A DNA stretch of 63,178 bases, counting the filler, from Choristocarpus tenellus KU-1152 (taxonomy: Eukaryota; Protista; Phaeophyceae), in NCBI GenBank assembly GCA_964200185.2. It is 12 parts of 12 records of this genome, joined end to end, with 100 filler letters (N's around TTAATTAATTAA, not from the genome) between each part and the next. Parts side by side here need not be neighbours in the genome. Positions count along the whole stretch, not along the records: positions 15,772 to 24,871 come from CAXNAD020003983.1; 11 more parts are not named here. The stretch is one strand, 5' to 3'. The notes below the pieces were generated by a model that saw nothing but the letters and a program-made list of their open reading frames with translations, did no database searches and had not been told where the DNA came from. The stretch's first letter is position 1, and the number at the start of each line of letters is the position of its first letter. Made by a program: the position numbers and the translations under genes. This document shows positions 1 through 63,178 of this stretch, piece after piece.

Positions 1-45
1 CAAGGTGTCGGGGGGGGGGGGGTGCCGGCGTTCGTTTTTGACCCT

Positions 46-223
46 GGCTCAAAGTATCTAGAAGGGGTGGTGGCTGTTCATTTGGGTCAATTTTTTCATG
101 TCGCGATTTTTGGGTGATTTGGTTCCATACGTTGGATGGATAATGAAAGTGCACTTTTCCTGTTTTTGGACCAAATGGACACTCTGGTGTAGATCTCCCC
201 TCCCCCCCCAGATACTTTGGGCT
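46..223 (+). mobile_element. MITE family A copy (~178 bp; TIR ggctcaaagtatct...agatactttgg)
   Basis: Aligns end to end with the other family A copies. TSD not evident. Confidence 0.85.
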
Positions 224-2384
224 TTGGTTCGAACAAAGTTAAGGGTCATTGGAGTCCGCCGTAGCAATAACTCAACTTCATGCTAATGAATCAATGAACT
301 GTTTTCGAGAAATACTGAAGTGAAGGAGGGTATGGGGCGTAAGAAAGGATGGGACTTCGAGGATCATTAGGTCTCCACATGTGACAAGAGTTGCGGAACG
401 GGTAAGGGTCTCGCTGACATCCACTCCGATAGGCATTTAGGGAGTAACGCACCCAAGTGAGGATACCCTCAGTTATTCAAGGCCGCTAATATAGTGGATA
501 CGTTCACTCTCATTGCAGTTCCCATTGTATCAGCTGTTTTGTTTGTTTCAGCTCTATTGCCTGGCACAACTTTTCGCGGTCAAGTGCAGTGGTACAGCCG
601 CGAACCCCCTGCAAATGATTGAGCACAGGGAAATATTTCCTTTGGTGTGGAGCCAGCAAATATATTTTATTGCAAATTTTAGTATAGGGGGGTTGAGATC
701 ACGTTTACCATCCGAGGTGACCCTTCTGCACAGACATACCCATGGCAGATCCACACTGTGTACCTGACTTCAGTCCCTTGGGTCGGTGTGGCCTTTGAAA
801 TTATGCGATCCTGTTTGCCAGGAACATCGGTAGTTGCAAAGGGTTCCATCATTTTGTCGTGGCACAAGAGGAAGATGGTAACCCCCAAGCTGCTAGGGCT
901 GATGTCTCGGCAAGATCTGATGCAACAATCAAGCAATTGGAAAAACAGCTACATTGCAGTTGCTCATAAGAGTACAGGGACATGAATTAGTCAGTCGAGG
1001 ATCATCTGATCCTGTCATGGAGAAAGGGAATTGCAGACAGCAAAGATTGAGGACAGGGCTGAATCTGGATTGAAGTGAAGAGTCAAACGTGCTGAGTTCG
1101 ACCAGCAGATGCTTCCCCTGTTGAACTCAGATATGACAGAGGTACGCAAACTAATGCTTTGATCTAGAGACCAACTACAGCAGGCTGTTCCAAGACTTAT
1201 GGATATAGAAAAGAACTGCTTCCTCTACACAGGGTGAAAACGATTAATGATCCAGGAGCTGAGTGTCTTCCCTACCACTCGAGTCTGGAGTAGTTTCTGT
1301 AAGTGCTAGTTGTTGAGAAGCTTAGCGCATGTAAGGCTCGTTGCCGAAAGCTAGCAGTTGAATTACATGGTAAAACATACACTGAACATTTATTATCCAC
1401 TGGGCCTTTGTCTTAGCCATCAATTATATCTGATGTATGACCAAAGACTGACCCATCATACCGTTATGCACGTTACTACTTTGTATTGTACCAAACTAAA
1501 GATAAACGTACATGAAACCTATGTTATATACTTGTTTCAGCACAGACAACGTAAGGAAAACACTAGGTTATTCGACACTGGTGATGGAGTTGTGCATGGC
1601 ACCTCTTAGGCACCAACAACTGATTTACCTTGCAAGGTCTGAGGTGTTGAGGAGGGTCTCTCATAAGATGAGAGGAAATGTGGGCAACATACCATTACGC
1701 CTGTTTTTGGTTTTTCATGTCATCTGAGTGAATGTGTCAGGTGTAAGGGCAATTTCCTTAGACTGAACGCATCTTCCTTTTCTGTCCCTTTGCCTGAACC
1801 AAATCCGAAGGAAAATCACTGGCAACACTGGCATCAACCTGGGGTATCATACAACACCCCATCAAACCCCGAATGGAAAATTTAGGCTAACCCCCCCCCC
1901 TCTCAGTTAATATGACACATCATCTACACAACATGCACTGTTTGGTCTCTTAAGTCCTCTACCACTGACGCCTTCTACTTCTTTGGTGCACTTTCTTCCC
2001 TAATCCATATTGTTCACTATCACTGCTCCTCCCCATCCCTATCTGTACTGTAAAGGCAAATGGCTGGCGTTGTTCAGATTGCTGTGGCTTTTTTGCCTTT
2101 TTGTTAAGTACCACCTCTCTTATGCAGGGGTGTAGGGAATCCATCCAGGGTAAGGATATATACCCCAGAGAAGCAATCATGTGTTGAGCTCGTTGCAACG
2201 AAGGTAATAAAATGTACTGAGATTGCACCGTGCACAAACCTCCCCACGGACTAGAATATGTGCCAATTTGCAAGTCAGAAATGGTACAGGCGAATAGCGC
2301 AAGCTTTTCTTCTTGTATTTCAATGAAGTGCAAACGTTTGTTACACGTGAATAGCGCGAGCTTTTTCTTTTATGTTTCAGGAAA

Positions 2385-2837
2385 GAGTCAAAGTATCTTA
2401 GAGGGTAGAGCCACGTCCATTTGGGGTTCAAAACCCAATGTTGCGATTTCGATGTAATTTTGGCTATTGTGTTTGTTAGGAAGTGTCAATATCCATGTTC
2501 CAGACACACCTTTTCACAACGTATATATTCTACCTACTCCGAAATTATTTCGGAGTGGGAATATGTCATAAAAACCCCGAGGGAAGTCAAGCCCCAAATG
2601 GACAAACAGGGCAAAACTCGTACCCTCCAATATACTTTCACTCGTAATTTTGGCTATCGTATTTGTTAGGAAGTGTCAATATCCTTGTTCCAGTGCCACT
2701 TTTTCATAACGCATACAATTTACCAACTCCAAAAAAAATTGGAGTAGGTAAATGTAATTGAAAAAAACAAACGTGAGAAGCCAAGGACCAAACGGACAAA
2801 TAGGGCAAAACTCACAACCTCTAAGATACTTTCTTTC
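2385..2837 (+). mobile_element. MITE family B: full copy (2385-2643) followed directly by a 5'-truncated copy (2644-2837)
   Basis: TIR gagtcaaagtatcttagaggg...ccctccaatatactttcactc. The second copy repeats the 3' ~190 bp. Confidence 0.88.
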
Positions 2838-3998
2838 CAACAAAACATGGTTTTACCTGGCACAGTTCGGGCTTACATTGTGCACCACAGTGGAAACCCT
2901 TTCTGCCACCCACCCTGTTTCGAGAAGACTTTCTCATTCCGATCTAGTGTTCAACTTCACGTACATGACACGCACATGCACCAACGAGGAGGTCTTGGCA
3001 CTGTTCTGAATGGCACCCTGTGTCTTAAACAGCCAACCCAGAACGAGAGGTTTATCAAATACTCCGGCGTACCAAGTACATCGATGAGTAAAATGAGTGC
3101 GGTTTCATGGATCAACAGTCACCATTACTACTAACGATACCACTCCTGTCATGATATCTCACCGCTCTCAATTGTGGAGAATGTCACAGCTAAAGTAACC
3201 CCTCCGGATACGTTCCGTCTTTTTTCTGGAGGTGACGATTTTCCATGCCAGGAATGATGCAAGCTGTCTGTGGTGATGCACCTACTATTGTTCCGTACAC
3301 GCACAGTATAAACTAGTAGTACTCGGTAGTAGTAGATTGTGCGTCATGTGTGTGATGATGACACGGGACAAGGTGTGGGACGTTCACCAGAATTACATTT
3401 TATGGCATCGAGAATGGTACCGAACGGCCAATACTGGAGCATGACGGCACAGAATCGCAGAATCGAAGGTGTTTGAAGCAAAAGAAGAAGGAAGCGTGGA
3501 CGGGTACGAAAACCTGTCGCCCTTCTTTGCCAGGAGGGGCTGGAGAGTCTCTACGAGCAAAGCTCACTTATTTTTCGTGGATCTTCAGCCTGACTTTCGC
3601 CATTATTGATCACCGTGTGTTGTGTGTGCGACGCTGATACCCATCCGTCCGTGGGTGGAAGGATATACATGCATGTACTCCAAGTATTAATGTGTGCATG
3701 CATATGGGTACAACAACACAGGTGGTTCAGTACAAGCAAGGATTCCCATACAAGATACAAATACTCAATGAATAGTGGTAGAACCAGCCTGTGATACAGA
3801 GAGTAGTGAACATGAAAATGCAAATTGTACCTTCCCAAATATCAGAGAATGACATCCGATGAGAGTGCTAGTTTAGCCAGCATTAGAATCTGAGCACTTG
3901 CTAATCAGAACAAAGGGATCAAAGCTGCCGATCATGAAAGGATCATGGGACAAAAACAATATGTAACTAAACCTAACCATAAATTTGATTGGTGGTTA

Positions 3999-4257
3999 GA
4001 GTGAAAGTATCTTAGAGGGTACGAATTTTGCCCTGTATGTTCATTTGGGGCTTGGCTTCCCATGTTTTTTTTTTATGACCTTTTCCCACTCCAATTTTGT
4101 TTTGGAGTAGATCAAATGTGTGTTATGAAAAGCTGTGTCCGGAACAAGGACATTGACACTTCCTAACAAACACCATAGTCAAAATTACATCATAATCGCA
4201 ACATTGGATTTTGGCCACCAAATGGGCACGGCCCTATACTCTAAGATACTTTGGCTC
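3999..4257 (-). mobile_element. MITE family B copy, TSD TTA
   Basis: tta|gagtgaaagtatcttagaggg...ctctaagatactttggctc|tta. Confidence 0.92.
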
Positions 4258-4439
4258 TTAGGAATTACTTACCATGTGTGGGCAAGGAAGTAATCGTAAG
4301 CATAGCACACACTGGTGCATTACAGTGCAATTACTATTATCATAGGACTTGTTCTCCTGGGCTGGGACGGGGTTTTGCTTACTTCTCTCTTTTTTTTTTC
4401 GTGACGATTGTCGCATCAGTTCTCAGTACTGGCTAGAAA

Positions 4440-4810
4440 AACAAAGAAGGTTGAACAAAACATAGGCGGGTGAAACGATCAGAAAGCGCCCGCTTTGGAT
4501 ACATCCGAGACACTGTGTAACCGCAACTTCTGTACAATGCCAAAGAATGTTGGTACTTGAGTCTCCGTTGGTATCTTGTGGATATTAGGCAGGTGAAATA
4601 AACAATGTATTTGGATTCATCCAAGCGATCTGTAGCTTACACTAAGCGTATAGAACTGCAAAATGTTGCTGCTCAAGTCATCATTGGTATCTTACGAACA
4701 ATGGTCAGGTGAAACAATCAAACAGCGATTTTGGATCCATCCAGGCAATTTGTAACTTAGGGTTACGTATATCACTGCAAAATGTTACCAATCGAGTACA
4801 TGCTAGCGTT
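4440..4810 (+). repeat. Degenerate tandem repeat, ~118-bp unit, ~3 copies
   Basis: ttggatNcatcc recurs at ~4495, ~4611 and ~4731, with recurring ggtgaaa, ttggtatctt and aatgtt motifs at the same spacing. Confidence 0.6.
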
Positions 4811-5187
4811 TGAACACGTTTCTCGACGCTTCTTTTCTGCGCAGTCGCTATACATATACCACCTCTCTGCCATAAGTTTGTGCCGCGAAACATCTGGGCT
4901 CGCCGAGCGAGAACGGCGCCGAATCGGACGATAACCCCACAGAACGAAATCGGGTTGACAATCTCAGCTTTCAGAAAGGGTGGAGGTCGAGGATCATCGG
5001 GTGCAAACTCGAGGTGCTTCAAACCGTCAAAGTAGGGGTCTTTTGGGCTGATTTTGAGGCCAGAACTGGGCACGCCGAGGGTCAGAAAGTCGGCATGGCA
5101 ATCCCCCCGTCGACCCCCCCGCGTAGGAAGGGTGTCCAAGTGTCCCTTAATACCAGGGTTGCGCTTGCACGCACTAGCGATGGTCCC

Positions 5188-5647
5188 TAGACCAAGATGC
5201 CTTGGTTGCAGGGGAAGCACGTTGTCGTTCAACAAGACAATGTCACCCCCCACACGGCCAAGGGCAACTCAGAAATCTTGTCAGGGGCACGGAAGACTGA
5301 GGGGTGGTCAACTAAGATTGTGACGCAGCCATGTTACTCCCCCGACCTCAATATCATCGACCTATGCTTCTTCAGGTCTTTGAAATGTCGGGTGATGGGG
5401 GAACAGTTTTCCGTCTGTCGAGGAGAAGGTGAAGGTCATTAAGAAACAGTATGAGGAGTATGACGATATCACGCTTGAGAGAGCTTGGCAGCTCCTTTTT
5501 GTGGTGTACAATCAAGCACTTAGATACAAAGGGGGGAATGACTTCAGTGTGGAGCACCCAGGGGTAAGGAAGAGGCAATTATCTGGTGAGCTTGAAAACA
5601 CGCCGAAGGTAGAGATGGAGGCTTTTCTGTGGCTGATAAAATTGTGA
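5188..5647 (+). mobile_element. Decayed Tc1/mariner transposase, C-terminal part (plant/oomycete DD39D-type)
   Basis: KMPWLQGKHVVVQQDNVTPH...QPCYSPDLNIIDLCFFRSLK, a frameshift near 5415, then ...LERAWQLLFVVYNQALRYKGGNDFSVEH. The QQDN, SPDLNxxD and GGNDF motifs are typical of the DD39D clade. Confidence 0.85.
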
Positions 5648-5953
5648 CGGATGGGGTGTAATAATAATAAAAAGAGCTGAACCTAACCTTAAAGTCGTCA
5701 AGGATTCCAAATCTTCTTTCAGAAATTAATTTCATCTTCAAACGTTATAGGCAACGTGGCATAGACGTATGGCACGGACGTAGTATATTTTGTTCTCTTA
5801 TTAATGTTGGCGTTTTCAATATTCAAACGACAAAAAGAACGCAAATAATTCAAACTCTTGATAACCACCAAAAATGAGGTCACAACGGCAATAAACGGCT
5901 CTCATTTCCAGCCCAAGTAGTTGTAGTAGATGGGTACCCTGCATAAAATTATC

Positions 5954-6053
5954 NNNNNNNNNNNNNNNNNNNNNNNNNNNNNNNNNNNNNNNNNNNNTTA
6001 ATTAATTAANNNNNNNNNNNNNNNNNNNNNNNNNNNNNNNNNNNNNNNNNNNN
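5954..6053. other. Artificial contig-joining linker (44 N + TTAATTAATTAA + 44 N), first of 11
   Basis: The identical 100-bp spacer with a six-frame stop 12-mer occurs at 5954-6053, 15672-15771, 24872-24971, 28599-28698, 34636-34735, 39430-39529, 44525-44624, 47703-47802, 51326-51425, 56452-56551 and 60489-60588. Separate 10-N scaffold gaps lie at 55528-55537, 57981-57990 and 59741-59750. Confidence 0.98.
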
Positions 6054-8662
6054 ATGTCAGATGCACTTGGATTGGACAGCAAGCAGATGGAAATAGATGC
6101 CAAGGGGGTTGAGGAGGGGGGGGAGGGTAAGACTGAGGAGGATGTCATCAAGGCGTTGAAGGGGGAGGGGGAGAGGTGAGGATGACCTTGATATGATTTA
6201 TTTGCTCTGTGTGATAGGGTGGGGGTTGCCAAAGCTACATTAGGTTGCTAAGGAAGGACTCGTGAAGGTGAAGGGATGGAAGTAGGCTTAGAAACTCTTA
6301 GAAACTTTGTATGAGACTTCGTTACTAGGGAAGATGACTCTGCTGTGAACTGTGGTTGTTTCATCTGTCTGACAAAAATGCCCAGTGGAATATGTGTTTG
6401 ATTAACGATACAGTGAGACCTTTCTTGGAAGGCTTGTAGAGGGACTTTTTCGAAATTATTGCAATCTCTCACTTCCTGTGTCTCTGAGAGCATACTTTAT
6501 GGTCTTTGGGGTTAATCACACAGTACCTGTCTTTTATTACAAAGTACCATTGTTAGTTCACCTTTGTATTGGAGCAGGCTGGACAATCTGATTTTGGGCT
6601 GGAGTGTTGTGCAAGGTGGTCTTTCTGTTTCTGGTAGAGTGCAGCCTTCTTGTTGTGGAACACCACTCACCTACCCCCCTCCATGTTTTCATTTCACCCA
6701 TCCTCTCTCTCACCTCTATGGTGGTGCCATGAGACAGCGATTTTGTGTCGGATGCATTTGTGATCGCTCGGACCGGGCTGGGACCGTTCGGGGAAGGTTG
6801 GGAGACCAAGGGGGAGGATGTGGAGTGGTTCCTGTACACACGACCCTGGGTCATTGGTGTCTTCACCATCATGCAGAAGATAGGCCTTGAGCCAAATGAG
6901 GATGTGAGTCGCGGTGTGTATTGAGAGTAGTCCTTGAAGCAATGGGAGAGGACCTGTTGAAGGGATGAACATGGTGTAGTGAACCACAACAGGTCAATTG
7001 TAAACATTAGTCTAATCATAGAGTTATTGGACTTTAGATCAAATCTTTTTTTGAATTTCATTGTAGGGCGGTATTTGTGTGGCAGCCCAGCCCCCTCTGA
7101 ATGTCGCTGTGGCCCTTTGTTATCCTGCACAGTGCTGGTCGCTTTCTTTGTGTGTGTGTGTGTGTGTGTGTGTTTGAATCTCAACAGTGGTTGTGATCTC
7201 TTCTTCTTGCACAGTACCCTACTGTATTTTATCTTGATAGCACTGAAGAGTAGGCTTGCTGCGTGTCCTGTGTCGGGGACGAATTTTCAAAGATGGGCAG
7301 GGGTACGTTCAAAAGCATGTAGAGAGCTCTAGGAGAAGCGTTTTGTGTTTTTATTTGAACTACCCATTCTGTTTTCTGATTGTTTCCCTTACGCAGTATG
7401 CAATATATAGTTGCTGCAAGACGTTTGTCGATTGGTTGATTTTGTCCGTTTTGAGTTTTTCGTCTTTGTTTTGAAAGAGTATTGTACACACGGTGGGTGA
7501 TGTGCTTTGGCTTGTTACCCAAAATGTGTTACAGGATTATAGACTGTGGTGTGATGCAGGACAGCTTGCGTGCGTTGGAATGTGCTTACCTTTTGTGGCA
7601 AGTCCCAGGACGAGATCCTTGTGATGAGTCTAGCACACATAAGTTTAGTTTACAAACAAGTACAGTGTTGCAAGGCTTGGGGGGATAATTATCTTGGTTC
7701 ATCCCCACGTTGTGCTCCTTCCAAGGAGCCAGGGCATGTCCCTTTCTTCGAAGGACGGACAACTGAACTATTGTGTTCAAGTTGTGTTCATATTGTGTGC
7801 TTGCTGCTGTTTTATGTATACAGGTTGTGGAGAAGTGGTTTGAGGTGCTTGGCACCAGCCCGCAGGGGGCGCTCAAGGACCTAGCGCTGTACACAGACCA
7901 GTTGGCAAAGGTGGAACAGGCAGAGCAGGTGAGATGAGACTGTGCAGTAGGGGGTTTGATGAGTAGGGAAGCATTGCCATGAGTTGGCTTGCAGGAGGTG
8001 TCCTTTTCATCGAAAAGTTGTTTCTTGATGAATGGACTGTAAGTATGGAAGGAAATAATAGGGGAGGAAAGGCATTACCTACTACCGTGAAACTTGTATT
8101 TATGGAAGATGGTGCTTGAGAGCATTCAGTTTCACCAGTTTCTGTTGGAGAGAGTCCCACTCAATCTGTAAAATAGGAGAATGCTGTTTTGGTAAGGGTT
8201 GAGGTTTAAAATTGGGGGGAGAAGAGGGGCTACACTAGTTGATTACTGGATAAGTAACCTTCTTGTTTTCACCAAGTATTGTGTTTCTATGCGTTGTTTA
8301 AATCTGGAGAGCATTTAAGCTCCCTCCTATCGCAAGCACATAAATTCACCGATAACCGACTCACTCTTTCGCTATAATGGATCAAGAATGTAGAAATTAC
8401 GCAAGGAGAACTGCTATCAGACCCACAATGTCTTAGCAAGCCCGTTGCACCCCACCTTCCCCAAAACCTACAGCTCTTCAAGGAGATTGAGATCCGTGAA
8501 AAGAAGCGCATGGCTGAGAGACTGGAGGAGAAGGCAGCCTGGGCCATCAAGGAGGCTGAGCGAGCAGAGAGGGAAGCGCAGGAGGAGAAGGAGGAAGAAG
8601 AACGCATTGCAAATGCCAAAGAGGGGGATGTGCTCCCCAACAAGCTCCCTGTGGATGAGTAA
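6054..8662 (+). CDS. THF1: Thylakoid formation 1 / Psb29 protein, 5'-truncated by contig start; exons 6054-6175, 6738-6903, 7824-7928, 8474-8662
   Basis: GT-AG introns with matching phases (2,0,0). Translation: SDALGLDSKQMEIDAKGVEEGGEGKTEEDVIKALKGEGES-DFVSDAF...WFLYTRPWVIGVFTIMQKIGLEPNED-VVEKWFEVLGTSPQGALKDLALYTDQLAKVEQAEQ-LFKEIEIREKKRMAERLEEKAA...*. It matches the THF1/Psb29 motifs (FxYSRxFAIGLF-like; KDLxLY...KxxQAxEL...EKK), recognised by eye. Confidence 0.9.
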
Positions 8663-11600
8663 GGCTCAGGGGAAGCGAATTGGGTGGTGGTTCAGTGGCA
8701 GGGATGGAGGGAAGGGGGCATTAAAAATACTAAGCAAGAGTTAAAATGTGGGGACCACTGAGTTAGATGCGTCCTGAATGAAGTGTGTTGAGCTGTAGTC
8801 CTAGTAGTTCTGTGAGCATGCTGCTTCTACTCTCTTGGAGACTCTGGTGGATGATGTTATGTTGCGACTTTCTTCTTTCCTAGCGTTAGTGTGTGAAGGA
8901 TTGTTTTGTGTATGTTGTGTGCATGTAATCTTGGGAAGGGCTCCTCAGCTTGATCTGTGGACCTTTCAGGGGCCCTTGGTGTGCTGTGGTCAGCGTAGAA
9001 ATGGGGCTGTGGGATATCTGCAGCGTTGAGAGGCAATGCTATGGTGTTCAGAGCTAGGGCAGGGTGGGGTATCCTTTTCACATTGGAGTTTGTTGAGAAA
9101 GATTTGTTTCATTTATGCAAGGAGGTAGACGAGATGTGCGTAGTGCAAGGAAAGGGTTCAGAGGCAGGTACAATAACATTATGCAGTTCAGTACCTGAAA
9201 CATTAGCTTTTGTTGCACATGAGCAACTGATCAAGCGCGCAAGGCTTAGGAGGGATAGAGAGACGAGAATTGGGGGAGCAACATAGAGAGTGGATCTAAG
9301 TTGTAAAGAGGGAACTTTTCCCTCCATCTTCAACCTGCTTGACAGAATACAAGGATGAGTGTGTATTATCCTTTGTGCATGTGTACATGGCTTAGGGCCT
9401 TTTGGTGGGAGTCAGCTTGGGTTTGAAGGCATGTTTTTTTGTGTGCATGTGCCTGCTGTGAAGTAGGGTAAGGTAATGAGATGCTCCTGATCCTGTAATG
9501 ATAGGGATTCTGTACCCCACCCCGCTACACCTGTTTTCTGTTTTTTTTAGTGGTACTTTATTTCTTTTAGTGGTAATTGACACAGGGTGGGAAGATGGAC
9601 AACATTCCATATGCTCATCTTGTTTGAGAGCATAGGGAGCAAAGTAGAGGGACTTAATGAAGTACAGTGTATTGCAAGGAGGCTGACCAATTTATGCATC
9701 CCATCTGTGGACTTGAGAATGTGAAGGGAGGTTTATGCCTCAAGATTAGATGGGCAGATAGATTGGATGCAGGCCAAGTAGAGCACAAGATGTGAGGAGA
9801 AAGGATTTGATAGGTACAGATTTGGATTGATCGATGGATGGATCATCAGAGGGCATCCCCCCCACCGGATCTCATATATGTCTTGTGTCTGTGTGAAAGG
9901 GGTGATCTCTGGTGAGGTTGTGCCCTGGTTAAGTCTATCATGGGTTGTATACCTACAGGACTTGCGAAATTTCCTGTTTTGAGTCACTGGTGTAGCAGTT
10001 GCTGAGATAGGATAAGATAAACGAAAAAACCGAACAACACAAAACCTGATGTATTTTTTTGTGACATCCAATCCACACAGAAATTACAGCTGACAGTGGT
10101 TGGGAAGTAACGCTCAAGAGATATTGGATGTTGACACGTGTGTGTGTGTATTATGCAGACGGGCAGTTGTGAAGCACACACATCATCAGGGCAAGGCATC
10201 AAGCTTACAGTCATGTGTCAACCACCTCGCTCAGCATACAAACCCTTATCCTAGACTGTGTCATCAGTCCCATAAAATCTGTGGTTGAATTTTTGCCGCG
10301 ATAGGTGTTCAACAATTTATTTGTGACCCATTTTGCTTGCTTAGGCAGACCAGGTAAGGAGCTGAGTTAATTGTCTTGTTGATCCTCACAGTGACAGCAA
10401 AACAGCTCCTAGATGTTTAACTGGAATCCCTTAATTTTGTGTGTTTCGAATGTATGATATCAAGACAAGTTCCATGTAGACTGGTAGAGGAAGCACCAGC
10501 TTAAACAGAAGTGAGTTTTTGAGCAAACAGCATGTATGTACTGCTTGGTGTAGGAGAAAAAAAGGTAAGGATAGTTTAGAAAAGATGCCGAGTGGGAGAA
10601 GTAGATGTTTGCCAGCAGTATGTTGACAGTAGTAGGGTGTTTGGAGGGTAACTAACTGGAGGTGTTACTTAATCAACACGGAAAATACTTTTGAAAGTTT
10701 AACACTCTGAAAGGCAGTCTCAGCTTTTCCAAGAATCGTATATATATGTTGTAATCTACAACTAACTGCCAGTGTCTCACATTGACTTTGCTATCCAACG
10801 GGTGAGCGGAAATGATGGCAACAATGTGGTCAACAACAAAAAAGAAGTAGGGGCTGTGAATTATTGTCATGATGGCGATGCAACCTGTATGTAATATAGA
10901 AATGGTAAGATATTGCTAGTACATATTTTATAGTCTTCAATTCATTATTTTTTTTGGTTTGTAGTAGGTAGGTATGGTTCTAGTTCGTGAAATTATAAGA
11001 TGTCTTCTCGTTCGTATCATGTAGGATGAAGGAAGCAGGATGGTTGTAATATTGAATATGCAATAGACGTATGCAATAGTATGTATTATTATGTATAGTA
11101 TGTATTATGTTCGTTGTGTACACACCATACAACCTACAAACATATAAAAAAATAACATTTATGTTATAAACAATGTAGAGACATGCCCTCCATTGGCAAC
11201 ATCCCTACGGAAGATGTCAGTGGGCGCGATACAGAAGGAGGGTATGGAACACTCTATTATGTCTTGATAATATATTTATATGTGGTACAGAATTATGTTT
11301 AGAACAAGAACAAGAGCGAAAAAGGTTTGAATGAGAGAAAGCTCTGTCATTCTGTCTCACCAAAGACAATAACTATAGGTCGATACACACAATATGAAAA
11401 CACATACAGCAACAAAAATATACACACACATCATATATGCCTTGTGGCCCCTATATATACTAGGACATTAATTTTTATCAAACATGCATACAATACTCCT
11501 TGAAAGAGAAACGTGTGATCCTAAACTAGACAAGAAAACAACCAAGTTCGGAGTAGTTTAAGTGCGTACTACTATAAAGGATAATGGCCAACAAAGAGTG

Positions 11601-12910
11601 GAGGTGTGTACTGGGAGCGATAAAATGAAGGAAGGGGGAGAGAGGAAAACACAAGGGACTTGTGGTGATACAACACACAATAATGCAACATGACAAGTCT
11701 AACCACTAAATGCATTTATGTTCGTATATACCTTTTGCACGCTGCTTTGTCACGGTCTTTGTTTTCTTTTGTTTCCAGGGTCTCCTTGACGATCTATAAA
11801 TGTGGGGTGGGGTTCGCTTCTAGTGGAATTTGCCACAAGTTTCCATCAATCCGCTGACACACTCCCAGCTTGTTGTATGAAGATCATAGTGGCCCCAGGT
11901 GGGCTTAGCCCACTTTCTTTTGTACCCACTTCGCTTCTCCACCTTGGCGTCCCTTGCCTATTCCTCAGCGTTCCTCTCTTCAGGTACAAGACTCACGTAG
12001 TCCCGAACAAAGAGTCCATCAGCATAGCTGTCCGATATAGTATTAATGGGTTTGTCTGCGCAATGTAGCGAGTACGCTGAAACAAATAGATACAGATAGA
12101 CACATAGATAACTGTTCATTAATCGCTTTCGGTATCAGTGGCTAAATAAAATAATACCAGTTTATGTGATTTTATTTTTTAATTGCACACGCTACGTATA
12201 TCTTAGTTTTTGTAATCAATGGGGCTCTTATCTTCTTGCTCCTGTAAAGGAGCCATAGTGTATGTGTTCCGCCTGCCCGTCCAAGCATTCCTACTAGAAG
12301 ATCTCAAATAATCTCTCGATAGGTACCAACATTTTCTCATTTGTCATCAGGTGATAATAATGCCAAGTTCTAGGGTTAGTGGACATCATCATATGACAAG
12401 CAACAACATGATTTGCACCACTAGCCACTATATAACGTTCCCACGTTTGGGTCAATATTCATTTTCTGGTAAGTGACACAAATCAAAATGGAGGCAATGG
12501 AAAAGGTTTAAATAGAGCACTGGGCTCGCCTTGCTTACATTGACCGATATACGTAAAGAGTATGCCATCATCAAAGTACACATACTGTTGATACTACGTG
12601 GGAGCTCATTAAAACGCATGGAGTGTACTAGTCGGTGACAGTTTTATCAACAATAGCAACAATAAACAATTTGCAATACATGGTATAATATTTATCATTG
12701 TCATTCTGAAGGTGTGTTGCTCTGAGGAAAACATTATTTCCATTGTCGTACCATTAATTAGTCAAAACAACTGTAAGGTAGGTAGGATTGCATTTTTTGG
12801 ATCCCGAGAAGGGCAAAAAGGTGTCATTTTATATATAATTAGAAGTATATACATATATCCAGACTGAGCGGATGGATAGACAGAGGTTCTACTAGTAATT
12901 TTCTTCTATT

Positions 12911-13088
12911 GACCCAAAGTTCCTGGGGGGGCTGTTGGATGTCCATTTGGGGCCAATTTTTTCATGTCGCGATTTTTGGGTGATTTGGTTCCATGTGTCG
13001 GATGGATAATGTAAGTGCACTTTTCCTGGTTTTGGCCCAGATGGACACCCTGGTGTAGACCCCCTCCCCTTCTCAAATACTTTGGGTC
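12911..13088 (+). mobile_element. MITE family A copy
   Basis: gacccaaagt...tactttgggtc termini and the same internal sequence. Flanks are att/act. Confidence 0.85.
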
Positions 13089-14191
13089 ACTCCTTATTTT
13101 ACCCTCCCCAACGTTCACACTTTGGACTGAGTTCGTGGAAGGCAATAAATCCTAACTGCTGGTGTGAATGCCACCTTCTTTAGCATCTTTGATGAAACAA
13201 GGCAACGAAGGCGATATAGTGCACCTACTATTAATACTACTGCTACTGTGATAGAAATTAATGCAATGCTTTGCACTGCAGAGCACCCACCATCCATATG
13301 GAGGACACTTACCACTCTCTTTGTATTGCAAAATCTTGTGACAGTACTCCTATGCCTCCTTGAGTTTGCTCCAACGGGTGATCAAGAGGTAGAGGCTTGA
13401 TTGGCTACCTACCCCATTACCACTGTTAACCCTTCACCAAAGGCAAGGTCATCAGTCCCTCCCACAGCAAGGGACGGTGGATGACCAATTTTATCATCCT
13501 AATTTGCACGTGCTGTATGTAGTAGTAGTGTTCTTGTGAAATACTCCACAAGAAGTTTTAAATTTAACGACTAATACAATAAAAGTAAAACAGTACAAGT
13601 TAACTATAGTATAAATGACCATTCTGTAACGAGTACACTCAATCCAATAGACATTACTCACGTCGATTGTTTTCATAGCCCAACGGATGGGAAGCACTCT
13701 TTAATTACACCATCAACATACTGATGTTGCGTCAAATGCCCAGAAGCAAGGAGGGTAATGGTAATACATCTTTGTGTTCTTTCGATATATTACTTGTTCT
13801 AGTGTTTTTTATACAATCAATCGTGGCTGATCAGTTATCATATCAGAAACCTCCAAAATAAAGAAATGTTTTTGAGGGAAATACACATACACCAAACGTT
13901 CCCATATGTGCATGGTTTGTATCCCAACAAGACGTTCTATCTTTTCTTCCTTTTGTCTCCTGCGATGTAAGTCAGTAGATTATTTGCATTTAGTACTCAT
14001 GTTCTACAACTGTGTCGGACACCTTTTCTACGTGATTGTTATCGGCAAACAATCACCGAACGAAAACCCCCCTGCTAGGAGATGAGGTCAACCAATGATT
14101 CGTTTATCTCATCATGTATCTGACCTCTGGAGTGTCACATATCATTCGTCGCATTCTACAACTAATTGTGGAAGATCGCCAAGTTCATCAA

Positions 14192-14324
14192 TTAACAGCA
14201 GATTTCAAAAATTGAGGATGGAGCTCTTCATTGAGAATGGGCTTGACCCAAAATTGACTGGGAGAAAGTGTCGATATGTTTTTTTTTGTAATTCATAAAC
14301 TCAATTTTTGAAATCTGCTGTTAA
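14192..14324. mobile_element. MITE family D (perfect 25-bp terminal inverted repeat ttaacagcagatttcaaaaattgag)
   Basis: Perfect TIR pair. Related single ends at ~15772-15838, ~28528-28598 and ~35028-35129. The TSD (TA or TTAA) cannot be separated from the TIR. Confidence 0.85.
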
Positions 14325-15129
14325 TCATCTACATCTGGAAACACATAATCGCAAAGGATGACTACTACACCGCAAATTCGGCTAAAATATCTTCATTCGA
14401 TCAGACACCCTTACCACAATTTCAACCTGCCAAAACGACCGAACATTTGCATATGAACCCAACCAATCACTTGAAATACAGCCACCACATAAAACTACGT
14501 TCATCTCTCAATGTAGAAGTAAGTCAAACATCCTGGAGGGTGACAGTGTTGATCGTAAGGGACCTCTGCGACTGCCTTCTGGACTTGACCTTTCGAGTGG
14601 GATCGTGTATTCCAAAGAAAGCAATTCCCTTGATCTGGACACACCTTCTACATCCATTCACAAAATTCTGGCGGGGTTACCTGCATTTGGCCAATGGAAA
14701 TGGGGTTTCAGGATCAGCATATTGTAAGCCCCCTTATGATCAAAATGGTCAAAATCTACCCTCCTCTGGGATACTTTGTGGGTCACTCACCATTTTTATC
14801 TGATTCAGAAACGTAACACCAACCGTTCAACTCCAATTTTCCCAACCCCATCAATAAAAACCTATGTGTCAACCCCCGTGTTTGTGTTGGTATCTGATTT
14901 TGTGAACCCTTGGAGATGATGGACCCACATCTACTACATGGGCTACCCACTAATAGTCACATTTTCATTTATGAACAAAAACAAGAGACAAAATGAGATC
15001 GACAAATAGTGCCAATTGTCAAAGGGCTGTGGCAGCAACCGCATGCCACCCTAGCCAGTTGATCCTTAACACTGGTGTCACAGGAAAACACTGAACTACA
15101 TGGTGGATGCAGCGCAGTAAAATAACAAG

Positions 15130-15620
15130 GAACAGGAAATGTGACACATACCACCTCTTGCATACATGCAAATGACCTAATGGACCATGGTATCTACTTT
15201 TCACAAAAAAACATGTTTTGCTCCGATACCCTATATTTAAGTCATTCTTCATCGAACAAATAGCAGCCAAAGCAGCTGTGCTCCACACACCCCTGCCTCT
15301 GTATTAGCCAATACCAACCCGCAACTTCCAAACATGCAAGCAAAACAAGAGAATCTACTCCTGTACGACTCAACAAAAACAAATAAACCACAGTTGTGGG
15401 GCAATTCTCTAAAAATCTAATCGGAAATCATTGCAACAGTCCTAGACAGGTCACTGGTCAAAGTGGTAGCTCACCGTGGGTACAATCTTCGTGTTATTAC
15501 CCACTCCCTCATGCACTGTACCTCGTGGCATGAGGTAAGGGTACTATCAACACTCTCTCACTCAAATAATACATTTGGAGACATCACCGTTCCATAACAA
15601 CCACCTCACAAACTTTGTAC
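15130..15620 (-). pseudogene. Possible highly decayed piggyBac-like transposase C-terminus
   Basis: Frame-broken ...SVDSTLTSCHEVQCMREWVITRRLYPR (similar to the VD...E..W.T..W..R region) is followed by ICSMK...GYRSKTCFF...VCKRWY (Cys-rich-domain-like). Weak, judged by eye only. Confidence 0.3.
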
Positions 15621-15633
15621 ATCAAGCGTATGC

Positions 15634-15671
15634 AACCCAAAGTATCTGGGGAGGGGGGGGGGGGTCTACAC
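15634..15671 (-). mobile_element. MITE family A end truncated by contig end
   Basis: aacccaaagtatctgggg...gtctacac running into the linker. Confidence 0.7.
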
Positions 15672-16241
15672 NNNNNNNNNNNNNNNNNNNNNNNNNNNNN
15701 NNNNNNNNNNNNNNNTTAATTAATTAANNNNNNNNNNNNNNNNNNNNNNNNNNNNNNNNNNNNNNNNNNNNGCACCATTTTGGGTCAAATTCATCCTCCA
15801 TAGTATGCTCCATCCTCAATTTTGGTGATCGGCTGTTATTTATTCCGTAAGGCTACCTATGTGCTACTAATCTCGAACTGCTCGGCGTTTTCTAGAACAC
15901 GAGAAGAAATGCTCGCGCTATTCGCCTATAACAAACACACAACCAGGCTTTAGATCGAACCTGCGGTTAACCGGATCGACCCCTCAATATTTCTGAATGC
16001 CCTAGGATTGTACCGTTAAAAAAAAACTTACTAGGGACATCATCCACCCCAACTTAGGTAAGGGTTGGCTGGGTCCTGTCAAAATCTTGCGAGTCAGTGG
16101 TTAATGAAAGCTGTTCCTTGGATTAAGTTTTGGAGGTTTGGACACCATTGATGCTAGACTTTCTTTTATGGGAATTGTTTTCGGTTATACCAACCTCACG
16201 TGGGAAGCGCTACAAGTTGTACACCTAAACTATTCCATATA

Positions 16242-16244
<3 letters not shown>

Positions 16245-16273
<29 letters not shown>

Positions 16274-16308
16274 GTTACTATTATTATTACTGTTATTATT
16301 ATTATTAT
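16245..16308. repeat. (TAT)n microsatellite
   Basis: Direct reading. Other simple repeats lie at 7149-7172 (TG), 27935-27998 (TAG/TGG), 29128-29260 (ACT/ACA with a duplicated ~26-bp unit), 55979-56012 (TAA) and 56113-56177 (CT/TA). Confidence 0.95.
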
Positions 16309-16309
16309 A

Positions 16310-16947
16310 CCCTCTGTAATTTTGCAGATAGATGTGTCTCGGGGAAAACCAATGAAAAGTCAATCAAATATCAGAACCCCTGAAAAAGTAACAACTGTCG
16401 TAAATGCGAAAGACTATTTTCTATAATCTATTTACTATTTGACGACCAGGTATGCTATACCACTGCCCTCCTATGCCTCCAACCTAGCATAGCCCTACAC
16501 CCCAGAGCGGGAAACTAGGGAAGCACCGTTATGTTGCAAAAACGCTGGACATATAATGAGGTAGGAAGGCTACATATTGCGGAGCGATGCTGAAATGGGT
16601 CTAGAATAAGATTTGAGGGCAAAGGTGGTGCGACAATAGGGATGGGATTATAGGGATGCCACTGCCTAGACGTGTCATGCTCTTTAAGCTGGAATCACCA
16701 GGGAGATGGGCATGGAGGGGTTTATTGGATTCTTGGGATGCGTCCCTAGCTCCTCCCCCTGGGGCACAGGTATAGGTAGATTGAAGACGCAGGAAGGCAG
16801 TAAGTAGTACAGCATAGATAGTGATGAAGTAACAAATGAATTAGTGTCTTTCACATTTATGACATTTTCTTTCTTTAGGGCTTACACTGACAATGTGTAT
16901 AGTATTCTTTGGTTTTCCCTCTGACACATCTCCAAAAAGTCAGAGGG
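16310..16947. mobile_element. Foldback/MITE family F with ~200-bp degenerate inverted arms; related shorter copy at ~53195-53510
   Basis: The left arm ccctctgt...agatgtgtctcggggaaaaccaatgaa matches the reverse complement of ttctttggttttccctctgacacatct...cagaggg. The left arm also aligns with 53200-53410. It is flanked by TAT/TAA microsatellites. Confidence 0.7.
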
Positions 16948-18533
16948 AATAATAATAAAAATAACAGGGATGGGATAACCAAATACAACATGTTAGCATC
17001 AAACCAAGAATGAAGGCAGTACGATTAATTTTTGTCAGATAGTTACAGTGAGAATGATCATAGGAAACTGTATAATGGTCAATGCCTCTGACCGTGGGTT
17101 GGGCTATATCCGGAAGGAAAAATACAAAAAATACCGGTATATATTTATTATGATTTTATACCAACCTCTCCCTATTAAAGGGTTCTTTTTCTTGAAACTG
17201 TTTCTACAAAAGATGGTCTAAGATTCTACACTCTACATCAATGAATAGTGAGTGGGATCTGTATGTCCAGACTGGTGCTTAGTTACCTGTGCGATTCTAC
17301 ATTGTGATCGTGTGACTCTAATATAGGATATGTGATTCACAGGGACACCCACATCAACACCCAAGTATTATGTTTAGGGTTAGGGTTGAATGGATATTTA
17401 TGGATGGATAACATTTTTATCTCCTACTCAAATAATTGACTTTCTTCTCAAGAAAGTTGCGTAGTAGGTTGACTGTAGATTAAATAAATGTCATATTGGG
17501 ATTATAATCAGGAAAGGTCAGTTCACTGACACTATTCACTGCATAATATACAGTTTATCATTTGCAGTGTATAGTAGGGATCTCAATATGTAAAGAACAC
17601 ACAGTAGTATACTATAATATTCATATCATCACAGTTTTCATATTATATATTGAATGATGGATCTTGTGTTCACGTCACACCAGACACTGTTAGGTCGAAC
17701 TCGGACTAGATTTCATAAAATTTGGTGACGTTCCAAACCCTGGACGACAAATGACTTGATACTATCACTAACCCTAAAGTATCTCACAAGAATCCTAAAT
17801 CAAGAATGAGGCGGCGATCAATTAAACTGGAGAAGGTCCGACAAAAGATTCGAGGGAGGAGGTGGAGTGAGGTAGTTGAACTCAGTGAATTAGAAAATAA
17901 TGGTGTAACATCAAATTATTATCATACTAGCATATATTCTTGAATGTTTATGAGTTGAAAGTCTTTAACCATGGCTCGGTAGAACATTGTTCCAACAAAA
18001 AGAGTGAAGCAGGTAGTCTGCTTGTTACTATACATTAATATGTTTTGTAGTATGAGAAATGTGGTGAGGGTCCTGAGCGGGATAATTTTCGATAGGGTGG
18101 AGAGGATTAATATAAAGACTTGCCTTTTCAATGCTATTCAGTTTGAAAAATGAAATGGCAAGAAATTCTTATTTTCATTTTTATTGAACCAATTTGGACG
18201 TTAATAGGAAGAGGATTTAGTAGTTGGTTGATTCAATTGCAATATATGTAGAAATATCGATACTTGATTGATTTTATGCAACACATTATGGTGAGGTATT
18301 CACCGATAACTCTGATTCTTGAATACTAGTTCCGAAACTAGCCTTGACGAAATATTTCTGTGGCCAAAAAAAAGTAGGAGATAAGGGAGGTAACCCCAAC
18401 AAGTAGAACAATAGGAGTGTTGAACATTTGCACACCCATCCATCCACCTCCTACGCCTCTAGGACTTGAGACGGAGTATCCTCTCACGTCTTAGAGGGTG
18501 TTGGTGTGTTAAGGGACAGTAGTGAGGTTGACC

Positions 18534-21500
18534 ATGTCGATCGGATGGTTACACTCGAAGGAGATCGGTACTGGGGAAAACGTTGATGCTAGTCATCTAT
18601 CTCGCGGCTCTCGGTGGTGGAGGGGTCGATCGGCATCATCCCCAGCAGTATCTCCCAGACAACAGAAGGCCAGGTTGTCATTTGCCAGATTCGCCAAGAA
18701 GGGTACGAGTCAAGAGGCTGAAGATCTTCATTCTGCAGGAAAGCAAGGGAAAGAGACACCTCATTCACAAATATTTTCCAACATCAAACTGCGTGGGGGA
18801 GGTATTGTCTCCCCAATCGTAGACTCTGGGAAAACGTACGAAGAGCAGAACCGTAAGACCCCGACCATGGACAAAGTCTCTGGCGGGTATGCAGGAAAAG
18901 TGGATCAGCTGGAAGGGGAGCTAGGTGAAGAGCTGAAGGAAATTGATCCTGGAAATAGAGACGGCTCGCTTCCTTCATCACGGAAACCAGCATCGGTGTC
19001 TCCTGCCTCATCTCCAATTGTTTCGATTGGTCTCAGGAGGGTCGAAAGTGCACCACTCGGGAATCGTACACTCATCGAGACAAACCCTGAGGCTTTGTTC
19101 CACCCCATTCCCCGCGAGAAATCCTTACTCTGCCTTCCACCAACCCCACCTTTGCCAGAACTTGTGCTGTCTGCCACTCCTCCCGAGGGTCCACCAGAAG
19201 TTACTGTTGCCACACCTTCAATCACACAGGATGCACATGGCACTACAACTATTGGTCCTGGATCTATTGCACCTTATCCCCCTTCACCCACCGCAGTTGA
19301 TCCATCTGTTCCGGACACGAAGTATGGGATCTCTTCGCTGGCCGTCGATGCTCTGCCTCGAAGGGATGCGTCCGAGGTGCAGGCCTTCCCCTCCGCATCC
19401 GTAAAGATGGAAAATGTTCAAGATTCTGACTTTCCTCAGATGGAAGTGAAGGAGAACTCACTCCTTGAGGGTAGAGCAAGAAGTGCGGTGCGTTTTCTAT
19501 CCTTGAGATCAAAGAAATTGTTGAGAGTCCAGCTCATCGGTGAAGTGGAACCACCTGCGAAGGTTGTCGCTCTCCCGCTAACATGTGATCTGATTTTCTT
19601 CCATAATGCCCAACCTCTGCATAAAATGGTAGTCATGGGACAGCAATCTAGTTTTCATTAGGAGTCCCTCCCCACCTCCTTCCTCTTGTCACTCTTATGT
19701 ATTCCAGATATGGCAGGTCAATCTCAACCAAGACGAGAACAATGGAGAGGCGAGCAAGCGCTCCCCCAATGGACTCTCAGCGGCACCGCCTGGACACTTT
19801 CTGTCAGATGTCTCTTCTGACGTATCCTCCGAAGTCGGATCGCTAGGAGGCCTAGGTGAAAGCGACATGAACCGTGAAATGAGGCCTGTTGTGCGTTCTA
19901 TCCCTGCAGTCCCTAAGCTGGACGGGCGTCAAAATGGTTCCTCTTCCATGCCACCGAGGTCCGGATCGAAAGTGAGAGCAGGCTACAATTTAGAGAGAAG
20001 GAAATCTTTACCACATAGTCCGCTTGAAGGAAGAGGTGATAAAGAACACCAGCTTCCCACTAACTTGCCGGTGGTGGTGGGAGGCAATGATGAAAAACTG
20101 CATGGATACAATGTTGCGTCACAAGGTCAAGCGCTTGTTGTGCCAGAGGCGTCAATGTGGCGTTCAAGGAAGGAAATTTTGTCGGGATGGGACACCATTG
20201 CAGCAGAACCGCCCGAAGCTATTGTTGCTGAAACCATTCAGGTGTGTAACTGCAACGGCTTTCCATTCTATTATAGTTTGTGCATGTGTTCCATACCTTT
20301 ACTGTAAATGATATATTGAACAGGCCTAGCGTCTATAGTGCTGGATTCCGTGCAGGCTATGACCTGTTCATCAATCCTCTTCAATGTTTTGTCTATTTTA
20401 TTCTGGTGAAAATAAAATGAAGGTCTCATGGAATCTCCATTTAAATCTCGATTTCATAGTGAAGATGTGAAGATTGGGGAACATATGGAGGAGCAGACAA
20501 TGTGGTAGGCTTGATTTTTTGTTTTTTTTCTTCTTCATTGGTGTTACATGATGTATGAAAAGCTAGAGAGGATTGAGGAGGTCAAGGGGTATGTGGGTTT
20601 CTCACTGGTGAATGCTCATGTTAACGGTCTAAAAGATGATATCCTGGATACTTGCAATAAGCTTTGGCATGGAAATTATAGATGCAACTGCACTATTATA
20701 GATCATGATGAAAGTAATCATGAAAGAACGCATGGAAGCACTGGCTCTAACCGTGTAAACGCAGTATGAATTGGATTAACATGTCTTTTTTGTTACTGTT
20801 GCACTTTTGATCTATATAGGTACGTATTGTCTTTTGCTACTTCCCCTTATTGTGCCCTTGGTGTCTTCGCTTTTTAAACTGTCAGAGGATCGTTGATTAT
20901 ATAAGTTTCATTGGTACATCCTTCGCCCATTTGTTTACAATCCCCTCCCTGCCGTTGTAGTACCCCTTCAAAAGCATTTGAACCACCCTCCTTCCCCGAA
21001 GCATGTCGGTCAATGCAGATGGGCTCGACAGTTTACATTGTTTTTATCTCTTTCTGTTACACAATATTATTAGTACCAATAGTCCAATAACATAACCCTA
21101 ACCCTAACCCTTAGATTCACACTGCCTCCACCATTGTGAAAAAATTAAAGGTTTAGGGTTTCGTGTGGTGTATGTGTGTGGACGGGTATATTGCTGCAAT
21201 CTATATCTAGGGGGATAGGTCCGGCTCACTCTTTTCTGGTAATAGTACCTGGTCTCTGTGTTCAGGTTTGTGAACTGACTGATAGGAGAGTTGCTCAGTA
21301 ACTAGGGTTAGGGTTAGGTTTGGAGCCCAGGATTTGCTGCTACATAGCACAGCGTGTTCTCGATATCAACATCAATATTTTACACAAAACCGAAAATACA
21401 CTTCTGAGATTGATGTCGAGAAACTGTGTACTTATTTTGATTAGGCCATGTCCGTTTTGGTGATCACTACTCTCTTTTTCATGTGGAGGGTTAGAGGTTT

Positions 21501-23727
21501 CGACCCTTGACCCATGCAAGTAGACATTATGCAGTCCTTCTCCATTCATTTGCATGTATCTATTGTTACTTCTGGTTGCATTGCTGAGAGGGATGGGGTT
21601 CGATGGGTTCTTAACAAAAGGACCATCGATGACCCTCAATTTTTCAAGGGAGTGGTCTGAAATCTACCACTGGATTCAATTATTATTTTTCTTTTACCAC
21701 TATGATGAGAACTGTCCTCAACTGTTACCTGGGAATGTGTCTCATGGGAGAAAGGTAGTTTATGATCTAGAATTTGGTAAGACTGCCCCCAGCCCTGTGC
21801 CCCCTTGAGTGACTCCCTTGTCTCCGGAGCCTACTTTGGAAACCATGGCGCTAATTCATCGCTAATGACCTTGTCTAATCTGCTCTGATGTAGAGGTGGT
21901 GAACTCCACCCCCTGTGGCAAAGCTAAAGATGTGTGTTAAAGATGGATATGATATTTATAATTCGCATGGTGTTGTATGTGTTTCCTTTTGAGATGGCAG
22001 TAGACCTGGAAGGGCTAGACATTGCTGTTATGCCAAACAGTTCACAGCACCATGTACCCTAACCCTAACCCTCTAAAGGTTGCTCTTGCCCTACCTATAG
22101 GCAACAGAAATTTGTACTGTTTTCTCAGATTAAGTTTAGGGTTACGGTTACGGTTAGTTTATTGTCAACCTTTTTTTTTTTTTTCAATGACCATTTGTAC
22201 ACACGTAAATTGCCTCTTTTTTGCATGAATGAAATATCGCTCCTTTCAATGTTCCAAGACTATATTAATTGGCAAACGGTGAATAGGGTGACATCGATTT
22301 TTTCCAAAAGAACGCCCCTTACCACTGAAAACTATGTTGAACTATCAACTGAAATGATGCAGTTTTTTTGGGAATGGGTGACGCCTACTTTGAGGAACCT
22401 TGGATTCCTGCCAACTAAGAAATGAGGAGACATTTTTTTTAATGATGTTTACCAATGATGGGTTGGTATAACCCCTCTAGTATATTCTATCTTAACAGTT
22501 TTTTCCTGAGCTGTAGTCACACCTTATTGCTGACTAAACCATGACCCCTTTTTTTTCTCTCTGGGTTAGTTTTTGGCTGTACCAATTATTGGCACATGTA
22601 TGTACCTTATTCTGTCAACAATCTAACATGCTGATTAGTTCTAAGAAAAAATATTTGACGTTCAGCGGTACTGTCATCCCACCTATCCCATACATTTATT
22701 TATTTTTGTGGATAATGCATTTATATATATATCATTGTCTTCCTAGTGATACCGTAGCCTTGGTTTTCTGCTCTGTGCCCCCCCCCTCTTCTCCAGCTCT
22801 AATAGGGCGGACCTTATAGGTTGCTGGGCACATGTGGAGTATATGGGGAACACTTTGAGTGCGTGTATTGTAGGGGGTCACATGACTTACTTTGACTTAC
22901 TTGATCTCAGAGTTCTCTCCCCCCTCTTTCCAAGTTTGTGAGTCCGCCTGAAACTTTTGAGGTGTGGACTTCAGTTGCCGATTTCCAGTTTCTGCTGAGA
23001 AGTTGTAATTGTGGAGCTCACTGTATTACTAATATTTTGTGGAGTCTTAAGCCCCAAGAAACAACTCTATTTTTGCAATACGTGGTTCTTATACAGCAGA
23101 GCAAAATCATTCAATGCATCTTTTCCGCCCTAACCTTATATCGAAGTGTATTCTGCTTCAAAGTATTGAACTGCATATTCTCCTTAGTTTCTTATTCTAT
23201 TCAATTTTCTGGTTATCTCTCTTGAAAGGAATCGATTTGCTATTTGAATTATGTTGCTGGTTCTGATTGTGACCTGTTTTCTTTTTGTGGGGGATTCATT
23301 CATTGGTGCAATACACCCGGGTAGGGTTAGGGTTAGGGCTAGGGCTAGATTCCACTCAGCTGAAACCATTTGACATGCTGCATTCAAAAAATATGTTTTT
23401 TGTAAAATCTGATTGGATGAAGTAGGAATAACCCTTTGGCTGACTGCAGATGGCAGACCTCTTAGTGATGTGAAATGTGCAAGACAAGCCCCCGTTTAGT
23501 AAGTTTTCATTGTTGTATGTACTGTTGTTCAAGGCACCCATCAAAATTCCGAGACGTCCTTCATTTTGTTTTTGTAGATGACGGGAGACCTGGAGTTTAC
23601 ACGCTTGCTGCGATTGGATGGGAAGCTGGATGGCAAGCTTATCTCAAAAGGAAGCCTTATTGTGGGTAGCACTGGTTACATGCTTGGGGACGTTAGGGGC
23701 TTACGCCACCTCTGTGTGGAGGGAGAG
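18534..23727 (+). CDS. Bactofilin (polymer-forming cytoskeletal, DUF583/PF04519) domain protein with long Ser/Pro-rich N-terminus; exons ~18534-19562, 19708-20241, 23578-23727; 3' exons not found before contig end
   Basis: Exon 23578-23727 has a tttgtag acceptor and a gag|gtaggt donor and encodes MTGDLEFTRLLRLDGKLDGKLISKGSLIVGSTGYMLGDVRGLRHLCVEGE, with bactofilin beta-helix GDL/LRxDG/LIVG/GDV/VEG windings. Exon 19708-20241 ends in phase 0 at ...EPPEAIVAETIQ|gtgtgt, which supplies the missing first winding. The exon 1 donor is uncertain (19562 or 19628). Confidence 0.8.
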
Positions 23728-23950
23728 GTAGGTACTGCTCTGAATGATTATATTTTTTCTGAGTGACATTGTTGCAGTATGTATCACCTACACAGATGAC
23801 ATTAGAGATATCCTGCCAAAGGAGAAAGTGTGCAACAGGGAATTGATACTTCCTTTTTTTTACTCATTGTTTTTGAGTCGGTGGAATATGATTGACCAGT
23901 GCCCTAACCCTAACCCTCTAATATTGTAGCAGGATTTAAGGGTTAGGGGT
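21093..23950. repeat. Cluster of short interstitial telomere-like (TTAGGG/CCCTAA)2-4 tracts
   Basis: Tracts at ~21093-21111, 21302-21320, 22057-22072, 22135-22158, 23321-23348, 23902-23917 and 23940-23950. Others lie at ~17373, 29053, 29179, 44451-44500, 55250-55272 and 59398. Confidence 0.8.
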
Positions 23951-24672
23951 AGCTTGTGGTTATTTTGATCAAATTGGGCCAACTTAGAGGTATGTTGAAG
24001 GACTTCAGGACAATTTGTAGTGATGGATGAGTGTTTGTGTTGTGTATTGGAGTAGTGTTGGCAGCAGCATGCCTTTTGCTGTTCTGAGGGGTTTGAGGAA
24101 TAGTCCTCTTATCTCATCTGTGTTGCTATACAAAGTGTCTATTGGGGTACAAAAAAAAAAGGAAGGTGATATATTGGTGGAGCTGATGTCATTCACCTTG
24201 AAGGTGTGACTTTTTTCAAGGGAGATGTATGTATACGGAAGAGCTTACCAGATGTAATATTTCTAATTTTATTCACGTTCATCACTGTTATTTCCACTTA
24301 CCTGGTAGGTGCCACACCTGCAGTCAACAGGTAGTTGGAGGAGAAAATTAGAATTGCCTTAACCCTAAACAGGAACACAGTATTTGGAAAAGAACTCAAT
24401 ACTTGCAGAAAAAATAGATGATGGAAGAGAGAATTGACTGTAGTGAAGAGAGGCTGTCAAGAATAGCGCAGGCACTTTTCTCTAGCACCCAATATCTGGG
24501 ACGAAATGTCCTTGATGCTGTCAGCATTGCCAAGGTACTACCAGAAAGAGAGAAGAAAAAAAGCGGTGATATGGGGAGACGTTTTTAGAGGTGAAGGGGC
24601 AATTATTACTGTTAGTTATGGAATAGGGTTAAGGGTCTTCAGTTTCTTCTACAGTATTTCTAGTTGTACACT

Positions 24673-24852
24673 GCCTCAAAGTATCTAGGGGGGGTGTCGG
24701 CTGTCCATTTGCGACCACTTTTTTCATGTCGTGATTTTTGGGTGATTTGGTTGTATACATCGGATGGATTATGAAAATGCACTTTTCCTGATCAGGACCC
24801 AAATGGACACCCTGGTGTAGACCCCTCCCCCCCCCCCCAGATACTTTGCGTA
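24673..24852 (+). mobile_element. MITE family A copy, TSD ACT
   Basis: act|gcctcaaagtatct...agatactttgcgta|act. Confidence 0.9.
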
Positions 24853-25710
24853 ACTACTACTCTGGCAAAGANNNNNNNNNNNNNNNNNNNNNNNNNNNNN
24901 NNNNNNNNNNNNNNNTTAATTAATTAANNNNNNNNNNNNNNNNNNNNNNNNNNNNNNNNNNNNNNNNNNNNTAAATAGTAGAAATTAAAAAAAAAAAAAA
25001 AAAAGAAAAATACAATTATTATAATATTCTCAAACTTATTTTTTATTCTATCTGTTTTAATGTATTGAGCACATAATAGATGCTCAAGAACTTTGAGAAA
25101 AATAAAGAGATATAATAATAGGGCAGAGCAGCACACAACACGCTTTGAAAGCATTACAGTGATTGTTTGACACTGAGAGCAGGTAGAAATCTAAGACAAA
25201 CTGCAGGGGGGGTGACAATAGAGGTGTTTCTCAACACATGTCAGCATCACAACAAAACAGACGTAAGTGGGTATCAGTTTTGATTCTGCTATTGGAACCA
25301 TTTCGACAGTTGAGGCATTGTTGTTTCACACTGCATCTCATTGTCCACAGAAGTGTTTTGTGTTAAAACCGTGCACTACAACCCCCCATCCGTGTGAATG
25401 TAGAATTACACCAAAAGAAAGAGACCAAGGTGTGCAACGAATAATATTGTAGTAGTTGGGGTTAGAGAAAATTATGCAGGTCACTAAGTAGAACATACTT
25501 TGAACAACGAAACGTTCTGTTGGAGACTCTACAAAAATTCAGGAGCGTTCCAGGAAGGGGATAGCTGTTAGTTTTTGGATGCATATTGTATGCAGATCTA
25601 TGACTATGGACTGCTACACTGAACTCGTATCTGCTGATGGGTCTCATTCTCTCTCCCTATCTTAACCCCTATCCCTAATCTCTCCCCCCTCAGGGTGCTC
25701 CAACCATCAC

Positions 25711-27634
25711 CTCTCATTGGCGAGTTGAGCAAGAGCAATGGCAGCAGGTGTATGTCTGGAATCCAAGTGAACAAGTGAGACCCCCTCCAACAATGCAGGG
25801 GTGATCTCACTTGGTAGTATGTCTTTTTCATTGTTTGTTCAAATAGAAGAGAGCAATTATGTTGCATAGGGACAGAAAAGGGCCTGCATTAGCCAACACA
25901 AACGTAAATACTGTCATCATCAATATTAGGGAACCGGGCCTGACTACTTCTGACCCCATTACAAGTACAGCATGGCATAGAGTTGAGGTCAAGGTGATGA
26001 AAACTGATCTCGTACACACAAACATTAAAAAATCGTCAACTTTTGCACCCATTCCGTCCATGTTCGATCACATTCAATCATGTTGTAATGAGAACCTATT
26101 AATAGTGGGCTCTCATATTGTTACATTCAATCGTGTTGTAATGAGAACCCAACAATAGTGGACTCTACTCATCTTGTCCCACACATACAAAAACAACCAT
26201 TTCTTCAGGCATCCTTTAACTGGGTGAGCACAAGAACTTTACCACGGTAGTGTCTCGCTCGCAAGAACAAACAAAAACAGGTACACCTCTATAATCTATT
26301 ATCTACCGAACCAAAAACATCTCCCCGCATCCATACCACTTCTCACACTGTATTAGCAATGGGGCATTTGGTTTAATGGCAGTTGGCTTGCCTTCTGTCT
26401 GTGGAGTGTGGATGCATGTGCGTGTGGCACCCTCAGCATCAACAATTATGTATGTGAACGCAGAGGGGGTAGCCTCGCTGACTATCACATGAGATGTGTC
26501 CACTCCTTCCCTCTCCAGGCCCTCAAGGATCAATCTCCCGTTGCCGTCATTTCCCACCTTAGATGCAAGGGCAGCATCGAGGCCCAAACGGCTTATGCTG
26601 AACGGTAAACAAGGTGAAAAGTTATATATAAGAAGTGAAAGGAGATCACGGATAAAGCACGATGTACGTTTAGGCTCAGGATGAGCAGGGTCGATCTTCG
26701 AGGCACAAAGTTGATTCTAGGCCCCGGTGGGAGTCTTACTGGGAATGTGGGGTGCAAGGGTGTGAGTAGGAAGGCTTTGGTTGTAGATGGAAGTCACACC
26801 GAGAGTCAGAAAACGAGATTGCTCATAGAAAAACTGGTGGAAATGCATGGCGACCGCAAGTATGAGAAACTACTCCCTTGGATAGGGTGTACTTGCACCT
26901 ACAGCGATCCAGAGTTACCCTACAACAACATGCGAGTAGTCTTATCCAGTCGCCATGGCAACGCTATTTGCGCGAGTACTTGCATTGCGCTGATCACTCA
27001 CCCCACTAGTGTATTCCCACAATTGCCGCCGCCCATTATATCCAAGGATCTCGTGCGTACCTTGGCATCTGCCGCAGGATACCTGCAGCATATGCATCAT
27101 ATAGCAATGAGGTCAACCAGGGAAATAACGGTAGATCTTGCTTCAGGTCTTAATCATCAGACTGATACAAGCATTGAAGGCATACGGAGAATCAGCAGAT
27201 TTTTTCGTGTAGTATTTTTTCCACGAAATTCCTACACCTTACAGGAGTAGCAAGGCCCCACTACATATTAATCCAAAGGAATTGAAGGTCCCTACAACGT
27301 TCATCCTTCCTGTGTTACAAACAAAATGCAATACCAATGCTGACCTATCCACAAGGGCGATGAAGTCCACGCCGGAAGAACCAAGTCCTAGCACTCTTGG
27401 CACCTTTCCTCTGTTCCTTGCCAGAGAGTAACCATCGAGATCCTCATGAAGTGGCACAGACATGGACGCACTGCAGGCAGCTCTGTGCCTCTGCAGTTGG
27501 GAAAGCTGGAAGGCAGGCACCTTGTATTCAAAACCTCGGTTGTCTTGGTAATGACGGTCTGGGGAAAGGATCATTGGACGTGCGTAGCAAATATACAACA
27601 AAGAGGTCATTGAATGTAAGGAGATTGGTTGCAT
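25711..27634 (-). CDS. PfkB/ribokinase-family carbohydrate kinase, 3' incomplete; exons 27634-27345, 27082-27002, 26597-26392, 25822-25711
   Basis: Spliced translation: ...VLGLGSSGVDFIALVDR-YPAADAKVRTRSLDIMGGGNCGNTLVG-ISRLGLDAALASKVGNDGNGRLILEGLEREGVDTSHV...FTYIIVDAEGATRTCIHTPQTE-DILPSEITPALLEGVSLVHLDSRHTPAAIALAQ. It carries the PfkB signature 1 region (GGGN..N...RLG....KVGND..G). Phases are consistent (2,2,1). The ~75-aa N-terminal extension may be a targeting peptide, and the start codon is uncertain. Confidence 0.9.
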
Positions 27635-29337
27635 CTATGCCTTCGAATAGCAAAACAGTCTCACACCAAACCACCTACCGAAGCTCCCAGCCGATCCCCT
27701 GCCAAGAGTACTTATCACGGTCGCAAGGACAATATCTCTCCACTGGATGTACATGAGCCGCTCTGTGTGGTAACAACGATGAGGTTGGAAGAGGGTGCAA
27801 TGTGGAGTTGTAACAATCTTAAACACTAGTAGTAATAGTACAGAACTAGATGTACATTCTAAATACATAAATATACATACACAATTGTAATAACTCTACT
27901 ATAATAGTTGCTGTACCTGTAGTAGTGTTGGTAGTGTTAGTAGTAGGAGGAGGAGGGAGTAGTAGTAGTAGTAGTGGTGGTGGTGGTGGTGGTGGTAGTG
28001 AAGGTAGTATTCTCGTATCTCACTCACTGTGAAGACCACAGACGCATGAATTTCGATTGTTCGAACTCCTTCTACACACTAGTCTTAATGAAAAGATGTT
28101 TTCAATAATATTGGTGGTGTGTGTACCACTGACGTTAGGCAGGGTCCAATCCGTCGTGAGATGTGTTCACTATCACCAGTTGTGTCTAAGGGAGGTTGCT
28201 TCAACAAACCCCAAAGCCCTCACAAATATCAAATTTTGGGATGAATCGATGGTTGACATCACATTGTCACCATGATGAGAACGTCACCAATAAAAAAGAA
28301 ATGTGCCCACAACACGCTTGTGTGTGCGCGCGGAAATGGATGTGACTGAGATCAACTCCTACATTCAAGGCGTTTCATGTACTATTGTGCACATGTGTTA
28401 CAAACATACCATAATGGGTATGTAGCTCCAATCCACAAGTCTGTTGGCTGAACACAAGGGTCGTAGAGGACGCCATAAAGGAAATGTCAAATATGCTGAA
28501 TCTCTCACTTCAATTGTTCACTTTGAAGGAACAGGGGAATCTCAAAATTGAGGAAGGCGCGGGACTATGAGGATGGGTTTTTTGCGAAAACGGTGTTANN
28601 NNNNNNNNNNNNNNNNNNNNNNNNNNNNNNNNNNNNNNNNNNTTAATTAATTAANNNNNNNNNNNNNNNNNNNNNNNNNNNNNNNNNNNNNNNNNNNNGG
28701 GGGGGGGATGAGGGGTCTACAATGTGTTACACTCAATGAAGCCTGATATTGGAAGGAGTTTGGGGTTTGGAATTGGGGCAGGGGGACCAGGTCGAAAAAG
28801 GTGCTGGCATGGGCAGTGGCCATAAAGCGGTTGTTGCATCAATAAACACTTAGTTCGCTAGACCAATACCTGCTGAATCATCAGTACAGGGGACCGAGAC
28901 TGCAGTCACCTCCTGACAGCGACGCCTTTTGTTTTAACAAAACCGAGATCAAATCACCACTACTGCAAACGTGGAGTGGTGTGGTGCTCGCGGTGCTGCT
29001 AAAATCCATACTTTTGAAGCTTTTTTGGTAGAGCAACGGGATCGTGGAGACACCCTAACCCCTAACCCTAATGTTCTCGAGCAAATCTGCTTAGAACACT
29101 CAGACTGGCTACGGCAACAATGCCAACTATTACTACTACTGCTACTACAACAACAACACTAATAACAAAGTTAGAAAACCCTAACCCTACTACTACTACT
29201 ACTACAACAACAACAAAAACAAAAACAACAACAACAATAACAACACTAATAACAAAGTTAGAGCAGCTGAGAGATACGCATACACACAACCTGTTCCCTC
29301 AGGCACAGTCGAGTTGTATGACCCACCCCCCTGGAAG

Positions 29338-31887
29338 TTAGGAATGTTCGATGATCGCTGCAAGGTCACGGCCGACCTGTAAGGTGTGCAGGGCCTTCAC
29401 CCCCAGAGCACAAGTACATCTACAGAAAAAAAAAAAAAAAAAAACACCTTCCCGCCTCAGAACAACAAAATTCTCATCATCCGCAAATACTTGCACCTCC
29501 TTTGAACACAGGGGTAAGTAAACACCGACTGATTTCATCCCACCTACGTTGGACGTAGGGCTGCTATTTTTTACACAAGAAAAGAAAAGAACTAGCGCAA
29601 AACAGTGTCATGCTAGGCGGCGACACGCTCCTGCAAAGTGATGGAACTCCCTCCCTTTTTAAACCGAAATTTAACCTGGTCCATGCGAGGCAAAACCAAA
29701 ACCGTGACGGGTGCCATGCTAAGAATGGTCAACTCTGTGCACATCCCAAGACTTCGGATCCCGACCGGTCCTACCAGATTGGAAGCACCAAAAAAAACAC
29801 AAGAATTTTCCCCCAAGTATCCCTTTGTACGTGTTCACGCACGAATGCAGGGGGCGACAAACTTGGAGGGTAAGCCAGCTCACCTATTCCTCCACAGCAC
29901 CTCCCCCGCGATGATGCAGTGGAGTTTACCCTTACGAAAGTCACCAAGGAGCAATCGCTTGGACCCCATCTTTTTTGTGAACAAATCCCTGCCCCATTCG
30001 CGCATGCTGAGATCCCATTCCACCCAGCAGTTTCAACAGTTTCAAAGGGCGGAAAGAAATGGGCAGGCTTGTGTGAGAACAACCTAGTAGTAGGTGCAAG
30101 CTGAGAGAGGGAGGTTATTTTCATTAGAAGATCGTCCTTCAGAGCATTGGGATGCTGAATCCCTCCATACTATTATTGTCTCTGAAGAACAAGAGGACAA
30201 GAACCGAGCAGGCACTGAAAGGGCTTTCGAGCGGTTTGATTGGGTTAGGTGATTCAACTGCTCAGATGCTCCACAACAAAAAAAATGGGAATGCTGTTGT
30301 GTGAGATTGCTTGTGTGCGCTGCTACGTAAGTGAAGGACGGGATAGCTTTGGGAGCCACAATTGCGGTAGTCTGCAGCGGGTATTTTACCTGCTGAGTAA
30401 GCCTAGATACTCTATATAGTGTTCTTCTTCCCTCAAATGCTTCCGTTTCTTGGCTGATGCCTTGAACCGAATCAAGGCATCATTGCACTCCTGCCATGTC
30501 ATCCACCAGGTACTGATCCGTGTCAGTAACAAATTCACAGAAAGGTAGTTTGAGAGGAATGGGAGAGGGAGGAAGTATGTCACCCCCTACTTCTAACATA
30601 GGCAAACTGTGCAGATGCTTTTTCACATTTCGTGCCCTTAAAGTCTGAGATGGGATATTCACTCCCCCACCGGAACTCTATGGTGGGTGTTCCAATTATG
30701 ATAGTATTATGGAAGAAAACAAAGAAAAGAGGACAATTAGAGAACCGAATACAATTTGTTGGGCAACAGTGTCAGCTCTTGGCACTAGTAGACAGCAAAC
30801 CACCAATGTTGTTGCGTTACTCAACTATTCTACAGTACTATTCTACAGTATATTGTTGTCAGTTTCACTGCACTATGCTAATGTAGCTCATTGCAGTCCT
30901 CTGCTGCAAGCTGCATGCATGGTAAAGGCTACTCACAACATCAAACCCAACGCTTCTTCGTTGACCATCAAGCTAGCTACCACTGGCACATTGGAGGTTG
31001 GTACGGGTATTGAAAAGGGAATTGTTCTGTTGTCTTCGTTAGGTCAGGGATGGGACAAATGTCCCTCATCAAGGCGCCGCCCACGTTGCCTTTCCGTTAC
31101 AGGAAGAAATAGCGAGCTTGTGGTGGACTTCAAATATGTGCTACCCCTTCCACTCTCTCTGGTGATTATAAACACGACCTCCATTGGTTCACCTCAGGAG
31201 ACAAGTGACGCAGTCCATCCTCCCCGTCGCCGCCCCCACGCTGTCTGATCTGGATCGTTGTTAACAGATAGCCGCGAGCAAGGGTGTGCAAGGCGATTTC
31301 GATGGGAATGCGAAGTCGAGGGAATAACTTCGCACAGGAATAAAGATCGCTCTTCATCAGGGGTACCTTCTCCACAACGAGCACTTGCAAAAGGTAAGTT
31401 GGACAGGAAGACAAAGCGCAGCAGACAGGACATAGCACGGCTCCTGCCGAACATGGCCCGAAGCTGTAATATAGTCGCCACTCAAAGCCGAGTTGCAACT
31501 GGGTACTTCCACTTTAGGTATCCAAGCCCACCCACAAGCCTCAGTCAACTATAGGTCCTCCAAAAAAACTGAAGAGAGGGATTGACTACGAGGGACGTGG
31601 AGTATACACGAGAGGCATGTCACCTTTGGGTTTCCAGGCGGAGCAATAGCGGACCCAACACTTGATAGGATAACCCTTTGATCCCGAACGACGTTCAAAT
31701 TACGCTGCCAGGGCCTCTCAGGGACTTGGTGAGACAATATACCAAGGTTGTAGTTCCGAAGGTGACCACTGTCGATCGTGCCCCGTGCCAGCGTGCTAAA
31801 TGCAGAGGGAGCGTTATAGAAAGCGAGGACCCCTTTCACATGGCGCAGTAGGAGCACAGCTGTTGTTCCACAGATACTGGGCTTCAT
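29338..31887 (-). CDS. Hypothetical 275-aa protein with probable signal and plastid transit peptide; exons 31887-31624, 31366-31240, 31089-30981, 30512-30390, 30006-29884, 29419-29338
   Basis: Six exons joined by GT-AG introns with consistent phases give one open frame from ATG to TAA (828 nt). The N-terminus MKPSICGTTAVLLLRHVKGVLA-FYNAPSAF resembles an ochrophyte bipartite presequence. No domain was recognised, and the exon 2 boundaries are the least certain. Confidence 0.55.
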
Positions 31888-33832
31888 CGTGTTTCTCTTG
31901 ACGGCAAAACGTCGGGATATTGTGTGTTTGGGTCAGCAACAGATGGTTTGCATCTCCTGGGTATCATGCAAAATCGTCCACCAAGGCAACCAGTAGACTA
32001 AGACTACCGTGTATATATCCGCGACCACGACAACACCCGGCCTCTAGCAGCTTACTTAATGGTTTACCCTGTATACCTTTGTTAAACTCTTAACTATCAA
32101 CTTAATAATGCCTCACTCTCACTACTGAAATGAGGAGTATCAAGGAATAAAAAAAATAAGGTGAAACCGTCATTTCAGGTCACTTCTTGTTTGGTTCTTG
32201 GAATATATCAACCACCGTGTTTTTAATGTTGTACTTGGAAGAATGTAGTACAGAGTACTAATGATGTTTGTATCTTGGATAGATAAATTCCTGGACAACA
32301 CATACAGCCCACAAATTCAGGGAGTCTAGGAAGACGTCAATGCCCACCTCTAGTGTACAGGATATATTCGATTTTGATCAGGTCGCAGGTAATGACCTTG
32401 TTGATTGAGTTCCTCCTCAGCATTATTTCTTTATTTCTTGTTGGTGTGGAGATACAGCAACCTGTATCCAAAATAATTTCTCTTCTTCTGGTACGTAACT
32501 TGAAGGCATCACGAGGAATAAAGTTGAAATCCCTGGTGGCATCCACCATCTGCTTTCTAATTATGTATTTTGCCACAACAACAAAAAATCGTGTTCCTAA
32601 CTTGACATTTCTTTCCACTCCATTCCAGGAGAAGCTGGAGATGTGGCCCGGGAAGCTGTCAGTGGTGTCCTGGATGGCCGGATATATTCCCATGGGAAGG
32701 TTGGCAACACCATTCATCACCTATTTCTACTTCCATTGTTTGTTCACTGCTGCTGTTATGGGTGATGGGTATGAACTTCTAACCATTCGTTCAGTCCTAT
32801 GCTACCCTTATCACACCCACCAGATGGAGTGTTCCTGGTCACCCACCACTTGCTTTATTTGATGGTATCGACTGATTAGATGCACGGTACATGATCTCTG
32901 TCACTGCCTTGGCATGTGTGTCCTAGCTGTCTACTCCGCACATCGTGCCATACCAGCTGTTGTTGTTATTACCTGATGCCCAAGAAGATCGAAAAGATTC
33001 CCACTCACACCTGCTCACTGAAAAAAAATGATTAACCCCAGCTCTTACTTACTACCTTTGCCCAAAACACAACTGACTCTCTTCAGGTTGCCGAGTGGAC
33101 AGATGCCATCACAATGGCATGCATCGCGGGGCTTACAGCACTCTGTAAAAACTTCAAGTATGGGGTATGTAGCAGATAATGTTTCTTTCCCTTGAAGTCT
33201 TGGGACCTCCTCCTTCACACGCGGCTGTTGGTTGATCGTAATTCACCGTTTATTTTCACAATGAAGGCGCTATTAGTCTACTCTTCCACGCAGAAACATT
33301 GACATTCTGCTGTATCTGCAAACAGGTGCAAGCATTAGTCTCTTGAGAGATGTCAAAATATCATCTGTGGCATGCATCCATGGCACCACTAGTAGAGAAG
33401 GCAACAATGCAATAATGTACTGTATGTAACTACAGTGGCAACACTTCCCCCCCTGAAAAATAGGTCTGAGAATAAGAATATGACATGAAACCAAGGTCCT
33501 CAGAGTGATATGGCTGTAATATTTAGTTAGGAAACACTTCATTTCAAACACAAATGTGAATACCACACCATCTCTTATAACTCCATCTAGTGCACAATGA
33601 GTCCCTTATCACCCTGTGTCCTTGCCTAAGCCTGATCCCATCCAAGATGCATGTAAGCATCCTCTTTTGGGGGGAAACAGCACTTGACCTGCCACTGAAA
33701 TATTTTTAGCCCATCTCTCCTTCGTAGTAGTCACCCCTGTCAAAATATTTTGATTTGGGGGAAACAGGAATGGACCTGCCCCTGAATTATGTTGAGCCCG
33801 TCTCTCTTGCATAGTTGCCATCGTTGTCAATT

Positions 33833-34091
33833 GAGCCAAAGTATCTTAGAGGATAGGGCTGCGTCCATTTGGGGGCCAAAATCCAATGTTGCGATTTTGA
33901 TGTAATTTTGGCTGTTGTGTTTGTTAAGAAGTGTCAATATCCTTGTTCCGAACACACCTCTTCATAAGGTATACCTTTTACCTACTCCAAAACGTTTTGG
34001 AGTAGGAAAATGTAATTTTAAAAAACATGGGAAGCCAAGCCACAAATGGACAAAAAGGGCAAAACTCGTACCCTCTAAGATACTCTCACTC
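33833..34091 (+). mobile_element. MITE family B copy
   Basis: gagccaaagtatcttagagg...ccctctaagatactctcactc, 259 bp. Confidence 0.9.
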
Positions 34092-34427
34092 AACTCTCAA
34101 GGCTGAACCACTCCGACAAGTCAATTCCAGAGGGATGCAGGATGGCAAAAAAAGAGTCAGGACATTTTTCTTTGTGCTGGACAAATAGGTGCAAAGGGAT
34201 CAGTTTGTAGGGCGGACTGGTTCCCTGTCTTGTTGTGTGTTCCGACTGAGACAAGAGTAAAACAGTCACCCCTTTGGGGCCAACACAACATATATATAAA
34301 TATATATATATATATGTACCCTTTCGATAACTCAATCCATTATCATCACCACCAATACTGCAAAAGGAGTGTCTCATTGGTTGTGTGTTTTACACAATAG
34401 TCGCGATTCTGTCTCAAATAACCTGTG

Positions 34428-34573
34428 CGGGGGGGTGCCGGCTGTCCATTTGGAGCTCATTTTTCCTTCTAGTAGTTTTTGGATAATTTGGGTGTATGTA
34501 TCGGATGGATAGTTTAAGTTCACTTGTCCTGGTCAGGGCCCAAATGGACACCCTGGTGTACCCCCCCCCCCCC
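34428..34573 (+). mobile_element. Degenerate or low-quality MITE family A copy near contig end
   Basis: ggctgtccatttgg...cggatggata...ccaaatggacaccctggtgta. The termini are lost. Confidence 0.7.
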
Positions 34574-37500
34574 AAAAAAAAACAAAAAACGTCACAGAAA
34601 AGAACAGAAACAGGAAAAAAAAGAGCACACCCAACNNNNNNNNNNNNNNNNNNNNNNNNNNNNNNNNNNNNNNNNNNNNTTAATTAATTAANNNNNNNNN
34701 NNNNNNNNNNNNNNNNNNNNNNNNNNNNNNNNNNNTGTGTGTCGGCGATCCCAAAAAGGAAGCTGTCCCTGACAGTAGTAGTAGTTGAATAGAGAATGTT
34801 CAAAACATAAAAGAAATCAAAATACACACAATCAAACCGTCCATCATTCATTTCTTCTCATCAGTAAGCAACACCGTATAAAATAAGGTTGAGCACTACC
34901 TCCACCTATATTTCTCCATGTTCAGATGCAGCATATACTGAGGATGCCTAGGTGTAACGCCGAGCCACGCTGGTTCATTGTGCGGCTTATTCTACTGGGA
35001 TCAGTTCACATCGCCCTCTCCATAGCTCCAATACAAAAAAAAACATATCGACACTTTATCCCAGTCAATTTTGGGAAAAGACGAATCACAATGAAAAGCT
35101 CCATCCTCAATTTTTGAAATCGGCTGTTTGATGCCTTTGTAACCCAAATTATCGTTCCAGCATCTCCCCATGTCGGTATCTGTAACACCAACACCCTTCT
35201 TTTGGTACTTCCAGGATCTCCATATTTTTTTACAATTGTCTTCCTATCGATGATGTCAAGCTTCTTGACTCATTTCATATCGCTGTGGATCCAAGAAGAC
35301 CATCTTACTACCTTGAAGGAGCCTCGTGGTTGTTGCCCTCCATTGCCATTCGTCAGATTCTTTCTTTTGGCGATCTCAAGCATTCTTTGAACCGAATTTC
35401 ATATATCGAAGTACATAATCGTTTTGGCTCATCCAAGTTGAGACAATGCTTGACAACTTATTTTGTTTTTGTCATTGTTACGCCCCCTAAGCACTGGTAT
35501 TTAGCAGATAGATGTTGGGATAGAGGAAACAAGAAGACTAAACAAAGTGTAGCTCTATAAATGAAAAGGGATACAACAAACCCGGACAACAATAATCTGC
35601 CATAGTACATAGCAGTAAAAGTCTTCTGATACACCAACGAGAGTTGCAGTGTATTTGAAAACAAAGAACAAGGATAAACAAAAAAATAATATTGTTGCTA
35701 CTGCATGTCAAAAACCAACAATGGTTATATAATCAAAGTAGCCAAGAGGGAAATGCTACTGGGCTTTAAGAACTCCTCTCCTTCTTTGGTGGCATTTGCT
35801 TTTGGAGCACGCAGTCGATCACTGTAGAGTGCATTTTGGCAGTTTTGTTAGTACAATCGGTTTGCAGATGATACTTGTCCTTGTCTCTAATCTCTTTTTC
35901 AAATGCCTTTTGACTTCTTTAAACGAAATCGGAAAACCCTTTGAAACTCAAGACAGTCAAAAACAAACTCCATCGGTTACTTCAACCCATTCCATATTAT
36001 TATCTAATCAACAACTTCCTCCTCTACAAACAATGCGCAGATAGATTGACCATGGATGAGAGTATAGTATGCTTGGAGAATGATTGGTTATCTTGAACTA
36101 TGGGGTAGGGGATGGCTGACGTGTAAAGGACGCCAATAAATGAAGACCTTCAACACAACTGCAACATAGTCATCCTCACCCATATGCCAACCAAGACGAC
36201 AAGAAAAACTGTCCAAATGTGGAGGAACAAATCTTCTGACCGGACTGGTTCCAAAACTCGATGGCATGTCCATATTAGGTCCACAAAACATTGGGGGGGG
36301 CTGTAGAGGTTCCAATATTTACTGACATGCCCAGACCAGGTCCGTCAGACATTGGATCTCGACCAGGTCGTCTGCTAGCCCGTCGCCACACCAAATAATA
36401 ATGTAGTGCATTTTAGATTATACCATGCCAGCCTGGCCCAATCCTCGTAAGAAGTGTCACAATGATGAGGAAGAGAGTAGCTGAAAGCACCAACAAAACT
36501 TTCACTCCTCCCTTGTATTTGGGATCATTTGCGACATCGTTTGATTGGTCAGACCCGAACCATCTTGACCAGCCTGCTCCAGTTTTTCATTTCTTGTCCA
36601 TCACTGTCAACTATTTCTAGATGACAACGCCATGGTTCAGAATGGCACCAAAATATTCTAATAAGGCCGGGCCACAGCCATGAGGCAGCCCGGGGCCAAT
36701 GTAATGGCCCAGACAGATGAAAAGTCTTGAAAAGAATACACTGCTAGCAGAGAAGAAGAAAGTATGGAGATGATAATGGAGGCGGACAAAGGGACAAGTA
36801 AGGATTGGTTCACTTGCAGGAAGAAGGTGATACAACGGGAGGACCCTTACGGCAGTTTGAAGGTCCAAAGAAATGTTCAAGGCTGGGTGACTCGGTCATC
36901 TTCCAACATATTCCAACATAGAATACTAGGACATGGATGCCGATATCCCACAGGACGCACAAAGGTTCCTTATTAACAAGTACACAGGAGTACATCAAAA
37001 CTTATTTTGTGTTCCCACCATTATTCTTATCTCCTTTCTTATCGTTGCGAATGTACGAGGAAAGGGCTAGCATATGTGCCTTAACTTCTTCCTTCATCAT
37101 CATTATATCCTCGATCCATCCACAACCGCATTAATCCCTACTACTTCAAAGCAGTGCTCCACAATGTACCAAATTTTGTGTTTCACACCCAACAATATTT
37201 TCTTTCTTTGCCACCCACCCTGATTTCAAGGTTCACCGAACAGGGCAATATCATTGCATTCGTTGGAGTAGAAGCAAACAAGGGCAAGGAGATTGCACTT
37301 CGGCGGGCAAAACGTTGGAGGACTTTCTTGGCTAAAAGAGATTAGAGAAAGTCCGAGATCCTTCTTACATAGTTTCCTCTTGTCCTTTGAAGCAGGATTT
37401 TTTGCAGGAAGAGAGATCAATCGCTGTGATCCACGGTACACGCAAATAGAAGAAACGAAATTGTCAATAACCCTACCAGTAGTGGTAAGGACTAGATTTT

Positions 37501-39529
37501 GAGTGCTGTGTCGTATCCATATATATCCTCCAATAGGTCACTGCTTTGTGAATGTTGCTTGCAATAAGTGCGAAAGATAGAACTTTTGTTGGTGGACTAG
37601 AGGAATGAATATATATTGTTGAGATAGCAAATAGGTATAGTTATAGTGGAGTATAGGTGTTTTCAACAATTGCACACCCCCTGAGTTGGTTCAGCAACGA
37701 CTCACTTAGAAAAGCCTTGTTCGACCCAACCAGGCTCATGGTATTGGGTTGAAGAGGGAATCTCGGGTAGGAACGGTGATGTCAGGTGGCGAGGAGGGAC
37801 TGCGCACCTACATTATCCCCAGCCTGATTAAGAAAATCATGCCCGAGAGTGACCAACGGCTTTATCAAATGCTACGATATCTTCCTACAGTGTATTAAGG
37901 CCTACTGACGATGGAAATGTCCGTGTGAACGACAGAGAGCCATAAAATCAATGACAGGAGTAAGGGAGATGGTGTCTGTAACAATAATTATTTGAAGTAA
38001 TAAATGGAGGGATGGAGTAGTACCCACGCCTACGAGATCCTTCAAGCTTCTTATATCAGTATGGAGGATTTTGATTATTGCAATAGCGGGTTAATATTGT
38101 AGTAATGATGAATATTACTGTTTCTACTAACGTTACATAGAGGGATGGAGTGGCTAAGCCTACGAGATGCTTATCAAAGTCGTTGCTGTGTTCTGTTAGT
38201 TCAGTGGTATTTCAAGCCCTAGAAGTATTGCTAGTGGTGTATGCTATTAGCCATATCAACAACCTTCCTTAACGCCCAATATCGGTCTCTACGCTTCAAG
38301 AAGAATCGATCAACTTTGTGCACTACGCGCATTATACACGTACATAGAAATAAAGGGAGTTTGCTACCTCTAAAAGACGATCCGGTCTTGGTCCTCTCTC
38401 ATTGTAGCAGTATGTACCTCACCTCTCACCTCTCCCTCTTCCTTCCTACTGCCACGTATGTGGACAAAGTCGGGCTCAATTGTTGGGGCAGTTCCTACGT
38501 CTTCGACCCCAACAAGGTTGTCTAAATCAAAGAAGAGGAGGTATACCACGAGTATGAGAATCCAACATCTTGAAGACAACGATCAGCACGAGAGGATGAC
38601 CTTCCCTGGGAAGCATGCTGTTAGGATGGAAGTCAAGCTCTATTTCGTATTGCGGAGAGATTGTTCAGTGTAGAACCTTCAATGGTCAGACCAAGATTAA
38701 TCGTGTTTCGTTCTATGCTGCTAAAGAAGGAAAACCGAGAGTTTATGTAGACTTAAATTCTTCAGCTGCATGGACGTGAACAGTGCGTAGGAGGACTACA
38801 TTCAACTCCAAGTGAGAGTCATAAAGACATTCAACAAGTATTAAAGAGAGCTGAGAAAAGGGCAGTGGTATTTCCCACAGTGTACGTCTTGGCTTAGGTT
38901 CTCGTTGTGAACGAAAGTCAGCATGAATTGTCCTGATCAGGAGCTGAAGAGGAGCAAGTCGGGTTAGGCGCAGGTTTATAGGCGCAGGTGAAGAAGAGAT
39001 GACGATGGGCCCGCTCTACCACATTTCGGAGACCTGAATAGAAAGCGTGGTAAACTCAATTGCACTATAGTTATTTGACGGTAGAGGAAGATGTTAATTT
39101 AAAGGAGAAGGAGAGGGACACATGTTCTAAAATTGTCAGGGAAGGCAGCGAGAGTATTAAACGAGGAGGTAATGATGATGATGTTGAAGGTTGAGCTTTA
39201 TATCTGCCGGCAAGGTGATGGGAGACCCCTCCTTCAAGAAAAGAAAGTCTTCCCTATGTCTTTGTTGATAATATGTCAACCAAAATGTTCGATATGAGTT
39301 GAAGACTGAGACAGCAGGGAGGGGAAGGTCGAACGATCGTTCTGGTGGGTAATACTTAATTGTGGGAAGCATGCTTGTCTGTTATTATACCGTTATTGCC
39401 GTATGCCATATACCGTTATACCGTGGTACNNNNNNNNNNNNNNNNNNNNNNNNNNNNNNNNNNNNNNNNNNNNTTAATTAATTAANNNNNNNNNNNNNNN
39501 NNNNNNNNNNNNNNNNNNNNNNNNNNNNN

Positions 39530-39594
39530 CCGGTGATTCTCTTCGCCACCCTTGCCTGAGTGAACCACGCCGCCACAGAATCACACGATTCACA
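39530..39594 (+). repeat. Repeat family G: terminus of a high-copy element (LTR 3' end or LINE tail); near-identical copy at 56552-56616
   Basis: Two contigs start at the same base with ccggtgattctcttc...cacgattcaca (1 mismatch) and then diverge into AT-rich flanks. Confidence 0.75.
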
Positions 39595-40044
39595 ATACAG
39601 TATTATTAATAAAACACATTAATGATACTACTACAAAACCAACTAATCTGTTTTGTAAGGTATCTAATCTCTCCCACTAATTTTATGGTGGAGTTGGCAA
39701 GGAAAAATAGACAAAAGCACTACTCCTGTACTACTTTGGACACTGTACCTGCCCGACACTAAACCCAAACGCAGGAAACATGGCAAACACATCCTCCTTG
39801 TGAAGCGACCATGCCAGGTGAGTACGCATCAGATTCGAAGGAGGAGGGAGACTCGACAAACTGAAAGGTGGGTGAGGTCACAACTCGAGAAACAAGGTAT
39901 GCACAGAGGTCGTGCATTGAGAGCGAAGAAGGAAGCAGAGAAAGCTCAAACTGAGGAGGAAAGAACGTTCCTAACGTGGTTCAGCTTAGAAAAAAACAGT
40001 GCATGAGCAACGCGCAGCCAGACCAGAAATGATTCGCTCTAGCT

Positions 40045-41060
40045 CTCTTTAATGTGTGGCCATGTCTGTAAATGGTGTGAACAGGGTGGGACGTGTGGAC
40101 AAGCGACTGCTACAGGCCGGTTCCATTCGATATGATGTAATTGGGCTCCAGGAAACAAGGTGAGATGGACAATCTTCTCTCATAGCTTCTGTGTACTTCA
40201 TACTTTTTGGTGGAGGCAATGGTGGGAGGGGGAAGGATGATGTTGCACTGGGGGCGAAACAATCGGTTGCATTGAGAAGAGGACTGTGAGCAAGAATTCA
40301 TCAACAACCGATTGATTAAATAATGCATCATCGTCACAGCGTACGAGGTATTTGTACTAACTATATCAGAGAAGACAGAGACCATGTCCCTCACCCAACT
40401 GGCCAGCACAAGAAATATATTGATGCTGGAGGACAACAATTCCAACAGACCGACAAGCTGCTGTCTCCCAGAGCTTCACTCAGTGATAATGCTGATATCA
40501 CCACTGAGATCCAACTTTGCATCCAGAAAGCACGTGGATGCTTCAAAACGCACAGGAAATATGTGTTACATGACCAAGCAGTAGGTGTACCTCTTGATCT
40601 ACAGATTCAGATTTCAATGGTGAAAGTGCTTGAGACTCTGCTATATGGCTGCATGACATGGACACTCAAAAAGGACAGCTACACCCAGGCTCAAAGTATC
40701 TGGGGGGGGTGGCGGCTGTCCATTTGAAGTCAGTTTTTTCTTCTCGCGATTTTTGGGTGATTTGGTTGCATATGTCGGATGGATAATGTAAATGTACTTT
40801 ACCTGATTTTGCCTCAAATGGACACCCTGGTGTAGACCTCTCCCCCCTCCCCAGATACCTTGGGTCCCAACTCCATGCCCAATACTGCAAATGCCTACAG
40901 CTCTGCATTGGATTCCAGAAGAGGATAGGTATGGACCATCCCATTATCACTGATGTGAGTGCTGCTTCAAAACCTAGAGGGAAAAGGTCCAGCGAAAACT
41001 GATGATGGTACCTCCAAGACAGGTTAAGGACTTTCAACGTTGCAGCTAATGAGTGGGCTT
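40045..41060 (+). mobile_element. Internally deleted, decayed RTE-like LINE (AP-endonuclease start joined to post-RT C-terminal region), interrupted by a family A MITE
   Basis: APE motif ...VNGVNRVG...YDVIGLQETR*DG at ~40070-40170. Post-RT region IDAGGQQFQQTDK...ADITTEIQLCIQKARGCF...VLETLLYGCMTWTL...[MITE]...LHAQYCKCLQLCIGFQKR. Stops and frameshifts are present. Confidence 0.8.
40688..40866 (+). mobile_element. MITE family A copy inserted in LINE, TSD CCA
   Basis: cca|ggctcaaagtatct...agataccttgggtc|cca. Removing it restores the LINE reading frame (YTQLHA). Confidence 0.92.
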
Positions 41061-41932
41061 CCCTTTGCTGAAGACCTGAATGGGTTGCACAAAGATGTGG
41101 AGGATGAACCAAAATATTTGATGGACGTCTGTCACACCACTCAAATCAAAGCAATGACAGGCTATCACGCGAAAGTGGTCTTGGCCACCAACCACATAGA
41201 TAAACATCTGCGGCGATTCTATTTTTCTTCTTTGGAGGAGAAGGAGACTTCGTCTTTTCTTTGCCAAGCCTAGGATAATCTTTTTTAGTGTTGATAGAAT
41301 TATAGTATCAAGTGCAAGGACTTCAACTGGATCCTCTGAAGTGCATGTGGATATGTACCCCTTGAACCAATTATGATCCTTGATGCTGGAGTTGATCCTC
41401 AAACTGTGCTTTTCTTTCTGATTTTTTTTTTCTTGTCTCTGTGGACTTGACTGATGAATCCATCTTTTTTGGCACATAGGTCCTATTTTCTTTTTGTTGC
41501 TTTTGCATTGTCTTTCTGACCACAGGTTCAAGTATGCTCTATGTTGCCTACTTCTCAACACTGTCCACCAAATTATATTTTTTTTTAAGCATCACTGCAC
41601 CATACTTTGAACAAATGGGGGATAATCAATCAATCAATATGTAGCCAAGAAAGTCAGTTTCTAGGTCGGTACTTTTCAGTTTCTTGAGAACCAAAATTTC
41701 GTTTAGTTTTATCACTTTTCTCTACATCCCGAGTGAAGCCCTCACAACCTATCAATGCTAAGTGGTGCATTGGGAAGATTGGGATCCTGATGTTTCACAG
41801 GTATACTTATCATCTACAGGGGAGCCCTAGTAGTTGCTCGCTTGCAGGTGGAAGTTAAGCTCTGTGATTTAGGGTTATCAAGTCGGGCATGCTATAATCT
41901 TGGCATGATGATGTCCAATGAAGTAACAGATT

Positions 41933-42190
41933 TTCTCAAAGTATCTTAGAGGGTAGAGCCGCGTCCGTTTGGGGGTCATAATCCAATGTTGCGATTTTGA
42001 TGAAATTTTGGCTATCGTGTTTATCAGGAAGTGTTGATATCCTTGTTCCGGACACACCTTTTCATAACGTACGTATTTTACCTACTCCGAAACATTTCGG
42101 AGTAGGAAAATGTCATAAAACACCTGTGGGAAGTCAAGCCCCAAATGGACAAACAGGGCAAAACTCATACCCTCTGAGATACTTTCACTC
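41933..42190 (+). mobile_element. MITE family B copy
   Basis: caaagtatcttagagggtagagccg...ccctctgagatactttcactc. Confidence 0.9.
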
Positions 42191-45100
42191 AATTCTTCCA
42201 TGTGGTCGCTGGGGACCTCAAAATCCAGACTGCAAGAGAGTTTCTAGTATTCAAGATCGTTCACAAGATACATTTGATCCTCCAGAGGGGTATCACAATT
42301 GGGGTTCTGAGGGTTTTGTGCCAGAGTGGATTGTGGTAAAGGGCAAGCCCACCCTCAGCATCCATCAGTGCTAAGTGGTGCATTGGAATGATCAGGTTCC
42401 ACACATATTCTTCCATCTGCACACAAGTCTGAGGTGTCGCACAGTGGCACTGCAAGTTGAGAGATTGGCTTGGGAATAGTCTCGACCTCATGACATCCAA
42501 TGAAGTAACAAATTCTTAGATGTCGTACCCAGAATGCAAGGCGCTCTACTCTCTCAAATTTTGGACATTTCAAAGTCGTTCATGCGATAGAAGTGATCCT
42601 GCACAAGGACATCACAATTGGGGTTTAGTAGATTTTGCATTAGGCTGAATCATGAGGAAACACAAGTTCGGGAAGAACATGTGCAATGGACTGAATGCAT
42701 GAAAGGAGAAGACAAGGTTGAGTTGCTAGCCTTGAGTGAACCACTCAGTGTCCGGATGAAGAAGTTGAAGCTGAAGATGGCTGAGGAGGGTGAAGAGAGC
42801 GAGTCGAGGCAGGAGAGCATCATTGCTCACCCTGGAACTGAGGATGACATCCCCTGAGCATTGAGGAAGTAGAAGATATGATAAACAGCAGGAAGAGGAT
42901 ATGGACGAAGAGGTTGATCGAGACATGGCACCCTGTGTAGATATTTAAATAAATAGTGAGCCTGGGGGTGAGCTCAATATTGTTCAGTTCTTCAGTGGCC
43001 TGAATATCAATAAACAAAAGGCCTGGAAGGCCAGCCCCACACAGTTTATTGCAGCAATACTACATCATATATAGTGTCTGCCATGAGCAGATTGCACAAC
43101 ATATCTGTGCTCTCTTTGCTTTTAATGCCTTCCATGCTAAATAGTTTGCTGCTACTTTAGTGAGACAGACTCGGTGCCCCTGTGCCCCTAAATGGCTTAC
43201 ACTTGGTATGCGATGATGGGAGTAGCCACAGCATAATAGTATGGAGCTGGATTTTTTGTTTTTGAGATCGCTGCCAAATGTGCTTTTAAAAAAGACTAGA
43301 TGCTGCTACCTATTGGAAAAGATGATCAAATTATTAGGATATATTTTATACATAAACAGTCAGTAGTATACCTTTATCACGTCTCTTGTATCATCTATCT
43401 TGTTATGTGTTCAAACTATTATAATTACTTTGTATTAGTTAACAACATTAATAGAACTCTATACCACCATGATGAGTGGAATCTTGATCAACTTTATAGG
43501 CAGTCATAACACATACTTGTTATTGTGTATGCTACTTGATATTGTGCAAAATGCTGTGCAGCATATATTATTCCACGACAATGGCTCCCAACAATACAGG
43601 GTCATTAACCCAAAGTAAACGAGAGGTACCCAGGTTTTGACTGCTCTGCATTTTGAGTCTTTTTTTTTTTTTTTGCAATCCACCCATATTTCTATGAACG
43701 AAGGTGCTAAGTTTGATGAATTAAGAAATCGTCCTATGCGCATTTTAAAAAAATGGCGAATTTTGCAACTACTTATCAGCATCCTTAAAACGCAACCCTG
43801 GATACCTTGTGCTTATTTCGACTCATTCAAGCCCAACTATTATTTTCGCATTCAAGTTGCACAAGGGAGTCACACAAATTCTGTGCTAGAAGCAAATATC
43901 GTATACGGGAGTACTATGTAGCAGGTTGTCTCAGAAATCACGGATTCCTGCCGATTGGTTGGGTCACTTCCCAACAAACAGGTAGTTTGAAACTTCATTG
44001 CTATAATATTATTGATTAACCCACAGTTGAATGAACTATGCTGGTACTCCAGAGTGGTCAGCTTACAGTGTTGTTCCATGAGTTAGGATGGTGCTGCTTT
44101 TACAGTGCAGTCGATCGGATTCATCCCAAGACGTGTCATGCATTTCGGGGAAGAAACACCAGGGCTCTTAGGGAAAACCAAGACTTCACAGACTCGTCAT
44201 GTGACCCTTCCTATTCCATCGCTTGTTCCTAGACTGCCTTAATAGCACCAGCTTATGAGTAGTTTCCTACGCAAACCCATGTTTACACACACTATAATGA
44301 TACTGACTGGCTATGCCTCCAATCTATAGTAATGACATAGCCTTACGGACAGGGGAATCCGGTCAAATGTTCGATGCGGGAGCGGATTAGATAATAGTTC
44401 ATTGCATCATTTTTTTCATGAATCAGACAGAGTAGGGAGGTACTTTCCACGGTTAGGGTTGGGGGTTGGAAGTTGGGGTTCGGGTCAGGGTTAGGTTTAG
44501 GATTGGGTCAAAGTATCTGGGGGGNNNNNNNNNNNNNNNNNNNNNNNNNNNNNNNNNNNNNNNNNNNNTTAATTAATTAANNNNNNNNNNNNNNNNNNNN
44601 NNNNNNNNNNNNNNNNNNNNNNNNCTCACAAACCACCCCCCCCCTCAAGATACTTTGACCCAAGTTTGAGGGAGAAGGGAAAGTTGATGACTGGTGGAAG
44701 GCTGAACCCAATGCACTAGAAGCAAGCCAAATATCGAGGTATTGCCGGTAATATTCGTAATACAGATAGGTAGCGCTTGGGAATATTTCTCCATCTCAGA
44801 ACACTACTATCACAGAAGTATGTGTAGTAGTATCAACTAAGATGGCCCTATGTAAATACTTATGTGCAAAAAATGACGGAATCTATTCAATTTCGAACAT
44901 GAAAAGGCATGAAACAACGTACAACGAACACCACTACCCACAAATGGAAAACAAGCTATTGAGGGTGGAGTTATCAACAAACACAAGATGATCTGTCCCA
45001 GCAAGGAAACCCTTTATCTAACATAGAGTTGAAGTATTCTCCTATAGGAATGGTTTTTCTTCTGTATGCTGAACGAATAACTGGGGTGGTTTACAAAGTC

Positions 45101-46139
45101 TGGTGGTGACACTGTTCCGTAGCTAAGACTGCCAAGTCACTCCCCACATCCAACTCTCAACTCATGGAACAGTCAAGGCTTAAAGAAACTGAAACGCCTA
45201 CTCACACACACACAAAGAGTCATAAAGCCAACAGCAAACGGAATGATCATATGCACACACAGCCACTAGGATCATCAGAATATCCCTCATAGTGGGTTGC
45301 TATTTTCCTGCATTAGTGTTTCTTGAGTTATTGTTGGAAGGCCTGGTGCAATGACAGTTAGAGGTACAACTGCACAACGTGAGATCAACCTAGATATGTT
45401 TTCCATCTTCTGTGAGCTCGTAATCTGCAAAATAAGAAGGGTACTACTACAAGAACCATATCCATCGAGAAACCGAGGTGTCGACCACCAATGAAGGGAA
45501 CTTTACTGACCCATGATTGTGGATGTTCTTTACAATCGCCAGAGGAAAAGGTACCCAGAACCTGGTTCACTGCCCCAAAATCAAAATATATTAAAAATAT
45601 ATATATATACGGATAAGTCAAGCCCCGTGTACCTGCACAGAATTTTATGCAAACATGTAAGTGGTTATTGCTTCTGTGTATATTGAGAAAGAGTCAACAA
45701 AACAGTTAGTTGGTCCCCTTGTTGGTCGTAGTTGTGATACCCACCCCCATAGCGACGTTTGCAAATGTTTCCCGCATTTCATCTGGAGTCATTGTTGACA
45801 GTTTTTAGAGAAGCAAAAAACCTTGATCCACCAATAAATTGCCTCTTTCTGGCACTGAATCCTGTATTACGCCTGACGTCATTCTTGAGTGAGAGGATCT
45901 GGATAGATAGTGAGGAGGATGGCAACAGTAGGACCCTCAATGATTACATTTATGTGAGAGCAGGGTCTGAAGCCAGAATGACTAAATTGACTCGGCATTC
46001 ACCCCCTGCCGAGAAGAAAGTGGCCCCACCTTAGTGAGGAGAATAGTAGCACCGACCCGCCAAGAGTCCACCCCCTCAGAAATATCCTACCAACATGCCC
46101 TCAAAAATAAAATTAATTTTCGACACACAAAGACTGTTA

Positions 46140-46232
46140 CAGGCGAATAGCGCAAGCATTTCTTCTCGTGTTCTAGAAAGCGCGAGCAGTATACGAGATT
46201 AGTAGCACACAGGTGGCCTTGCAGAATAAGTA
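46140..46232 (+). repeat. Dispersed repeat family E (TA|CAGGCGAATAGCGC... terminus, Tc1/mariner-like end); other copies at 15839-15928 (-) and 2287-2384 (+, two partial units)
   Basis: A ~90-bp high-identity match between 46140-46232 and the reverse complement of 15839-15928. The copies begin TA-CAG or a close variant. Confidence 0.7.
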
Positions 46233-46438
46233 CTGATTTTCTTAGAAGATGCAAAGTAAGATTCGAAATGCGTACGTAACCTTAAAGAAGAAATGTCAAT
46301 TCCTAGAAGTTGTAAAATAAACGTTTGTGATTGGAGTATGTATACAGCAGGTTGCAGATGTCTTTCAAGTTATAGTGTGTAGAAATCGGGTGGATGATGA
46401 TCATATAAGAGGGTTTTTGGAGACCATCCAATACCCCT

Positions 46439-46618
46439 GACCCAAAGTATCTGAGGGGGGGAGGAGAGTCTGCACCAGGGTCTCCATTTGGTCCAGAACC
46501 AGGAAAAGGGCACTTGCATTATCCATCCGACGTATCCAACCAAATCACACAAAAGTAGCGACATGAAAAAAATGACCCCAAATGGACAGCTGCCACCCTC
46601 CCTCAGATACTTTGAGCC
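46439..46618 (-). mobile_element. MITE family A copy, TSD CCT
   Basis: cct|gacccaaagtatct...agatactttgagcc|cct. Confidence 0.92.
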
Positions 46619-47496
46619 CCTCTTTCATTCTTTTATCTTGAGTGAAAAATTAAGTCGAGCATTGAGCTAAGCACCGAGTGAAGCATCAAGAGAAGAGTGT
46701 CTGACGCCCCAAGTAGCTATCACCCAGGGCCACGCCCCCATAGTGTTGTTTTGAGGTCATTGAATTAGAGTTGCACCTCACGTGGAGGTGAGTTCTGGAA
46801 CGTGTTATAACAAGACTACAGCACACCATGAACCCAACAAATGACCGAATACTGCTCGTGGGCGGAGGAGGGTCAGTTATTACAACTTGAAATACTACTG
46901 TTGGCTTGCTGCTGTAGGCTGCATGTAGGCATCTATGCATATATATTTTCCCTCCACTAACTTGCTTCAGACTGCGACAGGGTCATCAGCCCCAGCTCAG
47001 GACTTACAAAAGGGTTCTGAGGAACGGGTGGTTAAGCCATGTTGCTTGTTAAAATTTCCCTCGTACGCTCTTCTTCTCCTCTATATTGCCATGGTAGGCC
47101 GGGTGGGCAATCTGTCTGTGTGTTGGGCATACCGCCACTACGCTCCAATCACTCACACTTATCCTGAGGATGGTATATTTCTTGCAAAATGATCGTCATT
47201 GAGTATTTGTTCTCCCATGAACTCATTTGGTTGGCTTGAACTCTACCAAATGCAAGTCATGTGTAATATCACCATGCTGAACAAGTAAAGGTGAGTGTGT
47301 GCTATCCTTCCCATCCCCTTGTCGCAGTTTAAGTGCCATTCCATAGTACATAAATAGTAAACACCATGCAAATACATTTAATCGCGCAGTAGATATATAC
47401 TGTGCTCTATGTGGCTGAGCATCAATGGAAGGGACAGCAATGTTATAGCCAACCCATCTTGACTAGGATTCATCTTGTCGTTACTAGTTGCACACA

Positions 47497-47679
47497 GGTT
47501 CAAAGTATCCGGGGGGGGGTGGCGGCTGTCTATTTGGGGTAATCTTTTTTCCTGTTGCGATTTTTGTGTGATTTAGTTGCATACGTTGGATGGATAATGT
47601 AAGTGCACTTTTCCTGGTTTTGGTCCAAATGGACACCCTGGTGTAGACAGCCCCCCTCCCCCCCCAGATACTTTGGGTC
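47497..47679 (+). mobile_element. MITE family A copy, TSD ACA
   Basis: aca|ggttcaaagtatcc...agatactttgggtc|aca. Confidence 0.92.
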
Positions 47680-48004
47680 ACACAGTATAAATAGTCCCAG
47701 AGNNNNNNNNNNNNNNNNNNNNNNNNNNNNNNNNNNNNNNNNNNNNTTAATTAATTAANNNNNNNNNNNNNNNNNNNNNNNNNNNNNNNNNNNNNNNNNN
47801 NNGGGCAGCAGTTTCTTGTCCGAGATCACCAGATCCATTGATAGCATCCTACCCCGAAGCTCTTCCGGGTGGTTTAGAGTCAGGATCGGGTTCGCCCCCT
47901 TCTCAACTTTGGCAGTGAAAAACTCAACCGCACGTCGACCACGGCTAACCAAGGTTGTAAATCACCATATGAAATGTGGTTGCCCTTGCCCCGATTGCGC
48001 TCAG

Positions 48005-48925
48005 TCAAGCCAGCTTTGCTTTCCGGAGATGGTAGGGAACATCGTTCATGCTGCACTCTTCGACGGTTGTTTCTAAGCTTGCAAACTCGTCAGGTACTTG
48101 AGAGTACGATCGTGGAGGAATTGAGAACACCGAAGAGGCTGCTCCTTTCCTCACGGTCCCCGATGTGCTGCCCCCTCCCATAAATCCATCGTCATCATCG
48201 TCACTCAAGCTTTCATTGTCCGACTGGCACAAGAATTTCTCGAGCAGTTAGTCTTTCATATCCTCCATTGTCGCATTGGCCACTTCATTGTTGTCTTTCA
48301 CACCAATCCACGCTCTTGCTGCGTTGATGGTAGCCTGAGACGACCTTCCGCTGGGTTTGAGGAGCAGAGCACCAAGAGCATTAGAGATATACTCACTAAT
48401 ATATAGGGACACCTTGTGTGGGATGTTGCCTCTACGAAAAAAAATCACCACCTGTGATACTACAGTACACAGTACAGATATTAAAGTACGACAGAAACGA
48501 GCGCAAAATTTTATAAAATTCAATCATAATCCTCATCAGCAGACGGTGCAGAAAGACAATTCAATCACGATCATAATCAACCTGTTTTCAGAATTTCAAT
48601 CCACACGCTGACGCAATTCGGTATCTTTGGCGCCCCTTGTAGACTTGGTGTCTGGTTTCAGCGTCTGTGCTTTCTCCATGATTGTTGTTACCTCCTTCTT
48701 CAACCTGTAGAGGGTGTGGTGACCGATTCCAAACTTTTGGGCAACCACAGTTCCCATCATGGTCTTCAGGAGTTTCAATGCTTCTACCTTCTCTGCAAAG
48801 CTCAAGCGTTTACGATTGTTGGCACCACGAGGCTTGTAGGGCGCGGCTTTCTCAGTAGATATTTGGCAGCCCCTTCCCCTTGCCCTTGTTCTTGTTATCA
48901 CGCCGCTTCGATGCAGTGTTGTCAC
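48005..48925 (-). mobile_element. Decayed pogo/Tigger (CENP-B-like) transposase derivative: N-terminal HTH plus acidic C-terminal part, DDE core apparently deleted
   Basis: RKRLSFAEKVEALKLLK...VAQKFGIGHHTLYRLKK is a CENP-B N-terminal/psq-type HTH. Downstream frames carry an acidic SDDDDD tract with stops. Confidence 0.65.
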
Positions 48926-50019
48926 TGGCTGGAGGACTCGAAGCCTTGCGCTTTGTGGGGCTCACACACAATTTACACACGCGTTTCATTTCGCTGGCAC
49001 CAAAAATGTGTGCAATTTACCTTGAGAGGTAATGCTATTTATCAGTAGTGAAGAGAAGAAGGTGTGAAGTCTCACACGGTTCCCCTTCGCTGAATGTGGT
49101 TACATGGTTGGAATTAGAAGAGTGACCTTTGTGGGATGTCTTCCCATTGCTTGTTTATTATTATTTGTGCCTTATACATATGTCTATGGTTATATCAAAG
49201 TAATTGAATGCAGAATAAAAACCCATACATATTCCCATTCGTAATCCGGATGTACTCTCATTAGTTACATCTCTCATACACAAAATGAGGTACACCTCAC
49301 TATTGTCCTATTTTGCACAAAAGGGTCCGCGACGCCGCAAATGCCATGAAGATAGCCGCTACAACGCAACACTTATGCCATGTATAGTGTGGTGGACCTG
49401 GAGTTATTACCCTGCATATTGCAGCTGGATCCTGCTGCGCAGGGCATCATTGTATCTGTACAATGCAGTCGTCTAACCCTTGATCTGATATACTGTATGT
49501 ACTCTACTATTCAGTACTGGGACAATAGACTGATATGTTGTGTACTGCTCGTGTCAAACAGGTTTGTCTCTTTGTCATATTTTGATTAACTTTAGACATG
49601 GCTTTAAGGAAACCCCTCTGTCAAGCAGTGAAAAAAATTACAAGTTTGCTCGCTATAAGAGAGAATTGACAGGAAAACGCCGAAACCTCTCTAACAACGT
49701 TTTTTGTCGTGACAAGGCAATTTAAAATCTCTTATATCTCGTTTTCTCTAATATCCACCTCTCTTATACAGGTAGATTGACTGTAGTAATATTGATGTGA
49801 ATAGTTTTCATTCGTTTTTTTGTGAGACTTCCCAAAGTAGGGGGTGATGAGAACCACCAGAGATGAGGTTCAGAAAGGAAGAGAAAGATGAGACTGAGGC
49901 ATGCTGGGTGTATATTGACAACCTCAGAGTGCCGATGATCAATCTTCAATGTGATTGTTTGTGACCAGTCAGAACAGAAAACACAATCTCGGGCTTTCCT
50001 GGTTTGAATCCACCGTTCA

Positions 50020-50174
50020 TGTCAAGTTTACCGCGTGCCGGTCGTACGTCTGACCCACAACACATCACTTGTCCTGACCTCAATTGCAAAAGGTGACGCG
50101 CGCAAATGTATATGACCGCGCGTATTATCCTTATCAATGTCGGAGATCCCCAAAAAGGTGACCTGTCCCTGACA
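50020..50174 (+). repeat. Possible solo LTR (TGTCA...TGACA, 155 bp); matching 3' end at 34736-34774
   Basis: Shared tgtcgg.gatccc.aaaaagg...ctgtccctgaca end and 5-bp inverted termini. No clear TSD. Confidence 0.4.
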
Positions 50175-51299
50175 TTTACTCTCATCAGACTTACAGGTGA
50201 AGGGAAGAGAGGTCTCATCATAAATAAATTGCTACTAAATAAATGCTAGATGTGCATACTTTAAATAAAATGGAAAACAAAACTAGACAAGGTCGGTCCA
50301 CTTGGAAATGGGTGCGTCATCCGTAGAGGGGTTACAAAACCAGGCACCACGAAAAAATAACTAATGAAGTAGAGTAGAGGAGTTTAAGGTTGAAGTTGAA
50401 GGAATGGTGTTGCGATTTTGAATAAAATAAAATGTATGTTGTTGATACATACAGTAACTTCAGGAAGGTACCTCGATGTAGTATCTGTATTGCAATTGAA
50501 TGAAATCACTTTTCAGGGTTGAATCTAGAGAGTCAGGTTTTGTTGCTTCATGTTGTAAGAAAAGTTGAGAATATTTTTCCTTTCTCACATTAAATATGGA
50601 ACAATAACAGGAACCACTACCTAGCCCCTACTCATGGAGCTCAGAGGCACTAACTAGTCAAGCTCTACTACTTCTATTACACCAACTGATGTAATTATTT
50701 CTTGGACTATATATTCAGCTATTTGTACCAGGTCCATTCGTACCTTGCTTTTCTCTCACATTGGGTTCAGATATCCCACCGACCGTTGCCCCACCTTCTC
50801 CCATAAATATTTTGCTAAACCCGCATTGACATCACTTAGCAATTAAGCCTCACCGCCTCTTTCTTGGTCTGACGTTATTCCAGTAATGGTGTCAATAGGA
50901 TAATACAGGTAGGTGTATGATCTGTTGTGCTTCTCACCTGCACTTTGGATTATCCAAATCAGATTTCCTTCAAAAGAAGCCTGGTGTCAATTGATGTTGA
51001 AGCAACAAAATCCACGTAGGGAACAGCCTCCACAACCACTCAGCCACAAGACTTTCCTGGCCTTGACTACTGACCTCAACCTGACTTAAACCTGCGCATT
51101 TCAATCAAGCTGAAAGATTACCACACTACTACTGAACTATGAGAATGCAGAAGAGAAGCAATGAATTCATGGGATGCAAACCCCACATCATCCATACATG
51201 TACATTTGTGACCGAGTCACAAGGACCCTGCCCAGTTTGCTTGGGTATGGGACATATTCTGACCGGGATTGACCCAACCTATCTTGACCTGGAGCTGGT

Positions 51300-51325
51300 G
51301 ACCCAAAGTATCTGGGGGGGTGGGG
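51300..51325 (-). mobile_element. MITE family A terminus truncated by contig end
   Basis: gacccaaagtatctgggggggtgggg running into the linker. Confidence 0.6.
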
Positions 51326-51425
51326 NNNNNNNNNNNNNNNNNNNNNNNNNNNNNNNNNNNNNNNNNNNNTTAATTAATTAANNNNNNNNNNNNNNNNNNN
51401 NNNNNNNNNNNNNNNNNNNNNNNNN

Positions 51426-51527
51426 AATTTCAAGTCTGACCGGGGCGACCACAGCTCCCCAAAAAAGGGAACGTCGAAGAAAGGGTGAAAAACTGACGCT
51501 GACTCCCCCCCCAAGATACTTTGACCC
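51426..51527. mobile_element. MITE family C end (TIR gggtcaaagtatct), truncated by contig start; similar termini at 44505-44524 and 44625-44661
   Basis: ...cccccccaagatactttgaccc shares the TIR core of families A and B, but its internal sequence is different. Confidence 0.6.
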
Positions 51528-51732
51528 TTCCCAGGGTGGGCCACAGCTGCAAGGAGCATGACCTTAGCAATGTAAGGCATATTCTGTACCTGTGGGGGTT
51601 TGGGGGTGTCCTCAGCGGAACACAGGCACACACCTTGCCCATCTTTGAGGATGTAAAACACTTTTTGTCAACATGCATCCAGTAACATAGATGGTCCACT
51701 AATACCCAATTTCTCCCCTTCCTGTGTCTTTG
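51528..51732 (-). mobile_element. Decayed mariner (DD39D-type) transposase fragment around the first catalytic Asp
   Basis: WMHVDKKC(F)/YILKDG...PPQVQNMPYIAKVMLLAAVAHP corresponds to HVDEKWFY...KVMFLAAVARP. It has one frameshift and is bounded by MITE copies on both sides. Confidence 0.75.
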
Positions 51733-51993
51733 GAGTCAAAGTATCTCAGAGGGTAGAGCCGCGTCCGTTTTGAGGGACAAAATCCAATGTTGCGATTTTG
51801 ATGTAATCTCGGCTTATTGTGTTTGTTAGGAAATATCAATATCCTTGTTCCCGACACACCTTTTCATAACGTATACATTTTACCTACTCGGAAACACTTC
51901 GGAGTAGGTAAAATGTCATTAAAAACACGTGGGAAGTCAAGCCCCAAATGGACAAACAGGGCAAAAATCGTACCCCTTAAGATACTTTCACTC
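51733..51993 (+). mobile_element. MITE family B copy
   Basis: gagtcaaagtatctcagaggg...ccccttaagatactttcactc. Confidence 0.9.
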
Positions 51994-53953
51994 AGGTTTT
52001 TGAACCTCCAAAGTAATGACAGCCCATCATCTCAAACCTTGCACGCCTCTCAATCTATACGAGAACTAAGCCTCATCCAGAGGGTTTAACACATGGTGCA
52101 TTCCTGGACGACAATTGAGCTTGCAAAAGTTATGTTACATTAAATTTGAACGGAGGAATTACGTTGTAAGTTTAAGTATGAGAAGTAGTGAATTGCGAGA
52201 GCCTTTGAGAATGAGTCAGGGTAGTCTAGATCATAAATAGAAGATAAAAAATACTATCGAACATAGGTTAGTATCTGTCATTCGCTAGAGGTGAAGTGAT
52301 GGATATTGTTGGTAACTTTTGTCATACACCCCCCCCCATACCTTCTGCTCAGAATACGTCCATGAACTGTTGTCCAAACTGCTTGGTGGTGGATGTTCTC
52401 TTTCTCATCTTCCCCCCCAAGTACAGTCCCAAGGCGCTTACCCAGGGACACCTCCTACTGCTCTTTTGTTCTTGGAGTTGCTGTGGTACAATGACTACTT
52501 ACTACCTGGCGGAACTTCCCTTCCTCTTTCTCCCGCACCGCAACCCCCTCATGTTACCCATGCACAGCATTACTGTACACTGCTTTGCCCCATCCTGGCC
52601 ATAGAAGGTTGACAGTAGCCCACAATGATTGTTATATGTAACACAATGCAAGAGGAGTGCCCAACAGGGTATTATCTCTTGACGTCATTGTCCCAATAAG
52701 TTCGTTAGAGACCATGCAATTATCTGAATTGGGGAGTGTAGTTCTGTTGACAGAGTCTAAAGAAACCTTGCGGTATAGGGATGAAGCATACAGAACAGAA
52801 TATCGCAACCAGGAGAGAAAGAATGGGCATCTTCGCCTCATGTTAATTTAAGGAACAGATTGATACCAACACATCAACACAAATGGACCACAGATCACAC
52901 TACCTTCATCCTCTGCCCCTCCCTGTGGTTGGGTTGATTGGAGTGTGGATCACGCAGGTTCTACCGTCAATGTTTTCCCCGTGGGAAGGTCCGATGAAGG
53001 GAAGTTCTTATCCCCCATCCCACACAAACCGTGTGTTGAACCACACGTTCATGTTGTTAATTTTTCGTGCGAGGACTAATGTGTATAACAAATTGATACT
53101 ACTAAGGAATAATAATGATGGTGATGCGTATATTGGCTCTGACCAGGGGTTGGGGTAGTTCTGAACTCAACACATATTATTAATATATATTATTACCTTG
53201 TGTGACATTTTGTAGCTGTGTCAGGGGAAGACCCATTTCAATATCATAAGAACCCCTATAAAAGCAAGAGTTGTCGTAAATGTGGAAGGCATCTCTTTAG
53301 TTGTCTATTTACTATTTGACTACGAGCTATGGTACTCCACTCCCCTGCTATGTCTACAACCTAACTTACCCCTACACCATAAGATGAGGAGTTAGGAAAC
53401 ATCCCAAGAATCTACCAGATCCCCCTATTAATATTATGTTACGTTATTATGAGATCATTTTGATATTGAATTGACTTTTTCTCTGATACATACCCAAAAT
53501 GTTAAGCATAATATTATATACTATCCTACTCTATAGTATCCTACTCTATACTACGTATGTTGGGTTCTAATTCACTATTGTTTTATATTATTATTATCAA
53601 AAGATAACTTGGTCCGTCAAGATTGGTGATCTAAAAAAGAAGTTTAAGGAACACAATACATCCCTCACAAAACAATAGCATAATAATAAATATAGTACAA
53701 TAAGTATTTTCTCAATTCTAAAAGAAAACAAAAATGGTCTCTCTGTCATAAGCGCGTTTACCGCGAGCGGGCTGAATGGGCCAGTTTCGACAGAGAACCT
53801 TTTTCAAATATATTCTTCAATACAACTCAAAAATCATCTCTACTGGACAATTGAAGTGCTGGACTAGTCCTTTTCCCGTACAAAACAGGTAAGGTAGGTG
53901 TTTGACTCCCTAGAATCGCTCTCCAGTTTCACTCTTCGTGGGGCTAGGCCGTG

Positions 53954-55845
53954 ATGGCCTCGGTAGAAGTAGAGGTGAATGGCGCCATGCAGGAAGAACT
54001 GGAGGCTACGCAAGCTACCCTGGAAGCCCTGCAGCGGAACTTCGACGACTTTCAGGAGTCGAGCAGAGAGCTGGAGGAGGAATTGGAGGCCGAGCTAGGG
54101 AGGGTGAGCTAACCCGTGGGATTATGTGAACTCACTGTTGGGATGGTTAAATGTTGCGTGTAATGTTAATCTCTTCTGCGCAGCGACGAAACCTCAATGT
54201 AGAGACTTCCCGGCCTCATGTGCCAACTAACGCCAGCCTACCCCACAGTGAATGATGTTTTAACGTCTGATGCAAAGATTCACGAGCCCAAATGGAGAAG
54301 GTCTAATGATCAAATGAAGGCTTAAAACTACCCCTGGGGTTGTGAAGACAGGCGTGTTTGAGGATGACAGAGGATGAACGAATTCCACTCCAATACAACA
54401 GACACTGATTGTCCCCATCCCTATGACACTATTAATCTCTCGGCACCCCTCTTGTGTCATTTCAGGCACAGGAGAGTATTTCCGAGCTCACAAATCGCAC
54501 GGCCGATCTGGCAGCGAGATTAGGGGACCAGCAAGCCAAGAACCGAACCCTGAGCAGCGAGGTGGGTTGATGCATGAGGGTGGGGGGCAGCGACCATTCT
54601 ACCCTAAATTTGCATTGGAATTCACTTAGCACGAACCGAGCGGGAGAGTATCCAAAACGATTTTCCTGCTAGACCACTCCGTCTCCTGGGAATAGTGATT
54701 TCTACAGGGCTATCGTCCATATTGTCGATTGAAGTGTCGCCTTTTCTTTGTGAGATGTTCAGGCTAATCTAGCTCCTTCATTCATTTGCTGCAGGCCGAG
54801 GCAGTAATTGAACGGGGTACGGGTGGGGCATGTGTTGCAGTCCCGTTCAAGGAAAGGTGACCTTTCGAAGCTTTTCGCGTTACCCCTTGATACCCAGGTT
54901 GAATTTCACAAGCTGCCCTCAAATATGGGCTTGAGAGTTTGAGGAATGTCTCAAAAACCTCTGATTGAGCTAACCCTCGCGTACATATCGTGGAATCAGC
55001 CCTGCTATCCCTATTTCTCAATATGGACTAAGCATCAAACTACTTCTTTATGCTCCTCTTCAATCATTTCACATGCTTATCCGAAGCCCAACAATGCTTA
55101 TGTATATACTTCAATGTATATTGTATTGTATAATATTTTATACATTACCCTGACCCTTTGACATTTTCCTCAACAGCTCCTACACCCTTGAGACTAGTCC
55201 AAAACTGCAACCACAAGCCCGACACCAGTGTGCACCCATTTACCTTACACCCTAACCTTAGCCCTAACCCTAATTCGAGCCCTGAAGTAGTCCTTCAGGC
55301 CTTGGGTGTCTGTTCACTTTGTGACAGTCCCCTGCTATTTCTACTCACTTGAATAAAAGAAATGATGAGCGTTTTGGAGTGTGGATGTCTGTCACGAATG
55401 CTATTTTGCTGTCTTCTTTTCGTGAGTTCAACATATATCCCAGCAAGACCTTTTTTTTTTTGCAGAACTCCCACCCCTTTCCTATAACTCCCTCTCTCCT
55501 CTTTCCACCCTACCCCCCCGTACCATANNNNNNNNNNCCCCCCGCAAATACAAATTTGAATCTTGTCTATAATATAATGTGAAGTGAATGGAAATGTTTA
55601 TACCTTTTCATTTTTCCAAACAAGATATTAAAAAAGGGGAGTGAATTTTGAGATACAATGGAACAGTTACAAATTGTTCTATCCTTTCCACTGTGTGCGA
55701 AACAGGTGGCCGCTGCACAGGCTGAGAATAGCCGGCTGAGGTTGGCAGCAGCCCAGAGCTCCAAGGACAAGGCGACCCTAGAGCAGGCTGTGGATGAGCT
55801 CGAGGAACAGTGCAGGGGTGCCAAGGCGGCAGAAGAAGACTTTCG
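53954..55845 (+). CDS. nudE: NudE/NDE1/NDEL1-like coiled-coil dynein regulator, 3' incomplete; exons 53954-54103, 54466-54561, 55706-55845
   Basis: Translation: MASVEVEVNGAMQEELEATQATLEALQRNFDDFQESSRELEEELEAELGR-AQESISELTNRTADLAARLGDQQAKNRTLSSE-VAAAQAENSRLRLAAAQSSKDKATLEQAVDELEEQCRGAKAAEEDFR. It contains the NudE hallmark FQESSRELExELE and an LEQxxDxLE motif. GT-AG introns, phases 0,0. Confidence 0.8.
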
Positions 55846-55979
55846 GTGGGTGGTACACTGCGTTCGAGGAAGAGAAGAGGGGGTGTTTGGGTATGGTTGG
55901 GTAATGTTGGGTAGTGTAAAACAAGAAAGAGAGTGAACCGGTGATGGCAGGTGATATTGTACAAAAGGAATCGACATTA

Positions 55980-56013
<34 letters not shown>

Positions 56014-56150
56014 TAGAAATTGATGTATAGAAATTGATACTGGCTTTTATGAACCTGCGATTCAATCGGTTTGTCTTGTGCATGATCGTAGTAAACATTC
56101 ATTGTGTGTATACTCTCTCTCTCTCTCTCTCTCTCTCCCTCCCTCTCTCA

Positions 56151-56183
<33 letters not shown>

Positions 56184-57472
56184 AGAGGCAAAGGAGAGTG
56201 GTGTGCGGGATGAAAACAGAGGGTAGTATATGAGGGGAAGTTAAGTTAGTTCAGGGGAAGAGGAGTCGGGACACGTGGTGTCTGAGGTGCAAACAGAGGG
56301 GGAGTAAATGGCACTGGGCGTGTGTTTTCTCTGTCGGAGTGTGTGTGTGTGTTCGTGTGTGTTCAATGTTTTTTTTTTTTTGTTCAGTTTTTTTTTTTTT
56401 TTTTTCCCTTTTGGGGGGCTTCTTCAAAGGGGGGGAGTTGGGAGGGTTTCCNNNNNNNNNNNNNNNNNNNNNNNNNNNNNNNNNNNNNNNNNNNNTTAAT
56501 TAATTAANNNNNNNNNNNNNNNNNNNNNNNNNNNNNNNNNNNNNNNNNNNNCCGGTGATTCTCTTCACCACCCTTGCCTGAGTGAACCACGCCGCCACAG
56601 AATCACACGATTCACATTATTCCTACTAATAATGCTAATAATAAAATTAAAATAAAGTATATTTTCTACCTGCTAGAGAATGCCCCCACCTCACCCAAGA
56701 ATGTTTCTTTTTTGTCCAGGTACTACAAAATCCTTCGTATTTTTGTTCTTATTTTGTACTATTGTTGTACTATACACACGCACGCACACACACACACATG
56801 GCTGGTGAGAGAGTGTCGTGTCTAGGTCTGCTGGTTGTGTTTGGGGAGATGGCAGTGAGCTAGTTGTGTTGCCCACAACAACTAACTGCTCGTAGTAGAA
56901 ATATGTCGGACTCTATTGCTCTGGGCAGCCCAGAGCACCCCCAAACGTGCGTGCGATGGGTGGACCCACCTGTTTTAGGTTTAAAAATCACCTGAAGTAA
57001 ATAAACAGAAACGCAATCAGACTATTTTTCCTGTAATGAATACACACAATAGATAGATGAGGCAAAGTAAATCCATCAAAATGGTGGGGAACACCAAGCA
57101 TAGATAGGCTGATGAAGAGTTCCAGCAGTTAACCTATCACGGTGCTATACTCACACAGTCAGAGCTACTACTATATGTGCCCACCCATGTGTGAGAAAGG
57201 CTTACGCTACCTGATCACTCCCTTTTGGATGAAACAGTTAGAAGAAGATACACTAAACAAAACTCCTACTTCCCAACCCAAACCCCAAACCATGGTACCC
57301 TGCCTCCCTGCGCCAATTGTTTCGGGGCATCGTCGTCCATGACTTTATAGGAAAAAGCGACTGGGAGCCGAAGTAAACAAGGGATACCCTGTTTTTGACC
57401 GTTTTGCATCAAATGTCCGCTTTTCAACCTTTCCCAATTCACCCGTATGTCTATGGATGAAGTTCTAAGTTT

Positions 57473-57727
57473 AAGTCAAAGTATCTTAGAGGGTAGGGCC
57501 GCGTCCGTTTGGGGGCCAAAATCCAATGTTGTGATTATGATGTAATTTTAGCTATCATGTTTGTTAGGAAGTGTCAATATCCTTGTTGCGGACACACCTT
57601 TTCATACCTTACACATTGTACCTACTCCGAAATGTCTTGGAGTAGGTTCAACGCCATTAAAAAGTCCATGGGAAGCCAAGCCCCAAACGGATGGAGGAAA
57701 ACTCGTACCCTCTATGATACTTAACTC
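57473..57727 (+). mobile_element. MITE family B copy, TSD TTT
   Basis: ttt|aagtcaaagtatcttagaggg...ccctctatgatacttaactc|ttt. Confidence 0.88.
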
Positions 57728-58062
57728 TTTGACTTGAGAGCGTTCATTTCTCTATCGTTTTTAACTTTTTCGACACCATTCACAAAACTTCCTACACACA
57801 CTTGTAACACCCCCCAAATACGCGCATATTTGTCAGCATCCTTAGAACTTATCAAAGAAAATACAGACACTAAAACACATAGAAGATCGGGGGGGGGGGG
57901 GGGGGGCACATGAAAAAAGGAGTCCCTGTTTTTTAAAAGGATTTTGTAAAGGTTGGGGGGGGGGGGGTGGAGAAAAAGAGNNNNNNNNNNCACACCCCCG
58001 CCAACGTCCTGCCGATATGCTCCATCAAGAGGATAAGAGCAAAGGCAAGCGAACAAGAACGG

Positions 58063-58100
<38 letters not shown>

Positions 58101-58139
58101 TGCAACAAGGAGTACCGCTTGTTTAACAGGATTTTGTAA

Positions 58140-59150
58140 CGCTTGTGGGAGAGTGTGTGCTGACCTAAGCTACAAAATGTTAGACATTTATCGTTTTGGG
58201 CGTCTAACAACTTCGACAGCAATCCCTCGCTTCCAGAAAACACTGGAAAAAGGGGAACGACAACATTTGACGCTTCTGGATAAACCCTTTTCTAGAGATT
58301 GGACTGGACAGCACTGGTCCATCCAAAGCAAATTATACCAGTTTTGTACTTGTTGTCCGGCTCACCATCTCTACTCATCCATTGGGAGATCCCTGATTCC
58401 TGCCATCTTCAAAACAGTCTTGTCAGTCAGGATAGTACACTTCAAAACAGTACAATCACCTTTCTATGATTCATTCCACAACCAATTCATACATGGTGTT
58501 GCACCTTTCCTGGCACAATATATACACATAATTGTTTGGGGTTGTGGAATAGATTCAGTTTCAGTGTGTCTTGTGATACACACAGCCTTTGACACACAGG
58601 GACAACTAATACCAATAGTAGATGTATCCCTTAAGTCCTGGACAATTTTCACACTACAAATGACTTGTTCCTACGAGTTTCTTCCAGTAGCCTTCATAGC
58701 ATGTCACCAAACAAATCTTCAGATTCGACACATACATGCCCACAAATATTTTCCAGCATTGTGGTGAACATGATTGGTGGAATCAGGTTTAGATCCTTTT
58801 TGTGAATGTTGCACACAAGAGTCATTCCATCACGAAAAATAAACCGACCCAAATACTTCCGTAAATCGATCTGATCCGATCGATCTGGGTCGATAACCTG
58901 CAAACACATTCACATATGTATGTGTGTCCATCACTGCACAAGTGAGACTCTCTTGAGATACGCCATGAGTTTCAAGCTAGAAACACCAAGTAGATGGGCA
59001 AGAAGGAAGGGGCCCCTGTCAGATCCTTTCAATGACTCTCTTACCAGATTTTTTTTTTTTTCATTCCAGGTTTCTGTTTCATAATATTGATCATTGTAAC
59101 AACGTAGAAATTTCTTCAAGCGTTCACCAGGCAATGGCATAAAACATACA
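58140..59150 (-). pseudogene. Decayed intronless coding relic, possibly D5-like primase-helicase of viral/Polinton origin
   Basis: Frame-broken motifs appear in plausible order: YVNVFAGYRP, DLNLIPPIMFTTMLENICG, PQTIMCIYCARKGA...NWL, QVQNWYNLLWMDQ. There are many stops and no intact Walker A. Confidence 0.3.
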
Positions 59151-60950
59151 CCAAGTCCTTCCTCGCAGTACTAGTGTTAGTACTGGAACTTTGTAGTGTA
59201 ATAATAAAACACTAACTTTGTAGTGTAATAATGAAACACTAAACAACACTCCCCTCGCCTTCCAACCTACCGTAACTTCTACACACCCAGAGTGCTACAG
59301 AGCACACCCCCCACAACAAGTAATCAATGCACAAAATAAAAAAGAACGTCTATCAATCCATCCAAAGCCTGTGCACACACTCACTCACTCAGTCACACCT
59401 AACCCTAACCCTTCATCATACCACACACCAATCAACCAGAAGACACACTACAGGTGGATGCTGTGTGTCTGTGTTTGTGTGTGCTCTCTATTGAGTATCT
59501 TGGGTACTCAACATTGTGTCAAAGTCTATGTATGGCTCGTAATGAGAGACAGCCAAATCCAGCCGAACCAAGTCTTCCTTGTGGAGTTTTGGGGTGTAGC
59601 TGCACAGACATCCCAGGAAAAACACCAGGCATTTAAAAGCAAAGGATCGGTGGGGGGGGGGGGGAGGTTGAGTGTGCCTGCATTTGTGTATGACGCCTAT
59701 GTTGATGTGGCTATCTATGGTAGGGATGATCAGTCCTCCCNNNNNNNNNNGTTGGGGTGTTTGGGGGTTACGGGGAAAGGGCAGCGCAAGAAAAACCAAG
59801 GGGTGAAAAAAGAAAAGGGTGGGGGGGGGGGGGGGGGGAGGTTGAGTGTGCCTGCATTTGTGTATGACGCCTATGTTGATGGGGCTATCTATGGTAGGGA
59901 AGCTCACTCCTCCCCTATAAAAAAACCCTGTCACTCAGATCACCTCCAAGTATACGTGAGTAGCTACATCATCCCAGAATACATACATAATGACTTGTTG
60001 TAACTGAGTTAGCTCTTTAATGCAAGAATACACTTACCTACAAAACAAACGCCTCCTTTATGCACAATGTGATCATTTCTTCAATTAATGTGCTCTGACT
60101 CTCACCCCTACTACACAACCCAATCAATTGATGGATGACACACACCATCGGTTAGAAGCACGCAACCACCTTTGGTATGACACACAACCACCTGTGGGAC
60201 TCAAATTTTGCCATACCTTCACTCAAGGACAAAGCGCATTGGTGGGGATATAAAAAAAAAACTCTCAATTCCCAGTCAGTTCAGACTGCCCAGTGTCTTC
60301 AGCATTGAGAAACAAAAAAGGGCTTGGTGGGCATTAGGGCTAGGGTCAAAAAACGCCTGATGAGTACAACCACAAAATAAATTAAATCCACATCCATTCT
60401 AGGGAGGGGGGGGGGGGGGGGGGGCATGGTTTTTTCCCACCGCAACCCCCCCCCCACACCCCCAACCCCCCCCCCCCCCCACCCCTTCNNNNNNNNNNNN
60501 NNNNNNNNNNNNNNNNNNNNNNNNNNNNNNNNTTAATTAATTAANNNNNNNNNNNNNNNNNNNNNNNNNNNNNNNNNNNNNNNNNNNNGCTAAGAATAGC
60601 TCTGTTCACATCCTCCCTTAGGTACCTGTTGAGTAGACTCTCGCACCCCCCCCCCCCATAGATTGTCTTTCATTACTCTGTGGCAAGTTCAACACGACAC
60701 TTGTATAGATGATGGTTATCCACAAGGGATGCCAACAGTGCTCCTCGCTTGACAGTGCCACAAGGGATGCCCAAATTTCAAGAGTAGTGGGGTAAGCAGT
60801 GTGTTGAAGTATCTGAGAAGGGGGGTGGGGTGCTGCTGAGTTTCAAGGGCCCGTCCGACTTACTTTCTGGTGACACATTTGTGAACATATAGGAGTTCGT
60901 AGGTGTGGATTGTGTCTAGTGTGTTTTGTGAGTGCATACAGATTGGTGAG

Positions 60951-61203
60951 GTCCTCATTCATAGCGTGGAAGAAGTAGTGGGATCGATGCAGACATTAAC
61001 CATATCTTTTTATTGTCCTCATTCATAGCATGGAAGAAGTAGTGGGATCGATGCAGACATTAACCATATCTTTTTATTGTCCTCATTCATAGCATGGAAG
61101 AAGTAGTGGGATCGATGCAGACATTAACCATATCTTTTTGTTTTCCTTATCCTTAACTTGGAAGAAGTAGTGGGATCGATACCCTCATTCACCATATCTT
61201 TTT
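60951..61203 (+). repeat. Tandem repeat, 64-bp unit, 3 near-perfect copies plus a degenerate fourth
   Basis: Units start at 60951, 61015 and 61079 (gtcctcattcatagc.tggaagaagtagtgggatcgatgcagacattaaccatatctttttatt). Confidence 0.92.
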
Positions 61204-62097
61204 TCGATTTATTGTCCGATGAGTCTACATTTTCATAATAGTACTACTACTACTGCTGAGGAAAATTGTATGTGTGTGTGTTTTTTTTTAACATAAATAA
61301 TAATATAACGCACGAGATATTCATAATATCATCATTCTTTATAATGTTTTTGTCTTTAAAACAATGTTGGAAATAACCATAAAATCTTTCGAAATGGCTG
61401 GTACAAACCCCCTGCCGGGTGTGTTGAATCGGAAGTGTTTTTTTTAGTTACACAAGAAAAGGGGGGTGTTTGAAGGCGTAGGGTTGAAAAATGATCTTAC
61501 GTCAAATGTATCAAGTTTTGTTTTGAAAAGAGTGAAGAATGGAAAAGGGGGGGGGGAGGGGGGGAAGGGGGGGGGGGGAGGATAGTAGTGTTTATCTTCA
61601 AAATGAGATGAGGAGACTGCAGCTTTTGTATGGGGGTGTATAGGTTGTATATCTGTGTTACACTAAGATGAGCTTTGTAACTAGAAGTAGTGCTGTGAAG
61701 TCTATCTAAATGTTATGTGGTGTTGGCTTGTTTTTTGGAGGGGATTGCCTCTGTGCATGGTGAGTGTTGACAAGAGATGTAACTGACAAGATTTTGCTAA
61801 AAAAAAAATCACTTCACACTTTGAAAGTAAAACAAATGTGTTGTGCCATGCAAACGTGTGGAAAAATGTTAATAAAAGTGTAAATGATTATGTTAATATT
61901 CTTTAGTGTTTTTTAGTGTTATTTAATTCCCTCCCCCCTTCCCTATTGTGTTCCCAACAAAGGTACAAATTAGAGAATAATAAAATTGAATATATATTAT
62001 TTTTTAATTACGAAGGTGTGCAAGGTGTACAGCCCCCATCCTTTGCTTTGCTTTGCTTTGGTTTACTTCAATTCTCCCCCCCCCCTTGCAAACTAAG

Positions 62098-62265
62098 GTT
62101 GCACGGGTTGCGTTTGGTACATGGGGGGCTGGGTTAACAACTTTTTTGCTGCTGATACTATCAGTTTTTGTGCTGATTGCTTACATGGTTTTGGTGAGGG
62201 ACATATGGGCTGGTTTGGTTGGTTACGCACTGGATGTGGAGCTGGATGGGATGGAGTCAAATCAG
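62098..62265 (+). CDS. Internal exon of an AAAP/SLC38-type amino-acid transporter (Aa_trans)
   Basis: Polypyrimidine tract with aag acceptor and cag|gtgctt donor. The 56-aa hydrophobic exon VARVAFGTWGAGLTTFLLLILSVFVLIAYMVLVRDIWAGLVG... matches the ..AFG..G....IAY..L..D helix pattern of the family. Confidence 0.7.
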
Positions 62266-63178
62266 GTGCTTCCTATCTCTGTGGCTTGGTTTGTTGAATG
62301 GTGATGATTGGTTGACTGGCTTCTGCTAGAGCTGCTTGGGCACTCTGAAACAATGCTGTAAGACAATGCTGTAAGATTGTGCAAAGAGGTACTGGGTTGG
62401 CTAGTAGTTGCTTAACCGGGGTTGACTATTTGATTGGTTGATTGGTGTGATTAGGAAGTGTGAACTGTGAACAAAGTGTGACTGTAGGCTGTGTTGTTGA
62501 CATCACCAATGGATATCTTGATGTATGAAATGAATGGCACTCATTGGCTAGTTACTTACTCAATGGGCCAATTGGGTTGTAGAGGCTCTCGATATTCGTC
62601 CCCATGGATAGGCTGACTCTCTCCTTTTAAACGTCTTTTGGGAACTTTCTGTGAGGACACACACACATAGTACTGAGAACCATGCTTGTTCGATATTAGG
62701 GCGGGGGGGGGGGGGGGCAAAAGAACTGAACTGAACTGAACTGTGCTTGGATTATGTTTTGAACTTACTTAGAGTTGACCAACAATCATTCAGACAGGTT
62801 CAGGTAAATGTCTTTGTCTCATCCCAGAGAGCACCTGTAAGAAGGTGCTGAATTAGAGTTAACCAGCAATCATTGAACCAATCTCCGCGCTGGACTGTCC
62901 GGATGTGGTACCCCTTGATTTTGTTTATTATTTTCTGACAGAAGGGTTAGAAATAGTGTGTCATTAGATTTTGTGTGCGCGTGTGGCTTGATACTGTTTT
63001 ATTTTATTTTTATTTTATTGTTAATTTTTATTTTAAAGTATTGATTACAATTCGGCGTTTGCGTTGTGAAAAAATTGTGTTTTTTTTGTTGTTGTTGTCT
63101 GGAAAGGAAAAAAAAATGGAGTATTGAAGACCTCAACTGACTCAACAACCTTTAGAGATTTAAAGGTCACTTGGGGGG

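Follow-up and report, generated by a model that had tools for sequence, protein, structure and literature searches.

A spliced bactofilin gene with a long N-terminal extension in the brown alga Choristocarpus tenellus

The window analyzed here, a stretch of 63,178 nucleotides of Choristocarpus tenellus DNA, includes a 9.1-kb contig that carries on its plus strand the 5' part of a bactofilin gene, comprising three coding exons (18534-19487, 19708-20241 and 23578-23727, referred to as exons A, B and C). The three exons were analyzed separately, and the junction between exons B and C was examined via P0001, a public 447-aa protein ('unnamed protein product [Choristocarpus tenellus]') that joins position 20241 to 23578 and carries the Pfam bactofilin domain PF04519. 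Transcript information came from X2, a single run whose record bears no RNA label and whose RNA nature was deduced from depth and joints. Three introns of the GT-AG type are present, and two of them were seen spliced in X2. GC content amounts to 52% in the exons versus 40% in the introns.

The 5' untranslated region spans at least positions 18419-18533 (+), contains no ATG and has an in-frame TAA at 18510. Its beginning at 18419 was derived from the record offset, as X2 record 9, which is colinear with the genome, extends 31 nt upstream of 18450. Exon A (18534-19487, +; 318 aa) is an open frame covered by an RNA contig with a depth of ~324 compared to ~20 in the introns; in its product, a basic module at the N-terminus (aa 1-116, pI 10.2) precedes an acidic stretch rich in Ser, Thr and Pro. 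Intron 1 (19488-19707, +; 220 nt, GT..AG, phase 0) is removed at the joint 19487|19708 (donor GCG|GTGCGT), which X2 record 9 shows at a depth of 324 and with a shorter side of 255 nt, and which is identical in P0001. The initial annotation had correctly placed the acceptor at 19708; the donors it had considered, 19562 and 19628, are ruled out by the X2 joint at 19487, which skips 220 nt. Exon B (19708-20241, +; 178 aa) is likewise an open frame, contained in RNA contig record 9 as well as in P0001, and ends in phase 0 at 20241 (...ATTCAG|GTGTGT). It is followed by the large intron 2 (20242-23577, +; 3336 nt, GT..AG, phase 0), within which high-copy repeat elements are located. Exon C (23578-23727, +; 150 bp, 50 aa) is open in phase 0, is bordered by the acceptor ...TTTTGTAG| and the donor |GTAGGT and is represented by X2 contigs at depths of 350-620.

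Splicing from 20241 to 23578, as originally proposed, is borne out by four lines of evidence: a spliced X2 contig, P0001, the position of an intron in the related gene from Discosporangium mesarthrocarpum and a confident AlphaFold2 (AF2) model across the junction. The joint 20241|23578 occurs in X2 record 13 at a depth of 621. The contig comprises no more than 58 nt, 28 nt of which lie on the shorter side of the joint, and the 3.3-kb intron is long, so one might suspect that the Ser/Pro-rich reading frames and the bactofilin exon are two neighboring genes that annotation or short-word assembly has joined artificially. We consider this very improbable. The reading frame of exon B stays free of stop codons up to its phase-0 GT donor, and neither a stop nor a start signal lies between the two parts. 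The final 34 residues encoded by exon B belong to the conserved sequence next to the core, and they are modelled as a helix followed by the first core strand: AF2 of P0001 residues 352-435 places a helix (RKEILSGWDTIAA) and the first β-strand in the end of exon B (20167-20241, +), with residues 10-22 of the model forming the helix, residues 27-29 the strand, and pLDDT values of 84-94 from residue 21 onward. The same fusion, with an identical junction, is present in the Discosporangium protein (CAM9210289.1, here P0002; 948 aa, also an unnamed protein product), and the stretch leading into and forming the core is 47% identical to its residues 681-765 (E 7e-28). The fusion of a long arm to a bactofilin core, a central element of the initial annotation, is real at the transcript level and repeated in a second organism.

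Downstream of exon C, at least 1144 nt of intron 3 (23728-24871, +) are present before the gene runs off the contig end. X2 record 15 departs from the genome after 23727-23730, and the 25 letters that follow encode LGDVVCES in frame after a Val codon. Nine further core residues (VLGDVVCES) are visible in this loose RNA end, and the rest of the core, which when complete has about six windings and a hydrophobic interface at its C-terminal end in bactofilins, is off the contig. The corresponding exon in Discosporangium lies 2720 nt downstream and begins with VVGDLVCES. A search of the window for the 25-letter sequence gave no match, and the 3' exons of the Choristocarpus gene must lie on another contig.

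No ATG precedes the proposed translation start at 18534 in the RNA contig; this start is in frame and has the stop at 18510 just upstream. The public gene model P0001 instead uses an internal methionine, Met112 (18867-18869, +), which would turn positions 18534-18866 into 5' untranslated region. Residues 1-40 and 88-98, both upstream of Met112, have conserved counterparts in the N-terminus annotated for the Discosporangium protein, and because these conserved islands are covered by the RNA contig, the start at 18534 is to be preferred. Initiation at Met112 is accordingly quite improbable, and the start given in P0001 probably lies 111 codons too far downstream.

The product of exon C corresponds to roughly the first half of a predicted bactofilin β-helix. 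Compared with PF04519, it scores above the gathering threshold (31.3 versus 27.9 bits, E 2.5e-7) and covers profile positions 9-57 of 98, so that the assignment of this phase-0 exon to the family in the initial annotation held when the profile was run. In an alignment of 56 sequences, it retains six of six invariant columns (Gly, Leu) and nine of ten near-invariant ones, the exception being an exchange of Phe to Leu. The Protein Atlas also pointed to bactofilin clusters, with a sub-threshold score of 0.86. For the Choristocarpus fragment, AF2 returned a model (pLDDT 82) with the expected strand pattern, as in the Discosporangium core; the best Foldseek match of this truncated fragment, which covers about half of the core, was 6ria and stayed below significance (E 0.19, TM 0.48). 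The full Discosporangium core (pLDDT 86) superposes on Thermus TtBac (6rib_A) with a TM score of 0.90 and an rmsd of 1.2 Å.

A phmmer search of 1.84 billion proteins yielded 288 matches at E<=1e-3, many of them PF04519 proteins with E values of 1e-12 to 1e-10. The named matches are stramenopile bactofilins, the best ones stemming from Discosporangium, Pylaiella, Ascophyllum, Heterosigma, Pelagophyceae, Chrysoparadoxa, Paraphysomonas and Aphanomyces. A profile built from 71 relatives matched the solved bactofilin structures 6RIA (E 1.3e-14) and 2N3D (E 6e-12). As the family is mainly bacterial, bacterial contamination or a recent silent transfer has to be weighed, and its probability is practically negligible: it is refuted already by the spliceosomal introns with their RNA-supported joints, the difference in GC content between exons and introns points in the same direction, and the nearest relatives are stramenopile proteins, whereas a named bacterial CcmA shares only 31% identity (E 8e-6). 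We are therefore dealing with a naturalized, intron-containing algal gene, as had been suggested, i.e., a stramenopile nuclear gene whose nearest relatives are other stramenopile bactofilins.

In the encoded protein, a long extension precedes the core. It comprises 496 aa (318 + 178); a long arm of ~510 low-complexity residues had been announced, and of this description the arm itself remains, the length has to be corrected, and the bias in composition is moderate rather than strong, because serine accounts for only 12-13% and proline for 8-11% of the residues. In 135 relatives whose core is complete, the part before the core has a median length of 61 aa, with the 90th percentile at 106 aa. 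Pfam scanning of exons A and B detected no family, an Rfam scan of the piece gave no match, and the Protein Atlas returned nothing usable for the N-terminal 116 aa. When exon A and P0001 were used as queries in a word-index protein search, P0001 itself was the sole match, as the candidate list was saturated owing to their biased composition.

Alignment with P0002 nevertheless uncovered conservation. The N-terminal peptide, aa 1-40 (18534-18653, +; MSIGWLHSKE ... SRWW ... SP), aligns locally to the N-terminus of P0002 with a score of 65 (26.5 +/- 5.2 for 2000 shuffles, maximum 51) and is the top scorer among all sliding windows in both proteins, so that the SRWW segment singled out in the initial annotation indeed proved to be conserved between the two algae. 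Two further islands are GGGIVSPIVDS (aa 88-98; 18795-18827, +), which matches GGGITSPLPDS of P0002 with a score of 43 (attained in narrow context by none of 1000 shuffles and in wide context by 14 of 1000), and a segment around SPNGLS...GHFLSDVSS (19729-19860, +), which aligns to residues 448-490 of P0002 with a score of 71 (42.7 +/- 6.1 for 500 shuffles, maximum 69; BLASTP E 9e-4). The ~450 residues after the N-terminal peptide are free of recognizable domains, and their conservation is confined to three short islands. The middle part contains 13 Ser/Thr-Pro sites, and a charge-hydropathy disorder test on the extension was borderline; the extension may be disordered, phosphorylated and able to bind membranes. 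The highest Kyte-Doolittle mean over 19 aa in the protein is 0.88, and the protein lacks both a signal peptide and a transmembrane stretch, which makes a cytosolic location appear most likely from the sequence. Organelle targeting was set aside, as a hydrophobic signal peptide is lacking and acidic residues occur within the first 20 aa.

The membrane-targeting consensus of bacterial bactofilins is MFSKKKK (PMC12448750). The N-termini of the two algal proteins read MSIGWLHSKE in Choristocarpus and MSMSWIFSKD in Discosporangium; both have a hydrophobic pair followed by Ser-Lys, but this motif does not sit directly at Met1, and acidic residues come after it; the resemblance to the bacterial tail may serve as a lead only. 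Alignment of the N-terminus with the short forms from other brown algae gave 12-20% identity, too weak for a claim of tail homology.

The closest known protein is that of Discosporangium, in which the core occupies residues 692-800. Its architecture corresponds to that of the Choristocarpus protein, with an N-terminal peptide, a long domain-free middle part with islands, a pre-core helix and the bactofilin core. The genes have three intron positions in common (IW, Q|[MI]xG and VEGE|V): exon 2 of Discosporangium also begins with ATATGG (Ile-Trp), which places the preceding intron as Choristocarpus intron 1, an intron at SIQ|ING takes the position of Choristocarpus intron 2, and the exon at 15358-15507 measures 150 bp just like exon C. 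They differ in the length of the extension (~690 aa in Discosporangium versus 496 aa), in one additional phase-1 intron in Discosporangium and in middle parts that cannot be aligned. The Discosporangium gene is complete, whereas that of Choristocarpus is cut by the contig end.

Other brown algae possess short bactofilins, namely Pylaiella (CAM9496010.1), Ascophyllum (CAM9276848.1), Ectocarpus (D7G0L1), Scytosiphon and Sphacelaria. Like the Choristocarpus protein, they contain the core family and, before the core, PE-x-x-VAE-T followed by G-x-L-E-F-T-R-L-L-R; they differ in being 283-367 aa long, in having ~75-115 residues before the core envelope and in starting with MAIFS...KRTTPRG. Since the positions of the core introns differ from those in Pylaiella (LDQ|RPE and NMQ|EVY versus Q|MTG and VEGE|V in Choristocarpus and Discosporangium) and the tree is indecisive, the long form may, as judged from sequence comparison, not be an orthologue of the short one. 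An alternative reading is that the long form shared by Choristocarpus and Discosporangium represents a diverged paralogue or was acquired separately, and that its β-helix has ceased to form filaments and acts instead as a folded module for interactions that terminates a large disordered protein. Both differing core introns would fit such a scenario, as would the low identity of the long-form core to the other brown-algal cores (45-53%, compared with 81-88% among the latter) and the long branch (1.28), the placement of which is not settled by the tree. A self-association prediction for two copies of the Discosporangium core lent no support to polymerization either, its score of 0.01 being, by the rule of the tool, no evidence either way. 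We nevertheless consider this scenario unlikely: the core retains every invariant column and almost every near-invariant one, the model of the Discosporangium core superposes closely on TtBac as described above, and the pre-core motif PE-x-[IM]VAE[TS] is common to the other brown algae and missing from the pelagophyte and raphidophyte proteins.

Taken together, the locus very probably contains the 5' part of a brown-algal nuclear gene that is spliced and transcribed and whose product consists of a conserved N-terminal peptide, a long arm and a bactofilin core for which polymerization is predicted from its homologues. By analogy with Thermus TtBac, Caulobacter BacA and Phytophthora PiBac, complete cores would stack end to end into non-polar filaments whose formation does not depend on nucleotides. 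TtBac (6RIA/6RIB) and BacA (2N3D) have the Pfam family in common with the algal proteins and probably also the fold, a right-handed triangular β-helix; the Discosporangium core model matches them with TM scores of 0.90 and 0.79 at identities of about 20-26%. They differ in that bacterial bactofilins comprise ~120-180 aa with an 8-residue tail of the MF-S-K type directly before the core (PMC12448750), whereas in Choristocarpus ~500 residues separate the N-terminus from the core and the gene is interrupted by introns. PiBac from Phytophthora infestans (PITG_07992, D0N980) is the only eukaryotic bactofilin shown to form filaments in vitro (bioRxiv 10.1101/617639); it resembles the Choristocarpus protein by description, as a stramenopile bactofilin, and is an oomycete protein for which a long N-terminal arm is not reported. 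The N-terminal peptide, with its Trp, Leu and Lys residues and the subsequent SRWW with arginines, might be the counterpart of the bacterial membrane-targeting tail, a more tentative proposal than filament formation, or alternatively a site for binding a partner. The long and probably flexible middle part would tether this peptide at a distance from the core and offer its Ser/Thr-Pro sites for regulation.

The initial annotation had seen a candidate for an uncharacterized system. The gene is real, and its novelty is limited: stramenopile bactofilins, including Ectocarpus D7G0L1, have already been named (Deng et al. 2019, bioRxiv 10.1101/617639), and the gene is annotated in shortened form, with PF04519 in the public record. 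What is new here is the architecture with its long arm, and the gene opens no new class of system. In practical terms, the gene model is corrected by a start 111 codons further upstream, and the contig on which the 3' exons are to be sought is a different one. In the literature, functional work on bactofilins is limited to bacteria and one archaeon, and a cellular role is not reported for the eukaryotic proteins. The conserved islands in the arm are candidate anchoring or partner-binding sites. Choristocarpus and Discosporangium together demonstrate that the bactofilin family can carry an N-terminal arm far beyond the usual length. One conceivable explanation, to which we assign a low though not trivial probability, is that, in the brown algae that branch earliest, a flexible, phosphorylatable linker expanded and thereby moved the bactofilin membrane tail 500-690 residues away from the core. 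If so, the filaments would bear a dense brush of long tethers with Trp/Arg-rich anchors at their ends, and the brown-algal protein would form a spacer-type cortical scaffold that has no bacterial counterpart.

The 5′ part of the bactofilin gene lies on a contig of 9100 bases (15772-24871) and comprises exons A (18534-19487), B (19708-20241) and C (23578-23727). Exon C is an open frame of 150 bp bordered by TTTTGTAG upstream and GTAGGT downstream; its 50 residues score 31.3 bits with the Pfam Bactofilin profile (E 2.5e-7, profile positions 9-57 of 98), above the gathering score of 27.9. Aligned with 55 relatives, they keep all invariant Gly and Leu columns. The end of exon B at 20241 is in phase 0 and is followed by GTGTGT. 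Therefore, the central observation of the initial annotation, that 23578-23727 is a bactofilin exon, is correct, and the comparison with PF04519 that it proposed comes out in its favour for exon C. With exon A as query, a word search gave a single protein, P0001 (447 aa, 'unnamed protein product [Choristocarpus tenellus]'), for which PF04519 is precomputed in public data. A 12-nt tandem duplication in exon C (23615-23639, TGGATGGCAAGC x2.1) encodes the Asp-Gly-Lys-Leu repeat in the first winding. GC content is 52% in the three exons versus 40-46% in introns and flanks. Upstream of the gene, a (TTA)x21 microsatellite (16245-16308) gives rise to poly-Tyr and poly-Asn pseudo-ORFs (16138-16383).

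Splicing and transcription were assessed by comparison with sequencing runs. Run X1 has an even word depth of about 20 and contains the entire stretch as a single piece, so it may be the source DNA. Run X2 behaves like RNA, though no run is recorded as such: its word depth is 324-620 over exons versus about 20 over introns. An X2 contig of 1603 nt is colinear with the genome between about 18419 and 19487 and again between 19708 and 20241, skipping 220 nt bounded by GT..AG, and a second one of 58 nt joins 20241 to 23578 across 3336 nt, again GT..AG, with 28 nt on the shorter side. The predicted junction 20241 to 23578 is thus seen directly. For intron 1, the predicted acceptor at 19708 holds, while the proposed donors at 19562 or 19628 have to be rejected because both the 1603-nt contig and P0001 use 19487. 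After 23727-23730 an X2 contig departs from the genome with 25 further letters, which read in frame as Val-Leu-Gly-Asp-Val-Val-Cys-Glu-Ser. As these letters are absent from the window, the gene must extend to a further exon past the end of the contig, at least 1144 nt from exon C. In exon B, all X2 and X3 reads carry a T>C exchange at 19892 (Val to Ala) that is present neither in X1 nor in the window. RNA editing was considered and rejected: X3 looks like DNA, so the exchange is an allele or strain difference.

The surroundings also contain short elements of about 55-230 bp (21093-21321, 22054-22157 and 23899-23950, also 17367-17387 and 23320-23354) bounded by inverted telomere-like repeats, with (CCCTAA)x3 at one end and (TTAGGG)x3 at the other. 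In the DNA-like run X1, word depth over them reaches 390-905, up from about 20, and their ends are exact breakpoints of dozens of contigs. They resemble a MITE-like family of very high copy number whose termini are telomeric repeats.

The public product P0001 starts at ATG 18867. In the RNA contig, which begins near 18419, the first ATG is at 18534, and an in-frame TAA precedes it at 18510. Translation from 18534 gives 40 initial residues that align to the annotated N-terminus of P0002, a Discosporangium mesarthrocarpum protein (CAM9210289.1), with a score of 65 (shuffles 26.5 +/- 5.2, maximum 51 in 2000), the best of all window pairs, and GGGIVSPIVDS is a second conserved island ahead of Met112. 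Start 18534, as originally proposed, is therefore better than 18867. The long N-terminal arm likewise stands, with its length revised from about 510 to 496 aa (318 + 178) ahead of the bactofilin exon.

The B-C junction was studied by way of the public product P0001, and an exhaustive phmmer search with P0001:345-435 matched 288 proteins at E <= 1e-3. P0002 (948 aa) ranked first (E 9e-20), with 47% identity over 85 residues across the B-C junction; its core occupies residues 692-800, so its N-terminal arm is very long too. In the 135 matches with a full core, the core is preceded by a median of 61 aa (90th percentile 106 aa); P0002 has the longest such stretch, 691 aa. The other named matches all come from stramenopiles: Pylaiella, Ascophyllum, Heterosigma, a pelagophyte, Chrysoparadoxa, Paraphysomonas and Aphanomyces; bacterial CcmA enters only at E 8e-6 (31% identity). 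Only four stretches can be aligned between the two long proteins: the first 40 residues, the GGGI-x-SP island, a further island where exon B begins (score 71, shuffle maximum 69 in 500), and the core together with the final 34 residues of exon B. The remainder gave no significant alignment, its score being reached in 59 of 1000 shuffles. This pattern fits a flexible linker with short functional motifs. Disorder of the extension is only suggested, by a Pfam search that found no domain in it, by 62-68% disorder-promoting residues and by a borderline charge-hydropathy result.

Choristocarpus is a brown alga, and we take it to be grouped with Discosporangium in the Discosporangiales; NCBI still lists it under Sphacelariales. 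The Discosporangiales, with Discosporangium named directly, were the first lineage to split from other brown algae (Phaeoexplorer paper). The Discosporangium gene (L001:10001-20451) has six exons, and its introns before Ile-Trp (ATATGG, as at 19708), at SIQ/ING and at VEGE/VVG match Choristocarpus in place and phase, the core exon being likewise exactly 150 bp; it differs by one additional phase-1 intron in the linker. In contrast, Pylaiella has a short form (300 aa; brown-algal short forms comprise 283-367 aa) with core introns at LDQ/RPE and NMQ/EVY, 11 and 7 codons from the Discosporangiales positions. Core identity is 81-88% among short forms (Ectocarpales, Scytosiphon, Sphacelaria, Ascophyllum) but only about 45-53% with Choristocarpus. 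A 71-row tree places the two long forms together on a long branch (support 76) and seven short forms in a tight clade (support 99), and does not resolve the relation between them; the long form may be an orthologue of the short form or else a paralogue.

Across the full domain length, a profile of 71 cores matches two bactofilins of solved structure, 6RIA (E 1.3e-14) and 2N3D (E 6e-12). Modelled with AF2 (pLDDT 86), the Discosporangium core superimposes on Thermus bactofilin 6rib_A with a target-normalised TM of 0.90 (rmsd 1.2 A) and on BacA with a TM of 0.79. The AF2 model of the Choristocarpus fragment P0001:352-435 (pLDDT 82) begins with a helix and then shows the same pattern of strands, which continues across the junction of exons B and C; a structural search with this half-domain returned no significant match.

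Bacterial bactofilins bind membranes via an MFSKKKK-type tail with two hydrophobic residues and two lysines (PMC12448750). The Choristocarpus protein begins MSIGWLHSKE and that of Discosporangium MSMSWIFSKD, followed by SRWW with flanking arginines; short brown-algal forms begin MAIFS with lysines close after, and Chrysoparadoxa begins MFKTSNRKG. Neither a signal peptide nor a transmembrane segment was found in the Choristocarpus protein. The conserved peptide is a candidate anchor, a reading that we regard as possible rather than probable because the similarity covers few residues and the short forms align only weakly. Tails were also compared in 106 relatives from P0003-P0150 that start with Met and have >20 aa ahead of the core, those named being stramenopiles. 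A polyproline-basic motif (MSGPPPPPRKK-like) occurs within the first 30 residues in 45 of them, G-[AS]-G-[YHLF]-[NH]-[VAM] ahead of the core in 19, and both in 16, while 20 start with MF[KRSG][KRT], like the bacterial membrane tail. These counts suggest that eukaryotic bactofilins have two or more types of conserved N-terminal tail. P0120, P0121 and P0126 have hydrophobic, signal-peptide-like N-termini, so secretion or organelle targeting is possible for some eukaryotic bactofilins.

Bactofilins have been reported from stramenopiles and ascomycetes, with one Ectocarpus protein named, PiBac filaments shown and horizontal transfer from bacteria proposed (Deng et al. 2019, bioRxiv 10.1101/617639); the Phaeoexplorer genome paper does not mention them. 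The Choristocarpus gene thus belongs to a known group and is already annotated. According to a 2024 paper, functional work on bactofilins remains limited to prokaryotes. We regard the gene model, splicing, transcription, family membership and an architecture common to two genera as established. Three points are new: the corrected start, the direct splice evidence, and the finding that both Discosporangiales have an arm of 500-690 aa with conserved islands and an intron pattern of their own.
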